DNA of 64,000 nt from NCBI RefSeq assembly GCF_006345805.1, contig NC_043024.1, positions 16,492,001-16,556,000 of the forward strand, read 5' to 3'. How positions within the stretch are numbered: position 1 is the stretch's first letter; each line of letters starts with the position of its first letter. The stretch is from Octopus sinensis (taxonomy: Eukaryota). A program made the position numbers and the translations under genes. A model generated the notes under the pieces. That model was not told where the DNA came from and searched no databases. It was given only the letters and a program-made list of their open reading frames with translations. Positions 1 through 64,000 of this stretch are shown here, piece by piece.

Positions 1-19
1 GCCCACCAGATAAGGGAGT

Positions 20-245
20 CATATATATGTATATATGTGTGTGTGTTTGTGTGTCTGTGTTTGTCTCCCCAACATCGCTTGACAACCGATGCTAGTGTGT
101 TTATGTCCCCGTAACAGTGGTTTGGCAAAAGAGACCAATATAATAAGTACTAGGCTTACAAAGAATAACTCCTGGGGTCAATTTGCTCGACTAAAGGCGG
201 TGCTCCAACATGGCCACAGACAAATGACTGAAACAAGTAAAGAGT
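20..245 (+). mobile_element. 3' half of the dominant tRNA-derived SINE (family A)
   Basis: Matches the 3' half of the full copies at 46267 and 57727, ending ...ctccaacatggccacagacaaatgactgaaacaagtaaa. Confidence 0.9.
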
Positions 246-537
246 ACATACTACAGATACTCAGGGAATCGATTTTCTCAAATGCTTCGGAGACTCATTA
301 CAAGTAGTGGATAATTTCTGCAATTTAAGAGACCTAATTAGCTGTGTGCTGGGATGCACAGAAAGTGTAATTGTGAGAATGTTGTGTGGACACCCCCAGA
401 TGATGAAGTAGGCTAGCCCAATACGTAGATATAGAGGGAGAAGCCTAGATGTCAGCAGAGTAGCAGTCGGAGTAGTAGAGAGTAGAAGGCATCCGAACAT
501 GCGACAGAACAGAGAATAAGAATAAGTTGGAGAAAAT

Positions 538-2255
538 TCAAAGAGCTTTTACCTTTGTTGCCAGAAACAACCTCACTTTCAATTTCTTTGCTAACTCTGA
601 ACTCCAGACCTTTCTCAATTTATGGCATGCACTCCAAGCAAGAGCTTTCCTTGCTATGATGTCTTTTTCAGTACTTTGTGTCCACAAGCCAAGGTATTTG
701 AAATTTTCAACTACCTTCAGCAACTTATCATCTCTCACTTTCACTGACACAAGCATTTCGTGGTTGAATACTTGCAGCTCTGTTTTGTTTGCATTACAGT
801 ACAATCCTACCTTCCCTGATTCCTGCTCTTATCCGCTCAACACCTCCTGTGACTGATCTGTCCTCTCTGTTAGTATCGCCAGATCCTCAGCATTGGTCTA
901 GATCAGTTACTGTTACTGCTTGGTGCCGTCTGCTTCCTTGCCTATGCACTTTGAATCCCAGTTCTTCTTCCTTGCCCTCATACATTCTATGCTTTGTATA
1001 GTCCAGAACGATGGTGAAGAGATAAGGTGCTAGCATGTCGCATTGTAATACTCTGGCTTTGACTTCAAAGTATTCTGTCTCTCCATCAGGAGTGATATCT
1101 TTCATTTACTTATTGCTCTCATAATTCTTGGTGAAATATCATATGCTTTAAGTATCTTCATCATCATTCCTCTATGTACTGAATCAAAAGCCTTTTTAAA
1201 GTCTACATAGATAATGACAGCCTTCCTGTTACAGCTCTGAACTCCCTCTATCAGTCTTCTAAGTGCAACAATGTGAGATGTTGTTGACCGTCCTGATCTG
1301 AATCCATTTTGATTTAGTCACAATTGTTTGTCTATCTTATGTTGTATTTGGTTAAGTATCATCTTGCAACAATGGATGGCAGACTGATCCCTCTCTAATC
1401 TCCAGTATCACTTAGGTCTCCAGTTTTGGGCAGCAGTAGCAAGTCTATCTCAGACCATTGTTCTAGCTTCACATTGTCATTTAGTAGTTTGTCTGCAAAT
1501 TCAAGGGTGATGTTGTCTAAACCACATCTCTTCAGTACTTCTGGTGGGATGTTGTCAGGACCAGTTTATTTTCCTTCTTTCAGGTTACTTGTAGCGCTTT
1601 CTATTCCTTGTTTTGTGAAGTCTCCATCCTCGATTTGCAAATTGTCAAGTATCTTTGCTAATTCTTCATTTTCTGTTTCACTGTCAACTTCTGGATCCTT
1701 CCCAAGTAAGTTCTAGAAATTAGTGTACCATTTCTAGATTCTCTCATCCTTTGATTTCCCTTTGATGACCCCCTGCTTTGCAGCTTTGTGACCAGTCATG
1801 GAGTTAATCAGCCTCCCGCTTTCTCTGTGCTTACTCTCTGCGTCTGCATTTTCAACCTGGGAGATCATTTCATCCAGTTCTTCTTCTTGAATCTCTTGGT
1901 ACACCTGTTTTAAACCCTCTTTCTTTCTTTGTAAAGTTTGTTTAGTATCATTGTTGGCAGCCTTTTGATAGTTGCTGAATGCCTCTTGTACTTCACAGCA
2001 TGCTTTTTCTACCCTAGGATCATCAGCTAACCTTCTCCGTTTCATCCTCTTCTTTATCAGTTTTGCTGCTGCTTCTTCATTTGATTGCACAAACTTGCCA
2101 TTTTGCTCTGTAACAGTATCCCAGTTGTTGGATAGTTCAGCAAATCTGTTACACACTGTAACCATATAAAGCTGTTGAAGTTCGCAATGCAGACCAATCG
2201 CAGCATTTTTTTCCTTGCAGGGGCTTAGTTCTTCTATACAGGGCTGAAACATGGA
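538..2255 (-). mobile_element. Degenerate RTE-like LINE reverse transcriptase fragment
   Basis: Minus-strand translation gives RT motifs: YVDFKKAFDSVHR-like, VLQCDMLAPYLFTIVLDY, LKVVENFKYLG and RKALAWSACHKLRKVW. There are many stops and frameshifts. Confidence 0.85.
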
Positions 2256-2819
2256 TGCTCACTAAAGCATTGAAGAAGCAGTTGGACGGCTGTTATTTGA
2301 GGATGTGTAGTAGTCTGTGGTCTGTAGCTAAAATAGTTGAATGATTTATCTTGCAAGAAGTGCTATAGAGTAATCTCCCTTTAATAAGTTTCTCGAAAAT
2401 TCTACGTCATGAGAAGTAATTCTTAATTATTCAAGAAGCTTTGCGTTTCTCTTGGTAGTTTCTAGAATGTCTAGCGTTCCATTAACAAAAACAACTTGCT
2501 TGCCCTGCTCTTTGCTTCTTAATTGACTAGACTCTGAGCCATTCACATCGTTGCTATGCCTGTCTATTTCTCTACGCCACATGACTGAAAACCACCACTT
2601 AGTTGTTATTTCTACATTTCCTGTTTCTGAACAGCCTCGCATAGATTATTTCATTCAACTAGACTCTACATTTTGATTATATTTCATCAACAACCAATGA
2701 ATAAAATATATTTTTATGCAGTAAATATATAGTTCTTAAATTTCTTCTTCTTCTTTGTAAGAATTCTTCTAATAATATACATGCAGCCATTTCAATACTT
2801 GATACTGAACAAATATTTT

Positions 2820-3175
2820 ACACTACAGATGTTTAGAAAGGCACTCAATGTCTCTTGGAAGAGTCATACAACAAACATTGACTTATATCAGGGACTACCA
2901 AAAGTAACATTGGAGATACAGTATAGAAGGATGAGGCTAGCTGGACACTGCATCGGACACACTGATGAAATTGCTAACAAGCTGGTGCTCTGGCAACCAG
3001 CAGAAAGAAGAACCAGGAGAGGAATGAGGAAGACGACCTATATCGACAAATTGCTGGAGGATTCTGTTATGGAAGGTGTACAGGAGCTGAGGACCATTAT
3101 GGAAGATCGAGATGAATAGGAAAAAACGTGTGGAAACAGTCTTGGTGTGTTCTGAGAGACAACATAGATGGATAG
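2820..3175 (+). mobile_element. C-terminal fragment of an RTE-like LINE
   Basis: MFRKALNVSWKSH...RRMRLAGHC...LVLWQP...TYIDKL...MEDRDE is a typical RTE C-terminus, followed by a (gata)n tail. Confidence 0.8.
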
Positions 3176-3194
3176 ATAGGTAGATAGATAGATT

Positions 3195-4305
3195 TACCTC
3201 TGTTGGCAACAAAAAAGCCTCTCTCCTGAAATGAAAGGGAGAGTGTATGATGCATGTGTATGAACAACAATACTACATGGTAGTGAGATGTGGGCCCTGA
3301 ATGCAGAAGACATGCAAAGGCTAGAGAGGAATGAAGCTTGTGTGTTCTGCTGGATGAGCAATGTCAGTGCACATGTACTACAAAGTGCTAGTGTATTTAG
3401 TGAAAGGTTAGGCATACAAAGGATTAGATGCAGCAGGTAGGAGAGAAGATTGCACTGGTTTGGTCATGTGATGCATGTGGATGTAGACAGTTGCATGCTG
3501 AAGTGCCAATCACTTATCAACCGTTTTGCATTCAGATTACTCTGTCAAATGTAATGCTCATTTATTCACATTGTTTTGCTTTAATCATGCATCGTCTTAT
3601 TACATTGAGATTTTGATGTGGTTGCTTTTGTTCGAATAACATCAAAGCATAAGTGTGAGAGGCCAGAAGGAAGCTGATTTGACCATAAAACAGGTAGACT
3701 ATTTTGGCCAGATATCATCATCATCATCCAGTGTTTCAAATCTGGGTTTTCTCCCTGTTAACAGGGGTGGCCAGATCTACCTCAAATGCCATAGCAACCA
3801 CCCTCACACCATCTCACCATTTTGTCCAGTTTTGGGCGTCCTCCTTTTTCAAACCAACTCTCCCAATTTCCTCCTCCACCTATTCCCTCTACCTTCTCCT
3901 TGATCTACCTCGCTTTCGAATATGGCTGGCTTAAATGCTAAAGGGTTAAAATGGATTGAAATTATTGAAGAGGGAGTCCCAGGAAGACATTGGATAAAGT
4001 GCTGTAGGCTGATCTCATGACACCAAGCCTTATGAAGGAGATGATAAATGACTGATATATATATGGCACCTTGTTTACTCAAGAAGACCCATCCACCACA
4101 GCAAAATTGATACCAGGGCTGATCCCAAAATAAAAAGCACCCAGTAAACTCCGTGGAGTGGTTGGTTATTAGGAAGGGTGGCATCCAGCCGTAGAAACCA
4201 TGCCAGAAACAGACAATGGAACCTGGTGTGACCCCTAGTCTTACCAGTTCTGGTTAAACCATCCAACCCATGCCAGCATGAAAAACAGATATTAAATGAT
4301 GATGA
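3195..4305 (+). mobile_element. RTE LINE 3' fragment interrupted by a TTAA-type MITE
   Basis: KGRVYDACV..LHGSEMWAL..RLERNE and LHWFGHV motifs, resuming after 3950. It ends in the gttaggaagggcatccagc-type 3' UTR with a (gat)n tail. Confidence 0.75.
3516..3948. mobile_element. piggyBac-like MITE containing a nested LINE tail
   Basis: Left end tcaaccgttttgcatt and right end aatgctaaagggttaa form an imperfect inverted pair with a TTAA terminus. Confidence 0.55.
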
Positions 4306-4343
4306 TATACATGTATGTATATATATATACATACATATATATA

Positions 4344-4827
4344 TACAAGATAAGGGCAAAAGAAAAATTCTAATGCCAAATATGCCGAAAAAAAGACAAT
4401 GATTGTCAATAAACCATTATAATTTATGCGTCTTGAAACAAACTGATAGAAATCTCTAAAAAAATTCGTTATTACCGTATTGGTCCAATTTCAGGGTTAA
4501 TTTGTAGGAAATTTTCTCCTCTTCAGCGGCAAATACGCGAGATATAAGAGAAATACTTGGGGTACTTAGGTCTGCTTGGGACTTGGTGCTTGCTTTTTCC
4601 ATGGGTATGAGTAAGTATTTCACTTATATCTCGCGTATTTGCCGCTGAAGAGGGGAAAATTTCTTACGAATTAACCCCGAAATTGGACCAATACGGTAAT
4701 AACGAATTTTTTAGAGATTTCTATTGGTTTGTTTCGAGACGCATAAATTATAATGGTTTATTGACAATCATTGTCTTTTTTTCCGGCATATTTGGCATTA
4801 GAATTTTTCTTTTGCCTTTATCTTGTA
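4344..4827. repeat. ~215 bp inverted repeat with 54 bp spacer (Penelope-type palindrome)
   Basis: 4344-4558 is the reverse complement of 4613-4827 with few mismatches. Confidence 0.95.
4639..4699 (+). ncRNA. Type I hammerhead ribozyme motif
   Basis: ttgccg-CTGAAGA-GGGG...CCCC-GAAA-TTGGaCCAA-TA-cggtaa contains the conserved core and three helices. Confidence 0.7.
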
Positions 4828-6259
4828 AATTATTTATAAATTTTACCTTTAAAGGTATTTTTTGATATGCTGGCCATTGATAAAATTGTTTTCCCCAAAA
4901 AAATTTTATCCTACATTAGTTATATATATATGTATATATATATTTATGTGTGTGTGTGTGTGTATACTCAAAATAAGCAACATGTATATCTTCAGTAATT
5001 TGGTACGATTATTTCATGCTACTTCATTTTATTAAACATTGTAAATATTACATCAGTTTTAAAATGTTGAGCAATCTTCAGCCATTTATAGAAGTCTTCC
5101 ATCAAACGGACAATGCACATTCTTATCTCTATTTCGTTTGCCAACATTATAAAGAGGGTAGATATACAGACAGAGAGGTTGATATACTTGTTGCTTATTT
5201 TGATTATAATCACCCTACGAATTTTTATGGATAATACCATACAAAATTCTGGTACCTCTGACTTAAGTACCATATTCATCTGAATCTAAATTTTGCTGAA
5301 CTTATATGGTTGTATATATATACGTGTGTGTGTGTATGTGTGTACACACACATATTCAGATGCACACACACACACACTTATGCATCACATTTTATAATCT
5401 TTTGCTACTGCTCCTGTCTGGCCTGAATTTTCATTCACAACAATTTCTGTTGGATTTCTTTTAGTTTTGTCTATTTTTTCATAAAATTCTGATACAAAAT
5501 TCTTCAATTTTTTTTCCATAAATCTTCGTCTGCTGACATTAAATTATTCCTTGGGAAAACAAGAAAACGACAATTTTTTTTTTTCCTTCAACAAAATTAT
5601 GGAAATGGTTTAATCTCTTTCTCTTTGTTCTTTTCTCTTATTTTCTATCAATCTCCTTTTCTCTAATTCTTTTTCTTCTGCCTTTTCCCCCTTGCTTACT
5701 CTCATCCATCACCCTTTCTCTAAATTTTTTCTCTTTCCCTCTTCTTGCTCTCTCTCTCTCACTCCTGTCTCTCTGTATCTCTCTCTCCTCAATCATTCAG
5801 TATCTGTTTGTCTGATTGTCTCACTGCTTCTAACCCACCTCCTCTCTACAAATCATGCATTATTCTTACACATTCAAATCACTACCGAGATAAGCTAACA
5901 AAGTATTCTCTATGCAGCAAAACAACCTACTAAGTACAACAACCAAATTTTTCTGGTTTTATCAGGGCAACATAGCTCCAGATATACTTATCAAAAGGAG
6001 GGGATAGTTACAATTGGAGTATCTATGATCTTTGATCCGTTTAAGTGGAGCTGACCTTGGCTAAACAACATTTATGAAAATCTTGTGAGCAATGTCCTGG
6101 GTGGGAAACCCCTCAATGAATCCAAGTTCTAATTCCATACATTTGCACCCGGAAAAAATTACCTGTCCCAGCAATAGGCCTTGGTAACAGATTATTTTTT
6201 TATGAAAGACTAACAGTTTCTTATACATACAAGTCTCCTCAAGTCTACCACAGTGTTGA

Positions 6260-6497
6260 TATTTATTCCTTTATTGCCCACAAGGGGCTAAACATAGAGG
6301 GGACAAACAAGGACAGACAAAGGGATTAAGTCGATTACATCGACCCCAGTACGCAACTGGCACTTATTTAATCGACCCCGAAAGTATGAAAGGCAAAAGT
6401 CAACCTTGGTGGAATTTGAACTCAGAATGTAACAGCAGATGAAATACCACTGAGCATTTCACCTGGCATGCTAATGTTTTTGCCAGCTCGTCACCCT
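6260..6497 (-). mobile_element. tRNA-derived SINE family B (Meta-domain-like) with 11 bp TSD
   Basis: Reverse complement of the copy at 13130. It is flanked by cacagtgttga at 6249-6259 and 6498-6508. Confidence 0.9.
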
Positions 6498-7515
6498 CAC
6501 AGTGTTGACATTGTCCAAGGGGAAAGAAAACAGAGAAAATTTGATCCCAGAACTGTCACAGATTTTACTATTAAAACTCAGAGTGTAAACAAACAAAAAA
6601 AAATACTGCAAGGTGTTCTGTCTGACCCTTAATAAACTCTGACAATCCACTACTTTGAACTGGTCCTTTTTTTATTGGCCCCAAACAGGTGAAAGACAAC
6701 TTTGACCTTGGTGGGATTTGAACTCAGAGCTCTAGGAGGTAGAATAAATATTACATTCTGTTCAATGTTCTAATGATTCTGACAATATGTTGTCTTTGCT
6801 GGAAATAATAGTAAAATTTCCCTCGCATCACACACACTCCCTCATCTTCAACGGTGGAAGGATATGTTAGATAATGGTTTCAAATTTTTCCACAAGGGCA
6901 GCAATTTTTGGGGAGAGGATGAGTCAATTACATCGACCCAGTGTTTCACTGGTACTTAATTTATCAACCCTGAAAGGATGAAAGGCAAAGTCGACCTAAA
7001 ATTGCCTAAAATTTTTATTATTATACACTCAGCAATTTAAAAAAAAATAATGTTGTTTGTATATACGTCAGATCCTAGACATATTTTTGTGTGAATATTT
7101 GTATTGGCATGCATATGTATTTGTAAGCGTGCGTCTAGGTATATGTGTAAGTGAGCGTGTATGTTTGTACTTATGCACATACATACATGAATGTATGTGT
7201 ATGCATGTATTCACTTGGACTTGTGTGGATGTGTGTTTACATACTTGTCTCTATATATTTATATGTGTTCTTATATGTGTATTTACTGCTCACATACTTT
7301 ATATACACATGTATACGTAATTTTATTTTGTGAACATTCGTTACGTATTGTCAGACTTTTTTCTTTCTTCCTTTCTTTCGTTATTTTTTCTCTCCCTATT
7401 CGTTACTTTAGGCCCCCCTCCCCCTCTCTTACTCACGTCTTTAGCTTTCTGTTGCTTACAAGATCGTTACCTTTTCGTTTCTTCCCCCTCCCTGGGTTTT
7501 ACTTATAGTCTATAT

Positions 7516-7716
7516 CAGTGCTTTTCAAACTTTTTGCTGGAGCGGAACCCCAAGGAAACATTCCACTGGCTCGGGGAACCCCTGTGCAATAATTTAATAG
7601 TCTTATGCACACATACCTGCACAGGAGAATTAAAAATTACTGCCGATTTTAGCAGTTTTGTAACTTCTTGCGGAACCCCTGGACTGTATTGGCGAAACCC
7701 TGGTTGAAAACCACTG
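7516..7716. mobile_element. hAT (Charlie-type) MITE
   Basis: TIRs CAGTGcTTTTCAA and TTGAAAAcCACTG, with a perfect 8 bp TSD gtctatat at 7508-7515 and 7717-7724. Confidence 0.92.
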
Positions 7717-8185
7717 GTCTATATGTATACACCAAGTGATTTTTGTATGCAAGCAAGATTACGAATACATATGTGCACATGTATTTGTGTGTATATTTTC
7801 GTTTTGCATTTATATATCTGTGTATGTATGCGGTCTGCGCACATCTATCTGTGTATTTTGATGTATACATGTATATTGATGGTTTAGTATGAATATAGAC
7901 TGTTGTGAAATATTTTAATATATTTTAATTTCAATTTCTATGTATTAATTGTATTAATCGAATTATATTTTCTACATAATTAATGACAATATGTATTTGA
8001 ATCAAATCTTCGATTTAAGGTTTTTTTATAATTTTATATTGAACTCATTTATTTGTTTTGTTTATCGCTCGCATATGACCGTTATTTGAAAGGACCAATC
8101 AAACAAATCCATTTTAAAGGTGCATCGTTTATACTAGTCTTGATCGAATTGTCATCTCGGTTCTATTTTAACAAAACTGTCCGAC

Positions 8186-9187
8186 GGATCTTTTCCTTTT
8201 GAACGGCACTTTTCAACACAATTTCTAGTTAACTAAACACTTTTAAACTTCGTATACTGGTAGAATGTGTTTATAAAACATCATTTTTTCTTGGCTTTAT
8301 TGAGAAAATTCTATATGTTGTAACATATTTCGTCTTTAATTTCGAGCATTTCGGCAATTTTAACCAATCGCTGACCTCCATTTAGCTAAATAACATTCTG
8401 TGCATAATGAATATGTCCCTACTTTAAGAAACAGATTGGGTTTATTTACATTTGTGAAGAAAAAAGATACCCTTCCCCCACCCCTAATCCTAAATCTAAA
8501 ATAGATTGAAATGCAATAGATCGATACTAGGGTTATAATTATGGGTGACAATTTCATACGACACCGCTACGGAAAATGAGATTTTTTTCTTGCGGTGTCA
8601 AATGAAAATGTCACCCATAATTATGGCCCCAGTATCGATCTATTTCATTTCAATCTATTTTAGATTTAGGGTTAGGTTTAGGGGTGGGGGAAGGGTATCT
8701 TCTATGGCATCCCGTCCAGATGGGGAACACATACGCCATAGAAACCGGGAAACCGGACCCATGAGTCTGGCTAGGCTTTAAAAGGGCGCATTTATTATAT
8801 ATATATATGCTTTATTTAAAAGCAGCAGAAATTTACCTAAAGCTGTTACTCGGAGTTTCACGTTCCCGTTCGTCGGACAGGATCGTTTCCTTTTGAACGG
8901 CAGTTTGTAACATAATTTCTAGGTAACTAAAAAGTTTTAAATTTCGTATACTGGTAGAATGATACAGTTAGTAATTTTATTCAGCTGAATAGACGTCATT
9001 GATTGGTTGGAATTACCAAAATAGGACAACTTTAATATGAAATTACTTCGTAAATATAAGTTTTTCTCAAAAACACTAAGAGTAAAAGATGTTTTATATG
9101 ACACATTCTACCAGTGTCTGAAGTTTGAAAGTGTTTAGATAGAAAAAACTATTTTTTAAATCTGTAGGTCAAAAGGTAAAGATCCGA
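8186..9187. mobile_element. Composite non-autonomous DNA element(s) with GGATCTTT..CCTTTTGA ends and an internal foldback
   Basis: The start motif occurs at 8186 and again at 8880, and its inverted copy tcaaaaggtaaagatcc ends at ~9186. There is an internal ~100 bp inverted repeat at 8466-8700. Confidence 0.55.
8843..8880 (-). ncRNA. Minimal hammerhead-like motif with CCGACGA core variant
   Basis: Reverse complement reads ctgt-CCGACGA-acg ggaa cgt-GAAA-ctc c gag-TA-acag. Confidence 0.5.
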
Positions 9188-10399
9188 ACTCCTTCATATT
9201 GCAACAATTGCATAGAGCCGTGATGTTAGAGCAAAATTAGGATTTTGTGTGTCTGTGCGCGCACGTGTGTGAGAGAGAAAAGGAGAGATAGAGTGAGTGG
9301 AGGTGATGGATGTCTTTAAGATAACGCACTCGTATAGGAAATGTGATGTCATCATGGTCGTCGTATAAAATGTTAACTTATGGAAAGATTATAATTTTAA
9401 ATGTTTGTAATTCAAATATGTCAATGAAAATAAAGTTTAGTTATTAGTGGAAATAGTACTGAATCTTTTGATATCCCATACATGAAAATCGACAACTTTG
9501 TTTTAGAATGCATCTGGAACATATGTACCCTGAAAAAACCCAAAATTGATCCACACACCCCTCCCGACTCAGCAATAAAGGGTTCACAAGCACAACAATC
9601 TCTTCAGCTCACAGAAAATGAACGGCTGAAATAGAAGTTATACATATGTTATACATAGTTATACATATGTTATACATAGCTGTTGTATGCGTCGGTCTTG
9701 TTTCTTCGCTTTTAAGGTAAGCGATTGTCATAGCAGCAAACACGATATTGAATAATTCTCCGTCATACGTCAACTAAAAACTTTAACATACTTCCAAAAA
9801 TGGGACTTCGTGTATGTTTGTCTACGTACCTCTTTGTGTAGATATGTGTGTGAACCATCCTATCAGCAACAATCATCATCATCATCATCTTCTTCACAAC
9901 AAGAGGCAACTGTTGCTTTGCTCCTGAAATTGTGTATGTGTGTGTGATGTATGTGTGGGGGGCTCTATTGCAAGATAAATTAATTTTGGCAGTAAGGACT
10001 GAACCCATTGTTTCATTATCACAATTAAAAATAAATTCGAAGGATTAATATCGCAGAAGTTCATACATTATTTTCGTAAACTCTAATTGAAATCAAGAAG
10101 CTACCACAACCATCCCATCAGCGACGATCATCATCATCTTCTTCACAATATTTGTACCCTTTATAAAGAAGTAGATGTTGCTACTTTTGAATTTATTTTA
10201 CATTGTGTACACCCAGATTGGAACTTTTACTCGACCTTGCACCAGAGAACATTATAGATTATCTGAAGACCAAACATACTGCTAATGAAAAAAAAAAACG
10301 TGTGCTTGCACACATTCGATGAATTTTTCAAAATTCTAGTCGTTCTATTGACAGGTTTGTCAATAGAAAGTGCGCTAAATGTTAAGAAAAAAAAAACAA

Positions 10400-10645
10400 A
10401 CTCTTTCCATCAGGAAAGGTACATTTACAGAAAACTCTAAGTTGCCATTATATGTAATTTTTCATTTAGTGTTTGATTTTATTTTCGAATTGCCTGTGAC
10501 GATATCTGCAAGTATGAATTGCATTGATATAAAAACTGCCGTTCAGTGGTACCAGTTCTGTAGAGATGTTTGTTCGGCAAAACTGCTGGTGGTCCGGATC
10601 ATACAGAGGAGATCGATGAAAGCTTGTTCTTCAATAGCAAGAACA
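10400..10645 (+). pseudogene. Merlin/IS1595-like transposase fragment
   Basis: SIRKGTFTENSKLPL...TAVQWYQFCRDVC, then a frameshift to GGPDHTEEIDESLF, which carries the first catalytic D of the Merlin/ISXO2 DDE. Confidence 0.75.
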
Positions 10646-10651
10646 ATGGGA

Positions 10652-11252
10652 AAGACTTCCGCCCGTCCCTCCCCCATTTTCTCCCTAATTTGTTTATTAA
10701 AATTTTTTTTTGCCAAAAATCCCCGTTTTCGGATACGGAGGTTCCGGAAATTTGCCAAAAATCAGGATTGTGAAATCCTCCCCTTTCCCCCAACTTTTTC
10801 AATTCTGACTTTATTCCCCAACACTAACCCTAAAACCGTAAGTACAGAAATGTTTTGAAATTTTTGTCCTAATCCTGATGTCCGTATTTTTCCGCATATT
10901 TAGAAAAGAAAAAATTCTTAAAAAAGATTTTACAAAGATTTTTGGAAATTTTTTCAGAATCATAATCTCCGTATTTTTCCGCATATTTAGAAAAGAAAAA
11001 ATTCTTATAAAAGATTTTTGGAAATTTTTTCGGAATCATAATCTCCGTATTTTTCCGCATATTTTGAGAAAAAAAAATTCTGAAAGAAGTTAAAAATGAA
11101 GGAAATGGGGGTCGGGGTGGTAATTTAGAAATGTCGATTTTTGCCAATTTATTTGCAGATTCGTATTCCCCGTAGCCGAAAAGTGGGGTTTGTGTCGAAA
11201 AAAAAAAAAAAGTTTTAAAAAAGGGTGGTTTAGGGGGGGGGGCGGAAGTCTT
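10652..11252. mobile_element. Non-autonomous DNA element with short inverted ends and internal tandem repeats
   Basis: aagacttccgccc at the left and gggcggaagtctt at the right. Three tccgtatttttccgcatattt units lie at ~10881, 10968 and 11044. Confidence 0.6.
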
Positions 11253-11374
11253 GCTGAGAAATGAGTCGGTGGAAGAATTACTGGTTCCACTTGAAGATAC
11301 TTGACCAATGTAGAACAAAAAGGAAAGCAGGATGATCATGGTTCTGCCAAATCTGGATCAAGGCTGGAGGATTA

Positions 11375-12840
11375 GGTAACTCACTTTATTACTGACTCAC
11401 TTTATTACTGCCACTTCTCAACACTGACCCATTTCATTCACACCATTTCAGTGCCAGCCCAGTTCATCTTTATTAATTCAGAATGAAAGAATTTCATCGC
11501 CAACTCATGGCATCAACTAACATTCTCGATAAATTGAAATTCATTAAATTCAAATACAACTGAGAAATCACCTTTCTTCATTCAAAACAACAAAACATTA
11601 ATCGCTGCAAGAAACACAACTGGTTCCATTGCCATTTCATCTTACCATTTTCTTTTTCTTATTTTCTTCCTTGCAGTGCTTTTTTTGCTTTTTTAGCAAT
11701 CTGGCGATTTAATTTCGAATAATAATATTCTGTTTCATATCTTTTAACCTCTCTGAATTTTAATTATTAGATTAGCTGCACCACACATCCTTCCAAATTC
11801 TTTCTCTTTTTCTTTCTTTTCCAAACATTTTCTTTGGATTCCTATGTTTTCCATATCAGAGATTATGATATTGCTACAAAACATGTTTTCGAAATTCTAA
11901 TTCCCCCCATCCCCACCCTGGTTTTTTAGTTTTTCATTTTTTTTTCCAATTTTTTAAAAAATCCATGTGGAAAAATACAAAGATTTTCAAAAATTTCAAT
12001 TTGTCTCAGAAAACATCCTACATTGCCCCTCCGACCCCCATCACAATTTCCAAAGGCACAAAACTTCATATAATAATAATAATAATGAAATTATTGTATA
12101 CAGTGCTCAGGTGCACCACAACTTGTCAGAAAGTGCATATAAAGTACATGCAGTAATGTAGAAATGTCTGGAAAGCGAACAATGTATGAGTCAGATACAT
12201 GCTTGCGTGTGTATGGAGGAGAGAAAATCAGTTGTAGTGTTTGCGAATCTCAGGAAGCATGGAAGTTTTGAAGGATGCAGTGCTCCGACAACTAACAACT
12301 GATGCTGGCAGTTTGTTCCATGCTTCAGCAACTCTCAGAGTGAAAAAATGTTTCCGAAAGTCATGGGAGCTGTGCTGTTTTCTTACTTTGTAAATACGTT
12401 TTACGCATGTATAGATTTCTCCTGTAACAGTATAGGAAAGACCAAAAGCCCTCACCAGAAAACCCATTATGCTAGAAATAACAGCTAAATGTCTGCAAAA
12501 TATTTTTTCCTCTCTTTTTAGAATCCTTTTGTTTTTCTAAATCTTAACTTTTCATATCTATTTGAATGTTGATGCCATGCTACAAATTATTTTCTTGTCT
12601 TTATAGAAGCTTCGTTAATTTTATGTATTTATACTTTGTTGATCCTCAACAAACCTCTGTGTGTGCACGTATTGATCTGAGAGAGAAAAAAAAACTTAAT
12701 TGAACTATCCTTGTGTATTGGTCTCCAGAGTGTCGATATGGAGAGATGACATAATTTCTCTATTTCAGCCTGGCCTGTTTATCTATGTCATGAGGTAAGG
12801 TTGTGTGGGTGAACGATGTCTGCCAATACCGAAGGATTGC
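11375..12840. repeat. Left arm of a long inverted repeat (partner 21825-23668)
   Basis: Collinear reverse-complement anchors are shared with the right arm: tcacccacacaa, cgacactct.gagaccaatac, ttctagcataatgggttttctggtga, gaaaacataggaat and gttagttgatgccatga. Confidence 0.85.
12069..12395 (-). mobile_element. CR1-like LINE 3' end
   Basis: RKHFFTLRVAEAWNKLPASVV...SFK is a CR1 C-terminal motif, followed by an (att)n tail. Confidence 0.8.
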
Positions 12841-13008
12841 CAAAATAATTTAACTGTTATAAACCTTGTTTTATTATCTGAGGTAAAATCCCAGATAGGA
12901 TTCTCAAGTTTTGGCTCTTCTTCTGTCTCTAAGATCTGATTATAAAATCTGCATATCGCAAATGACATCTGCTGGTTTCCTTAAATCCAAAATAAGAACA
13001 ACTCGTGC

Positions 13009-13126
13009 AGGTGCAGGTGTGGCTGTGTGGCAAGAAGTATGCTTCCCAACTACATGATTCCAGGTTCAGTCCCACTGTGTGAGACTGAATCTTGGGCAAG
13101 TGTCTTCTACTATAGCATCAGGCCGA
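13009..13126 (+). mobile_element. SINE family A, 5' part
   Basis: A-box-like tggctgtgtgg and B-box-like ggttcagtccc. Confidence 0.8.
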
Positions 13127-13129
13127 TTA

Positions 13130-13360
13130 AGGCGGTGAGCTGGCAGAAACGTTAGCACGCCAGGCAAAATGCTTAGCGGTATTTCGTCTATCGTTACGTT
13201 CTGAGTTCAAATTCCGCCGAGGTCGACTTTGCCTTTCATCCTTTCGGGGTTGATAAATTAAGTACCAGTTATGCATTGAGATTGATCTAATTGACTTAAT
13301 CCCTTTGTCCTTGTTTGTCCCCTCTATGTTTAACCCCTTGTGGGCAATAAAGAAATAAGA
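13130..13360 (+). mobile_element. SINE family B, full length
   Basis: tRNA-like head ending gagttcaaattcc, then the core gtcgactttgcctttcatcctttcggggttgataaattaagtacc. Confidence 0.9.
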
Positions 13361-14013
13361 AACCAAAGGAAGATCATTTTGTATATATATATATATATAT
13401 TAATATAACATATGCATATATATAAACATATATGTACGTACCTACCTCTACATGTATATATACACGCATATATGAGTACAGGACACCAAAAAAATCGTCG
13501 AACACTATGAGAAACGAAAACATAGACACAAACCCAAGGAACTGGACATTTTTTTAAACAACAAAAAAATAGAGTACAGGACAATTAACACAAAGAAAAA
13601 AACCCTTCTTCAGTCGCCATGGTTTCATCTACTCTATGTTTCGAAGGTGAAGGCGAGACGTATCTTCGAATAAGAAACTTTCCTTCCTGCGAAAAGCAAA
13701 TCAATTAAAATTTGAGATCTTTTTGCAGAGGGGTAAAAATGGTAACAAAAACGACGGGCTTCTTTCAGTTTCCATCTACCAAATCCACTCACAAGGCTTT
13801 GGTCGGCCCAAGACTATAGTAGAAGACACTTGCCCAAGGTGCCATGCAGCGGGACTGAACCCGGAACCATGTGGTTGGTAAGCAAGGTACTTACCACAGC
13901 CACTTCTGCACCTATTAAAACGTAAAGACAGACGAAATACAGTTAATCATTTCACCAGGTGTGTTAACCTTTCGGCCAGCTTGCCGTCTTGAACAGGCGG
14001 TGAGCTGGCAGAA

Positions 14014-14048
<35 letters not shown>

Positions 14049-15313
14049 TACACACACACATACAGTGTGAACATTCTACCATTAAAAAAAGCATATTTTA
14101 CATTGATTTGAGATCATTGTATCATGTCTTCCTTTAGTGTATATCCATAAGTATACACATGGCATTCAGGTGGGAACTGTTCAATGAAGGCTGGTGAGTG
14201 TAGAGTATCTGAAGATGGTCGTTTCACATTTAAGAATTGTTTAACAAAGATTTGGCTGCTATTGAAAGAAATACTACATACATTATTAAAGTATACTGGA
14301 ATGATCACTGAATTTATTTTTCATGTTATACATAGGTTTTCTTAGATTATTGTATAATCCCCAGGTTATTGCTAACATTTCAGTGAGTCCATCAGGTACA
14401 TTTGTTTCATTGGAAAAATCCTATAAATTATGCTCTGAAAGTCTGATATCTTCATAATGGTTGTGATGGATTTGTATTGTTTGTTCTTTGTGTTACTGGA
14501 TAAATATTTATTCACTATCTGAAAGTATTAATGAGTGTAAAGAAGTTGTATTAATTTTGGAAGAAGCTGTTAAAACCGACATCCTGAAAAAATTAATGAA
14601 CTTGAAGTAAAAGAAATATATGTACCTGCATGAATATTTGTTTTTGAATCTGTTGTTGAATAATGTTACTGATCATTATGTTTCTGCGGAATCTTTTTGG
14701 TATTTTTGTTTTTGAAGGTGAGGGGGGCGGGTTAATTTGTTCATTCTTAATTGAAGTCATAATAATCATCATCATTTAACATCTGTTTTCCAAGCAGTCA
14801 TGGGTTGGATAGTTTGATAGGAACTGGTAACATAGAAAACTATGCCAGGCTCCAGTGTCTGCCTTGGCATGGTTTCTATAGCTGGATGCCCTTCCTCGTG
14901 CCAGCCACCTTACAGAATGTACTGTGTGCTTTTAATGTGGCACCAGCAGGGTCTCTGAGTAACTTTCAAGAGCAAGACCTCTTCGAGTGGGGAGAGATTA
15001 AAATAAAATAGAGGATACATGGTGACTCAGTTAGGAAATAAAGGCTAGCAAGAGAAGGAGAGAGAGAGAGAGTTAGAGAGGAATATAGGAAGACATGGTG
15101 ACTGTTTTGGCAGGATTTTTCTTTTTTTTTTAAGGTATTCAGCTATAAAAATCCTGCCAAAACACTCACAGAAGTCTGGTACAGGCTTGGCCGGCCCCTG
15201 TCAAACTGTCCTACCCATGCCAGCATGGAAGGCAAACATTAAACAATGATTATGATGGCTACCCCTACTGGGAAAGAAAACAAAGAGAGAATGGAGGATA
15301 AAGAGAGGTTATA

Positions 15314-15712
15314 GGCGCAAGAGTCGCTGTGTGGTAAGTAGCTTGCTAACCAACCACATGGTTCCGGGTTCAGTCCCACTGTGGGGCATCTTGGGCAAGT
15401 GTCTTCTGCTATAGCCCCGGGCCGACCAATGCCTTGTGAGTGGATTTAGTAGACAGAAACTGAAAGAAGCCTGTCATATATATGTATATATATATGTGTG
15501 TGTGTATGTGTTTGTGTGTCTATGTTTGTCCCCCTGGCATTGCTTGACAACCGATGCTGGTGTGTTTACGTCCCCGTCACCTAGCGGTTCGGCAAAAGAG
15601 ACTGATAGAATAAGTACTGGGCTTACAAAGAATAAATCCCAGGGTTGATTTGCTCAACTAAAGGCAGTGCTCCAGCATGGCCGCAGTCAAATGACTGAAA
15701 CAAGTAAAAGAG
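15314..15712 (+). mobile_element. SINE family A, full length
   Basis: Head with Pol III boxes, cttgggcaagt core, internal TA/TG microsatellite and a tgactgaaacaagtaaaag tail. Confidence 0.92.
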
Positions 15713-16067
15713 TTATGTACCAAACATGTTTGAGTATTTTATAGTTCTACTTGTTTTATTGCAGCTTACAATAAGCTAAACTATTTTCAAACTTCAAATT
15801 CACTCCATGCTTTATAAAATAATTGTTTTGTTGTTTCTATATTTTGTAATTCATCAGATAAATACTGTTTGCTTTTCTGCATGACTGAAATCTGTATTGT
15901 CAGTTTCATTGCCAGAGGTCTTTCTAAATGAGAACTTGCTTGTAAGCAACATTCATTGTGGAATGTTTGTTGTTTGGTAAATACATATTCAATCCTGGAA
16001 GCCCTGTGGACGCTCTGTTGAAGACAACACATCTTTGTTCATGTGTGAATATGGGCCTTGGTAAATA

Positions 16068-16705
16068 TTCTTTTATTCTTTTATTTGTTTCAGTGATTTG
16101 ACTGCAGCCATGCTAGAGCACCGGCTTAAAGAGTTTTAGTTGAAGAAATTGACCCCAGGATTTATTCTTTGTAAACCTTGTACTTTTTCTATCGGTCTCT
16201 CTTACTGAACCACTAAGTTACGGGAAAGTAGATACACTGACATCAGTTGTCAAGTAATGGTGGGAAGACAAACACTGGCACAAAGGAACACACACATATA
16301 CATACATACACACACACACACACACATAGTTAATCCAAACATGAAAACACAAAGAGAAAACAAAACAACGCGAGGACGTAGAACAAGTATAGTGTTATTA
16401 GTTGCTCAGGAAAGGAAAGAAAGAAGGAGGATTTAACATTTCGAGCGGAGCTCTTCGTCAGAAACATTGGAAAAGGAAAGATCCAAGGAAGGGAAGACGG
16501 AGGAAAAAAAGTCGCCAACGATACACACGCGGTCACATATACGATGGGCTTCTTTCAGTTTCCATCTACCAAATCCCTTCACAAGGCTTTGGTTGGCTGG
16601 AGGCTATAGTAGAAGACACTTGCCCAGGTGCCATGCAGTGGGACTGAACCCAGAACCATGTGGCTGGGAAGCAAGCTTCTTACCACACAGCCACACATGT
16701 GCTTA
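16068..16705 (-). mobile_element. SINE family A with a Penelope-like fragment (~16330-16540) in its microsatellite
   Basis: Reverse complement of the family A consensus. The insert carries ctgacgaagagctccgctcgaaa on the minus strand. Confidence 0.85.
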
Positions 16706-16716
16706 TATAAAGCTAT

Positions 16717-17948
16717 TGTAGCAATATCGTTACACTCATTGCTATCTTCACTGTTTAAGAAGAGTATTAAGAATAATCTCGTTTGAGATTACAAACATCT
16801 TCGGCTAGTTTAACATCGTTGTAAACACTAATTTGATTGGCTGACACGTGGTCTCTACTACGTTCGCACCGCTGGTTGTCACGTGATGCGATTTGCCTCT
16901 GCTTATTTTCGCGCCATTGTTCCAAGCAGCCAATCACAGCTTTCCATTTCTGAAGTTCGTTTTGAGCCTCATAAACCTTATATAAAGAAGGGTTCTCAGA
17001 CAAATATTCGTCTTTGGTTCAAGTCCTTTTCAGGGCGAACCTCTGACCACACAGTTCGTCTTTGGTTCAAGTCCTTCTCAGGGCGAACCTCTGACCACAG
17101 AGTTCGTCTTTAGTTCTAGTTCTTCTCAGAACGAACCTCTGACTACACAGAGCATACTCGACCATGTTCCAGTTCAAAAGGCAGGTGACCACCATTAATA
17201 CAAGATGTTACAGATACCTCTCATACTGTTAGTGTGAAAATATCACCACGAAAAGAACAGTTACAGGATATCTATAACTAGAGAAAAATAACCAAGCAGA
17301 ATATATAATGAAGACGCAGCAAAAACCAAGCAACAGACACAACTCATCGCCAAACATCGTCTCTATCTACTAAGGTTTAATTTGTACACAAGACAACTAC
17401 AGATTCAACTATAGCGGTTAGGTGAAAATATCACCACGGGAAAAACGGCTACAGTTAATATATCTGGAAGTATATTCATATCAAGAGAAAGATAAAACAC
17501 AAGTGATTCAATTAATCTCAACTACGAGATGCAACATCTTGATATGGAACTCTTACACTCCATGTACCTCATAAACGGTAAATCAATTATCTGTCTTGAG
17601 TTCTAGTTCTTCTAAGAACTAGCCATCTGCTACTAACCGTTGCTAGGCTGATACCAACAACATGAACTGTGAACCAAATTCCATTGTTATTTCTCTGGTC
17701 AGTACCTTTTATGCCTCACGAACACACAGACACAAAAACATGCTAACACTTACAAACTTCCAACCAACATGATTGTAAAATATGTAAAATAAATAATGTA
17801 TATATCTCAAAAAGAAATCTCGTTGTCATTCCGCTTGTGTTCTATTGCCGCTGTATGTATTATCTGGTCTGTAATATTTCATTAAGAATATGACCACGTA
17901 CGACCGTGTCTCTTACACGATACGACCGCATGTGATCCTATTTTTATA
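16717..17948 (+). mobile_element. Solo LTR (Gypsy-like, inferred from the 4 bp TSD)
   Basis: Flanked by CTAT at 16713-16716 and 17949-17952. Ends are TGTAGCAATA and TATTTTTATA (imperfect inverted repeat). It contains CCAAT, TATATAAA (~16978) and AATAAA (~17788). Removing it rejoins the Helitron frame as KIALYLPRP. Confidence 0.7.
17007..17150. repeat. Three copies of a 48 bp tandem repeat inside the LTR
   Basis: ttcgtctttggttcaagtccttctcagggcgaacctctgaccacacag occurs three times. Confidence 0.95.
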
Positions 17949-19012
17949 CTATTTTCTCAAATGTTTGTCTTTGTCATTTATTAATTGTCCTTACCATTGC
18001 TAATTTAACTGTTGTTTAACTAATGTAAATGCTAACTCTTCACCTACTGAAGAAACACTAACTCTTTGGATAAATAGTTTTTCTGTGATGTGAACTTTCA
18101 GTTGTTTTTGCCATAATGACTTTTTCTTGAATATCTTGAATAACTAAACATATACCATTACACACGCCATTAGCTTGGTCAGTTGTATGTAAGAGTCTAA
18201 TGGCTGTGTTAGTCTTTAATTTTAATTTGTGTGATGGTAAGCCTGAAATATTTAGTGTATTTAAGTACTCTGTAGGGTTACCTTAATGCAAACATTGATC
18301 ATGAATAAAGAGAGCCTTTTCATCTCCTGGAAAGAATTTTAGTATTTCCGCATTAATGAGATAAACATCAACATTTTTGGGTGCTAGAACAATTTTTAGA
18401 GATTTTTCTGACTCTGTAATACATTCATGTATGACATTTCTATTGAAAAGCCAAAGAAATGAGGTCAATAAAATCATGAACACTCTTACATTCCGGGGAT
18501 ATTAAAAGTTTGCTATTTGCTTAGAAATTTTTCTGACTCTGTAATACATTCATGTATGACATTTCTATTGAAAACCAAGGAAATGAGGTCAATGAAATCA
18601 TGAACAACTGTATATTCCTGGGATGTTAAAAGTTTGCTATTTGCTTCTTCTATAGAATCATTTCCTTCATGTCATGAAGTACAAAGTTGTTGAACTAAAT
18701 TTGATTGTTTTGATCTTCTGAATTCTGTACACATGATTTTAATTGATTATATTCTGTCAGTTTTCATGTCTCCATAAAAATGAATTCTTAAAGTTGCTTT
18801 CTACTATCTGTGGTCTGCTTCCAAGTTTAATGACAGATAACATTTGTTGAAAATCCCCACCAAAACTTATTAGTTTTCCTCCAAACAAAACATGTTCAAA
18901 CCTGGGGATTGACCATTTTCATAAGATCCCTTTATGTTCTATCTAATGACCCTAGGAGGAAATGGTGAGATATGGTGGGAACTTATTCCAAATTATGACA
19001 TCATCCTGAAGC

Positions 19013-19423
19013 TCCATCTGAGCGGGATCACTGCCAGAGCAGCTGACTGGCTTCCGTGCCAGTGGCACGTAAAAAGCACCATTTGAGCGTGATTGTTACC
19101 AGCATCACCTTACTGGCACGTGAACAAAACATTCAAGCGAGGTCGTTGCCAGTGCCGCTGGACTGACTCCTGTGCAGGTGGCATGTAAAAAATACTATTT
19201 TGAGTGTGGCTGTTGCCAGTACTGCCAGACTGGCCCTCGTGCCGGTGGCATGTAAAAGCACCCAATACACTCTTGGAGTGGTTGGCGTTAGGAAAAGCAT
19301 CCAGCTGTAGAAGCTCTGCCAGATCAGATTGGAACCTGGCGCAGCCATCTGGTTTGCCAGTCCTCAGTCAAATCATCCAACCCATGCTAGCATGGAAAGC
19401 AGACATTAAATGATGATGATGAT
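19013..19423 (+). mobile_element. RTE LINE 3' UTR fragment with internal tandem repeats
   Basis: gagcgtgatcgttgccag-type units followed by gttggcgttaggaaaagcatccagc and a (gat)n tail. Same family as 42227-42828. Confidence 0.85.
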
Positions 19424-20089
19424 GTAAATTTATTTGTAATTCCATATAGATACATTACATGTAACGCCATTAATTGGATTGAAGGGAGAAAGCGGAATGA
19501 GCCATTGTCCCCCCAGCAAGTAGCAATGCAGTTATAGCAGATGTTGCAGTTGCTATTGCAATCTTTCCTTCTTAGTGGACATAGGAAAGAATGACACTAT
19601 AGAGAGAAGTCTTACCTGATCCACCTGGACTGTCAATAAAGTTTTAGCAGAGAGAATCTTGTGGCTGTGAATATCTGCTTTTGAATTGTGGATTGCCTCT
19701 TTGATAATCTGGAGTGCTGCTTGTTGATCACAATTTAATTTTTTGACATTTTCATCAAAGAGACTCTTTTGTTTAATCAGTGGAAAATCTCTAAAGGTCT
19801 TGCAGAATGAAATTGTTGCTTCTTCTGATGTTGAACGATTTTTTCTTAAAATAATTCCAGTTTTTATTGTAATGCTGTCTTATGCTATCTTTAATATCTT
19901 CTATTTCTAATGCGGTCATTTGATCTTTTGAAAAGTTGTCTTTCCAATGCTGTAAATAATTTGTCAGAGCAGAAAAGTCCTTACATCTGATATGGAATTG
20001 CTGAAACATGTGTGAACTCCAGAGTTGGATAGTATTTGTGGCCATCATGTGCTAAGCCTAGTTTCATAGACACCGTTACTGTATTTATT

Positions 20090-20291
20090 TTGAGATGCTC
20101 TGTGTTTCTTTCAATTATTTTAAATATAACAAAGAATTTAGTAAAATAACTTAGTTATCATTCAGCTAGTGTTAGGAACATAAATTGTGACTAAGGTTTG
20201 GTGGAAGATTTTAATTTAAAACTTATAAAAACAAGACATGTTACCACAGAGCCAGAGCCGGTTTTGGCTGGGTTAGTAACAAAAGGGTTAA
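20090..20291. mobile_element. End of a piggyBac-like element
   Basis: Ends gtaacaaaagggTTAA, the reverse complement of the TTAAcccttttgttac terminus at 52663. Confidence 0.55.
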
Positions 20292-20635
20292 TAGATCTCA
20301 TAACCTCAAATGATGTAACTCCAGGAATATGATGCAGTAAAATTCTCAGAATTGCTCCTGTTCCTTTGGTGAAACAAAGTAGAAACACACAGTTGAGTGT
20401 GTATCATTTTTTCTGAGATGCCACATTTTCTGAGAATTATTCCATATGTGAAATTCTGGGAAAAGTTTAAATGACTTAGCTAAAGATTCCTGGTTAACTC
20501 ACATCCATTCATTGAGGGTGGACTTGTATGAGTGTGGGTAACATGTTGGATATCATCATCATCGTTAAAGTAAACATGTTGCTGCTGGGGTAAATGAATT
20601 TGATGCCATTCAAATTGGAGGATAGGGACAATGTA

Positions 20636-21250
20636 CAGTAATCCCTTGCCATGTCGTGGTTCACCCTTTGCGGTTTATTATTTAAGCTTACGTTGATTCC
20701 TCCGTGGTGTTGTTTTGCATAGGCACAGGAGTGACTGTGTGGGCAGTAGCTTGCTTACCAACCACATGGTTCCGGGTTCATTCCCACTGCGTGGCACCTT
20801 AGGCAAGTGTCTTCTACTATAGCCTCAAGCCGACCAAAGCCTTGTGAGTAGTAGATTTGGTAGATGGAAACTGAAAGAAGCCCATCGTATATATATATAT
20901 ATATATATGTATGTATATGTTTATGAGTTTGTGTTTGTTCCCCTAACATCACTTGACAACCAATGCTGGTGTGTCTACATCCCTGTAACTTAGCGCTTCG
21001 GCAAAAGAGACCGATAGAATAAGTACTAGGCTTCCAAAGAATAAGTCATGGGGTTGATTTGCTCGACTAAAGGCAGTGCTCCAGCATGGCCATAGTCAAA
21101 TGACTGAAACAAGTGAAAGAAAGAAAAGAAAAAGAGGGAAATTATAAAAATAGTAAAAAAAAATATACAGTACTGTCTCTACTTTGCAGATTTTCACCTA
21201 TTGCGATGGGTTTTGGAATGTAACACCCACGATAGTCAAGGAATTATTAT
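20636..21250. mobile_element. Tigger/pogo-like MITE with a nested SINE A (20721-21135)
   Basis: TA-cagtaatcccttg at the left and caaggaattatta-TA at the right, with a full SINE A inside. Confidence 0.7.
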
Positions 21251-21824
21251 AATTTGAAAGCCCCAAATCCTCAAGAATGCCTCTGACAAGGATACATAAA
21301 GGCCCTTAATATAATTTTCAATTTCATCTTTGTGTGTTTTCTGTTTGTTTTGCGTTGGTTTGTCTACGAATATTGACTGTCACCTGATCACCTTTACGAA
21401 CATGTTTGCTGATACATTTAACTGGTTTTTCAGCCACACATATCTCCACTTTAAAATGCCTTCCATATTTGACTAAAAAGGTGGAGGAATATGATACTAC
21501 TGAACAATTATCCAATTCAACATTTGACTTTGTAAATGTAGAACCATTATTTCAACATCAGCAAAGCGGATGGATGTTATGACTGTGTAAAGTATTTTCC
21601 TGAAAGTCTTTAGGGAAATGTATTTTTACATTTCCCATCAACTATATATGTTGCATTGGGTTTATGTCTCCCACATGAGCCATGTAGCATTCTTTTGGTG
21701 ACATGTTGAAATAGAATTGATATATTTATGGATTTGGAAGTTCTGTATAAACAAACTTTCCATAATGTTCTGGATCTAACATAATACTTTTTTTTTGATA
21801 TGGACAACATATGACAATGGGGAA

Positions 21825-23059
21825 ATCCTTCAGTATCATTTCACCCACACAATCTTCACTCATTATAATGAGGCGAGGCTGAAACAGAAGGTGAATGACG
21901 TTGCATCCTCACACCGACACTCTAGAGACCAATACCAAAGGATCACCCAGTTATCTTTTTTTCTCAGATACACATTCATGCACATACACACATATGCGTA
22001 TGCACACACAGAGGTTCGTAGGAGTGGCTGTGTGGTAAGTAGCTTGCTTACGAACTACATGGTTTTGGGTTCAGTCCCACTGCTTGGCACCTTCTACTAT
22101 AGCCTCAGACCAACCAAAGTCTTGTGAGTAGAGATGGTAGACAGAAACTGAAAGAAGCCCATCATGTATATATATATATGTATGTGTGTGTGTATATGTT
22201 GTGTGCCTTTGTTTGTCCCCCCAACATCGCTTGACAACCAATGCTGGTGTGTTTACGTCCCCGTAACTTAGCGGTTCGGCAAATGAGACCAATAGAATAA
22301 GTACTAGGCTTACAAAGAATAAGTCCTGTGGTCGATTTGCTCAACTAAAGGTGGTGCTCCAGCATGGCCACAGTCAAATAACTGAAACAAACAAAATAGT
22401 AAAGGGTATAAGTAATGAAGCTCACAGTATGACTTATTTGCTATTTCTATGAAGACAACATGAAAATAGTTTGTAGCATTGCATCAAAATTCAAATAGTT
22501 ATGCAAAGTTAAGATTTAGAAAAAAAAAAGGGTTGTAAAATGAGAGGAAAGAATATGTTCCAGATATTTAGTTGTTGTTTCTAGCATAATGGGTTTTCTG
22601 GTGACGGCTCGATATCTTTTTATCTTTTGTTGCAGGAGAAATCTATGCATGCATAAAACAGAATTTTTGTGTTTTGGGATATCGGGGAGGGGGCAATATA
22701 GGACGTTTTCTGAGACATTTTGAAATTTAAAAGATATTTTTCCCAAATTCGTAATCTCCATATTTTTCCATGTGGATTAAAAAAAAAATTTGCAGAAAGT
22801 GAAAAATTGTTTAATTGGGGTGGGGAGGGAAGGAAATTATAATTTTTGAAGTCACCAATAATCAAAATGGTCAGTTATCAAGTTACTTTAAGTGTTCAGT
22901 GGGTGTGTGATGTGTGATAAGTAGCTTGTTTACGAACCACATGGTTCTGGGTTCAGTCCCACTGTGTGGCACCTTGGGCAAGTGTCTTCTACTATAGCCT
23001 CAGGCTGACCAAAGCCTTGTGAGTGGATTTGGTAGACGGAAAATGAAAGAATCCTGTCG

Positions 23060-23094
<35 letters not shown>

Positions 23095-23668
23095 ATATAT
23101 GTTTGTGTGTCTGTGTTTGTTCCCCCAACCTCACTTGACAACTGATGCTGGTGTGTTTATGTCCCTGTAACTTAGCAGTTTGGCAAAACAGACCAATAGA
23201 ATAAGTATTAGGCTTACAAAGAATAAGTCCTGGGGTCGATTTGCTCGACTAAAAGCAGTGCTTCAGCATGGCCACAGTCAAATGACTGAAACAAGTCAAA
23301 GAGGAAAGAGTAGAGAGTTTCTTTTTTTTAGCAAATTTGTAATCTCTGAAATTGAAAACATAGGAATTCAAAGAAATTTTGGGAAAAAAACCCCTCTAAA
23401 AATAGCTATGTGTGGGGTGCTTACACCTGACCTCCACCAACTAACTTACTCTAATAATTGTAATTCATAGAGGTTAAATAATTTTAAACAGAATATAGTT
23501 GCCAGATTGCTAGGGAAAAAAAAAAAAACTACTAGAAAAGCAGGAAAAGAAAATGGCACGATGACTGGCAGTGAACCTGATATATTTCTTTCAGCAATTA
23601 ATATTTTATTGTTTTGCATTTGCATTTATGAATTTCAATTTTAGAGTATGTTAGTTGATGCCATGACC
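21825..23668. repeat. Right arm of the long inverted repeat, interrupted by two SINE A copies (22017-22402, 22900-23312)
   Basis: Reverse-complement match to ~11505-12840 once the insertions are removed. Confidence 0.85.
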
Positions 23669-24072
23669 TCTGCCAGTTATTAAGGCAATGTTTGGTTTGT
23701 GCAACACGATGTTTCTGAGGAAAGTTGTTGTGTTGGGGTTGAAAGCAATTATTTGGTTAACAAAGCTGGAATTAACAAAAATGTACTGACACTAACTAAA
23801 TGAAAATTATATTATGCAATGCATTAAAATTTCCAATTTCACAAATGTTAATTTAATTGTTTTCTGCTCTGAAAATAATTAAATGAAATGTAAGAGTTTC
23901 TATGAGAGAAGATTTGATAGAAGCAATTCTCTTTTTAAGAATCCAATAGACAGTCTTTCGATAAAGGTAGACGGATAGTGAATGTTTGTTTGGCAATTTC
24001 TGTAAAAATCACTTACGTTTATATGATGTGTTTGTGTGTATGTATGTATGTTTGTGTAAGTATTGTATATTT

Positions 24073-24242
24073 AGGCATAGGAGTGGCTAAGTGTGGTAAG
24101 TAGCTTGCTTACCAACCACATGGTCCCACTGCATGGCACCTTGGGCAAGTGTCTTCTACTATAGACTTGGGCCAACCAAAGTCTTGTGAGTGGATTTGGT
24201 GGATGGAAACTGAAAGAAGCCTTCGTATATATATATGTATAC

Positions 24243-24274
<32 letters not shown>

Positions 24275-24503
24275 GTATGCATGTATGTATGTATGTATAT
24301 ATTTGTAAGTTTGTGTTTGTCCTCCCACCATCGCTTGACAACTGATGTTGGTGTGTTTACATCCCTGTAATTTAGCAGTTTGGCAAAAAGAGACCAATAG
24401 AATAAGTACTAGGCTTACAAAGAATAAGTCCTGGAGTCGATTTGCTCGACTAAAGGTGATGCTCCAGCATGGCCGCAGTCAAATGACTGAAACAAATAAA
24501 AGA
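24073..24503 (+). mobile_element. SINE family A
   Basis: Matches the family consensus, with the B-box region deleted. Confidence 0.9.
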
Positions 24504-24506
24504 ATG

Positions 24507-24918
24507 TACTGTATTTTAACGTGTATAAGGAACCCCCTAACTTTTGGGGCTTAAAATTTGGGAAAAAGGTTTTGTAAGGGATTATAAAACTATCCATGTG
24601 AAGGTGGTGAGCTGGCAGAAACGTTAGCATACCTGGCGAAATGCTTAGCGATATTTTATCTCCTGCTACGTTCTGAGTTCAAATTCTGCCGAGGTCGACT
24701 TTGCCCTTCATCCTTTCAGGGTTGATGAAATAAGTACCAGTTATACACTGGGGTCGATGTAATCAACTTAGTCCCTTTGTCTTTCTTTGTTTGTCCCCTC
24801 TATATTTAGCCTCTTGAGGGCAATAAAGAATTAAATACTATCCATGTATAAGAATCTCCTATATTTTAAAAATCTAATTTTTGATAAAAAAGGGTTCCTT
24901 ATACATTAAAATATGGTA
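24507..24918. mobile_element. pogo/Tigger-like MITE split by a SINE B (24602-24832)
   Basis: TIRs tactgtattttaacgtgtataaggaaccc and gggttccttatacattaaaatatggta. The SINE is flanked by duplicated actatccatgt. Confidence 0.8.
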
Positions 24919-24921
24919 GTT

Positions 24922-25415
24922 AAGGTGCCGAGCCAGCAGAATTGTTAGCATGCTGGGCAAAACACTTAGCGGTATTTTGTCTGTCGTTACATTCTGAGTT
25001 CGAATTTCACTGAGGTCGGTCTTGCCTTTCATCCTTTCCAGGTCAATAAAATAAGTACCAGTAGAGTACTGGGGTTGATGTGATTGACTTACCTGCTCCC
25101 CACTAAGTTCAGGTCTTGTGCCTATATTAGAAAGGATGATTATTATTATTATTATTATTATTATCATTATTATTATTATTATTATTATTATCATTATTAA
25201 GGCAGCAAGCTGGCAGAATTGTTAGCATGCTGGGCGAAACAGCAGTATTTCGTCTGTCTTTATGTTCTAAGTACAAATTCCACCAAAGTCGACTTGGCCT
25301 TTCATCCTTCCAAGTTCGATAAATCAAGTACCAGTAATGTGCTGAGGTCAATTTAGATGATTTCTTCCTCCTTTCCATCCTAAATTTCTGTCCTTGTGCC
25401 AAAATTTGAAATCAA
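24922..25415 (+). mobile_element. Two tandem SINE B variants separated by (att)n
   Basis: Both carry the gcctttcatcctt...gataaa.aagtacc core, with a tail different from the 13130 copy. Confidence 0.8.
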
Positions 25416-26334
25416 TATTTACCATATTATTATTATTATTTCATTTAATTAATTTGACATTCCTGTAATGCTTTAATCTCAGAAAGGTTAAGTATGTAAT
25501 TAAGTTTATTCCTTTGAAAATGGTCAGTTACCAAGTTACTTTAAGTGTTCAGTGTTTTGGTTTGAACTTTAATGAATTTTAGTTTTTGAACCGATAAACA
25601 AAGACAATCTTGATTTCCTTTTATATTATTATCATAATTGAATTCTTTCACATTATAATCTTTGATAAAACAGCCTCCTTCCTTAAAATTTTGTAAGTCT
25701 TCTCTTATGCTCGTTTGTAACTTCTTCAAAAATAAATGTAATAAAGCCATAACAACATAGTTATAACATTTAAACGGAAGATTCAACAGGTTACGGTACT
25801 AAAAAATAGCTTGGCAGTTCAACATTAGCCATGTATTGTGTCTGATTTCCATTGATATATGAAGCATATGATGAGTCTAATTACAAATAGAAGAGTCAGA
25901 GTCATAATTGGTCAGAGTCAGATTGATGACTCAAAGGTTTTGTGTACCGACTCCACAGGTCTTGTTCTTAATGGAAACAATAAGAAAAAACATTTAGTTT
26001 TTCTTGGACAAAATTATGGAATTAGTATATCAATTATCTCTCTCTCTTACTCACCCTTTCTCTCTCACTCACTCTCTCTCTCTCACTCACCCTTTCTCTC
26101 TCACTCACTCTCTCTCTCTCACTCACCCTTTATCTCTCACTCACTCTCTCTCACTCACCCTTTCTCTCTCACTCATCCTCTTTCTCTCTCTCTCTCCACA
26201 TGATTCTTGGTCAATGTCATCTTTTATCCTCTTTTCTTTTTCATGCTGACCACCGAAGTGACTGCTTGTATTTTCTCTCATCTCCTACTATCAACATCCA
26301 TCCATCCATCCATCCATCTGTCTGTCTGTCTGTC

Positions 26335-26807
26335 ACCAACAGCAATGCAGATTTGGACATGGCATAAAAAATTCAAAGAGGGAAGCTGTCTGTGCAAGGC
26401 AAAAGGATCTGGACGATCACTAACATCAGAAGAGATGGTTGAGCAGGTTTGCCAAAAACTCTTGCAAAGCCTCAAAAAGTCCATAAGAAGAAGAAGTCTG
26501 GAAACCCAGATTCCTTCAGCAGCTTGGCACATCCTGAGGAAATGCTTGCTAATGAAACCCTACAAGCTGCAGCTCGTTCAGGCCATAACAGCAGATGACA
26601 AGTGAAAGTACAAACAATTCTGTGTTGATATGCAAGAGAAACTTGAAAAAGCTGAGTTCCTCTCTTCCTGCAAACCTAGAGAAACTCAAACAGAGAATCA
26701 CGACCACACTGGAGACCCAAGACATACTGCAGCATGTTTGGGAGGAGCTGGACAACCGACTTGATGTGTGCCGTGTCTCAGGTGGTGCTTATAATGAACA
26801 TTTGTGA
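26335..26807 (+). pseudogene. Internally deleted Tc1/mariner-superfamily transposase
   Basis: The N-terminal WHKKF..GSGR..KKSIRR..LRK.L.MKPYKLQLVQ..DD is joined directly to the C-terminal LEKLKQRI..VWEELDNRLDVC..GG..EHL*. Confidence 0.85.
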
Positions 26808-26955
26808 AATCATTCATAGAATACACACACCTTTGAATTTCTCATTCAGATTTGGAGGAATAGATCTAATGTTGCTCACCATTAAGCCTGTTCAGTTTCA
26901 TTTACTTTGACTGTGTAGTTTCTGGGATATTTACATCTCAAATGATATCAAATTT

Positions 26956-27007
<52 letters not shown>

Positions 27008-27052
27008 TCATTTATATATATATATATATTATATATATATGTGTGTGTGTGT

Positions 27053-27305
27053 GGAGGCGCGTGGCTTAGTGGTTAGGGTGTCAGCATCATGATCGTAAGA
27101 TTGTGGTTTTGATTCCTAGACCGGGCGACGCGTTGTGTTCTTGAGCAAAACACTTTATTTCATGTTGCTCCAGTCCACTCAGCTGGCAAAAATGAGTAAC
27201 GCTGCGATGGACTGGCGTCCTGTCCAGCTGGGGAACACATTTGCCATGGAAACCGGGAAACCGGGCCCATGAGCCTGGCTAGGCTTTAAAAGGGTGCATA
27301 AAAAA
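27053..27305 (+). mobile_element. tRNA-derived SINE family C (V-domain-like)
   Basis: tggcttagtgg A box, ggttttgattcc B box and gcgatggactggcgtcctgtccag. Fragments also occur at ~8703-8795 (+) and ~38715-38820 (-). Confidence 0.85.
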
Positions 27306-27341
27306 TAATATATATACATATATACACACACACACCACACA

Positions 27342-27410
<69 letters not shown>

Positions 27411-27682
27411 GGATTGAACAGACAGAACACAACAAGGAGAAAAAGTTAGATAAAAGCAGAGCAAACAGGAAACAAGATGAAAACTTAATGGATGGGGAAT
27501 ATAGATAAAGACATGATACACAAATGTTCACATCTTTGTGTTTCTCATCAGTCAAAGCCAAAATATCATTGTGGTTTTGTACCATCATCATTGAGACCAC
27601 TCAATCTTGGAGGTGCCAGTGTTGTTATTAAGCTATTGGGAAAGGTTGAAAAAAGATTAGAGATCTATACAAATCAAATTTT

Positions 27683-28000
27683 TATATATAAAAGATGGAG
27701 GTGGGAGTAGCACAGAAGTGTATCTAAGACATTTCAATTTAAGAGGGAATTTAATAAAAATGATTTTAAAAATTATATAAAGAAAATATTACCGGTTTAT
27801 CTTCTGTACCCCAGATAGAAGATAAACTGTTTTTACTTCAGATTTTCATAAATTTTTACTGATATTTGAGAAGATGAGATTCATTGAAATTGGTAATAGT
27901 TACTTTATATAATTTTAAAAATCATTTTTATTATATTCTCTCTTAAATTGAAATGTCTTAAACTTACTTCTGTGCTCTTTCCACCTCCATCTTTTATATA
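27683..28000. repeat. ~110 bp imperfect inverted repeat
   Basis: tataaaagatggaggtgg...tattacc is mirrored by ggtaatag...ccacctccatcttttata. Confidence 0.85.
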
Positions 28001-28007
28001 TATATAG

Positions 28008-28044
<37 letters not shown>

Positions 28045-28265
28045 TGTGTATATATATATACATATATATATATTATGTAAAATATAAGTTAGAGGTAATG
28101 TAACCTTCTAAGGGATAGCTGTATCTGTAGGCACTCCTGGTGTATTACCTCAGTATGTATGGTCCTCGTAGGTAATTTAAGGTAAAACCGTGACCAATGA
28201 TCCACTTCTCATTGTTAATTATTGCTCCATTTCTGATCGTCTCTATACATATATATATATATTAA

Positions 28266-28301
<36 letters not shown>

Positions 28302-28325
28302 CATGTATATAGGTGTGTATGTATG

Positions 28326-28363
<38 letters not shown>

Positions 28364-28478
28364 TAGATACATATAAGTATATATATATATATATAAATAT
28401 ACATAAATACATATATATATATGTATATATATATATAATATATATATATATATATACACACACATAGATACATAAGTG

Positions 28479-28509
<31 letters not shown>

Positions 28510-28522
28510 ATATGTATATGCA

Positions 28523-28587
<65 letters not shown>

Positions 28588-29829
28588 TCACATGCATAGA
28601 TACATATATATGTATATATATATTCATATATATGCATACATATATATATATTATATATACACACACACACATAGATACATATATATACATCTATATATAT
28701 ATATATATATAATATATATATATATATAGACACACACAATATATATGAAACATTGACATATAATCATGTCCATGACCACCCACCACCACCTAAACCTCTC
28801 ACCCTCATACACTCACTGAGTGAAAATCATTAATTTTACTCTTTTTCTTTCCCTTTTTATTTTTGTTATTCCTGTTTTCTCCCTCATTAATCTTCGTAAT
28901 CCTGGCAAAGTGTGAGTTTAGCCACCATATTGCAGCCTGATTGGGAGGCCCACTGCTCCCCCCGCCAACATATTATCCTAGAAAGAAGAAAAAAGTGAAG
29001 AGGGGGAAAGAAAGATGTAGAACTGTAGGTAACTGGTACTTTAAAACACTGTAAATGAGATTACATTCCAATTATGTGCTGATTAACTACTTATAATTAA
29101 TTAACACACTAGATAGATTACTTGATATTGTGGTGATGGTTGCAATGGAGGGGGTGCACGGAAACTTATTGATGTGTTTTTTGTTGTGTTTCGTTTTTTT
29201 TTTATATATATTTTGTTCTTAACTATTTGTGTCGGAGAGTATTTGGTATTTACGAAAGCTCACGTCCAAACACCTACACACACACACGTAGACACATACG
29301 GGGGCGGGTGTGTGTCAGTGTTCATTTATGTGTATCTATGTTTCTGTATATATATGTGTGTATATATATTGTATGTATGTATACATGTATGTATATATAT
29401 GTATATAGTCATGTTTTAATATACATATATATGTGTGTGTATACATATATATATATGTATGTATATATATATATATGTGTGTGTGTGTGTCTGTATATAT
29501 ATATGTATGTATATATATATATGTGTGTGTGTGTGTCTGTATATATATATGTATGTATATATATATATGTGTGTGTGTGTGTCTGTATATATATATGTAT
29601 GTATATATATATATGTGTGTGTGTGTGTATATATATATATATGTGTGTGTGTGTGTATATATATATATGTATGTATATATATATATATATATATATCTAC
29701 ATTTATATATATATGTATATTTATTTATATCTAATGTAGGATAAAATTTTTTTTGAAAAAAATATTCTTTTCCAAAAAAACTTTTATCAATGGCCAGCTT
29801 ATCATAAAGTACCTTTAAAGGTTAAATCT

Positions 29830-30061
29830 ATAAACAATTCGTAATTAAGGGCAAATGAAAAAATTTCTAATGCCAGATATGCCGAAAAATTGGACATATT
29901 GTCCATTAAACATATAATCTTTTCACAATATGCACACTACTCGAAAAAAGGTCGACAGAAATTGTGAAAAAATTATATGGTTAACGGACAATATGTCCAA
30001 TTTTTCGGCATATCTGGCATTAGAAATTCTTTCGTTTGCCCTTAATTATGAATTGTTTATA
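29830..30061. repeat. ~100 bp inverted repeat related to the 4344-4827 family
   Basis: Shares aagggcaaa..ttctaatgcca.atatgccgaaaaa with the 4344 arm and is mirrored at 29960-30061. Confidence 0.88.
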
Positions 30062-30267
30062 TTTATATATTTATATATATATAAATTGATAGACAGATAA
30101 TTGGATAGAGAGAAATATGTGTGCATAGACACATGTAAAAATAAAGGCAAATATATAACTGCATTGATACGTAATATATATATATATATATACACATATA
30201 TATATATATATATACACACACATATGTACACACACACACATACATCTACTATTGAACTAATTGTCTC

Positions 30268-30565
30268 TCCATTGGTTATGATGGTGAGCAATCCAGTTGA
30301 TTCGATCAACCGAACAGCTTACTCATGAAATTAACTCACAAGTGGCTGAGTACTCCATAGGCATGTTTACCTTCATATAATTCTCAGTGGGAATCAGCGT
30401 GACATTAGTATGTGACACGATTGCGTCTTTGAAATCCAAGTACTACACATTTTCACCAGCTAAATGGACTGGAGAAAGGTGAAATAAAACACCTTGCTCA
30501 AAGACACAATGACCTTACGATCTCAAGCTGAATCCCCCTAACCACTTAGCCATGTGCTTCCGCCT
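30268..30565 (-). mobile_element. Degenerate SINE family D
   Basis: Reverse complement resembles 38270-38590 (tccactcagctgg, ggagtactcag.cactt, gatcaact). Confidence 0.65.
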
Positions 30566-30969
30566 ACAATTGAACTAGATGCACAGATACATACATTTAC
30601 ACACACCTGTGTGTGTATATGTATATGCATATATATAACATATATATTATATATTTATATATACAGGGTTGTATAAGTGTTTGTAAATATATATGTATAT
30701 ATGTGTGTGTATATATATATAAGCTACACACACGCACACACAACTACACCACACACATACACCAGCATGCAGAGTCTCAGCAATTAGTTTGTTGCATCTC
30801 GTAGTCCTATCGATATGTAACATTTGATGTTGGGTTATGTGACCTGTGGCGGTGTTTATGGTAAGTCGTTACTTCTACTTAGCAGACTAGGGTGTCTATA
30901 TACACACACACACACATATATATGTTTCTATATTATATATATCCTGTTGTTGTTATTATTATTAGTGTA

Positions 30970-31870
30970 GTTTTTGTTAAGCCTCGGGTCAGTCCTCATC
31001 GACCAGACCTGTAACCAAACAGATCCTATTCGTGACTAAAAAATCATTTTATTTCTGTTTTTTTTTTCTCTTTAATTTTTTTAGTAAATCACTGATTTAC
31101 TCTACTCTATATGTTCTGTGCCACTTTCAGGATAGCAAGGTTTAATTTGAAGGAGATTTGCCTATTATTTCTAGCAATATGGGCTAGTTCGTATTACTAT
31201 TTAACTCCTGGTCATGTGAACAGACCTATGCTCAAATATCATTCCACCTCTAACCATCTTGATTTCTTAATCATCTCTGAGACTACACTGTCTGATGTAG
31301 CCTTCACTTTTCATGTTGGTAAGGTCTTATTTGATGGAGATTTGGTTGCTATTACTAGCATGTTGAGTGACTGCATAAAGGCTGCCTTTGTTATTGTTGC
31401 TTAATTGTAAGTTGACCCTGATGAAGCAGATCTTAGAACAAAGACATTCCAGCTTTGATCATCTTGTCTTAAGTTTATCTAGGACTTGCATTAGCAAACC
31501 TATCCTCCCTATTTTCCAAGACATTTAGGATTGAATGAGATTCGGCTGTTGTTTCTTGCAGTTTAAGAGAACATATGCTAATGTTTTTAATTAGCCCCTG
31601 GTTAGTGTTGATGCAGCAAATCTATTATTAAAGGCATTCAGTAGTGACCGTACCATATTTTTGGAGGATTAGTGTATCTAGGACAACATTAATTAATGTA
31701 TCTCTCTTTTAAACAATGTAGTGTGTTATTTGAAGGAGATATAGCTGCTATATCTAGCAAGTTGAGTGATGATGTAGAGCCTCACGTTATTGTTGTTGTT
31801 TAGTCTCAGATCTGACCTGAGTGATCAAGGATCAAAGACTTTACATTCACGACCACTCCATCGTTTTTTA
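30970..31870. repeat. Degenerate tandem array of ~200 bp units
   Basis: cagacctat..tcaaa..cattcca and gaaggagattt.gctgctatttctagca recur 4-5 times. Confidence 0.7.
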
Positions 31871-32400
31871 GTCACATTCAATAATTTTCTCTGTAATTCA
31901 ACGCATCTTTTAGTTTGTGTTGTTGTTGTTGTTGTAGTCAGAACGAAAATACTGATGAATTTGTAAAAGTAAAGATTCATTAATTTCCTCCACACAGATA
32001 TGCCCCTACCTCTTACAGTCTTATGCACTGATAATTTCTCCCTTTTTATTGAAAAAGTCCCCTTCTTCACTTCAAGAGGCTCCCTCTGTGATTTAATCAG
32101 ATCTAGTAAAAAAAGGCAACTGTTTTGTGTTTGTGTTCATCGGAGGACAGTTACACTGTGTCTTGTGCTCTTGGTCAAAGCACTTAGACTCCCACAAATT
32201 TGCTTGGATGCAATTTGGGACCCCCAGTGAGATCTAAGTCCATTTACTTATGCTCTTGACTCAGATACAGTCAAGATTAACTTTGTCTTTCCTCCCTCTG
32301 GGGTTGATAATAAAGTACCAGTTAAGTACTGGGATCAGTATAATCAACTAACACCCTCCACTCAAAATTGCTGGCTTGGTTTTGTGTCTAAATAAGAAAC

Positions 32401-32457
<57 letters not shown>

Positions 32458-32609
32458 TTGTAAGTTGTTCCAAGTCTCACCCAGAAACTTCAAGTAACAC
32501 CAAGTTTGACATTTTACTATGGGTGATACAATGTAGGGGAAAGAGACCAGAATCTGAGAAGTGAGGTTCTGTTAAATTTGTAATCTTTCAGTTTTAAAAG
32601 AGTTTTACA

Positions 32610-34570
32610 AGAATCACCTTACTGACAGCATCCCGGTACATGGCTTGCACAGCTCTCACTAACCATTCATCTATCCCTAGTTTCCTCATTGACCACCAGA
32701 TAAGGGATCGGGGGACCCTGTCAAAGGCTTTCTCCATATCAACAAAAGCCAAGTACAGAGGTTTATCTTTGGCCAGGTATTTCTCCTGCAGCTGTCTCAC
32801 CAGAAATATGGCATCAGTGGTGCTTTTCCCTGGCACAAACCAAAACTGCATCTCATCTAAACTGACTCTCTCTCTAATTAGTTGGGCTATGACCCTCTCC
32901 TTGACCTTCATTACCTGATCCAACAACTTGATACTTCTGTAATTATTTGTATCTAAAGCGTCACCTTTACCTTTGTAGCAGTTGACTATTATGCTGCTAC
33001 ACCAGTCATTGGGAATGACTCCTTCGTGTATCACCTGGTTAACTATCCTGGTGACTAGGCTATAGCTGACACTGCCAGATATTTTGAGCATCTCTGCAGT
33101 AATTCCTGATGGGCCGGGGGCTTTTCCTGTCTTCATATTCTTAATTGCTTTATCTACCAAGGTACTGTCAACTCAGATAGCTGGTCCCTCTGTTGGGTCG
33201 ACATTCGGCAGACCCTCTTTCTCCCATTCATTCTCTTTATTGAGCAACCTTTCATTGTGGCATTTCTGAACCTCTCTCTTTGCAGCCTCATTTAGTGCAA
33301 GTGAACCATCATCCATGCAGACACATTTCTCTCCTATGACATCACGATTCTCTCTCACACACTGTCTTGCAACACAAAATACCTCAAGTCTTTGGTTCCC
33401 ACAGCGCAGAACATTGGCAAATTTTTCTTATCTGCTTCCCCTCTGGCTAAATAAACCTGTCTCCTAGCTTCCCTTCTGGCATTCTCATACAATTCCCTGC
33501 TCCCACTGTTCTTCCAGTCCTTCCAAGCCTATTACTTTTCTCTAATAGCTCTGTCAACCACATTGTTCCACCACCACGTTACCTTGGGTCGAGATGGGAC
33601 TTTGCTGCATCCACAGATCTGGTCAGTAGCCTTCAGCAGGTTGTCTCAGAGAAACTTCCAGTTGTCTTCCACATTATGTGATGCTATATCCCCTTTTATT
33701 TCGTCAAAGGCTTCGAGTAATACAGCTCTAAATCTCTGTCCATTCACAGGATCTTTAAGCTTCCAGACCCTTCTCCTCCATGATGGTCGTCTTCTGGGCA
33801 TCTATTTAGCCCAGATTCTGAAGTCACTAACTACTAGTTTATGTTGTGGAGTACATTTCTTTGCCTGGGAAAGCCATCTTTCCCTTTTTTCTGGTGAGGG
33901 TGTAGTCAGTTTGGCTAGTGTGTCTGCCAGAACAGTACGTGACTAGGTGACTGGCAGGTTTCTTGAAGTTAGTATTGCAAACCATAAGATAATTTGCATC
34001 GCAGAACTCCAGCAGCCTGGTTTCCTCCTCATTGCAGGGAACCAAAACCATAACCTCCATGTATGCCATGGAAACCCCCTGCATGTTGTCCAACATTTCC
34101 ATTGAAGTCACCAGCCACATTCGTCAACAAGGTAGTTTGCAAGAGAGTGTCCTAAAATCAGTCATTCTGTCCATCCGGTAACCCTGGCTGAGGGGTATAG
34201 GCCAAGATAATGGTTGCTAACCCACGATGAAGCACTAATCTAATCTTAGGTATTCTGTCGCATACTCTGACTACCTCAATTACCTTATCAACCCATTTCT
34301 CCGCAAGAAGTATACCCATGCCCCTGACCCTGTCAATGTTTCCTGCCCAGAAAATCTTGTACCTGTTACCTTTGCCTGTGAGGAACCTAGCAGAACTTCC
34401 TCTTTACTTACTTCTTGGAGGCAGCACAAATCTACACGTCTCCTTTCAAACATCTCAACAATCTCACCAGACCTACCTTTCAATGTGCTGACGTTGAATG
34501 TGCCAACTCTGAGGGTGTGGGCCTGTGAGACCCTGGGATGGGTGACAACAGCGTCATGTACCTGAAAAGA
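32610..34570 (-). mobile_element. RTE LINE: APE endonuclease plus 5' part of RT, 3'-truncated
   Basis: VGTFNV.TL, LQE, SAYTPQ, GDFNG, GKAPGPSGITAEMLK, NYRSIKLL, STTDAIF and AFVDMEKAFDRVPR. Confidence 0.93.
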
Positions 34571-34779
34571 AAGCTCGCATTTGGCAGAATTCATAAACAA
34601 ACAATAGCCTTCAACCTGCATACACTACACCATCATTTTTATGCACTATATGATGACTACTTTACATAGGAGATAAACCCTAAGTAGGGGTGGGGGATGG
34701 CGTTAGAAGTGTTCATAGGAGACAACCAAAGGATGACAGAGGATAGGAAATTCCGGTACAAGTGGAGGGGGTGGGAGGG

Positions 34780-35120
34780 TGCTATTGTCTCATCCCAGGT
34801 TCCACAAACCCTACATTTCACTGATCCCTTCATCCCATATACATATTTTCCCAAGTAGTTTGTCTTCAGCACTTGATCTTGAGCTGCTATAATGAGGCTC
34901 TCTGTTTCTTTTTTCAAATGTCCCTTTTTTCAGCCAAGCCCAGGATTTTCTTCCACATACATCCTCAATGGCTTTCCAAAACTGACCATGCAATGGTTTC
35001 TCTTCCATTTATTCAACATCCTCTTTAAATTTCATTTTTGTCCTTTTCACCTTTTCCAGTCTTGGTCACCTGTTCTTTACTCACTACCTTAAGACATTTT
35101 TCTTTACTGTTCTATAAATA
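34780..35120 (-). mobile_element. R4/Dong-like (RLE) non-LTR retrotransposon fragment
   Basis: KPLHGQF..SWAWLKKG..KETESLIIAAQDQVL.T..KCRVCGTWDETI lies just upstream of the CCHC finger of RLE elements. Confidence 0.8.
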
Positions 35121-35178
35121 ATCTACAAGCTGTTTTCTTTCATCTGCACACACTCTTCACACCACTTAACCCCTTCCA

Positions 35179-35278
35179 NNNNNNNNNNNNNNNNNNNNNN
35201 NNNNNNNNNNNNNNNNNNNNNNNNNNNNNNNNNNNNNNNNNNNNNNNNNNNNNNNNNNNNNNNNNNNNNNNNNNNNNN
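35179..35278. other. Assembly gap (100 N)
   Basis: Run of n characters. Confidence 0.99.
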
Positions 35279-35579
35279 CCCACAGACACATACATGTAGA
35301 CTGGCTCCTGTCTGTTTCCATATTCCAAGTCCATTCACAAGGCTTTGATCATCCCAAGTCTATAAAAGAAGCTTACCCACCATGTGGTAGGGGTGAACTC
35401 AAAAACCACATGGTTTAGAAGAAAGCTTTTGAACCACAGGTTAAAAATATATGGGTGTTTCTTAAATATAGATAGTATCATAATCCCTCACAAACCGTTT
35501 TTCCAAATTTTAAGCCCCCCAAATTAGGGGTGTCCTTATAGACGAGTATTCCTTATACATGTTAAAATTTGGTATGTAT

Positions 35580-36140
35580 ATAGTAGTAGTAGTAGAAGCA
35601 GTAAGAGACATCTTTTGGTCTTGAGAGGCCATTGATCTGCACCCGAAGAAATTGTGTCAGCTGCTGATGGTGGTACAGCATCTCTTATGGCAGTACAGGC
35701 CCACAAGCGAGTGGCAGTCATGCATACAGCGGCTGCATTTGAAGGTGCTCTCTGCATTTGCTACTGGTTTTTCTTTCCATCAAGTGTGATTTTCTTTGGT
35801 GGCAAATTCCTGTTTTTCTTCCCCTCGCTTCATCCCTTTTTGCAGTATTTGTTTCCATTTGCAACCTCCTCCCATCTCAGGACTTCATATTCCTCTTACA
35901 GATGTCCTTGAAACAAAGACGAGGTCGTCCTTGTGCTCTTGTTCTGGTGGTCAATTCCCCATTAGAGAAGGTATTTGAGATCCTTCCATCCGGCATGTGA
36001 GGTACATCACCAAGCCAGCACAAACAACGTTGCTGGAGCAGGGTGATTATCCTGGGTATCATGGCTCATTTGAAGACTTTGGTGATGTGGTCAGTCCACT
36101 TGATATCCAAGATGCGTCTCAAATTATGAAGGTGAAAGAT
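35580..36140 (-). mobile_element. RTE-BovB-like LINE 3' end
   Basis: LRRILDIKW, WLGDVPHMPDGR..GEL..GRPRLCFKD, a terminal Cys/His finger (CSRCMHDCHSLVGLYCH) and a (cta)n tail. Confidence 0.85.
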
Positions 36141-36149
36141 ATACACACA

Positions 36150-36558
36150 CACGGGACAAAATACTGAAGGATGATCTCAAAACACTGAATCTTATGGAAG
36201 GGATGACAAAGGACTGAGATTTCTGGTGCCGTGCTGTACTCAAGAAGACCCATCCTTCACAGCAGAAGTGTTAATGCTGCTCTCTCTGTTGAAGGGGATT
36301 GGCCTGCTAGAGCCCTGTGCTGGTGCCACATAAAAAGCATCTGTGTTGGCGCCTTATAAAAGCACCTGTAGCAGTAACACATACAGAGAATCCAGCACAC
36401 TCTGTAAAGTGGTTGTTATTAGGAAGGGCACCCAGCCCTAGAAACCTGGTCAAATCAGACTGGAACCTAGTGCAGCTCTTCTGTTTACAAGATCCAATTA
36501 AACCATCCAGTTCATGCCAGCATGGAAAGCAGACATTAAATAATGATGATAACGATGA
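36150..36558 (+). mobile_element. RTE LINE 3' end and UTR
   Basis: gtgctgtactcaagaagacc, then ttaggaagggcacccagc and a (gat)n tail. Confidence 0.75.
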
Positions 36559-38269
36559 TACACACACACACATAAATGTGCTTATATATATATGTGTGTG
36601 TGTGTGTGTGTTTGTGTTTGTGTATGTATATGTATATGTGTGTGTGTATATATATGTGTGTGTGTGTGTGTGTTTGTGTTTGTGTATGTATATGTATATG
36701 TGTGTGTGTGTGTGTATATATATGTGTGTGTGTGTGTGTGTATATGTGTGTGTGTATACATACATATATGTAATATATACACTTTATACAGGTATATAAA
36801 TATACATATCCAAATACACATACACACTCATATGTATGCCTATAAACACATGTATACACACACACACAATCTACTGATACATATAAGTATGCATGCAGAC
36901 ATGCGTAAACACATCTACAGACACACAGCTGCACACATGCATGCACATGCACAGACATGCAGAATGACACACACACATGCAGTGACATCCATATTTATAG
37001 GCATAAATCCACCTCCATACGCATACATAGTTACCCACATGCACCCATACATGAAAATATATATAGACATATAGCCATACACAAGTGCACATAAATATAC
37101 ACACGCATGCACACACATGCACAGCTTTGCACACAATAACTTACAACACATGCATTCAAACAAAAAGCACAACTACATGACTATGTGTATGTGTCTATAT
37201 ATATATACATATACATACATATATATATACATATATATATACATATACACATATGTACGTATATATGTGTATATACATATATAATATAAGCACATGTGTA
37301 TGTATATATATATATATATATATACATATATACATATGTATGTATGTGTGTGTATATATATATATATATATACATATACACATATGTACGTATATATGTG
37401 TATATACATATATACATATGTATGTATGTGTGTGTATGTATATATATATATATATATATTATATATACATACATATATACACACACATATATATATAAAT
37501 ATATACATATATATACTACATATACATACACACACATATATATAAATATATACATATATATACTACATATACACATACATATATAAATATATACATATAT
37601 ATACTACATATACATACACACACATATATATACTACATACGCGCACACACACATATGCATACATACATATGTATCGGTATGTATATGTATTTGTACATGA
37701 AATTTTACTGTTGCTCATTCACAGAACTATGCTTTCTCATACACAGACATATAAACATACACAGACATATAAACATATACAAACATATACACATACATAG
37801 CTATTGATGCACGTATATACACATACATACACACAAAAACTGAGAATAGTGAAACTGTCCAAGAAAATTAATCTGGGAAGGAAGCAACTTCAAACTCATT
37901 ACAAATTTACATTAGCCTTAAGCAAGTTCTTTGGTAGTTATTCTAAGCATATGATTTGGTAATGTCCGCATCTGGTGAATGTCTATGCGGTGCTGGTTAG
38001 TTCTTTATTAATGAGACTATGGTGACCAGCTGTCCATCAACAACTTTTGCAATTCATCTAAAATATTGCATCAAGCCGGCGCTTTAGCCTGGCTTTAGCC
38101 AAGATGGCTATCGCAAATTAAAGAACTAGAAGAAAAGCAAAAGGACTACGCACACACACACACACACACTCACATGTATGTATGTATGAAATATACACCA
38201 CATATATATGCAGTATGTATTTCATACACACTCAAACACACACACACACACACACACATATAGAAGTGA

Positions 38270-38590
38270 CAGTGCATGGCTTTGTGGTTTGCGTATTTGG
38301 CTCATGATCATAGGGTTCTGGGTTCGATACGTAGCAGCACATTGTATCCTTGAACAAGACAGTTTATTTTGCGTTGCTCCACTGCAGTCCACTCAGCTGG
38401 CAAAAATGAGTAGTACCTGTAATTCCAAGGGTCAGCCTTATCATATCCTGTACCAAGCTGATCCTCCCTTAGAACTATGTTAAGGGCTATGCATGTCTGT
38501 GGAGTACTCAGTCACTTACACTTAATTTCATGAATAGGCTATCCTGTTGATCGGATCAACTAAAACCCTTGTCGTAACCGACGGATTACC
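38270..38590 (+). mobile_element. SINE family D
   Basis: tggctttgtgg and ggttcgatac boxes. It shares its head with family C but has a different body. Confidence 0.7.
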
Positions 38591-39572
38591 AATATGTGTA
38601 TACATATGTATGTATGAAATATATACCACATATATATCTAGTATGTATTTCATACATATACACACACACACATATATATACATATACATGCATACATATA
38701 TATATATACATACATTTTTTTATGCACCTTTTTCAAGCCTAGCCAGGCACATGGGCCCAGTTGCCTGGTTTCTATGGTGCATGTGTTCCCCCCAGCTGGA
38801 CGGGACGCCAGTCCATCACGGCATTACTCAAGAAACAAGAAGAAAGAGTGAGAGAAAGTTGGGGCAAAAGAGTACAGCAGGGATCACCACCACCCCCTGC
38901 CAGAGCCTCGTGGAGCTTTAAGTGTTTTCGCTCAATAAACACACACAATGCTCAGTCTGGAATCAAAACTGCGATCCTTCGACCGCGAGTCCGCTGCCCT
39001 AACCACTGGGCCATTGCACCTCCATATAATACATATACATACGGAAACACACACATATATATATATAAATTGTTAAAGAGGACAACAAACATTAAGGCAA
39101 GGCAAACATCTCAAGTCATATGCATTATTATTATTATTATTGGAAAAAATGTCCAGCTGTTTCTGGGACATCTCAGAGTATGGGATATTCCGTCATTGGA
39201 GACAAATAGGGAAAATGAAAAGGCTGTAGGTTAATGAAATGATGACATAGCAGACAGGAGTAAAGGAATAAGGAGATGAAGAAAGAGAAGAAAAGGGAAG
39301 AAAAAAACTTCCTGATTGTGTAGAAGTAAGTCTGTAGGTGTAATCCTGCGTAAATCCATGTAGGTTAAAGTCCTTTAACCTACATGGATTTACACCGTTT
39401 GAAAACAGCTATCAAAAAGCTAAAAACTCCTTTTTTTCAAATATATTATACCCTACCAAGAACCTTTTTTTTATTTAACTGACCGTCCAATAACGCAGTA
39501 CTTGCACCACGTCCTTGCGTTGTTGTTTTTCTTGTTTGTTCTTGTTTGGATTGACTATATATATACATACAT

Positions 39573-39606
<34 letters not shown>

Positions 39607-39608
<2 letters not shown>

Positions 39609-39738
39609 TTATTTTATAGAAGGAGCTTCTACAGGACTAGAACTGTTTCATTCAAAAGAAATCATCAGGAAGCTTCCTGATGATTTCTTTTGAATGAAAC
39701 AGTTCTAGTCCTGTAGAAGCTCCTTCTATAAAATAAAT
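39607..39738. repeat. Perfect 132 bp palindrome centred on AAGCTT
   Basis: Arms checked base by base; there is no spacer. Confidence 0.95.
39671..39721 (+). ncRNA. Type I hammerhead ribozyme motif, with an identical copy on the minus strand
   Basis: agcttc-CTGATGA-tttc tttt gaat-GAAA-cag ttctagtc ctg-TA-gaagct. The first pair of stem II is a T.T mismatch. Confidence 0.65.
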
Positions 39739-39803
39739 TAATTTACTCTGCTATGTATTGAGTACCTTATTTACTGTGCTTAACCCCGACTCAACCCGGA
39801 ACC

Positions 39804-39838
<35 letters not shown>

Positions 39839-40539
39839 ATGTATGTATGTATGTATATGACACACACCTTTATCTTCCTCTTTCCCTCCCATTACCTACA
39901 TTCATCTTTCCTTTCTTCTCCATACCACTTTACCCATCCATGTACAACTTGGGGTAACTTCAACTAGCTCTGGACCTAACAAACTATCCACCTCATGCTG
40001 GCATGGCATATGAACTGATTCATTCCATCACTGGGTCCACATACTCAAACCATCCTATCATCATTATCACACTGTGCCCTCCCCTCTCCTTCACACTAAA
40101 CCATGATATCACTCTTGTCCTCCTCCTCCTCCTCTGACACTTCTACTCCCACCCCAACTCTGTTGTCTCTCTCTTACTATCTCCTCATAATTCATCCCTT
40201 TTCTATTATGGAATGCTCTCTTTTGCTTTGCAAATTACTAAGTAACCCCAACAGTGCTGGTGCCACGAAAAGTATTTGGTACGCTTTATGTTTTTGCTAT
40301 TCAATGCACACAGCAACAATACAGGACTTGAGGGGAATCGTTAGTCTTACTAATGGCAATCACTATAGGGATAGTGCCACAAAAAATGCCCCCAGTTAAC
40401 TTTATAAAGCGGTGAGGGCAATGAAGGGCATCCAGCCATAGAGACCCTGCCGAAAACAAGACTTTAGAGGAAAACATGGTTCTCTGACCTGTTCTATCAA
40501 CCCATCCTACTCATGCCAACATGGAAAGGGTAAACTCTA

Positions 40540-40915
40540 CCACCACCACCAACACATCCACCACCACCACCACCATTATATCCAACACCACTACCAACAC
40601 ATCCACCACATTCACTGCCACTACCATAACCACCATCAGCACCACAACCACCACTACTTCCCACCACAACCACCAACACCCCTGCTACAACTGCCACACC
40701 CACCACCAACCTACAGTTACCACCACCTATACCAACATATCCACTGCCACCACCACCACCACACTACCACCACTGCCACCGCTACCCCACCACCACAACT
40801 AACACCACTACCACACCCACCACCACCACCACCACCATTACCCCTCCCACCACCACCACCGCCACCACTATTACCACCCCACCACATCCACTGCTTCCAC
40901 CACTACCATTACTAG
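40540..40915. repeat. Degenerate (ACC)n microsatellite
   Basis: Directly visible. Confidence 0.95.
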
Positions 40916-41644
40916 CAGACAGATAAATTACAGCGTGAAAAGTAATTTCTGTGTTGTCATAGTGATACTATATAATACTAAATGTCATCTACTGCAGTAT
41001 AAACAGGTGCATTAGGTGCACTGATGTACAGCATGTGCACACGACTGCACACAAGTGTGCATTGCACATTGCACACTGCTCATATTAACATCTCGATTTT
41101 CAGACCGAACTGTGCGTGCATGTATGAATATATTTATATTTGTTTATATGCTTATCTCTCTGTATGTAAGGAGAAATGTATGTATGCGTGCATCTGCGTA
41201 CACCTATGTTTGTATTTATGTACCTGTATGTTTGTATGTGTATGCTTGCATGTTGTTTTGTATGTGTTTATATGTGTGTGTATGTATAAATGTGTGTGTG
41301 TGTGTGCATATTTTGTATGCATGTTTGATGCCTGCAGGCATGCGTAAATGCAGGCATGCGTAAATGCAGGCATATATCTATGCGTTTATGGATATGTGTG
41401 CATGTATGTGGCTGGTTGTGCATATATGTATGTGTGTGTGTGTTTGTGCATGTTTGTATGTTTGTGTTTGTGTGTACTTGTATGTGTGTTTATGTGCGTT
41501 TGTGTGGATGTTTGTGTTTGTGTGTGTGTATGTGTGTGTTTGTGCATGTTTGTGTGTGTATGTGTGTGTTTGTGCATGTATGTGGGTGTTTGCATGTGTA
41601 TGTGCATGTGTGTGTGTTTGTGTGTGTGTGTATCTTTTATGTTT

Positions 41645-42185
41645 TATCTTTTATTTTTTTCAGTGATTAGACTGCAGCCATGCTGGGGCACCACCTTATA
41701 GAAATTTATAGTTGAACATATCAACCCCCAAACTTTTTTCTTTTAAGCCTGGTACTTATTCTATCGATCTCTTTTACTGAACTGCTAAGTTACAGGGGCA
41801 TAAACACACCAACACTTGTTGTCAAGTGGTGGTGGGACAAACACACACACACATACATATATACATTATATATATATATATATGTGTGTGTATATATGGG
41901 TACAGGAAGTCACAAAACGTATGCAACATGAAATACAAAATATAAAGCCATCAAATACGAACTTTTTATGTGAACAACGAAGGAAACAATGGGAAAACAA
42001 GACAAGTAACATAAAGAACGACCCTTCATATATATATATGACGGGCTTCTTTTAGTTTCCATCTACCAAATCTACTCACAAGGCTTTGGTCAGCCAAGGC
42101 TATATTAGAAGACACTTGCTCAAGGTGTCACACAGTGGGACTGAACCTGGAAACATGCAGTTGGGAAGCAAGCTTCTTACCAACA
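41645..42185 (-). mobile_element. SINE family A with a ~130 bp insert in its microsatellite
   Basis: Reverse complement of the consensus. The insert at ~41898-42030 resembles 13473-13612. Confidence 0.85.
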
Positions 42186-42226
42186 GCAACCGAAACAAAC
42201 TCAGTAGCCTAGGGTAGTTTTTCTAA

Positions 42227-42828
42227 CCGGCTTCCATGCCAGTGGCACATAAAAGGGACCATTCGAGTGTGATTGTTACCAGCTTTGCCTTACTGGCACT
42301 TGTGCCCCATGCTATAGTAGGGTGCTAAGAGCACCATCTGAGCGTGATCGTTGCCAGAGCGGCTAACTGACTTCCATGCAGGTGGTATGTAAAAGGCACC
42401 ATTCGAGCGTGATCGTTACCAGCATCACCTTACTGGCACTTGAGCCCCATGCTAGTAGGGTATTAAGAGCACCATCAGCACGTGATCTTTGCCAGAGTGG
42501 TTATCTGGCCTCTGTGCCGGTGGCATGTAAAAGACACCATTCGAGCGTGATTGTTACCAGCATCGCCTTACTGGCACCTGTGTTGGTGGCATGTGTAAAA
42601 AGATTCGAGCAAGGTTGTTGCCAGTACCGCCTGACTGGCCCCCGTGCCGGTGGCACATAAAAGCACCCACTACAGTCTCGGAGTGGTTGGCGTTAGGAAG
42701 GGCATCCAGCTGTAGAAACTCTGCCAGATCAAGATTGGAGCCTGGTGCAGCCATCTAGTTTGCCAGCCCTCAGCCAAATCATCCAACCCATGCTAGCATG
42801 GAAAGTGGACGTTAAACGATGATGATGA
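42227..42828 (+). mobile_element. RTE LINE 3' UTR with alternating tandem repeats
   Basis: Units such as accattcgagcgtgatcgttaccagc recur about 6 times, followed by the conserved tail and (gat)n. Confidence 0.88.
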
Positions 42829-42829
42829 T

Positions 42830-42861
<32 letters not shown>

Positions 42862-44355
42862 ATATGAATGAGTGAACAAATGGAAGTAGCATTCAACACA
42901 TTTGGTAGGAGCTGTATATACTTTAAATAACAGTTTGGCTCAGCGTCACATGACTTAAAGCTTTGTGGGCACATGGGACATTTTCATCTCCCCCAGATGC
43001 TATAAGGCAGAGTGGAAAGTTTGAAAGAAATTCAAGATGGTCTCGGCTTTAGGTGTTTAAACCTGTTTGTCAGCTCAGGTCATATGGGATTAATGCTATC
43101 AAAGCGACACCAGCTATTTTCTTTATTTTTATGGCAATATGTTTGGACAAGGTGTTGGTACACTGTGATATAATTGAGTGGCCTCGTCCCCCAAAATTTC
43201 GGGCCTTGTACCTAGAGTAGAAAAGAATCATTGTTGTTGGGCAGAATTGTTAGCATGTCAGGTAAAAGACTGAGCCTCATTTCTTCAGGCATTTTACATT
43301 CTGAGTTCAAATCCCACCAAGGTCAACTTTGCCTTTTGTCCTTTTGGGGTCAATAAGATAAAGTACAAGTTGAGTACTTGGATTGATTTGATTGACTTTT
43401 TCCCTTTCCCTAAAATTACTAGCTTAGTGTGTTCTTTATTGTTGTATTGGATATATAATATAATGAAGCTGGAGTGGGGGGAAGAAAGTATATATACAAC
43501 ACACTACTTTTCCTATTGCATGAGACTCAATGCTGTGTATGAAAGGCTCACAGTGAACTGCTACCAACATGAACTGTCAATCGCTCACAGTTCTTTGTTT
43601 TATAACAATGGGCCAATCCACCTTTTGGTCACTTTGGGGGTGGTCAGAATCCGTCCACAACAGTGCCAAATTGGAATCCATTATATTATTATCAAGGCAG
43701 TGAGTTGGCAGAACCTTCAGGATGTTAGGCAAAATGCTTAGCAGCATTTCTCCCAGCTCTTATTGTTTTGCATTCAAATTCCGCCGATGTTGACTTTTTC
43801 TTTCATCCCTTTGAGGGTCGATAGAATAAGTACTCCTCTCCCAAATGTTCAGACCTTGTGCTTATTGTAGAAAGTATCATCATCATCTTCGTCATCTGTT
43901 CATTTCGTTCTCTCTTTCTTACTCTCTTCCACTCTTTTCGTTTTTCTCTTCCATCTCTGTTTTGCAAGAGAGGAATAAGGAGTGGTTGGAGGTGGTAAGG
44001 GGAAAGTACCTCACACCAGTGATGCTTCAGGAATCAAAAGAACGACAACAACTGTTACACAAACAGCTTGATACTGAGGTTGAAGTTTTCACCTACGACC
44101 AATCTAATCTGGTATAAATCTGGAGTTAATCTTCAGACAAACTAAACAGAACTAATTCTTGGAGAAACTTTTGGTTTATAGAAAATGAAATAATATGTGT
44201 ATGTATATGTGTTTATGTATGTATGTGTATATATATGTGTGTGTATTATATATATATATATATATATATATTTACTCACATATATGTCAATAAATAAAAT
44301 ATATGTACACAGGTATATACCTACAAATGTCTATATAAATGTGTGTGTATGTGTG

Positions 44356-44396
<41 letters not shown>

Positions 44397-45194
44397 TTGT
44401 ATGTATGTATATGCATATGTGTGTGTGCATGTATATATATGTTTGTATGTATTTGCATATATGTGTGTGTGTGCATGTATGTTTGTGTGTATTATATATA
44501 TATATACATATAAACACACACATATGTCAATAAATAAAATATATGTACACACATGTATGCCTACAAATGTCTATATAAATGTGTGCGTGTATATGTGTGT
44601 GTATATGTATGTGCATATGTGTGTGCATGTATAATAAAAATGTGGCATAGAGGAATAACACAGGATCAATGGTAAAAGAGGAATAAATACACACATGGAT
44701 GCTGATATGTTCATTCCCTCATCAGTTATCGCAGTTATCAACCAAATATCATCACAATCTTGATACCTTATGATAATATTGTTTAGTTTGGCTGTGTTGT
44801 AACATAAGCTGCTGGGGTATCAATGAATGGACATGATGAACGCAAAGAGGAAAAGTAAAACAAGTACAAGAAAAAGGAAAGATGAAGTTTCTCTACTGAA
44901 TGGTAAAAAGGATGATTTATGAGGAAAATGGGAGAAAATACATAAAATGAAATAAATAAATAAATAAATAAATGAGGCCAGGCACAAAAAAAAACCCCAT
45001 CAAATGACATAGAGAGATATATACATAGAATCTCTTTTGATAATGTGGCAAAAATAAGACATGATCCTATTAAGAGCATCTAACCATAAATTACTGCTTC
45101 TGAAGCTCTCAGCTAACCCACACCAGCATAGAAAAGTAGATGTGAAAACGTGTGTGAATATTCACATACACACAACTATGCATAGGATGGGCTG

Positions 45195-45402
45195 AGGTTG
45201 AAAAGTTCCTGGCTTTGGGTAAAAGAAGATACAAGAGGATCAGTTAATTATGATTTTATTCAATGTATTCCCCTCTCGGATTCACACACTTATTGCAGCA
45301 GTCCTTCAGTTTTTCTAAGCCTTGTAAAAGAACTTCTGGGGTGGGGCCCCCAAACAGGCTTTCTTGATACTTTTAAAGCCAGGATCTTTACAGCACCCCT
45401 CA
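45195..45402. mobile_element. mariner-type MITE
   Basis: TIRs gaaaagttcctggcttt and aaagccagga..tt.cagcacccctc. Confidence 0.8.
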
Positions 45403-46208
45403 TTTACGTGTGTGTGTGTGTTCACACAAATTTGAAACAAAATATATACATACTGCGGTGGTGCCCCAGCATGGCCGCAGCCTTTGGGCTGAAACATTTT
45501 TAAGGATTTATACATACATACGCCAGGAACATTTCAGCACCCCCTCATATCATCATCATCATCATCATCGTTTAACGTCCATTTTCCGCGCTAGCACGGG
45601 TTGGACGGTTTCGACCGGGGTCTGGGGAGCTAGGGACTGCCCCAGGCTCCAGTCTAGTCTGGCAGTGTTTCTACAGCTGGATGCCCTTCCTAACGCCAAC
45701 CACTCCGCGAGTGTAGTGGGTGTTTTTTACGTGCCACCTGCACATGTGCCAGAGGGGTCTGGCATCGGCCACGTTCGGATGGTGCTTTTTTTTTTTTTTT
45801 TTTATGTGTGTGGGGGGGGGCAGAAATATATAGGGGAGCACCAGTGGGGAGGGGTGGTTCAGAGAAATGATGACAGGTTCTAGGCAAGTAGAATGTAGGA
45901 TATCAAGAGAGGGGTAATGCATGGTGAAATAGCGTATTGAAGAGGGGTGTTCGAAGAGTAGACACCTATAATGGTGGTGGGAGAAGCGACATCCGGTATA
46001 GATGGAGCAAAAATATAGAGATATCCGGTATTGGTGGTGGGGGTGGGCAAGGGCGGGTGCACCGGGAATATGCGAAGGTTGAACTGACGGGCTGGCTTAA
46101 AAATGCTCTTAGCAATGGAAGGGGGGAATGGCAGACAATGTAAGAGAGAGAGAGAGAGAGAGAAGGGAACAGTGGAACCCCGCGAAAATGGGCCGCCATG
46201 TATATGTA

Positions 46209-46266
<58 letters not shown>

Positions 46267-46268
<2 letters not shown>

Positions 46269-46683
46269 CGCAGGAGTGGCTGTGTGGTAAGTAGCTTGTT
46301 TACCAACCACATGGTTCTGGGTTCAGTCCCACTGCGTGGCACCTTGGGCAAGTATCTTCTACTATAGCCTCGGCCCGACCAAAGCCTTGTGAGTGGATTT
46401 GGTAGACGGAAACTGAAAGAAGCCCGTCGTATATATGTGTATATATATATGTATGTGTATGTTTGTGTGTCTGTGTTTGTCCCCCTAGCATTGCTTGACA
46501 ACCGATGCTTGTGTGTTTATGTCCCCGTTACTTAGCGGTTCGGCAAAAGAGACCGATAGAATAAGTACTGGGCTTCCAAAAAACTAAGTCCCGGGGTCGA
46601 GTTGCTCGATTAAAAGGCAGTGCTCCAGCATGGCTGCAGTCAAATGACTGAAACAAGTAAAAGAGTAAAAAGAGTAAAAGAGT
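46267..46683 (+). mobile_element. SINE family A, full length, near-consensus
   Basis: ggcgcaggagTGGCTGTGTGG..GGTTCAGTCCC head with a (gagtaaaa)n tail. Confidence 0.95.
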
Positions 46684-46724
46684 ATATATATATATATATG
46701 TATATATATATACACACATACATA

Positions 46725-46942
46725 TGAGTGGGTGCTGAAAAGTTCCTGACTTTCGGTAAAAGAAAATACAGTAAGAATCAGTTAATTATGATTTTATTCA
46801 ATATATTCCCCTCTCAGATTCACACACTTATTGCAGTAGTTCTCCAGTTTTTCTAAGCCCTATGAAAGAACTTGGAAGGTTCAGCTTCCAACCAGGCCTT
46901 TTGTGATACCCTTAAAGCCAGGAACTTTTCGGCACCCTCTTG
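46725..46942. mobile_element. mariner-type MITE
   Basis: gggtgctgaaaagttcctg at the left and caggaacttttcggcaccc at the right. Confidence 0.85.
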
Positions 46943-46945
46943 TGT

Positions 46946-46983
<38 letters not shown>

Positions 46984-46994
46984 ACCATTCACTG

Positions 46995-47370
46995 TGTCTA
47001 AATGCAATGATAGCTGAGCGGTACATGCCAATTAATTCATACTGGCCCATATATGAACACAAAAACAGGGAAAATATTCACAAATGCGAACATGAACTGC
47101 AAAAGCAGAAATTTAATCTACTGCATCAAATGCCCAAATTGTGAAGAACTGTATGTTGGCCAGACAGGTAATGCACTTTCAGAACGCTCGCGTGTGCATC
47201 AACAGCAAATTTAAATCCCAGAAGTCCGCCAAACACCACTGAGTAACCATCTGGCAACATGTGGTCGAAAAACTTTTATGATATTCCCATTTCATAAACT
47301 TTACAACCTGAATGAAATTGAGAGAAAAGGACTTTGTTAAGAAATTTAAACCCAAGCTTAACAAACAATG
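46995..47370 (+). pseudogene. Penelope-like GIY-YIG endonuclease fragment
   Basis: NCKSRNLIYCIKCPNCEELYVGQTGNALSERSRVH..PLSNH..KKFKPKLN, with an internal stop and a frameshift. Confidence 0.88.
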
Positions 47371-47776
47371 ATTAAATTAATCTTATTTGGGGTCTAAAAC
47401 TCTTATCCCTATAACTAAAACACAAAAAATCTCTAAAAAGTACTGCTGTCATCATTTCTAAAAATAAACATTGAAAAATGGTTTGAAACACTCCTGTCAC
47501 AACCTGGGACCTTGAAGACTGCTTAAATGCAACAAAGTATACTAGTCCCTTAATATTTTATATTCAATATTTCATCTATTCAGTAAGACACTCAATACTT
47601 CATTTCATTTTACTATACATATATTATTTATACTATATATATTCTATATTCTACATTAATATTATAAAGAATATAAATAAAACATAAAAAACAGAGTTGG
47701 AATTTCTTTGAATAATATATATCCCTCTATACACAATCATACAAACCCCTTTATATATATATATATATATATATAT

Positions 47777-47987
47777 GGGTGTGTTGAAAAGTTCCTGACT
47801 TTGGGTGAAAGAAAATATAAGAGGATCAGTTAATTCTAATTTTATTCAATATGTTCCTCTCAGATTCACAAACGTATTGCAGCAGTCCTTCAGTTTTTCA
47901 AAACCCTGCACAAGAACTCAGAAGATTGGGCCTCCAGTCAGGCCTTTTGCGATATATTTAAAGCCTGAAATTTTTCAGCATCCCTCG
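47777..47987. mobile_element. mariner-type MITE
   Basis: Same family as 46725. Confidence 0.85.
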
Positions 47988-48156
47988 TATATATATATAT
48001 ATATACACTTGCGTCGGAAATTAATTAGCACTTCTCAAATTTCTACATTTTCTTAATTTAATTAACTTATTATCAGAAACGAACTCGTTTTTAATCAAAA
48101 ATTTATTAAAACATATCCCAGCACACCACATAATTGTTATTAATCGTGAAATTTAG

Positions 48157-49144
48157 TCAATATCTTGTTGCTCCTCCTTTGGCAGCAATGACAGCTGCTA
48201 CGCAGGTCGGCATGCTGTCTATGAGTGCCTGCAGGTACTGTGCAGGGATGGCCCTCCATGCAGCAAGAAGTGCCCCAAACAGCTCGTGTCGGTTCCTGTA
48301 TTGCTGCACATTCAAATCTCTACCCAATCGACTCCAGAGGTTCTCAATAGGGTTCAGGTCAGGTGACTGGCCAGGCCAGTCCATGATCGTCACCCCATGG
48401 TCCTTGAAAAAACCGGTTGTGAGCTTGGCTGTGTGGGGAGGCGCGTTGTTCTGCTGGAGCACGTACTCCTCGCCACCAAAGAGGTATCCCGCAGAGGGTA
48501 GGGCAGCATTCTGTACTATCTCAACGTACTTTGCTGCGTTGATGTTGCCTTCGACGGCATAGAGCCGCCCAACACCACTGTAGCTGAACGCCCCTCACAC
48601 CATCAGACCACCCCCACCATGCTTCATGGTGGGAGCAATGCAGTCTTTGTTGAAGCGCTCACCCCTGCAGCGTCGCACATGGACAGGCTTGTCACTGACG
48701 AGACTGAATCGCGACTCGTCAGTGAACATCACTGTCTGCCACTGCTGCACGGTCCATGTCTTGTGGGCACGGGCCCAGAGCAGCCACCTCTTCCGGTTTT
48801 GGGCTGTAAGGAGCGGCTTCCAGTAATCTGGTCTTGACGGTGGTTGTAGACAACTGCTTCCCTGTCATCTTTTGCATCTCCTCCGCCAGTTGCCGGCTCG
48901 TTGCCCTTCGGTTGTACAGTGACTTTCGGATCAGCATCCGGTCCTTCTGCTGGGTCGTCAGCCTCTTCCGTCCCCTACCCTTTTTGTCAGCTGCTGATCT
49001 GGTTTCCTCGTATTTCTTAAATAAGCACTGAATTGTGCGCCTGGCTACACCAAGTTTTCTGGCTATTGCAGCCTCTGACAGCTTCCCACGCCACGAGAGA
49101 GCCTCGTACCGTCTCTCCAAGGTCATGCGAGGTCCTGAGCCCAT
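48157..49144 (-). pseudogene. Tc1 transposase, frameshifted
   Basis: HTH (IARKLGVARRTI), GRGRKR, FTDESRF, LQQNNAPPH (second D mutated to N), DWPGQSPDLNPIENLW and GGATRY*. Confidence 0.92.
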
Positions 49145-49303
49145 CTAGGAATGAACGATAAAAACCAGTTATTTTCATTAAAACTATTCATTTGAATAAT
49201 GTTATGCTATAACAAAACTGCTATGAGTTATTATTCATTAAACAAAAAAGAAAGAAAGCAGAATTTCTCACCTTATTTGATGTATAACAGAAAGTTTTGT
49301 GAA

Positions 49304-49318
49304 CCGGAAGTGACGTCA
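49304..49318. promoter_or_regulatory. Overlapping ETS-CRE motif CCGGAAGTGACGTCA upstream of the transposase
   Basis: Exact motif seen; function inferred. Confidence 0.45.
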
Positions 49319-49749
49319 TCAAGCAGAGTGTAGGAGAATTTGTGAGGAAAAAAAATCTTGCAAATACACAAATCAATTAACCTACGAGCTGTTCAAAACA
49401 TCTTACGCGATGAGAAAACTTAGTACGGTGTGATTTCGGTCCTTGCGAGGCGCTACCTATATCTATTAAACAAAGGAAGATTTGTCTTCATCCGCACTCC
49501 AAGTTGTTGTTGCACTGCTATGTCCACATCATTAGGCTGTAGACTCTGAAACTGCTCTGCGAACAAAGTTACGTCATCGTTCTGCACAACAGTGAACTCA
49601 CAACAAAGCAATAGTTCGAGATATGGCCACTAGGTGACAGCAAATACCTTGAGTGAAGAGCAAATCAAGGGTGCTAATTAATTTCTGACGGTAGTGTATA
49701 TATATATATATATTTTACAAGCTTAAAAACCATTTGCAAGCAGCTTTTA

Positions 49750-50735
49750 AGCTAGCTCCTGTAGAGGGCTCTTCATTGGGCCTTGGACCCAACAATGACA
49801 TTTCATGCATTGAATACATATTAACTTTGATCAAACTTGACCAATATTTTTCAAGCAATTAACAATTTTCATCAAAACAATGACATAATTTGTTAACTTG
49901 GAACTAATTGCAAAGCTGCATGATGAGCAACATATTTTTGTCTTCCCATTCGGGGTCAGTACAGATAGCTTGTTTCTATTCCCTACCATTGAACAACCAA
50001 CATATAGCTGACCATAGGCAACAATAAACTTACCTTTTAAAGGTTCAACAGTAATTCTTCTGCTGCCACTTAATTTAACGACAATTTGATGTATGTAGGG
50101 CCTTACTTTTCATAAAAACAATTATCTTTAGTAGCTGGTATGAATCTAAACTCCTGTTTGTAGTTTGAAGGAAAATTACACCACTGTTGCCAAACACTTT
50201 TTTAAAGTGCAATTTTTATGGTTTAGAATTGCTCCAAACATATTTGACCATAAAGATGTTTAAAATTTAGTATTTTTTTTAGTACTTTTTAAAGATAATA
50301 ATAGAATTAGTCAAATCTACTTTCATGCAGTAAGTTCAACAGCTGATGGCATGACAATAATTCTGACAAATTTTATTAATATCTGAAAAAATACTAAGTT
50401 TCCAGCACTTTTATGGTAGAGAATTATGAGAGGTAATATTGTGTGAGAGAGTAAGTTCAATATGTATTTCAGTTCCGAACGTTATGAAGCACATGTTGTT
50501 ACATTAGTTGATACATTTATAATATTTAGAGATATATTTTTTTCAAAATGTTAGGATTAAGAAAAGAAACAAGAATGAAGAATCGTAGAAGAGTCACTGA
50601 ATAGTGAGAGAGGGGTAAAGCATGAGGAATAGTAGAAGTGTCATTGAATAGTGAGAGAGGGGGTTGGAAGAGTAAAGTTGTAAAAGTGTGACTCACTGAC
50701 AGACTGACACTCGCTTTCGCATTTATTATTATAGA
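49750..50735 (-). mobile_element. Non-autonomous Helitron remnant
   Basis: 5' end TCTATAATAATAAATGCGAAAG. Helicase C-terminus YGQLYVGCSMVGNRNKL..PNGKTK at ~49910-50020. A CTAG lies near 49752. Confidence 0.65.
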
Positions 50736-50745
50736 TATATACATT

Positions 50746-50963
50746 ATGAGGGGATGCGGAAAAGCTCCTGGCCTTGGGTAAAAGAAAATACAGGAGGATC
50801 AGTTAATTAAGATTTTATTCAACAAATTCCCCTCTCAGGTTCACATACTTATTGCAGCGGTCCTTCAGTTTTTCTAAGCCCTGGAAAAGAACTTCTGGGG
50901 TTGGGCCTCCAACCATGGCTTTTATGATACCCTTTAAACCAGGAAGTTTTCAACACCCTTCCC
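50746..50963. mobile_element. mariner-type MITE
   Basis: Same family as 46725. Confidence 0.85.
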
Positions 50964-52666
50964 TATACATACACACGTGTGTGTGTGTGTTGATGCATAT
51001 ATTACTATTGTTAGGTATAGATATGTATAACAAGCTTCATGTGAAATGTAGCACCAGTTGTTAGATATAAGCTGGTGACCTTTTGACACCTTAACCCTTT
51101 GACCTTTTGGCCAGTTGTAAATTCTTTGAACAATACGTGTGCACTGAATGTGAAATTGAGTTAACTAAACTAGTCATACCCCACAATCCAGTGCCTGTCA
51201 TTAAGATTGAACTCCTGGCCCCTGTGTTTGAGTGGTCAGCTAATCAAATTTCAAGAGAATATCTTTCATAATCTCTCCAGCTAAAGTCCAAAGTAAATCT
51301 GTGCTTGTGTATGTATGCATACATATCTGTGTGTGTGTGTGTATAGCTGTGTGTATGTATGTGTGTAAAGCTGTAAGTGGGTGTATTTGTATGTAATGTG
51401 TGTTTCTGTATTTGTAGCTGTGAGTGTATAAGATCTGGATATTAAAGTTTATATGATCACTTATATGCATATGAATAATTGCAGATGTGTATATATATAT
51501 ATATATATACATGTGTGTGTATATGTAGCTGCAGTTTTGTATATGTATATACATACATATATATATACGTGTAACTGCATGTGTACGTGTATTTGTGTTT
51601 GTGTAGCTATTGGTATATTTAAATTATTCTTTGTTTTTGTGTGTATGTGTATGTAACTGTATGTGGGTGAGTGCATGGAACTCCGTAGGTGTTTAATCGT
51701 ATGTATGTATGTATGTATGTATGTATGTATGTATGTATGTATGTATGTATGTATGTATATGTGTGTGTGCGTGTGTGTGTGTGTGCTGTATTTTGTATGT
51801 CTATGTTTCTGTGCAGTATTATTTATTGCAGGCTAGTATACTGTTAATCCCGAAGGAGATTGGATTATCTCAACATCCAACTGTCCAGTGCTCACCAACA
51901 CCATCCACACCATTGCTGCTACCACCACCACCACCACAACCACTGTGCCACCTACGTATACCACTCCCATCATCACTACCAGTAACATAAATAACAACTT
52001 TTAGAACATAAAATACATGAGCCAAGAAGGAAGCCTCTACATGGTTTCTTAACCTGCTAGAAATAGCAGCAAACGATACATGACATTATTTACATTATTT
52101 ACATTTGATGAATGTTGTCCTCATCTTGTTTGTTGTTAACACATGAAATGTCTGCGATCCCTAACAGACGGCAATACTGAACAAATCAGGTGTTTTCACA
52201 CCTTTTTGCCAAAAGAGAGAATTTTTCTCCATGGTAACTGCAGTGTATTTGCCTTTAGCAGTTGAAATATATGACAAAAATATTTCAGCTAACCTAAATT
52301 CTGCTCCTAAACACTGCTTGGCGCTGACACTTCATTGGAATTATTTTTTTTCTACATGTTTGAAAAAGAAATTCTTTTATGTGGTCCTGTTACAATATAT
52401 TTCATTCCATGTGGACTTTCAAAAAAATTTTACTCCACCACCTTTCCTTCAATATAGCATACACGTCATGCAGAAGGAGCACTTCATCATACTCTTGTTT
52501 CAGTCATTAGATTGTGGCCACGCTGGGGCACCACCTTGAAGAATTTAGTCAAATGAATCGACCCCAGTCCTTTTCTGTTTGTCTTAGGTCTGATGCTTAC
52601 TCTATTGTTATCGTTTGTTGAACTACTAAGTTACAGGGACGTAAACACACCAACACCAGTTGTTAA

Positions 52667-53748
52667 CCCTTTTGTTACCAAAACGCCCAAAGCCGCCCTT
52701 TTGTTACCAAACCGCCCAAAGCCGCTATTCATATTTAAATGAGAATATCAGAGCAAATCTCTTTAGTACATTCGTGAAAACACGTGATTATGCTTCGTAA
52801 ACAGTTTATATACAGTTTTGTACAACGATCGACGTGTAATTTTTATTCCCTGAATTTTGGGAGATTTTTTTCCACATTTTTTTCGGCATCGATTTTTCTT
52901 CAACTTTGAAAATGGATAGGAGTTTCATGTTATCAAGCATTGATTCCGAATTGGAAAATTTGTGAAACAAATACTGGGTACTGTTGTGGATTTAGTTTTT
53001 ATACAGGGAGACTAATGTTTGTCAGCATGGCTTAGGGTATGATGTGGTTGGAAGTTATTGTTTGAAGCGATCAATGTGGAAACAAACTTACGCAGAATGT
53101 AAACAAACACAAAATTGGGGTTCAAATTTCGGAAAATTTGTGAAGCAAATACTGGGTACTGCGTGGATTTAGTTTTTATACAGGGAAAATAATGTTAGTC
53201 AGCATGGCCTAGGGAACGATGTGGTCTGAAATTTATCACTTCCATACCATAACCAGGGCCCTATTTTATTTTTTGACCGATTTCTTTAGTTCGGGCAAAC
53301 TTACAGTAGATTCCAGTATTTCACCTTATTCCACCTTTATGGTACACCTGTTGTGCATTAAATTCAACTGATGATATAGTGATGTGCACAATTCTTCTTT
53401 ATCAAAATTTTGTTGCATACCCATTTGAATATTAGCTGATGATTCATTTTCTATGGTGATGTTTAAACAAAATTTTAATATTTTTACCTTTTGCTCAATT
53501 TAAAATTTTTATATTTTTACCTTTTGCTCAATTTACCTGGATTTACCTGTAATTAAAGTCACTTTGAGACAAAAGTAATGTAATAGAATTGATTAAGAAC
53601 CCTTTCTTTAATTTTGTTCCAAATATCACATTAATATGTTGATAAGTAAAAAAGTTACAGTTATTTAATGAAACAAGCCTAGATTCATGATTATTTAATT
53701 GAAACTCATGAGGGGTTTATTTTGGTCAGAAATATAGGGACGAAAGGG
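52667..53748. mobile_element. piggyBac-like non-autonomous element inserted in a minus-strand SINE A (~52490-53920)
   Basis: TTAA at 52663-52666 and 53749-53752, with CCCTTT...AAAGGG ends. The SINE resumes exactly across the insert. Confidence 0.88.
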
Positions 53749-54684
53749 TTAAATGGTGGTGGGGGATAAACACAGACACACACACACACACATTTACATG
53801 ACAGGCTTCTTTCAGTTTCCTGTCTACCAAATCCACTCACAAGGCTTTGATCAGCCCAAGGCTATAGCAGAAGACACTTGCCCAAGGTGCCATGCAGTGG
53901 GACTGAACCCAGAGCCATGTGCCTGGCTTTTGTAGTTAGGTACTGACCCCTTGCAACTAAGATCAAGCTTTCCCTTTCTCCTTTACATTCAGAGATCTTT
54001 AATCACTGTTGCCTTTAACTCTGACTTGCTTCTGTACACTTGAATATTATTCTCTCCAATTTTCTTCCGTATATCTTAGAACATTTTCTGCTGTTAGTCT
54101 CATGTAATGACATAAATATCATTTCCACTTACTGCAGATCCTTATAGAATCACTTTATTATTATTATTATTATTATTATTAGGATTATGATTATGATTGT
54201 TTTTTTTACCTTTGGTTTTGGCTCTGGTATTGTTATTAAATATATTTCTGTGTTTTATATTTTCATTTGTATTGAGAGCCATGTTTCCATGTCCATCGTA
54301 TTATTCAGCAGAACCAATTCTATCATTGTTATCAAAATGAAATGAAATGTCCTTGTAATGGTAAATCTCATTGCTTTACTTTTTTTAGATCGTTGTTATC
54401 TAAGGCCTGTCTTTTCATAACTGATTCTATGTAAACCCTACCACTTTTCTAATGTGCCATTGTAGTGTACTCTTAGCAGCCAGCTTTGTTGTAAATAAAA
54501 CAATAACCATTATCAACATAGAGGCAAGATGGAAGAATTATTAGAGTGACAGAAAAATTGCTTTATAGTAATTCTTCTGATGCTTTAAATCAGTGGCTCC
54601 CTTGGAGGTGGTGGAATGATCCAGCGGTGGGAGCATTGAATAAAAGTGGGATGATAATGGGGTAGCCAAAATAGGGTGATATCC

Positions 54685-54897
54685 TTTTTTTCTTTTATTT
54701 GTTTCAGTCATTTGACTGTGGCCATGCTGGAGCACCACCTGTAGTTGAGCAAATCAACCCCAGGACTTATTCTTTGTAAGCCTAGTACTTATTCTATCGG
54801 TCACTCTTGCCGAACTGCAAAGTGGCGGGGACATAAACACACCAGCATCAGTTGTCAAGCGATGTTGGGGGGACAAACATAGACACACATGCACAAA

Positions 54898-54943
<46 letters not shown>

Positions 54944-55118
54944 CACATATATATGACGGGCTTCTTTCAGTTTCCGTCTGCCAAATCCACTCACAAGGCT
55001 TTGGTCTGCCCGGGGCTATAGTAGAAGACACTTGCCCAAGGTGCCATGCAGTGTGACTGAACCCAGAACCATGTGGTTGGTAAGCAAGCTACTTACCACG
55101 CAGCCACTCCTGCACCTA
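54685..55118 (-). mobile_element. SINE family A, full length
   Basis: Reverse complement of the consensus. Confidence 0.93.
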
Positions 55119-55149
55119 TAAAAAAATATTAATAGGTTAATTGGGTATA

Positions 55150-55432
55150 GAGAAGGCACATAGTCTAGTGGTTAGAGAAGTAGACTTGTGGTTGAGGGAT
55201 TGTGGGTTCAAATCTCAGACTGGGTAATGTGTGTGTTTATGAGTGAAACAGCTAAGCTCCAAGTGGCTCTGGTAGAAGGTAATGGTGAACCTCTGATGAC
55301 TGTTTTGCCACAAATTTCTTTTGCGCTTTCTTCTGCAACTATCAGCTCACTTGGGATTAACCGGTATCCTGTCCAGTTGGGCAACCTGCACGCTAATGAA
55401 ATTGGAAAACCAGCCCTTATGAGCCAGGGACA
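55150..55432 (+). mobile_element. tRNA-derived SINE related to family C; a second, 5'-truncated copy lies at ~60503-60725
   Basis: tagtctagtgg and ggttcaaatc boxes. tttatgag.gaaaca.ctaag and cc.gtccag.tggg are shared by the two copies. Confidence 0.7.
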
Positions 55433-56584
55433 ACAATTCGGTATAAGTTTTATTTGTGAAATACAGCTGTTTTGAATTTGCTGCAGAAAGTGGTCTATAT
55501 TTGTGGTGGGGAGGTGAGTGGGGTGCTAGGAATGTGGCCTGGGTGCCAAAGGGGCAGCAGCTTGAAAAAGTTTGGTAACTACTGCTTTAAGTTCTAGGTT
55601 CAGATCCCACCTAGGCCCACTTTGTCTTTCATCATTTTGGGGTTGATAAATTAAAGTATTAGTCAAGTTCTTAGACTGATGCTATAAAGGTTTCTTTCCT
55701 GTTAAACGAACCTTTGTTAGTTAAACCATGCGGAAAAGATCTGAGCATATCCTCGTCATTGTGTTAACATCTAATTTTCTATGCTTGCATAGATGGCCAG
55801 AATTTGTTAGAGACAGATTCTCTGTGGCTCTTCCCTCACCTGTTTCAAAGTAATGCAATATTTCTCTGTGGCTGGACATGTTCCCATGGAAGATTGGCAA
55901 TGAAGGACAACACTTGTATGCTGATGACACATGTTTATAACAATCACAAGATGTGAAAACAAGACACCAACTCACACACATGTATGCAATGGGCTTCTTT
56001 CAGTTTTCATCTACCAAATCCACTCAGAAGTCTTTGGTTGGCCTTAGGCTGTAGAAGACACTTGCCCAAGGTGCCATGCAGTGGGACTGATTTTGGAACC
56101 CTGTGGTTGGTTGGGAAGCAAGCTTCTTAATCACACAGCCTGTAATTCAAAGGGTTGGCCTTGTCACAGATTGTAGCATCCTGATTCTGCCAAAGAATTA
56201 AGGAGGCAGGATTGGCATATCGTGGTGGCATACTCAATCACTAGCACAGTATTTCAACCAGCATAAACAGCAGGTCACTAATAATGATGTCAAAAATGTC
56301 CATCTTCATTACATTTATTGAAAAGGATTCTAAAATAAAGTGAAAATATGTGTGATTTGTTAATGGTTGTTGAAAATGTAGGAATAACAGGAAATTTCTG
56401 TGGCTGAAGTAAAGGAAACATTGATATCACAGAGTGTCAGAACTACCTGCTAACAATTGACCAGATGCATTGTCTGCTATGCACACTAGCTCACATACAC
56501 AAACGCACACACACATGCATGTACGTACAAATGTATATTTGTTCATTCAACACATTCTTTTTCCATACTAACATGGTTTTGGAT

Positions 56585-56635
<51 letters not shown>

Positions 56636-57479
56636 AGTTTTAAATAATGATCATAACATATTTTTCATTAGAGCAAATTTGGCTTATATATGTGTGTGTA
56701 TATGTAAGTATATATATATGTACACACATACATGTACACCATTTCTCTACAGCGAGGAATTTTCTCCATGACAAACACAATGAGTAGCTTCATGGGTTTA
56801 AATATGCCCAAAGCGCATTTGAACTGGTAACAACCTTGTTTATACATGTATGTATGTATGTATGTATCTATGGTGGTACAGCTACCAAGCTCAAATTATG
56901 TGATGGCCTTTGGAAGACACTCTGTGTCCAAGTTGTATAATGGAACATTAGTGAATCATATATCCAAACCAGAAACACCCTTTTAACGTTAGAGCAGCAG
57001 TGTATTGCATTATATATCCACAGCCATTAGTGTCTGTTGAGTTTTTGATAAGGCTCAGTGCCTTGTGGATGCGGAACCACAGGACACTCTATGACTGGCC
57101 AAATAATTATAAATTATTGAAGTGGCTAGTCGCAATTTAAAACCAAAAGGCACATGAACAAACTTCACTAAAAGTGACTAAGGGTTCAAGTAAGCACCAG
57201 CATTGCTAGAAATAAGAGTTAAAACAAGTCTTAGCCATGAGCAGAACATTTTCTGGTACAAAAGCACTTATCTATCAGTTGACAAAGAGGACAAGCTCCA
57301 TAAGCCAGCGAGGCTGCCATATCATTGTGATTTCGGATCAAATTAATCCCCATCGGTGACACTACTCTGTTGCCTAGGTTTAAAGCTGACTCACTTTGTC
57401 AGTTTATAGAAAATAACATCTGAATCATTTGTTGAAACACTCTTGGATGGTGCTTAACTCTCTTGAGTTCATTCAGATT

Positions 57480-57650
57480 TTGACAGGTTTTGTGAGGTTG
57501 TTGTCTGCCTGTCCACACATTGTACCGGATGTTCAAAAAGTCTCTCCGCAGTGAATTTTTTTTTTTTTCCAAGATGTATTTCAAAACGTGTAGAAGAGTC
57601 AACTTATGTACTGAAAATGAAGGACAACACTTCCAACACCTCTTATAAAG
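57480..57650 (+). pseudogene. Tc1/mariner transposase C-terminal scrap
   Basis: RRVNLCTENEGQHFQHLL*. Confidence 0.6.
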
Positions 57651-57726
57651 TTTTTTTAAAGTCTTGTAAAGTCTAATATGTTCTTTAGAAGTCTTATACC
57701 ATCTTATAAATATTTATTTTACAATA

Positions 57727-58131
57727 GGCGCAGGAGTGGCTGTGTGGTAAGTAGCTTGCTTACCAACCACATGGTTCCGGGTTCAGTCCCACTGCATAGC
57801 ACCTTGGGCAAGTGTCTTCTACTATAGCCTCGGGCCGACCAAAGCCTTGTGAGTGGATCTGGTAGACGGAAACTGAAAGAAGCCTGTCGTATATATGTAT
57901 ATATATATGCGTGTGTGTGTTTGTGTGTCTGTGTTTGTCCCCCTAGCATTGCTTGACAACCGATGCCGGTGTGTTTATGTCCCCATTACTTAGCGGTTCG
58001 GCAAAAGAGACCGATAGAATAAGTACTGGGCTTACAAAAGAATAAGTCCCAAGGTCGAGTTGCTCGATTAAAAAGGTGGTGCTCCAGCATGGCCGCAGTC
58101 AAATGACTGAAACAAGTAAAAGAGTAAAGAG
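57727..58131 (+). mobile_element. SINE family A, full length
   Basis: Near-identical to 46267-46683. Confidence 0.95.
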
Positions 58132-58625
58132 TATATATATATATATATATATATATCAACTGTGTGCTTATATGTACAGACATAGAAGCAATACAGTTGA
58201 CACTATCTACACATAAACACATATCTACATTCACATATATGTTCGCGCTATATGTACATGTATGTACATACTTCTTACGATACTACTGCATTCCATATTC
58301 AGATATACTCACATAGGTATAGATGCACACTCCCACATACATGTGTTAGAGATTGAAACATGTAGCGTCAGATGACCCCATGCAAATGTATAAATATATA
58401 TATTTTTTTATTCTTCTATTCTTTTATTTGTTTCAATCATTTGACTGCGGCCATGCTGGAGTACTGCCTTTAGTCGAATAAATCGACCTCAAGACTTATT
58501 CTTTGTAAGCCTAGAACTTATTCTATCAGTCTCTTTTGCCAAACCGCTCAATTACAGTGACATAAACACACAAACATTGGCTATCAAGTGATGGTGGGGG
58601 GACAAACATAAATATACAAACACAC

Positions 58626-60500
58626 AGATGGTACTCTTAGCGCTCCACTAGCACAGATGCCAGTCATCGAATTTGATTTCGACTTCGATTTTCACTTGCC
58701 TCAACAGGTCTTCGCAAGCAGAGTTTAGTGCCCAATGAAGGAAAGGTATGCATAAGTGGACTGGTTACACCTCGGGCATAGGCCATGAGATTATGGTCTC
58801 ACTTGGCTTGCCAAGTCTTCTCAAGCACAGCATATTTCCAAAGGTCCTGGTCACTAGTCATTGCCTCACTGAGGCCAAATGTTTGAAGGTCATGCTTCAC
58901 CACCTCATCCCAGGCCTTCCTGGGTCTATCTCTTCCACAGGTTCCCTCAACTGCTACGATGTGGAACTTTTTCACACAGCTATCCACATCCACTTTCGCC
59001 ACATGACCATACCAGCACAGCTGTCTCTCTTGCACACCACATCTGATGCTTCTTAGGTCTAACATTCTCTCAAGGTACTTACACTCTGTTGTGTATGCAC
59101 ACTGACATTACACATCCATCGGAGCATACTGGCTTCATTCCTTGTTAGTTTAAGCTTGTCCTCAGAAGTCACGGCCCATGTTTCACTGCCATGTAGCATG
59201 GCTGTTCGTACACCTGCATCGTACAGTCTACCTTTTACTCTGAGCAAGAGGCCCTTTGTCACCAGCAGAGGTAAGAGCTCTCTGAACTTAGCCCAGGCTA
59301 TTCTTATTCTAGCAGCTACACTTTCAGCGCACCATCCCCTGCTACTGACTTGGTCACCTAGGTAACGGAAGCTATCAAGTACTTCTAGTTTTCCTCCCTG
59401 GAATGTGGTGAAAGTTGTTCTCTGCGCATTTTCAGAGTTTATTGCTCCCGAGCATCTGCCACATACAAAAACTATCTTCCCAGTTAGCCATCCTTTGATA
59501 TTGCTTCACCTCTTATGTGTCCATAGCTTTCACTGGGTACACCTTATGGAGTTTCTACCTACGCCTTTTCTACAGATCGAGCAGGGCCATCTACCTGAAG
59601 GGATTTGTGGCTTGCCTGCCTTCCTACTTATTAGGACTTTGGTTTTAGCTAGGTTGACTCTAAGGCCCTTTGATTCTAATCCTTGTTTCCACACTTGAAA
59701 CTTCTCCTCTAGTTCTGATAGTGACTCAGCAATTAGAGCAAGGTCATCAGCATAGAGGAGCTCCCAGGGGCATCTTGTCTTGAATTCCTCTTTTATTGCC
59801 TGGAGGACTATGATAAATAGGATGGTGCTGAGGACTGATCCTTGGTGGACCCCTACCTCTACCTGGAATTCTTCACTGTACTCGTTGCCAACCCTCACCT
59901 TACTAACAGCATCCCTGTACATGGCACGCACAGCTCTCACTTTATATTTGGCGAGGTATTTCTCCTGCAGCTGTCTTACCAGAAATATAGCATCAGTGGT
60001 ACTTTTCCCTGGCACGAACCCGAACTGCAACTCATCTAGACTGACTCTCTCCCTAATTAGTTGGGCTATGACCCTCTCCGTAACCTTCATTACCTGATCT
60101 AACAACTTGATACTTCTGTAATTATTTGGATCTAAAGCGTCACCTTTACCTTTGTAGCAGTTGACTATTATGCTGCTACACTAGTCATTGGGTATGACTC
60201 CTTCATGCATCACCTGGTTAACTATATGGGTGACTAGGCTATAGCTGACACCGCCAGATATTTTGAGCATCTCTGCAGTGATTCCTGATGGGCTGGGGGC
60301 TTTCCCTGTCTTCATACCCTTAATTGATTTATCTACCAAGGTACTGTCAACTCAGATAGATGGTCCCACTGTTGGGTCGACATTCGGCAGACTCACTTTC
60401 TCCCATTCGTTTTCTTTATTGAGCAACCTTTCATAGTGGCATTTCTGAACCTCTCTCTTTGCAGCCTCATTTAGTGCAAGAGAACTATCATCCATGCGGA
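58626..60500 (-). mobile_element. RTE LINE RT and C-terminus, same family as 32610-34570
   Basis: GVHQGSVLS, LLYADDL, LHGSETW and GRPRKAW-like motifs. An internal deletion at ~59940 removes the AFVD.EKAFD block. Confidence 0.93.
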
Positions 60501-60729
60501 CACCGCGGGTTCGAATCTTAGACCGGGCGATGTATGTGTTTATGAGCGAAACACCTAAGTCCAGGCAGCTCTGGCAGAAGGGAATGGCGAACTTCTGATT
60601 CTTTTGCCACAACTTTCACTCACCAGTGACAGACCAGCGTCCCGTCCAGGTGGGGAACCTATGGCGCCAAGGAAATCGGGCAACTGGCACTTATGGCAGA
60701 CATGGCTTGAGAAGGAACAAAGAACAATA

Positions 60730-60778
60730 TATATGTTTATGTATATATATGTATGTATATATATGTATATATATGTAT

Positions 60779-60818
<40 letters not shown>

Positions 60819-61165
60819 TTATATGTATATGTATATGTGTATATATATATGTATGTATGTATGTATATATGTATGTATATATGTATGTATATATGTATAT
60901 ATATATGTATATATACATGTATATGTATATATATATGTATATGTATGTATATATGTATATATATATGTATATGTATGTATATATGTATATATATATGTAT
61001 ATGTATATATATATGTATATGTATATATATATGTATATAAGTATATATATATATGATATATATATATGTATAATATATGTATATAGTATATATATATGTA
61101 TATATATATGTATATAAGTATATATATATGTATATATATGTATATGTATATATATAGTATATATG

Positions 61166-61196
<31 letters not shown>

Positions 61197-61901
61197 GTAT
61201 ATAAGTATATATATATGTATATAAGTATATATATATGTATATAAGTCTATATATATATGTATATAAGTATATATATATGTATATAATATATATATATGTA
61301 TATATAATGTATATATATTATGTATATAAGTATATATATATGTATATAAGTATATATATATGTATATATAGTATATATATATGTATATATAGTATAATAT
61401 ATATGTATATATATATATATATTGTATATATATATATATATGTATATATTGTATATAAGTATATATATGTATATATATATATGTATTATATATGTATATA
61501 TGTATATTATATATATATATGATATATATATATATAATATGTATATATGTATATATAATATGTATATATGTATATTGTATATATATGTATATAGTATATA
61601 TATATATATGTATATGTATATATGTATATATATGTATATATGTATATATATGTATATATGTATATATATGTATTGTATATATATTGTATATATGTATATG
61701 TATGTATATAATGTATATATATGTATATATGTATATATGTATATATATATATGTTATATATATATGTATATATGTATATATATATGTATATAGTATATGT
61801 ATATATGTATAATATATATATATGTATATGTATATGTATATAATATGTATATATGTATGTATATAATATATGTATATAAGATATGTATATATATATATAT
61901 G

Positions 61902-61938
<37 letters not shown>

Positions 61939-61985
61939 ATATATCTATATATATATAATATTATATATATATACACACATACATT
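60730..61985. repeat. ~1.25 kb (TA)n/(TATG)n microsatellite
   Basis: Directly visible. Confidence 0.98.
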
Positions 61986-62009
61986 GTTCACCAATATGAG
62001 CACACACAG

Positions 62010-62330
62010 ATAGACAATGCACTCTCCTGTGGGTCATGACCATATAATATTATAATCACACCATGTTTCTGTTTCAAAACGTATGGCGGCAGTCTCTGTG
62101 GAGTCTCTATTATTTTCATAAATTTCCTAAATATATACAACTGCAGCAATGTGTTGTATCTGCGGGATATCGCATATACATCATCTTTTATATACAAAAT
62201 ATGATGACAATAATATGGAAGGTTGTGTTGTGTTCATTGAATATTCATATCCAAAGTTTTGTATACAAACAGACATCAGAAATGACTCAGGACATGTCTG
62301 TGCACTAAACTTTATGGCCAGAAACATTGG
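62010..62330 (-). pseudogene. Old Helitron Pif1 helicase scrap
   Basis: KDDVYAI..FMKIIETPQRLPPYVLKQKHGVIIIL..DP resembles the EFLN..GLPPH.L.LK.G..IML.N.DP motif. Confidence 0.5.
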
Positions 62331-63276
62331 TAATTTCTATAGTTATGTAAATTCAATTGTTTCATATCATTTCTTCTTTGTTCTAATCATTACACTGTGG
62401 CCATACTGTGGCACCACCTTTGGGGAATGTAGTGTTTCATGATGATTCCAGGACAGATTTTAGTGGTTTACAGTTATTGCAGACACATGGACATATATGA
62501 CAGGCTTCCACACAGTTTCCGTTTTCTTGTTTTACTCACAGGCCTTGGTTGGTGCAAGGCCATAGTCAAAGACATTTGCCCAAGGTGCCACATGAAAATA
62601 CTGTTGAATGGAAGACCGCATAGTTGAGAAATAAATTTCCTAATTGCACGGCCATGCCTGTACCTATACATGAGCATGCGTGCGCGCACACACACACACA
62701 CACACACACCAAGATATTTAAGATTTGTCAGAATACTTTGAGTGACATTAAATGCATAAATACACCATGGCAATTATTATATTGTTAATAAGAAGCAAGT
62801 CCAGCTGATCAAACAACTGTGATACACATTGTGGAAACTGCAAGAAGATCTTCTAATTACATTTGCTTTATAGTCATCTGCTAATTGGTCTTTTAATTAT
62901 GTTTATGTCTTTCTCATATGATATCAGATTTAACTATGATCTGCTGCTCTGTCGTTACACTAAAACTCCATATGTGTGTATTGTTACTTTTTAAAAGAAA
63001 GAGAGATGGAAGTTCATGGGAGTATCACAGAGTTATTCTCTCAGGAATTAAAACTGTAGCTTGGTAACTTTGGGGTGCTCAGAGGCAGACACGGATCAAG
63101 TTGAGATATGATCATAGACATTCCAATCATAACCCTCTCACTTTATTTTGGGGCATACTCCATCTAGGTCTTACATTATCCAATATGCTCTCCCCCTCAT
63201 TTCAAAGTTGTTAATATGATTTCTGGTGATATGCAGTGATCAGTCTTATTTGGCCTCATAGATGACATTGTGTTGG

Positions 63277-63474
63277 TCATTTGCATTGTAGACAGTGTTG
63301 ATTATTGGTTACCTGAACACTTACATTTTTGTCACAGACTGGACTGTTCTTTGATCTTTTACTGTGAAATTTATTTTTCTTCAGTGACTTCACTTCTCCA
63401 TAACACACACAGCAGATTTTAAGCATCCGGTTTCTAGTTTCACAGTCACAACAAATTTGGAGATAGTGTTGCAT
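63277..63474 (-). pseudogene. Possible piggyBac C-terminal cysteine-rich domain remnant
   Basis: Cysteine spacing CCVCY...VCDK...HCLQC. Confidence 0.3.
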
Positions 63475-63721
63475 TGAGGTAATTTTCTTTACTTGTCTGC
63501 TTTCAGTCTTCTGGTCTCAGCTGTCAGTGATATTTATCTATAGCCTACTATTTCTAGCAGGCTGCCTTGTTGGCTTGATATTGTATTTTATTCTATGTTT
63601 TGTCAAGGCACAAAACTCTTTTTGTCTCCCTAGCTCTTACAGTCATCGGAAGCTAAGGTTACTGAACAACTGGACACATGATTGTGAGTTCAGACCTTAA
63701 TAATATTTGCGTATTGTCATC

Positions 63722-64000
63722 AGTGCAGGTATGGCTGTGTAGTAAGAAGCTTGCTTCCCAACTACATGGTTCTGGGATCAGTCCCACTGCATGGCACCTT
63801 GGGAAAGTGTCTTGTACTATAGCGTTGGGCCGACCAAAGCAGATTTGGTAGATGGAAACAGAAAGAAGCCTGTTGTATGTATATATATATATATATATGT
63901 ATATATTTGTTTGTGTCAGTATTTGTCCCCCCCCCCACCATCACTTGACAATCAATGTTGGTGTGTTTACCTACCCATAACTCAGTGGTTCAGCAAAAAG
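63722..64000 (+). mobile_element. SINE family A, cut by the window end
   Basis: Consensus match. Confidence 0.88.

What the first reader, a model, noticed from the sequence alone, without database searches (positions are those of the whole stretch)
39607..39738. Perfect 132 bp palindrome encoding the same hammerhead on both strands
Seen: a zero-spacer, zero-mismatch palindrome whose centre (AAGCTT) forms the 5' strand of stem I of a type I hammerhead with a GUA site, so both strands carry the motif. Perfect palindromes this long are normally unstable, implying recent origin or arm conversion. Inference: the fold-back point sits at the ribozyme, suggesting self-priming of a Penelope-like cDNA or RNA. 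The full hairpin would compete with the ribozyme fold, and stem II opens with a T.T mismatch.
Basis: partly seen in the sequence, partly recalled or inferred. Interest (0 to 1): 0.7.

Follow-up and report, generated by a model that had tools for sequence, protein, structure and literature searches.

The report
Mirror-image stub of Hydra-type Penelope retroelement
This perfect DNA palindrome is one of about 500 same-centred stubs of an abundant Penelope-like jumping gene, a known insertion layout, and its mirror point likely marks the very first base of the element's RNA rather than the place where the ribozyme would cut.

Summary
The 132-bp palindrome and the hammerhead motif on both strands are as described. 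It is part of a 200-bp insertion (39607-39806) in a TA repeat: two head-to-head stubs of a Hydra-type Penelope-like element, one with a 68-bp tail. The genome holds 497 sites with this exact centre and whole RT+GIY-YIG parents. Inverted arms, junction palindromes and self-priming are already in print for these elements, and this scan noted the same layout in at least 29 genomes and elsewhere in this one. Added here: 5' ends pile at the first base of stem I (34 of 88 copies; none at the cleavage site), 29 nt past a TATA-like box, often with an extra non-native G. That points to the RNA's 5' end. Both arms match in every subfamily tested, and the tail-less arm is often the longer, which favours two cDNAs joined at the self-complementary AGCT over one folded-back strand. 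No RNA data tested this; cleavage is untested and predicted blocked at this locus. Verdict: real, new member of a known kind, with a testable mechanistic clue.

The parts
39607..39806 (.). Whole insertion, 200 bp: inverted stub plus direct stub with tail
   Evidence: Same two ends in the 30 loci inspected of the 40 best copies; left end varies by a few bases within A/T-rich sequence
39607..39674 (-). Inverted arm: pLTR positions -2 to +66, no tail
   Evidence: 68 nt, 100% to a natural parent pLTR (L242)
39671..39806 (+). Direct arm: pLTR positions -2 to +134, with tail
   Evidence: 97% to both pLTRs of parent L242
39671..39674 (.). Self-complementary AGCT shared by both arms; native to the parent; its A is the inferred first base of the RNA
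   Evidence: Uninverted copies read ...AG|CTTCC; 5' ends pile here; extra G upstream in joined copies
39671..39721 (+). Type I hammerhead motif; predicted cut after 39715; U.U at the base of stem II; activity untested
   Evidence: Across 164 copies the recurrent subfamily differences lie at N7 and loop II
39624..39674 (-). Mirror hammerhead motif; predicted cut after 39630 on the - strand
   Evidence: Follows from the perfect palindrome
39739..39806 (+). One-sided 68-bp tail; in parents it runs on into the leader and the ORF start about 46 nt further
   Evidence: 54 sites continue into the ORF leader; ORF start seen
39560..39606 (.). Left target microsatellite, (CA)n(TA)n
   Evidence: Sequence
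39807..39858 (.). Right target microsatellite, (TA)n
   Evidence: the tail is followed by three or more TA units in 85 of 88 copies

Best explanation
The palindrome is two head-to-head stubs of the hammerhead-bearing pLTR of a young, abundant Hydra-type Penelope-like retroelement, likely made at insertion as two short cDNAs that each ran to the 5' end of the element's RNA and were then joined through the self-complementary AGCT. Shown: membership of the family, the anatomy, the TA target, matched arms, the pile-up of ends at the first base of stem I, and an extra non-native G there. Inferred: the RT-GIY-YIG protein cuts both strands of a (TA)n site; one end primes at the tail end (+134), the other near +66; both copy the 5' leader of the mRNA (start, hammerhead, tail, then ORF) to its first base, 29 nt past a TATA-like box; the two 3' ends ...AAGCT anneal over 4 bp and are filled in. 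The stub lacks the box and the ORF, so it is most likely a dead by-product; a read-through RNA would be one long hairpin with the ribozyme fold shut out.
For: Family: 5,474 exact hits of a 29-mer of the motif, 1,593 of the tail, 497 exact centres; parents pLTR-ORF-pLTR in L242, with an added inverted pLTR in L246. Built anew each time: both arms share N7 in 50 of 50 listed sites (24 T/T, 26 A/A, hand count) and loop II in 28 of 28 pairs, four types. End point: tail-bearing arm ends at -3..+2 in 34 of 88 position-sampled copies, none at -10..-4, none at +41..+45; 8 of 15 truncated copies with no inverted arm end at -1..+5; 6 of 30 ORF-leader loci are head-to-tail joins whose second unit starts at -2/-1. 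Template end: base before AGCTTCC is G in 30 of 49 non-native joins, 17 of 23 after removing those explained by the other arm or duplicated (hand count), against 13 of 41 at internal ends (Fisher P 0.006 and 0.002); untemplated G at full-length 5' ends is ascribed to copying the cap (PMC3287187, passages). TATAAA or CATAAA starts at -31 in 42 of 44 uninverted upstreams while the bases between differ. Two primers: tail-less arm longer in 25, shorter in 16, equal in 16 of 57; the PAc protein cuts and extends both strands from two internal starts that bound the tail, and its ribozyme is dispensable in vitro (PMC11167929, main text).
Against: No RNA start was measured. The box reads CATAAA in 5 of 44 rows, and rows were picked by a pattern covering it, so only its spacing is informative. 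Drosophila Penelope has a TATA-less internal promoter and its intron ends at helix I (PMC2377424 passages; PMC4209133). The G count is by hand, involves judging which bases the other arm explains, the internal-end control was not filtered the same way, and an RT can add C at any template end, capped or not (recalled). Later deletion of palindrome centres could also give arms of unequal reach; arm divergence did not differ between perfect (11) and asymmetric (30) joins, P 0.85, but over only 39 nt. Six inverted arms start at +44..+51, just past the cut site, near the detection limit. The sample is the first 90 exact tail hits on one contig.
Confidence: 0.6

Rival explanations
1. One cDNA folds back on itself at stem I and copies itself.
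For: PMC3846280 reads junction palindromes as self-priming (passages). In 16 of 57 adjacent inversions the tail-bearing arm is the longer, and a recurrent join has a 4-nt CTTC/GAAG overlap that a snap-back could use.
Against: A tail-primed fold-back cannot give a longer tail-less arm, seen in 25 of 57. The perfect centre would need a 1-bp stem with a 2-nt loop, against 4 bp between two strands (sequence). Some loci have both arms ending in the extra G with 1-4 nt between.
Confidence: 0.17
2. The 200-bp palindrome is itself a non-autonomous element copied whole from master copies.
For: 40 best copies are 98-100% identical over 189-194 of 194 bases; 497 share one centre.
Against: The exact centre recurs in four sequence types with matched arms; centres form a spread, 313 more sites having shorter centres; left ends vary; a whole-unit RNA folds at -115 kcal/mol and lacks the upstream box.
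Confidence: 0.08
3. The end point is a 3' splice site or a structural stop of the RT, not the RNA start.
For: Most subfamilies read pyrimidine-rich ...YAG|C there; in D. virilis the intron ends at helix I (PMC4209133).
Against: Joined copies keep the AG and show no recurring exon upstream; one subfamily has CAAG; template jumps and the extra G fit a true end.
Confidence: 0.12
4. Assembly artefact at this locus.
For: No contig or read bridged this locus flank to flank.
Against: Fixed anatomy at hundreds of sites, one-sided tail, subfamily-matched arms, and head-to-head joins in contigs and raw reads of other runs.
Confidence: 0.03

Closest known systems
Insertions of endonuclease-bearing Penelope-like elements with an inverted 5'-truncated copy and one-sided tail (PMC8557442 Fig. 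2 legend; PMC3846280; passages)
   Same: Head-to-head inverted copy, palindrome at the junction, tail on one arm, hammerhead in the pLTR, TATA-like box in the pLTR
   Different: Here the whole insertion is two stubs; the tail is 68 bp rather than 30-40; one centre recurs 497 times
Hydra clade of PLEs (PMC8557442 section 11; Hydra-1_Obim in its supplement)
   Same: C-terminal endonuclease, DKT, CxCx5C linker, CxxC and CxH, RW[KR], no GxKF/Y, (TA)n targets, hammerhead
   Different: A different family: its N-terminus and hammerhead strings had 0 hits in that supplement; unit about 4.6 kb with a microsatellite-rich 3' region against under 3 kb; RWR for RWK
PAc Poseidon element in vitro (PMC11167929, main text)
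   Same: Two internal start points bounding the tail; AT-rich target; ends not at the ribozyme cut site
   Different: Other clade; inverted products and the RNA 5' end were not addressed in the text read
Minimal hammerheads of metazoan PLEs (PMC4209133, parts 1-2 of 4) and non-LTR retrozymes (10.64898/2026.07.22.740005, part 1 of 5)
   Same: Type I motif in pLTRs; pairs on opposite strands 100-700 bp apart were noted in Schistosoma
   Different: 4-bp stem III with 8-nt loop, U.U in place of G10.1-C11.1; head-to-head, not tandem arrays

Membership tests
EN+ Penelope-like element | Single ORF with RT and C-terminal GIY-YIG endonuclease linked to this sequence | tested here: met
   YRDD RT and YIG-type domain upstream of the motif in L061, L206, L207, L209, L210; Atlas neighbours at 0.95-0.98 carry HTH_animal, RVT_1, GIY-YIG; Pfam itself gave no passing family
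EN+ Penelope-like element | pLTR-ORF-pLTR partial tandem | tested here: met
   L241, L242, L244, L245, L246
EN+ Penelope-like element | Inverted 5'-truncated copy and one-sided tail | tested here: met
   57 of 88 copies have an adjacent inverted arm, 55 of them ending at +52..+68
EN+ Penelope-like element | Target-site duplication | tested here: inconclusive
   Both flanks are TA runs
Hydra clade | DKT, CxCx5C, CxxC, CxH, RWK, no GxKF/Y | tested here: met
   on natural copies L206 and L244; RWR in place of RWK
Hydra clade | Insertion into (TA)n | tested here: met
   85 of 88
Hydra clade | Length generally under 3 kb | tested here: not met
   About 4.6 kb between pLTR starts in L242; a tendency in the paper, not a strict criterion
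Hydra clade | Placement in an RT phylogeny | not tested
   No tree built; likeness to the Hydra alignment judged by eye
Type I hammerhead ribozyme | Core CUGANGA, GAAA, NUH with three stems | tested here: met
   fold -7.3 against MFE -7.6 kcal/mol for the 51-nt RNA
Type I hammerhead ribozyme | G10.1-C11.1 pair | tested here: not met
   U in 164 of 164 and U in 163 of 164 copies
Type I hammerhead ribozyme | Self-cleavage | not testable with these tools
   Stem I probability about 0.99 in 51 nt, 0.09 in 68 nt, 0.01 in 136 nt, 0 in the full hairpin
Non-LTR retrozyme | Head-to-tail tandem units each with a hammerhead | tested here: not met
   This locus is a single head-to-head pair

The most novel reading that the evidence does not exclude
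These palindromes are the genomic footprint of twin strong-stop reverse transcription: a Penelope-like enzyme primes both target ends on the 5' leader of its capped mRNA, copies to the cap, and joins the two cDNAs. The extra G then maps the transcription start to the first base of hammerhead stem I, and some 1,600 tail-bearing copies give a ready data set for how inverted pLTRs arise.
Probability: 0.5. Interest if true: 0.5.

Novelty: new member of a known kind. Interest (0 to 1): 0.33.

Why it matters
As a locus it is an ordinary dead stub. As a family it bears on an open question, how Penelope-like elements make their inverted repeats (called undefined in PMC8557442): it predicts the RNA start to the base, separates the mirror point from ribozyme cleavage, and favours two primers over self-priming. 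All three are cheap to test.

Tried and rejected
Rfam: no hammerhead at gathering score or to E=10; only hairpin-driven miRNA-type hits below threshold. Pfam missed the endonuclease and gave one sub-threshold unrelated hit for the ORF. Sequencing runs: no RNA holder listed on record, so expression and the RNA start were not tested; two runs guessed to be RNA are contigs and cannot show starts. Raw DNA runs gave only 8 and 18 reads after the tool's filter. Locus-level bridging failed at the microsatellites. A search for other families with an AGCT-centred pair had the spacing wrong by one base per side, could not match even this family, found 0 and says nothing; other families were not examined. 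Cleavage site as mirror point: rejected, 43 nt away and 0 of 88 tail-bearing arms end there. No other piece of the parent lies in the window. Rows dropped: L141 and L155 as duplicates of L140 and L154, and one of two anchors in L128 (90 loci to 88). Paper searches showed no paper placing PLE inversion centres at the RNA 5' end or reporting an extra G in PLE insertions; the library lacks most subscription journals, and supplements were seen only for PMC8557442.

Full report
Observation. The palindrome 39607-39738 is perfect over 132 bp, centre 39672/39673, and has no rival in the window apart from TA runs. Rfam does not recognise it. Positions below are counted from 39673 = 0, so the motif's stem I starts at -2 and the cut falls between +42 and +43.

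What it belongs to. A search of the own genome gave 628 candidates; the 40 scored match 189-194 of 194 bases at 98-100%. In the 30 inspected, the unit is 200 bp: palindrome plus 68-bp tail, between TA runs. Exact counts: 5,474 hits of a 29-mer of the motif, 1,593 of the tail, 497 sites with this centre, 313 with shorter centres, 54 where the tail runs on. [quoted passage not shown] Whole pLTR-ORF-pLTR copies exist, one with an extra inverted pLTR. The window's arms match such a pLTR at 97-100% and nothing else of the parent is in the window. Motifs DKT, CxCx5C, CxxC, CxH, RWR and no GxKF/Y, with TA targets in 85 of 88, fit the Hydra clade as defined in PMC8557442 section 11; the family is not the Hydra-1_Obim of its supplement. 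No tree was built.

Made anew at each site. The two arms share N7 in 50 of 50 listed exact-centre sites, 24 T/T and 26 A/A (hand count), and loop II in 28 of 28 pairs; 11 perfect centres fall in four sequence types. So the same centre arose repeatedly from different parents, or arms were homogenised; a single master palindrome does not fit.

Where the ends lie. I took the first 90 exact tail hits on contig C1 (of 1,593 genome-wide), 88 after duplicates. The tail-bearing arm ends at -3..+2 in 34 (-3 arises where a reference has A there), beyond the -160 limit of the references in 14, and never at +41..+45. 57 have an adjacent inverted arm: tail-bearing arm longer in 16, shorter in 25, equal in 16. 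Of 15 truncated copies with no inverted arm within 1 kb, 8 end at -1..+5. Among 30 loci that include the ORF leader, 6 are head-to-tail joins in which a variable piece of the 5' region is followed by a unit starting at -2 or -1. The point is therefore a property of the template, not of folding back.

Why there. In uninverted copies TATAAA (CATAAA in 5) starts at -31 in 42 of 44 rows while the intervening bases differ by subfamily (rows were picked by a pattern over that box). Native bases at -3 are T, A or C. In non-native joins the base before AGCTTCC is G in 30 of the 49 among 100 listed of 613 hits, and in 17 of 23 once bases explained by the other arm and duplicates are removed (hand count; similar); at internal ends it is 13 of 41 (Fisher P 0.006 and 0.002). 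For L1-mobilised elements an untemplated G at full-length 5' ends is ascribed to copying the cap (PMC3287187, passages). I infer that -2 is the first base of the RNA. This was not measured: no RNA holder was listed.

Mechanism. PAc, the one PLE protein studied whole in vitro, cuts and extends both target strands, starts internally at two sites that bound the tail, and does not need its ribozyme (PMC11167929, main text). Applied here: two cDNAs, from +134 and about +66, run to -2; both end ...AAGCT and anneal over 4 bp, giving the perfect centre; other joins use other short overlaps. A single fold-back cannot make a longer tail-less arm. Later central deletion could, but asymmetric joins are not more diverged than perfect ones (0.83 against 0.73 changes per 39 nt, P 0.85, low power).

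The ribozyme. Across 164 copies recurrent differences are confined to N7 and loop II, as expected of a constrained core, though the family is young; U.U at 10.1-11.1 is family-wide and departs from the G-C pair stressed in PMC4209133. Stem I is favoured in a 51-nt RNA, is displaced by a downstream hairpin in longer RNA, and is absent in a read-through of this locus. Activity is untested.

Artefact check. Head-to-head joins stand in contigs of other runs and in 7 raw reads of X21; X1 may be the assembly's own source and is not counted as independent. This locus was not bridged.

Prior knowledge. Inverted truncated copies with a tail (PMC8557442, passages; PMC8969392, passages), junction palindromes read as self-priming and a TATA/Inr in the pLTR (PMC3846280, passages), and opposite-strand hammerhead pairs (PMC4209133) are in print. 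This scan has 184 notes of the kind in at least 29 genomes, several reaching a two-primer reading and one noting breaks at stem I, and 150 fitting notes in this genome; a look-up for the cap and TATA wording found none. My reading was written down before those look-ups (note). These notes are not independent support.

Verdict. Real; a new member of a known kind; interest 0.33, for the extra-G and spacing evidence that pins the mirror point to the probable RNA start.

Noticed in passing
G000:C16:42874727-42877436 and C9:87420551-87422233: Arrays of the family's 5' leader, ten units at about 245-bp spacing arranged six one way and four the other, and a four-unit cluster; retrozyme-like tandem products of the same element.
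   Followed up: no
L211, L212, L214, L218, L224, L225: Head-to-tail chimeras: a variable piece of the ORF start followed by a new unit from -2/-1, consistent with template jumps at the RNA end.
   Followed up: partly
window 39714-39728: A hairpin (UAGAAG/CUUCUA region) just downstream is predicted to hide the cut site and the 3' strand of stem I even in the normal leader RNA, a possible off-switch.
   Followed up: partly
PMC8557442 supplement, record before Hydra-1_Obim: That published Hydra element also shows a TATA-like run some 30 nt before its hammerhead stem I; read by eye from one passage.
   Followed up: no
L061:2100-5400 and 7896-8822: A LINE with AP-endonuclease and RT pieces sits inside the 3' region of a parent copy; L061 and L062 are 99.8% identical over 9 kb, likely one locus assembled twice.
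   Followed up: no
window 48160-49144 (-), 32597-33172 (-), 59062-60180 (-): A Tc1/mariner-like transposase remnant and two RTE-like LINE fragments, named by eye from translations.
   Followed up: no
window 12-244, 15479-15711, 20888-21120, 22166-22398, 23070-23302, 46430-46662, 54686-54933, 57888-58120: A dispersed SINE-like family of about 230 bp beside TA runs.
   Followed up: no
window 35179-35278: A 100-base assembly gap, 4.3 kb from the palindrome.
   Followed up: no
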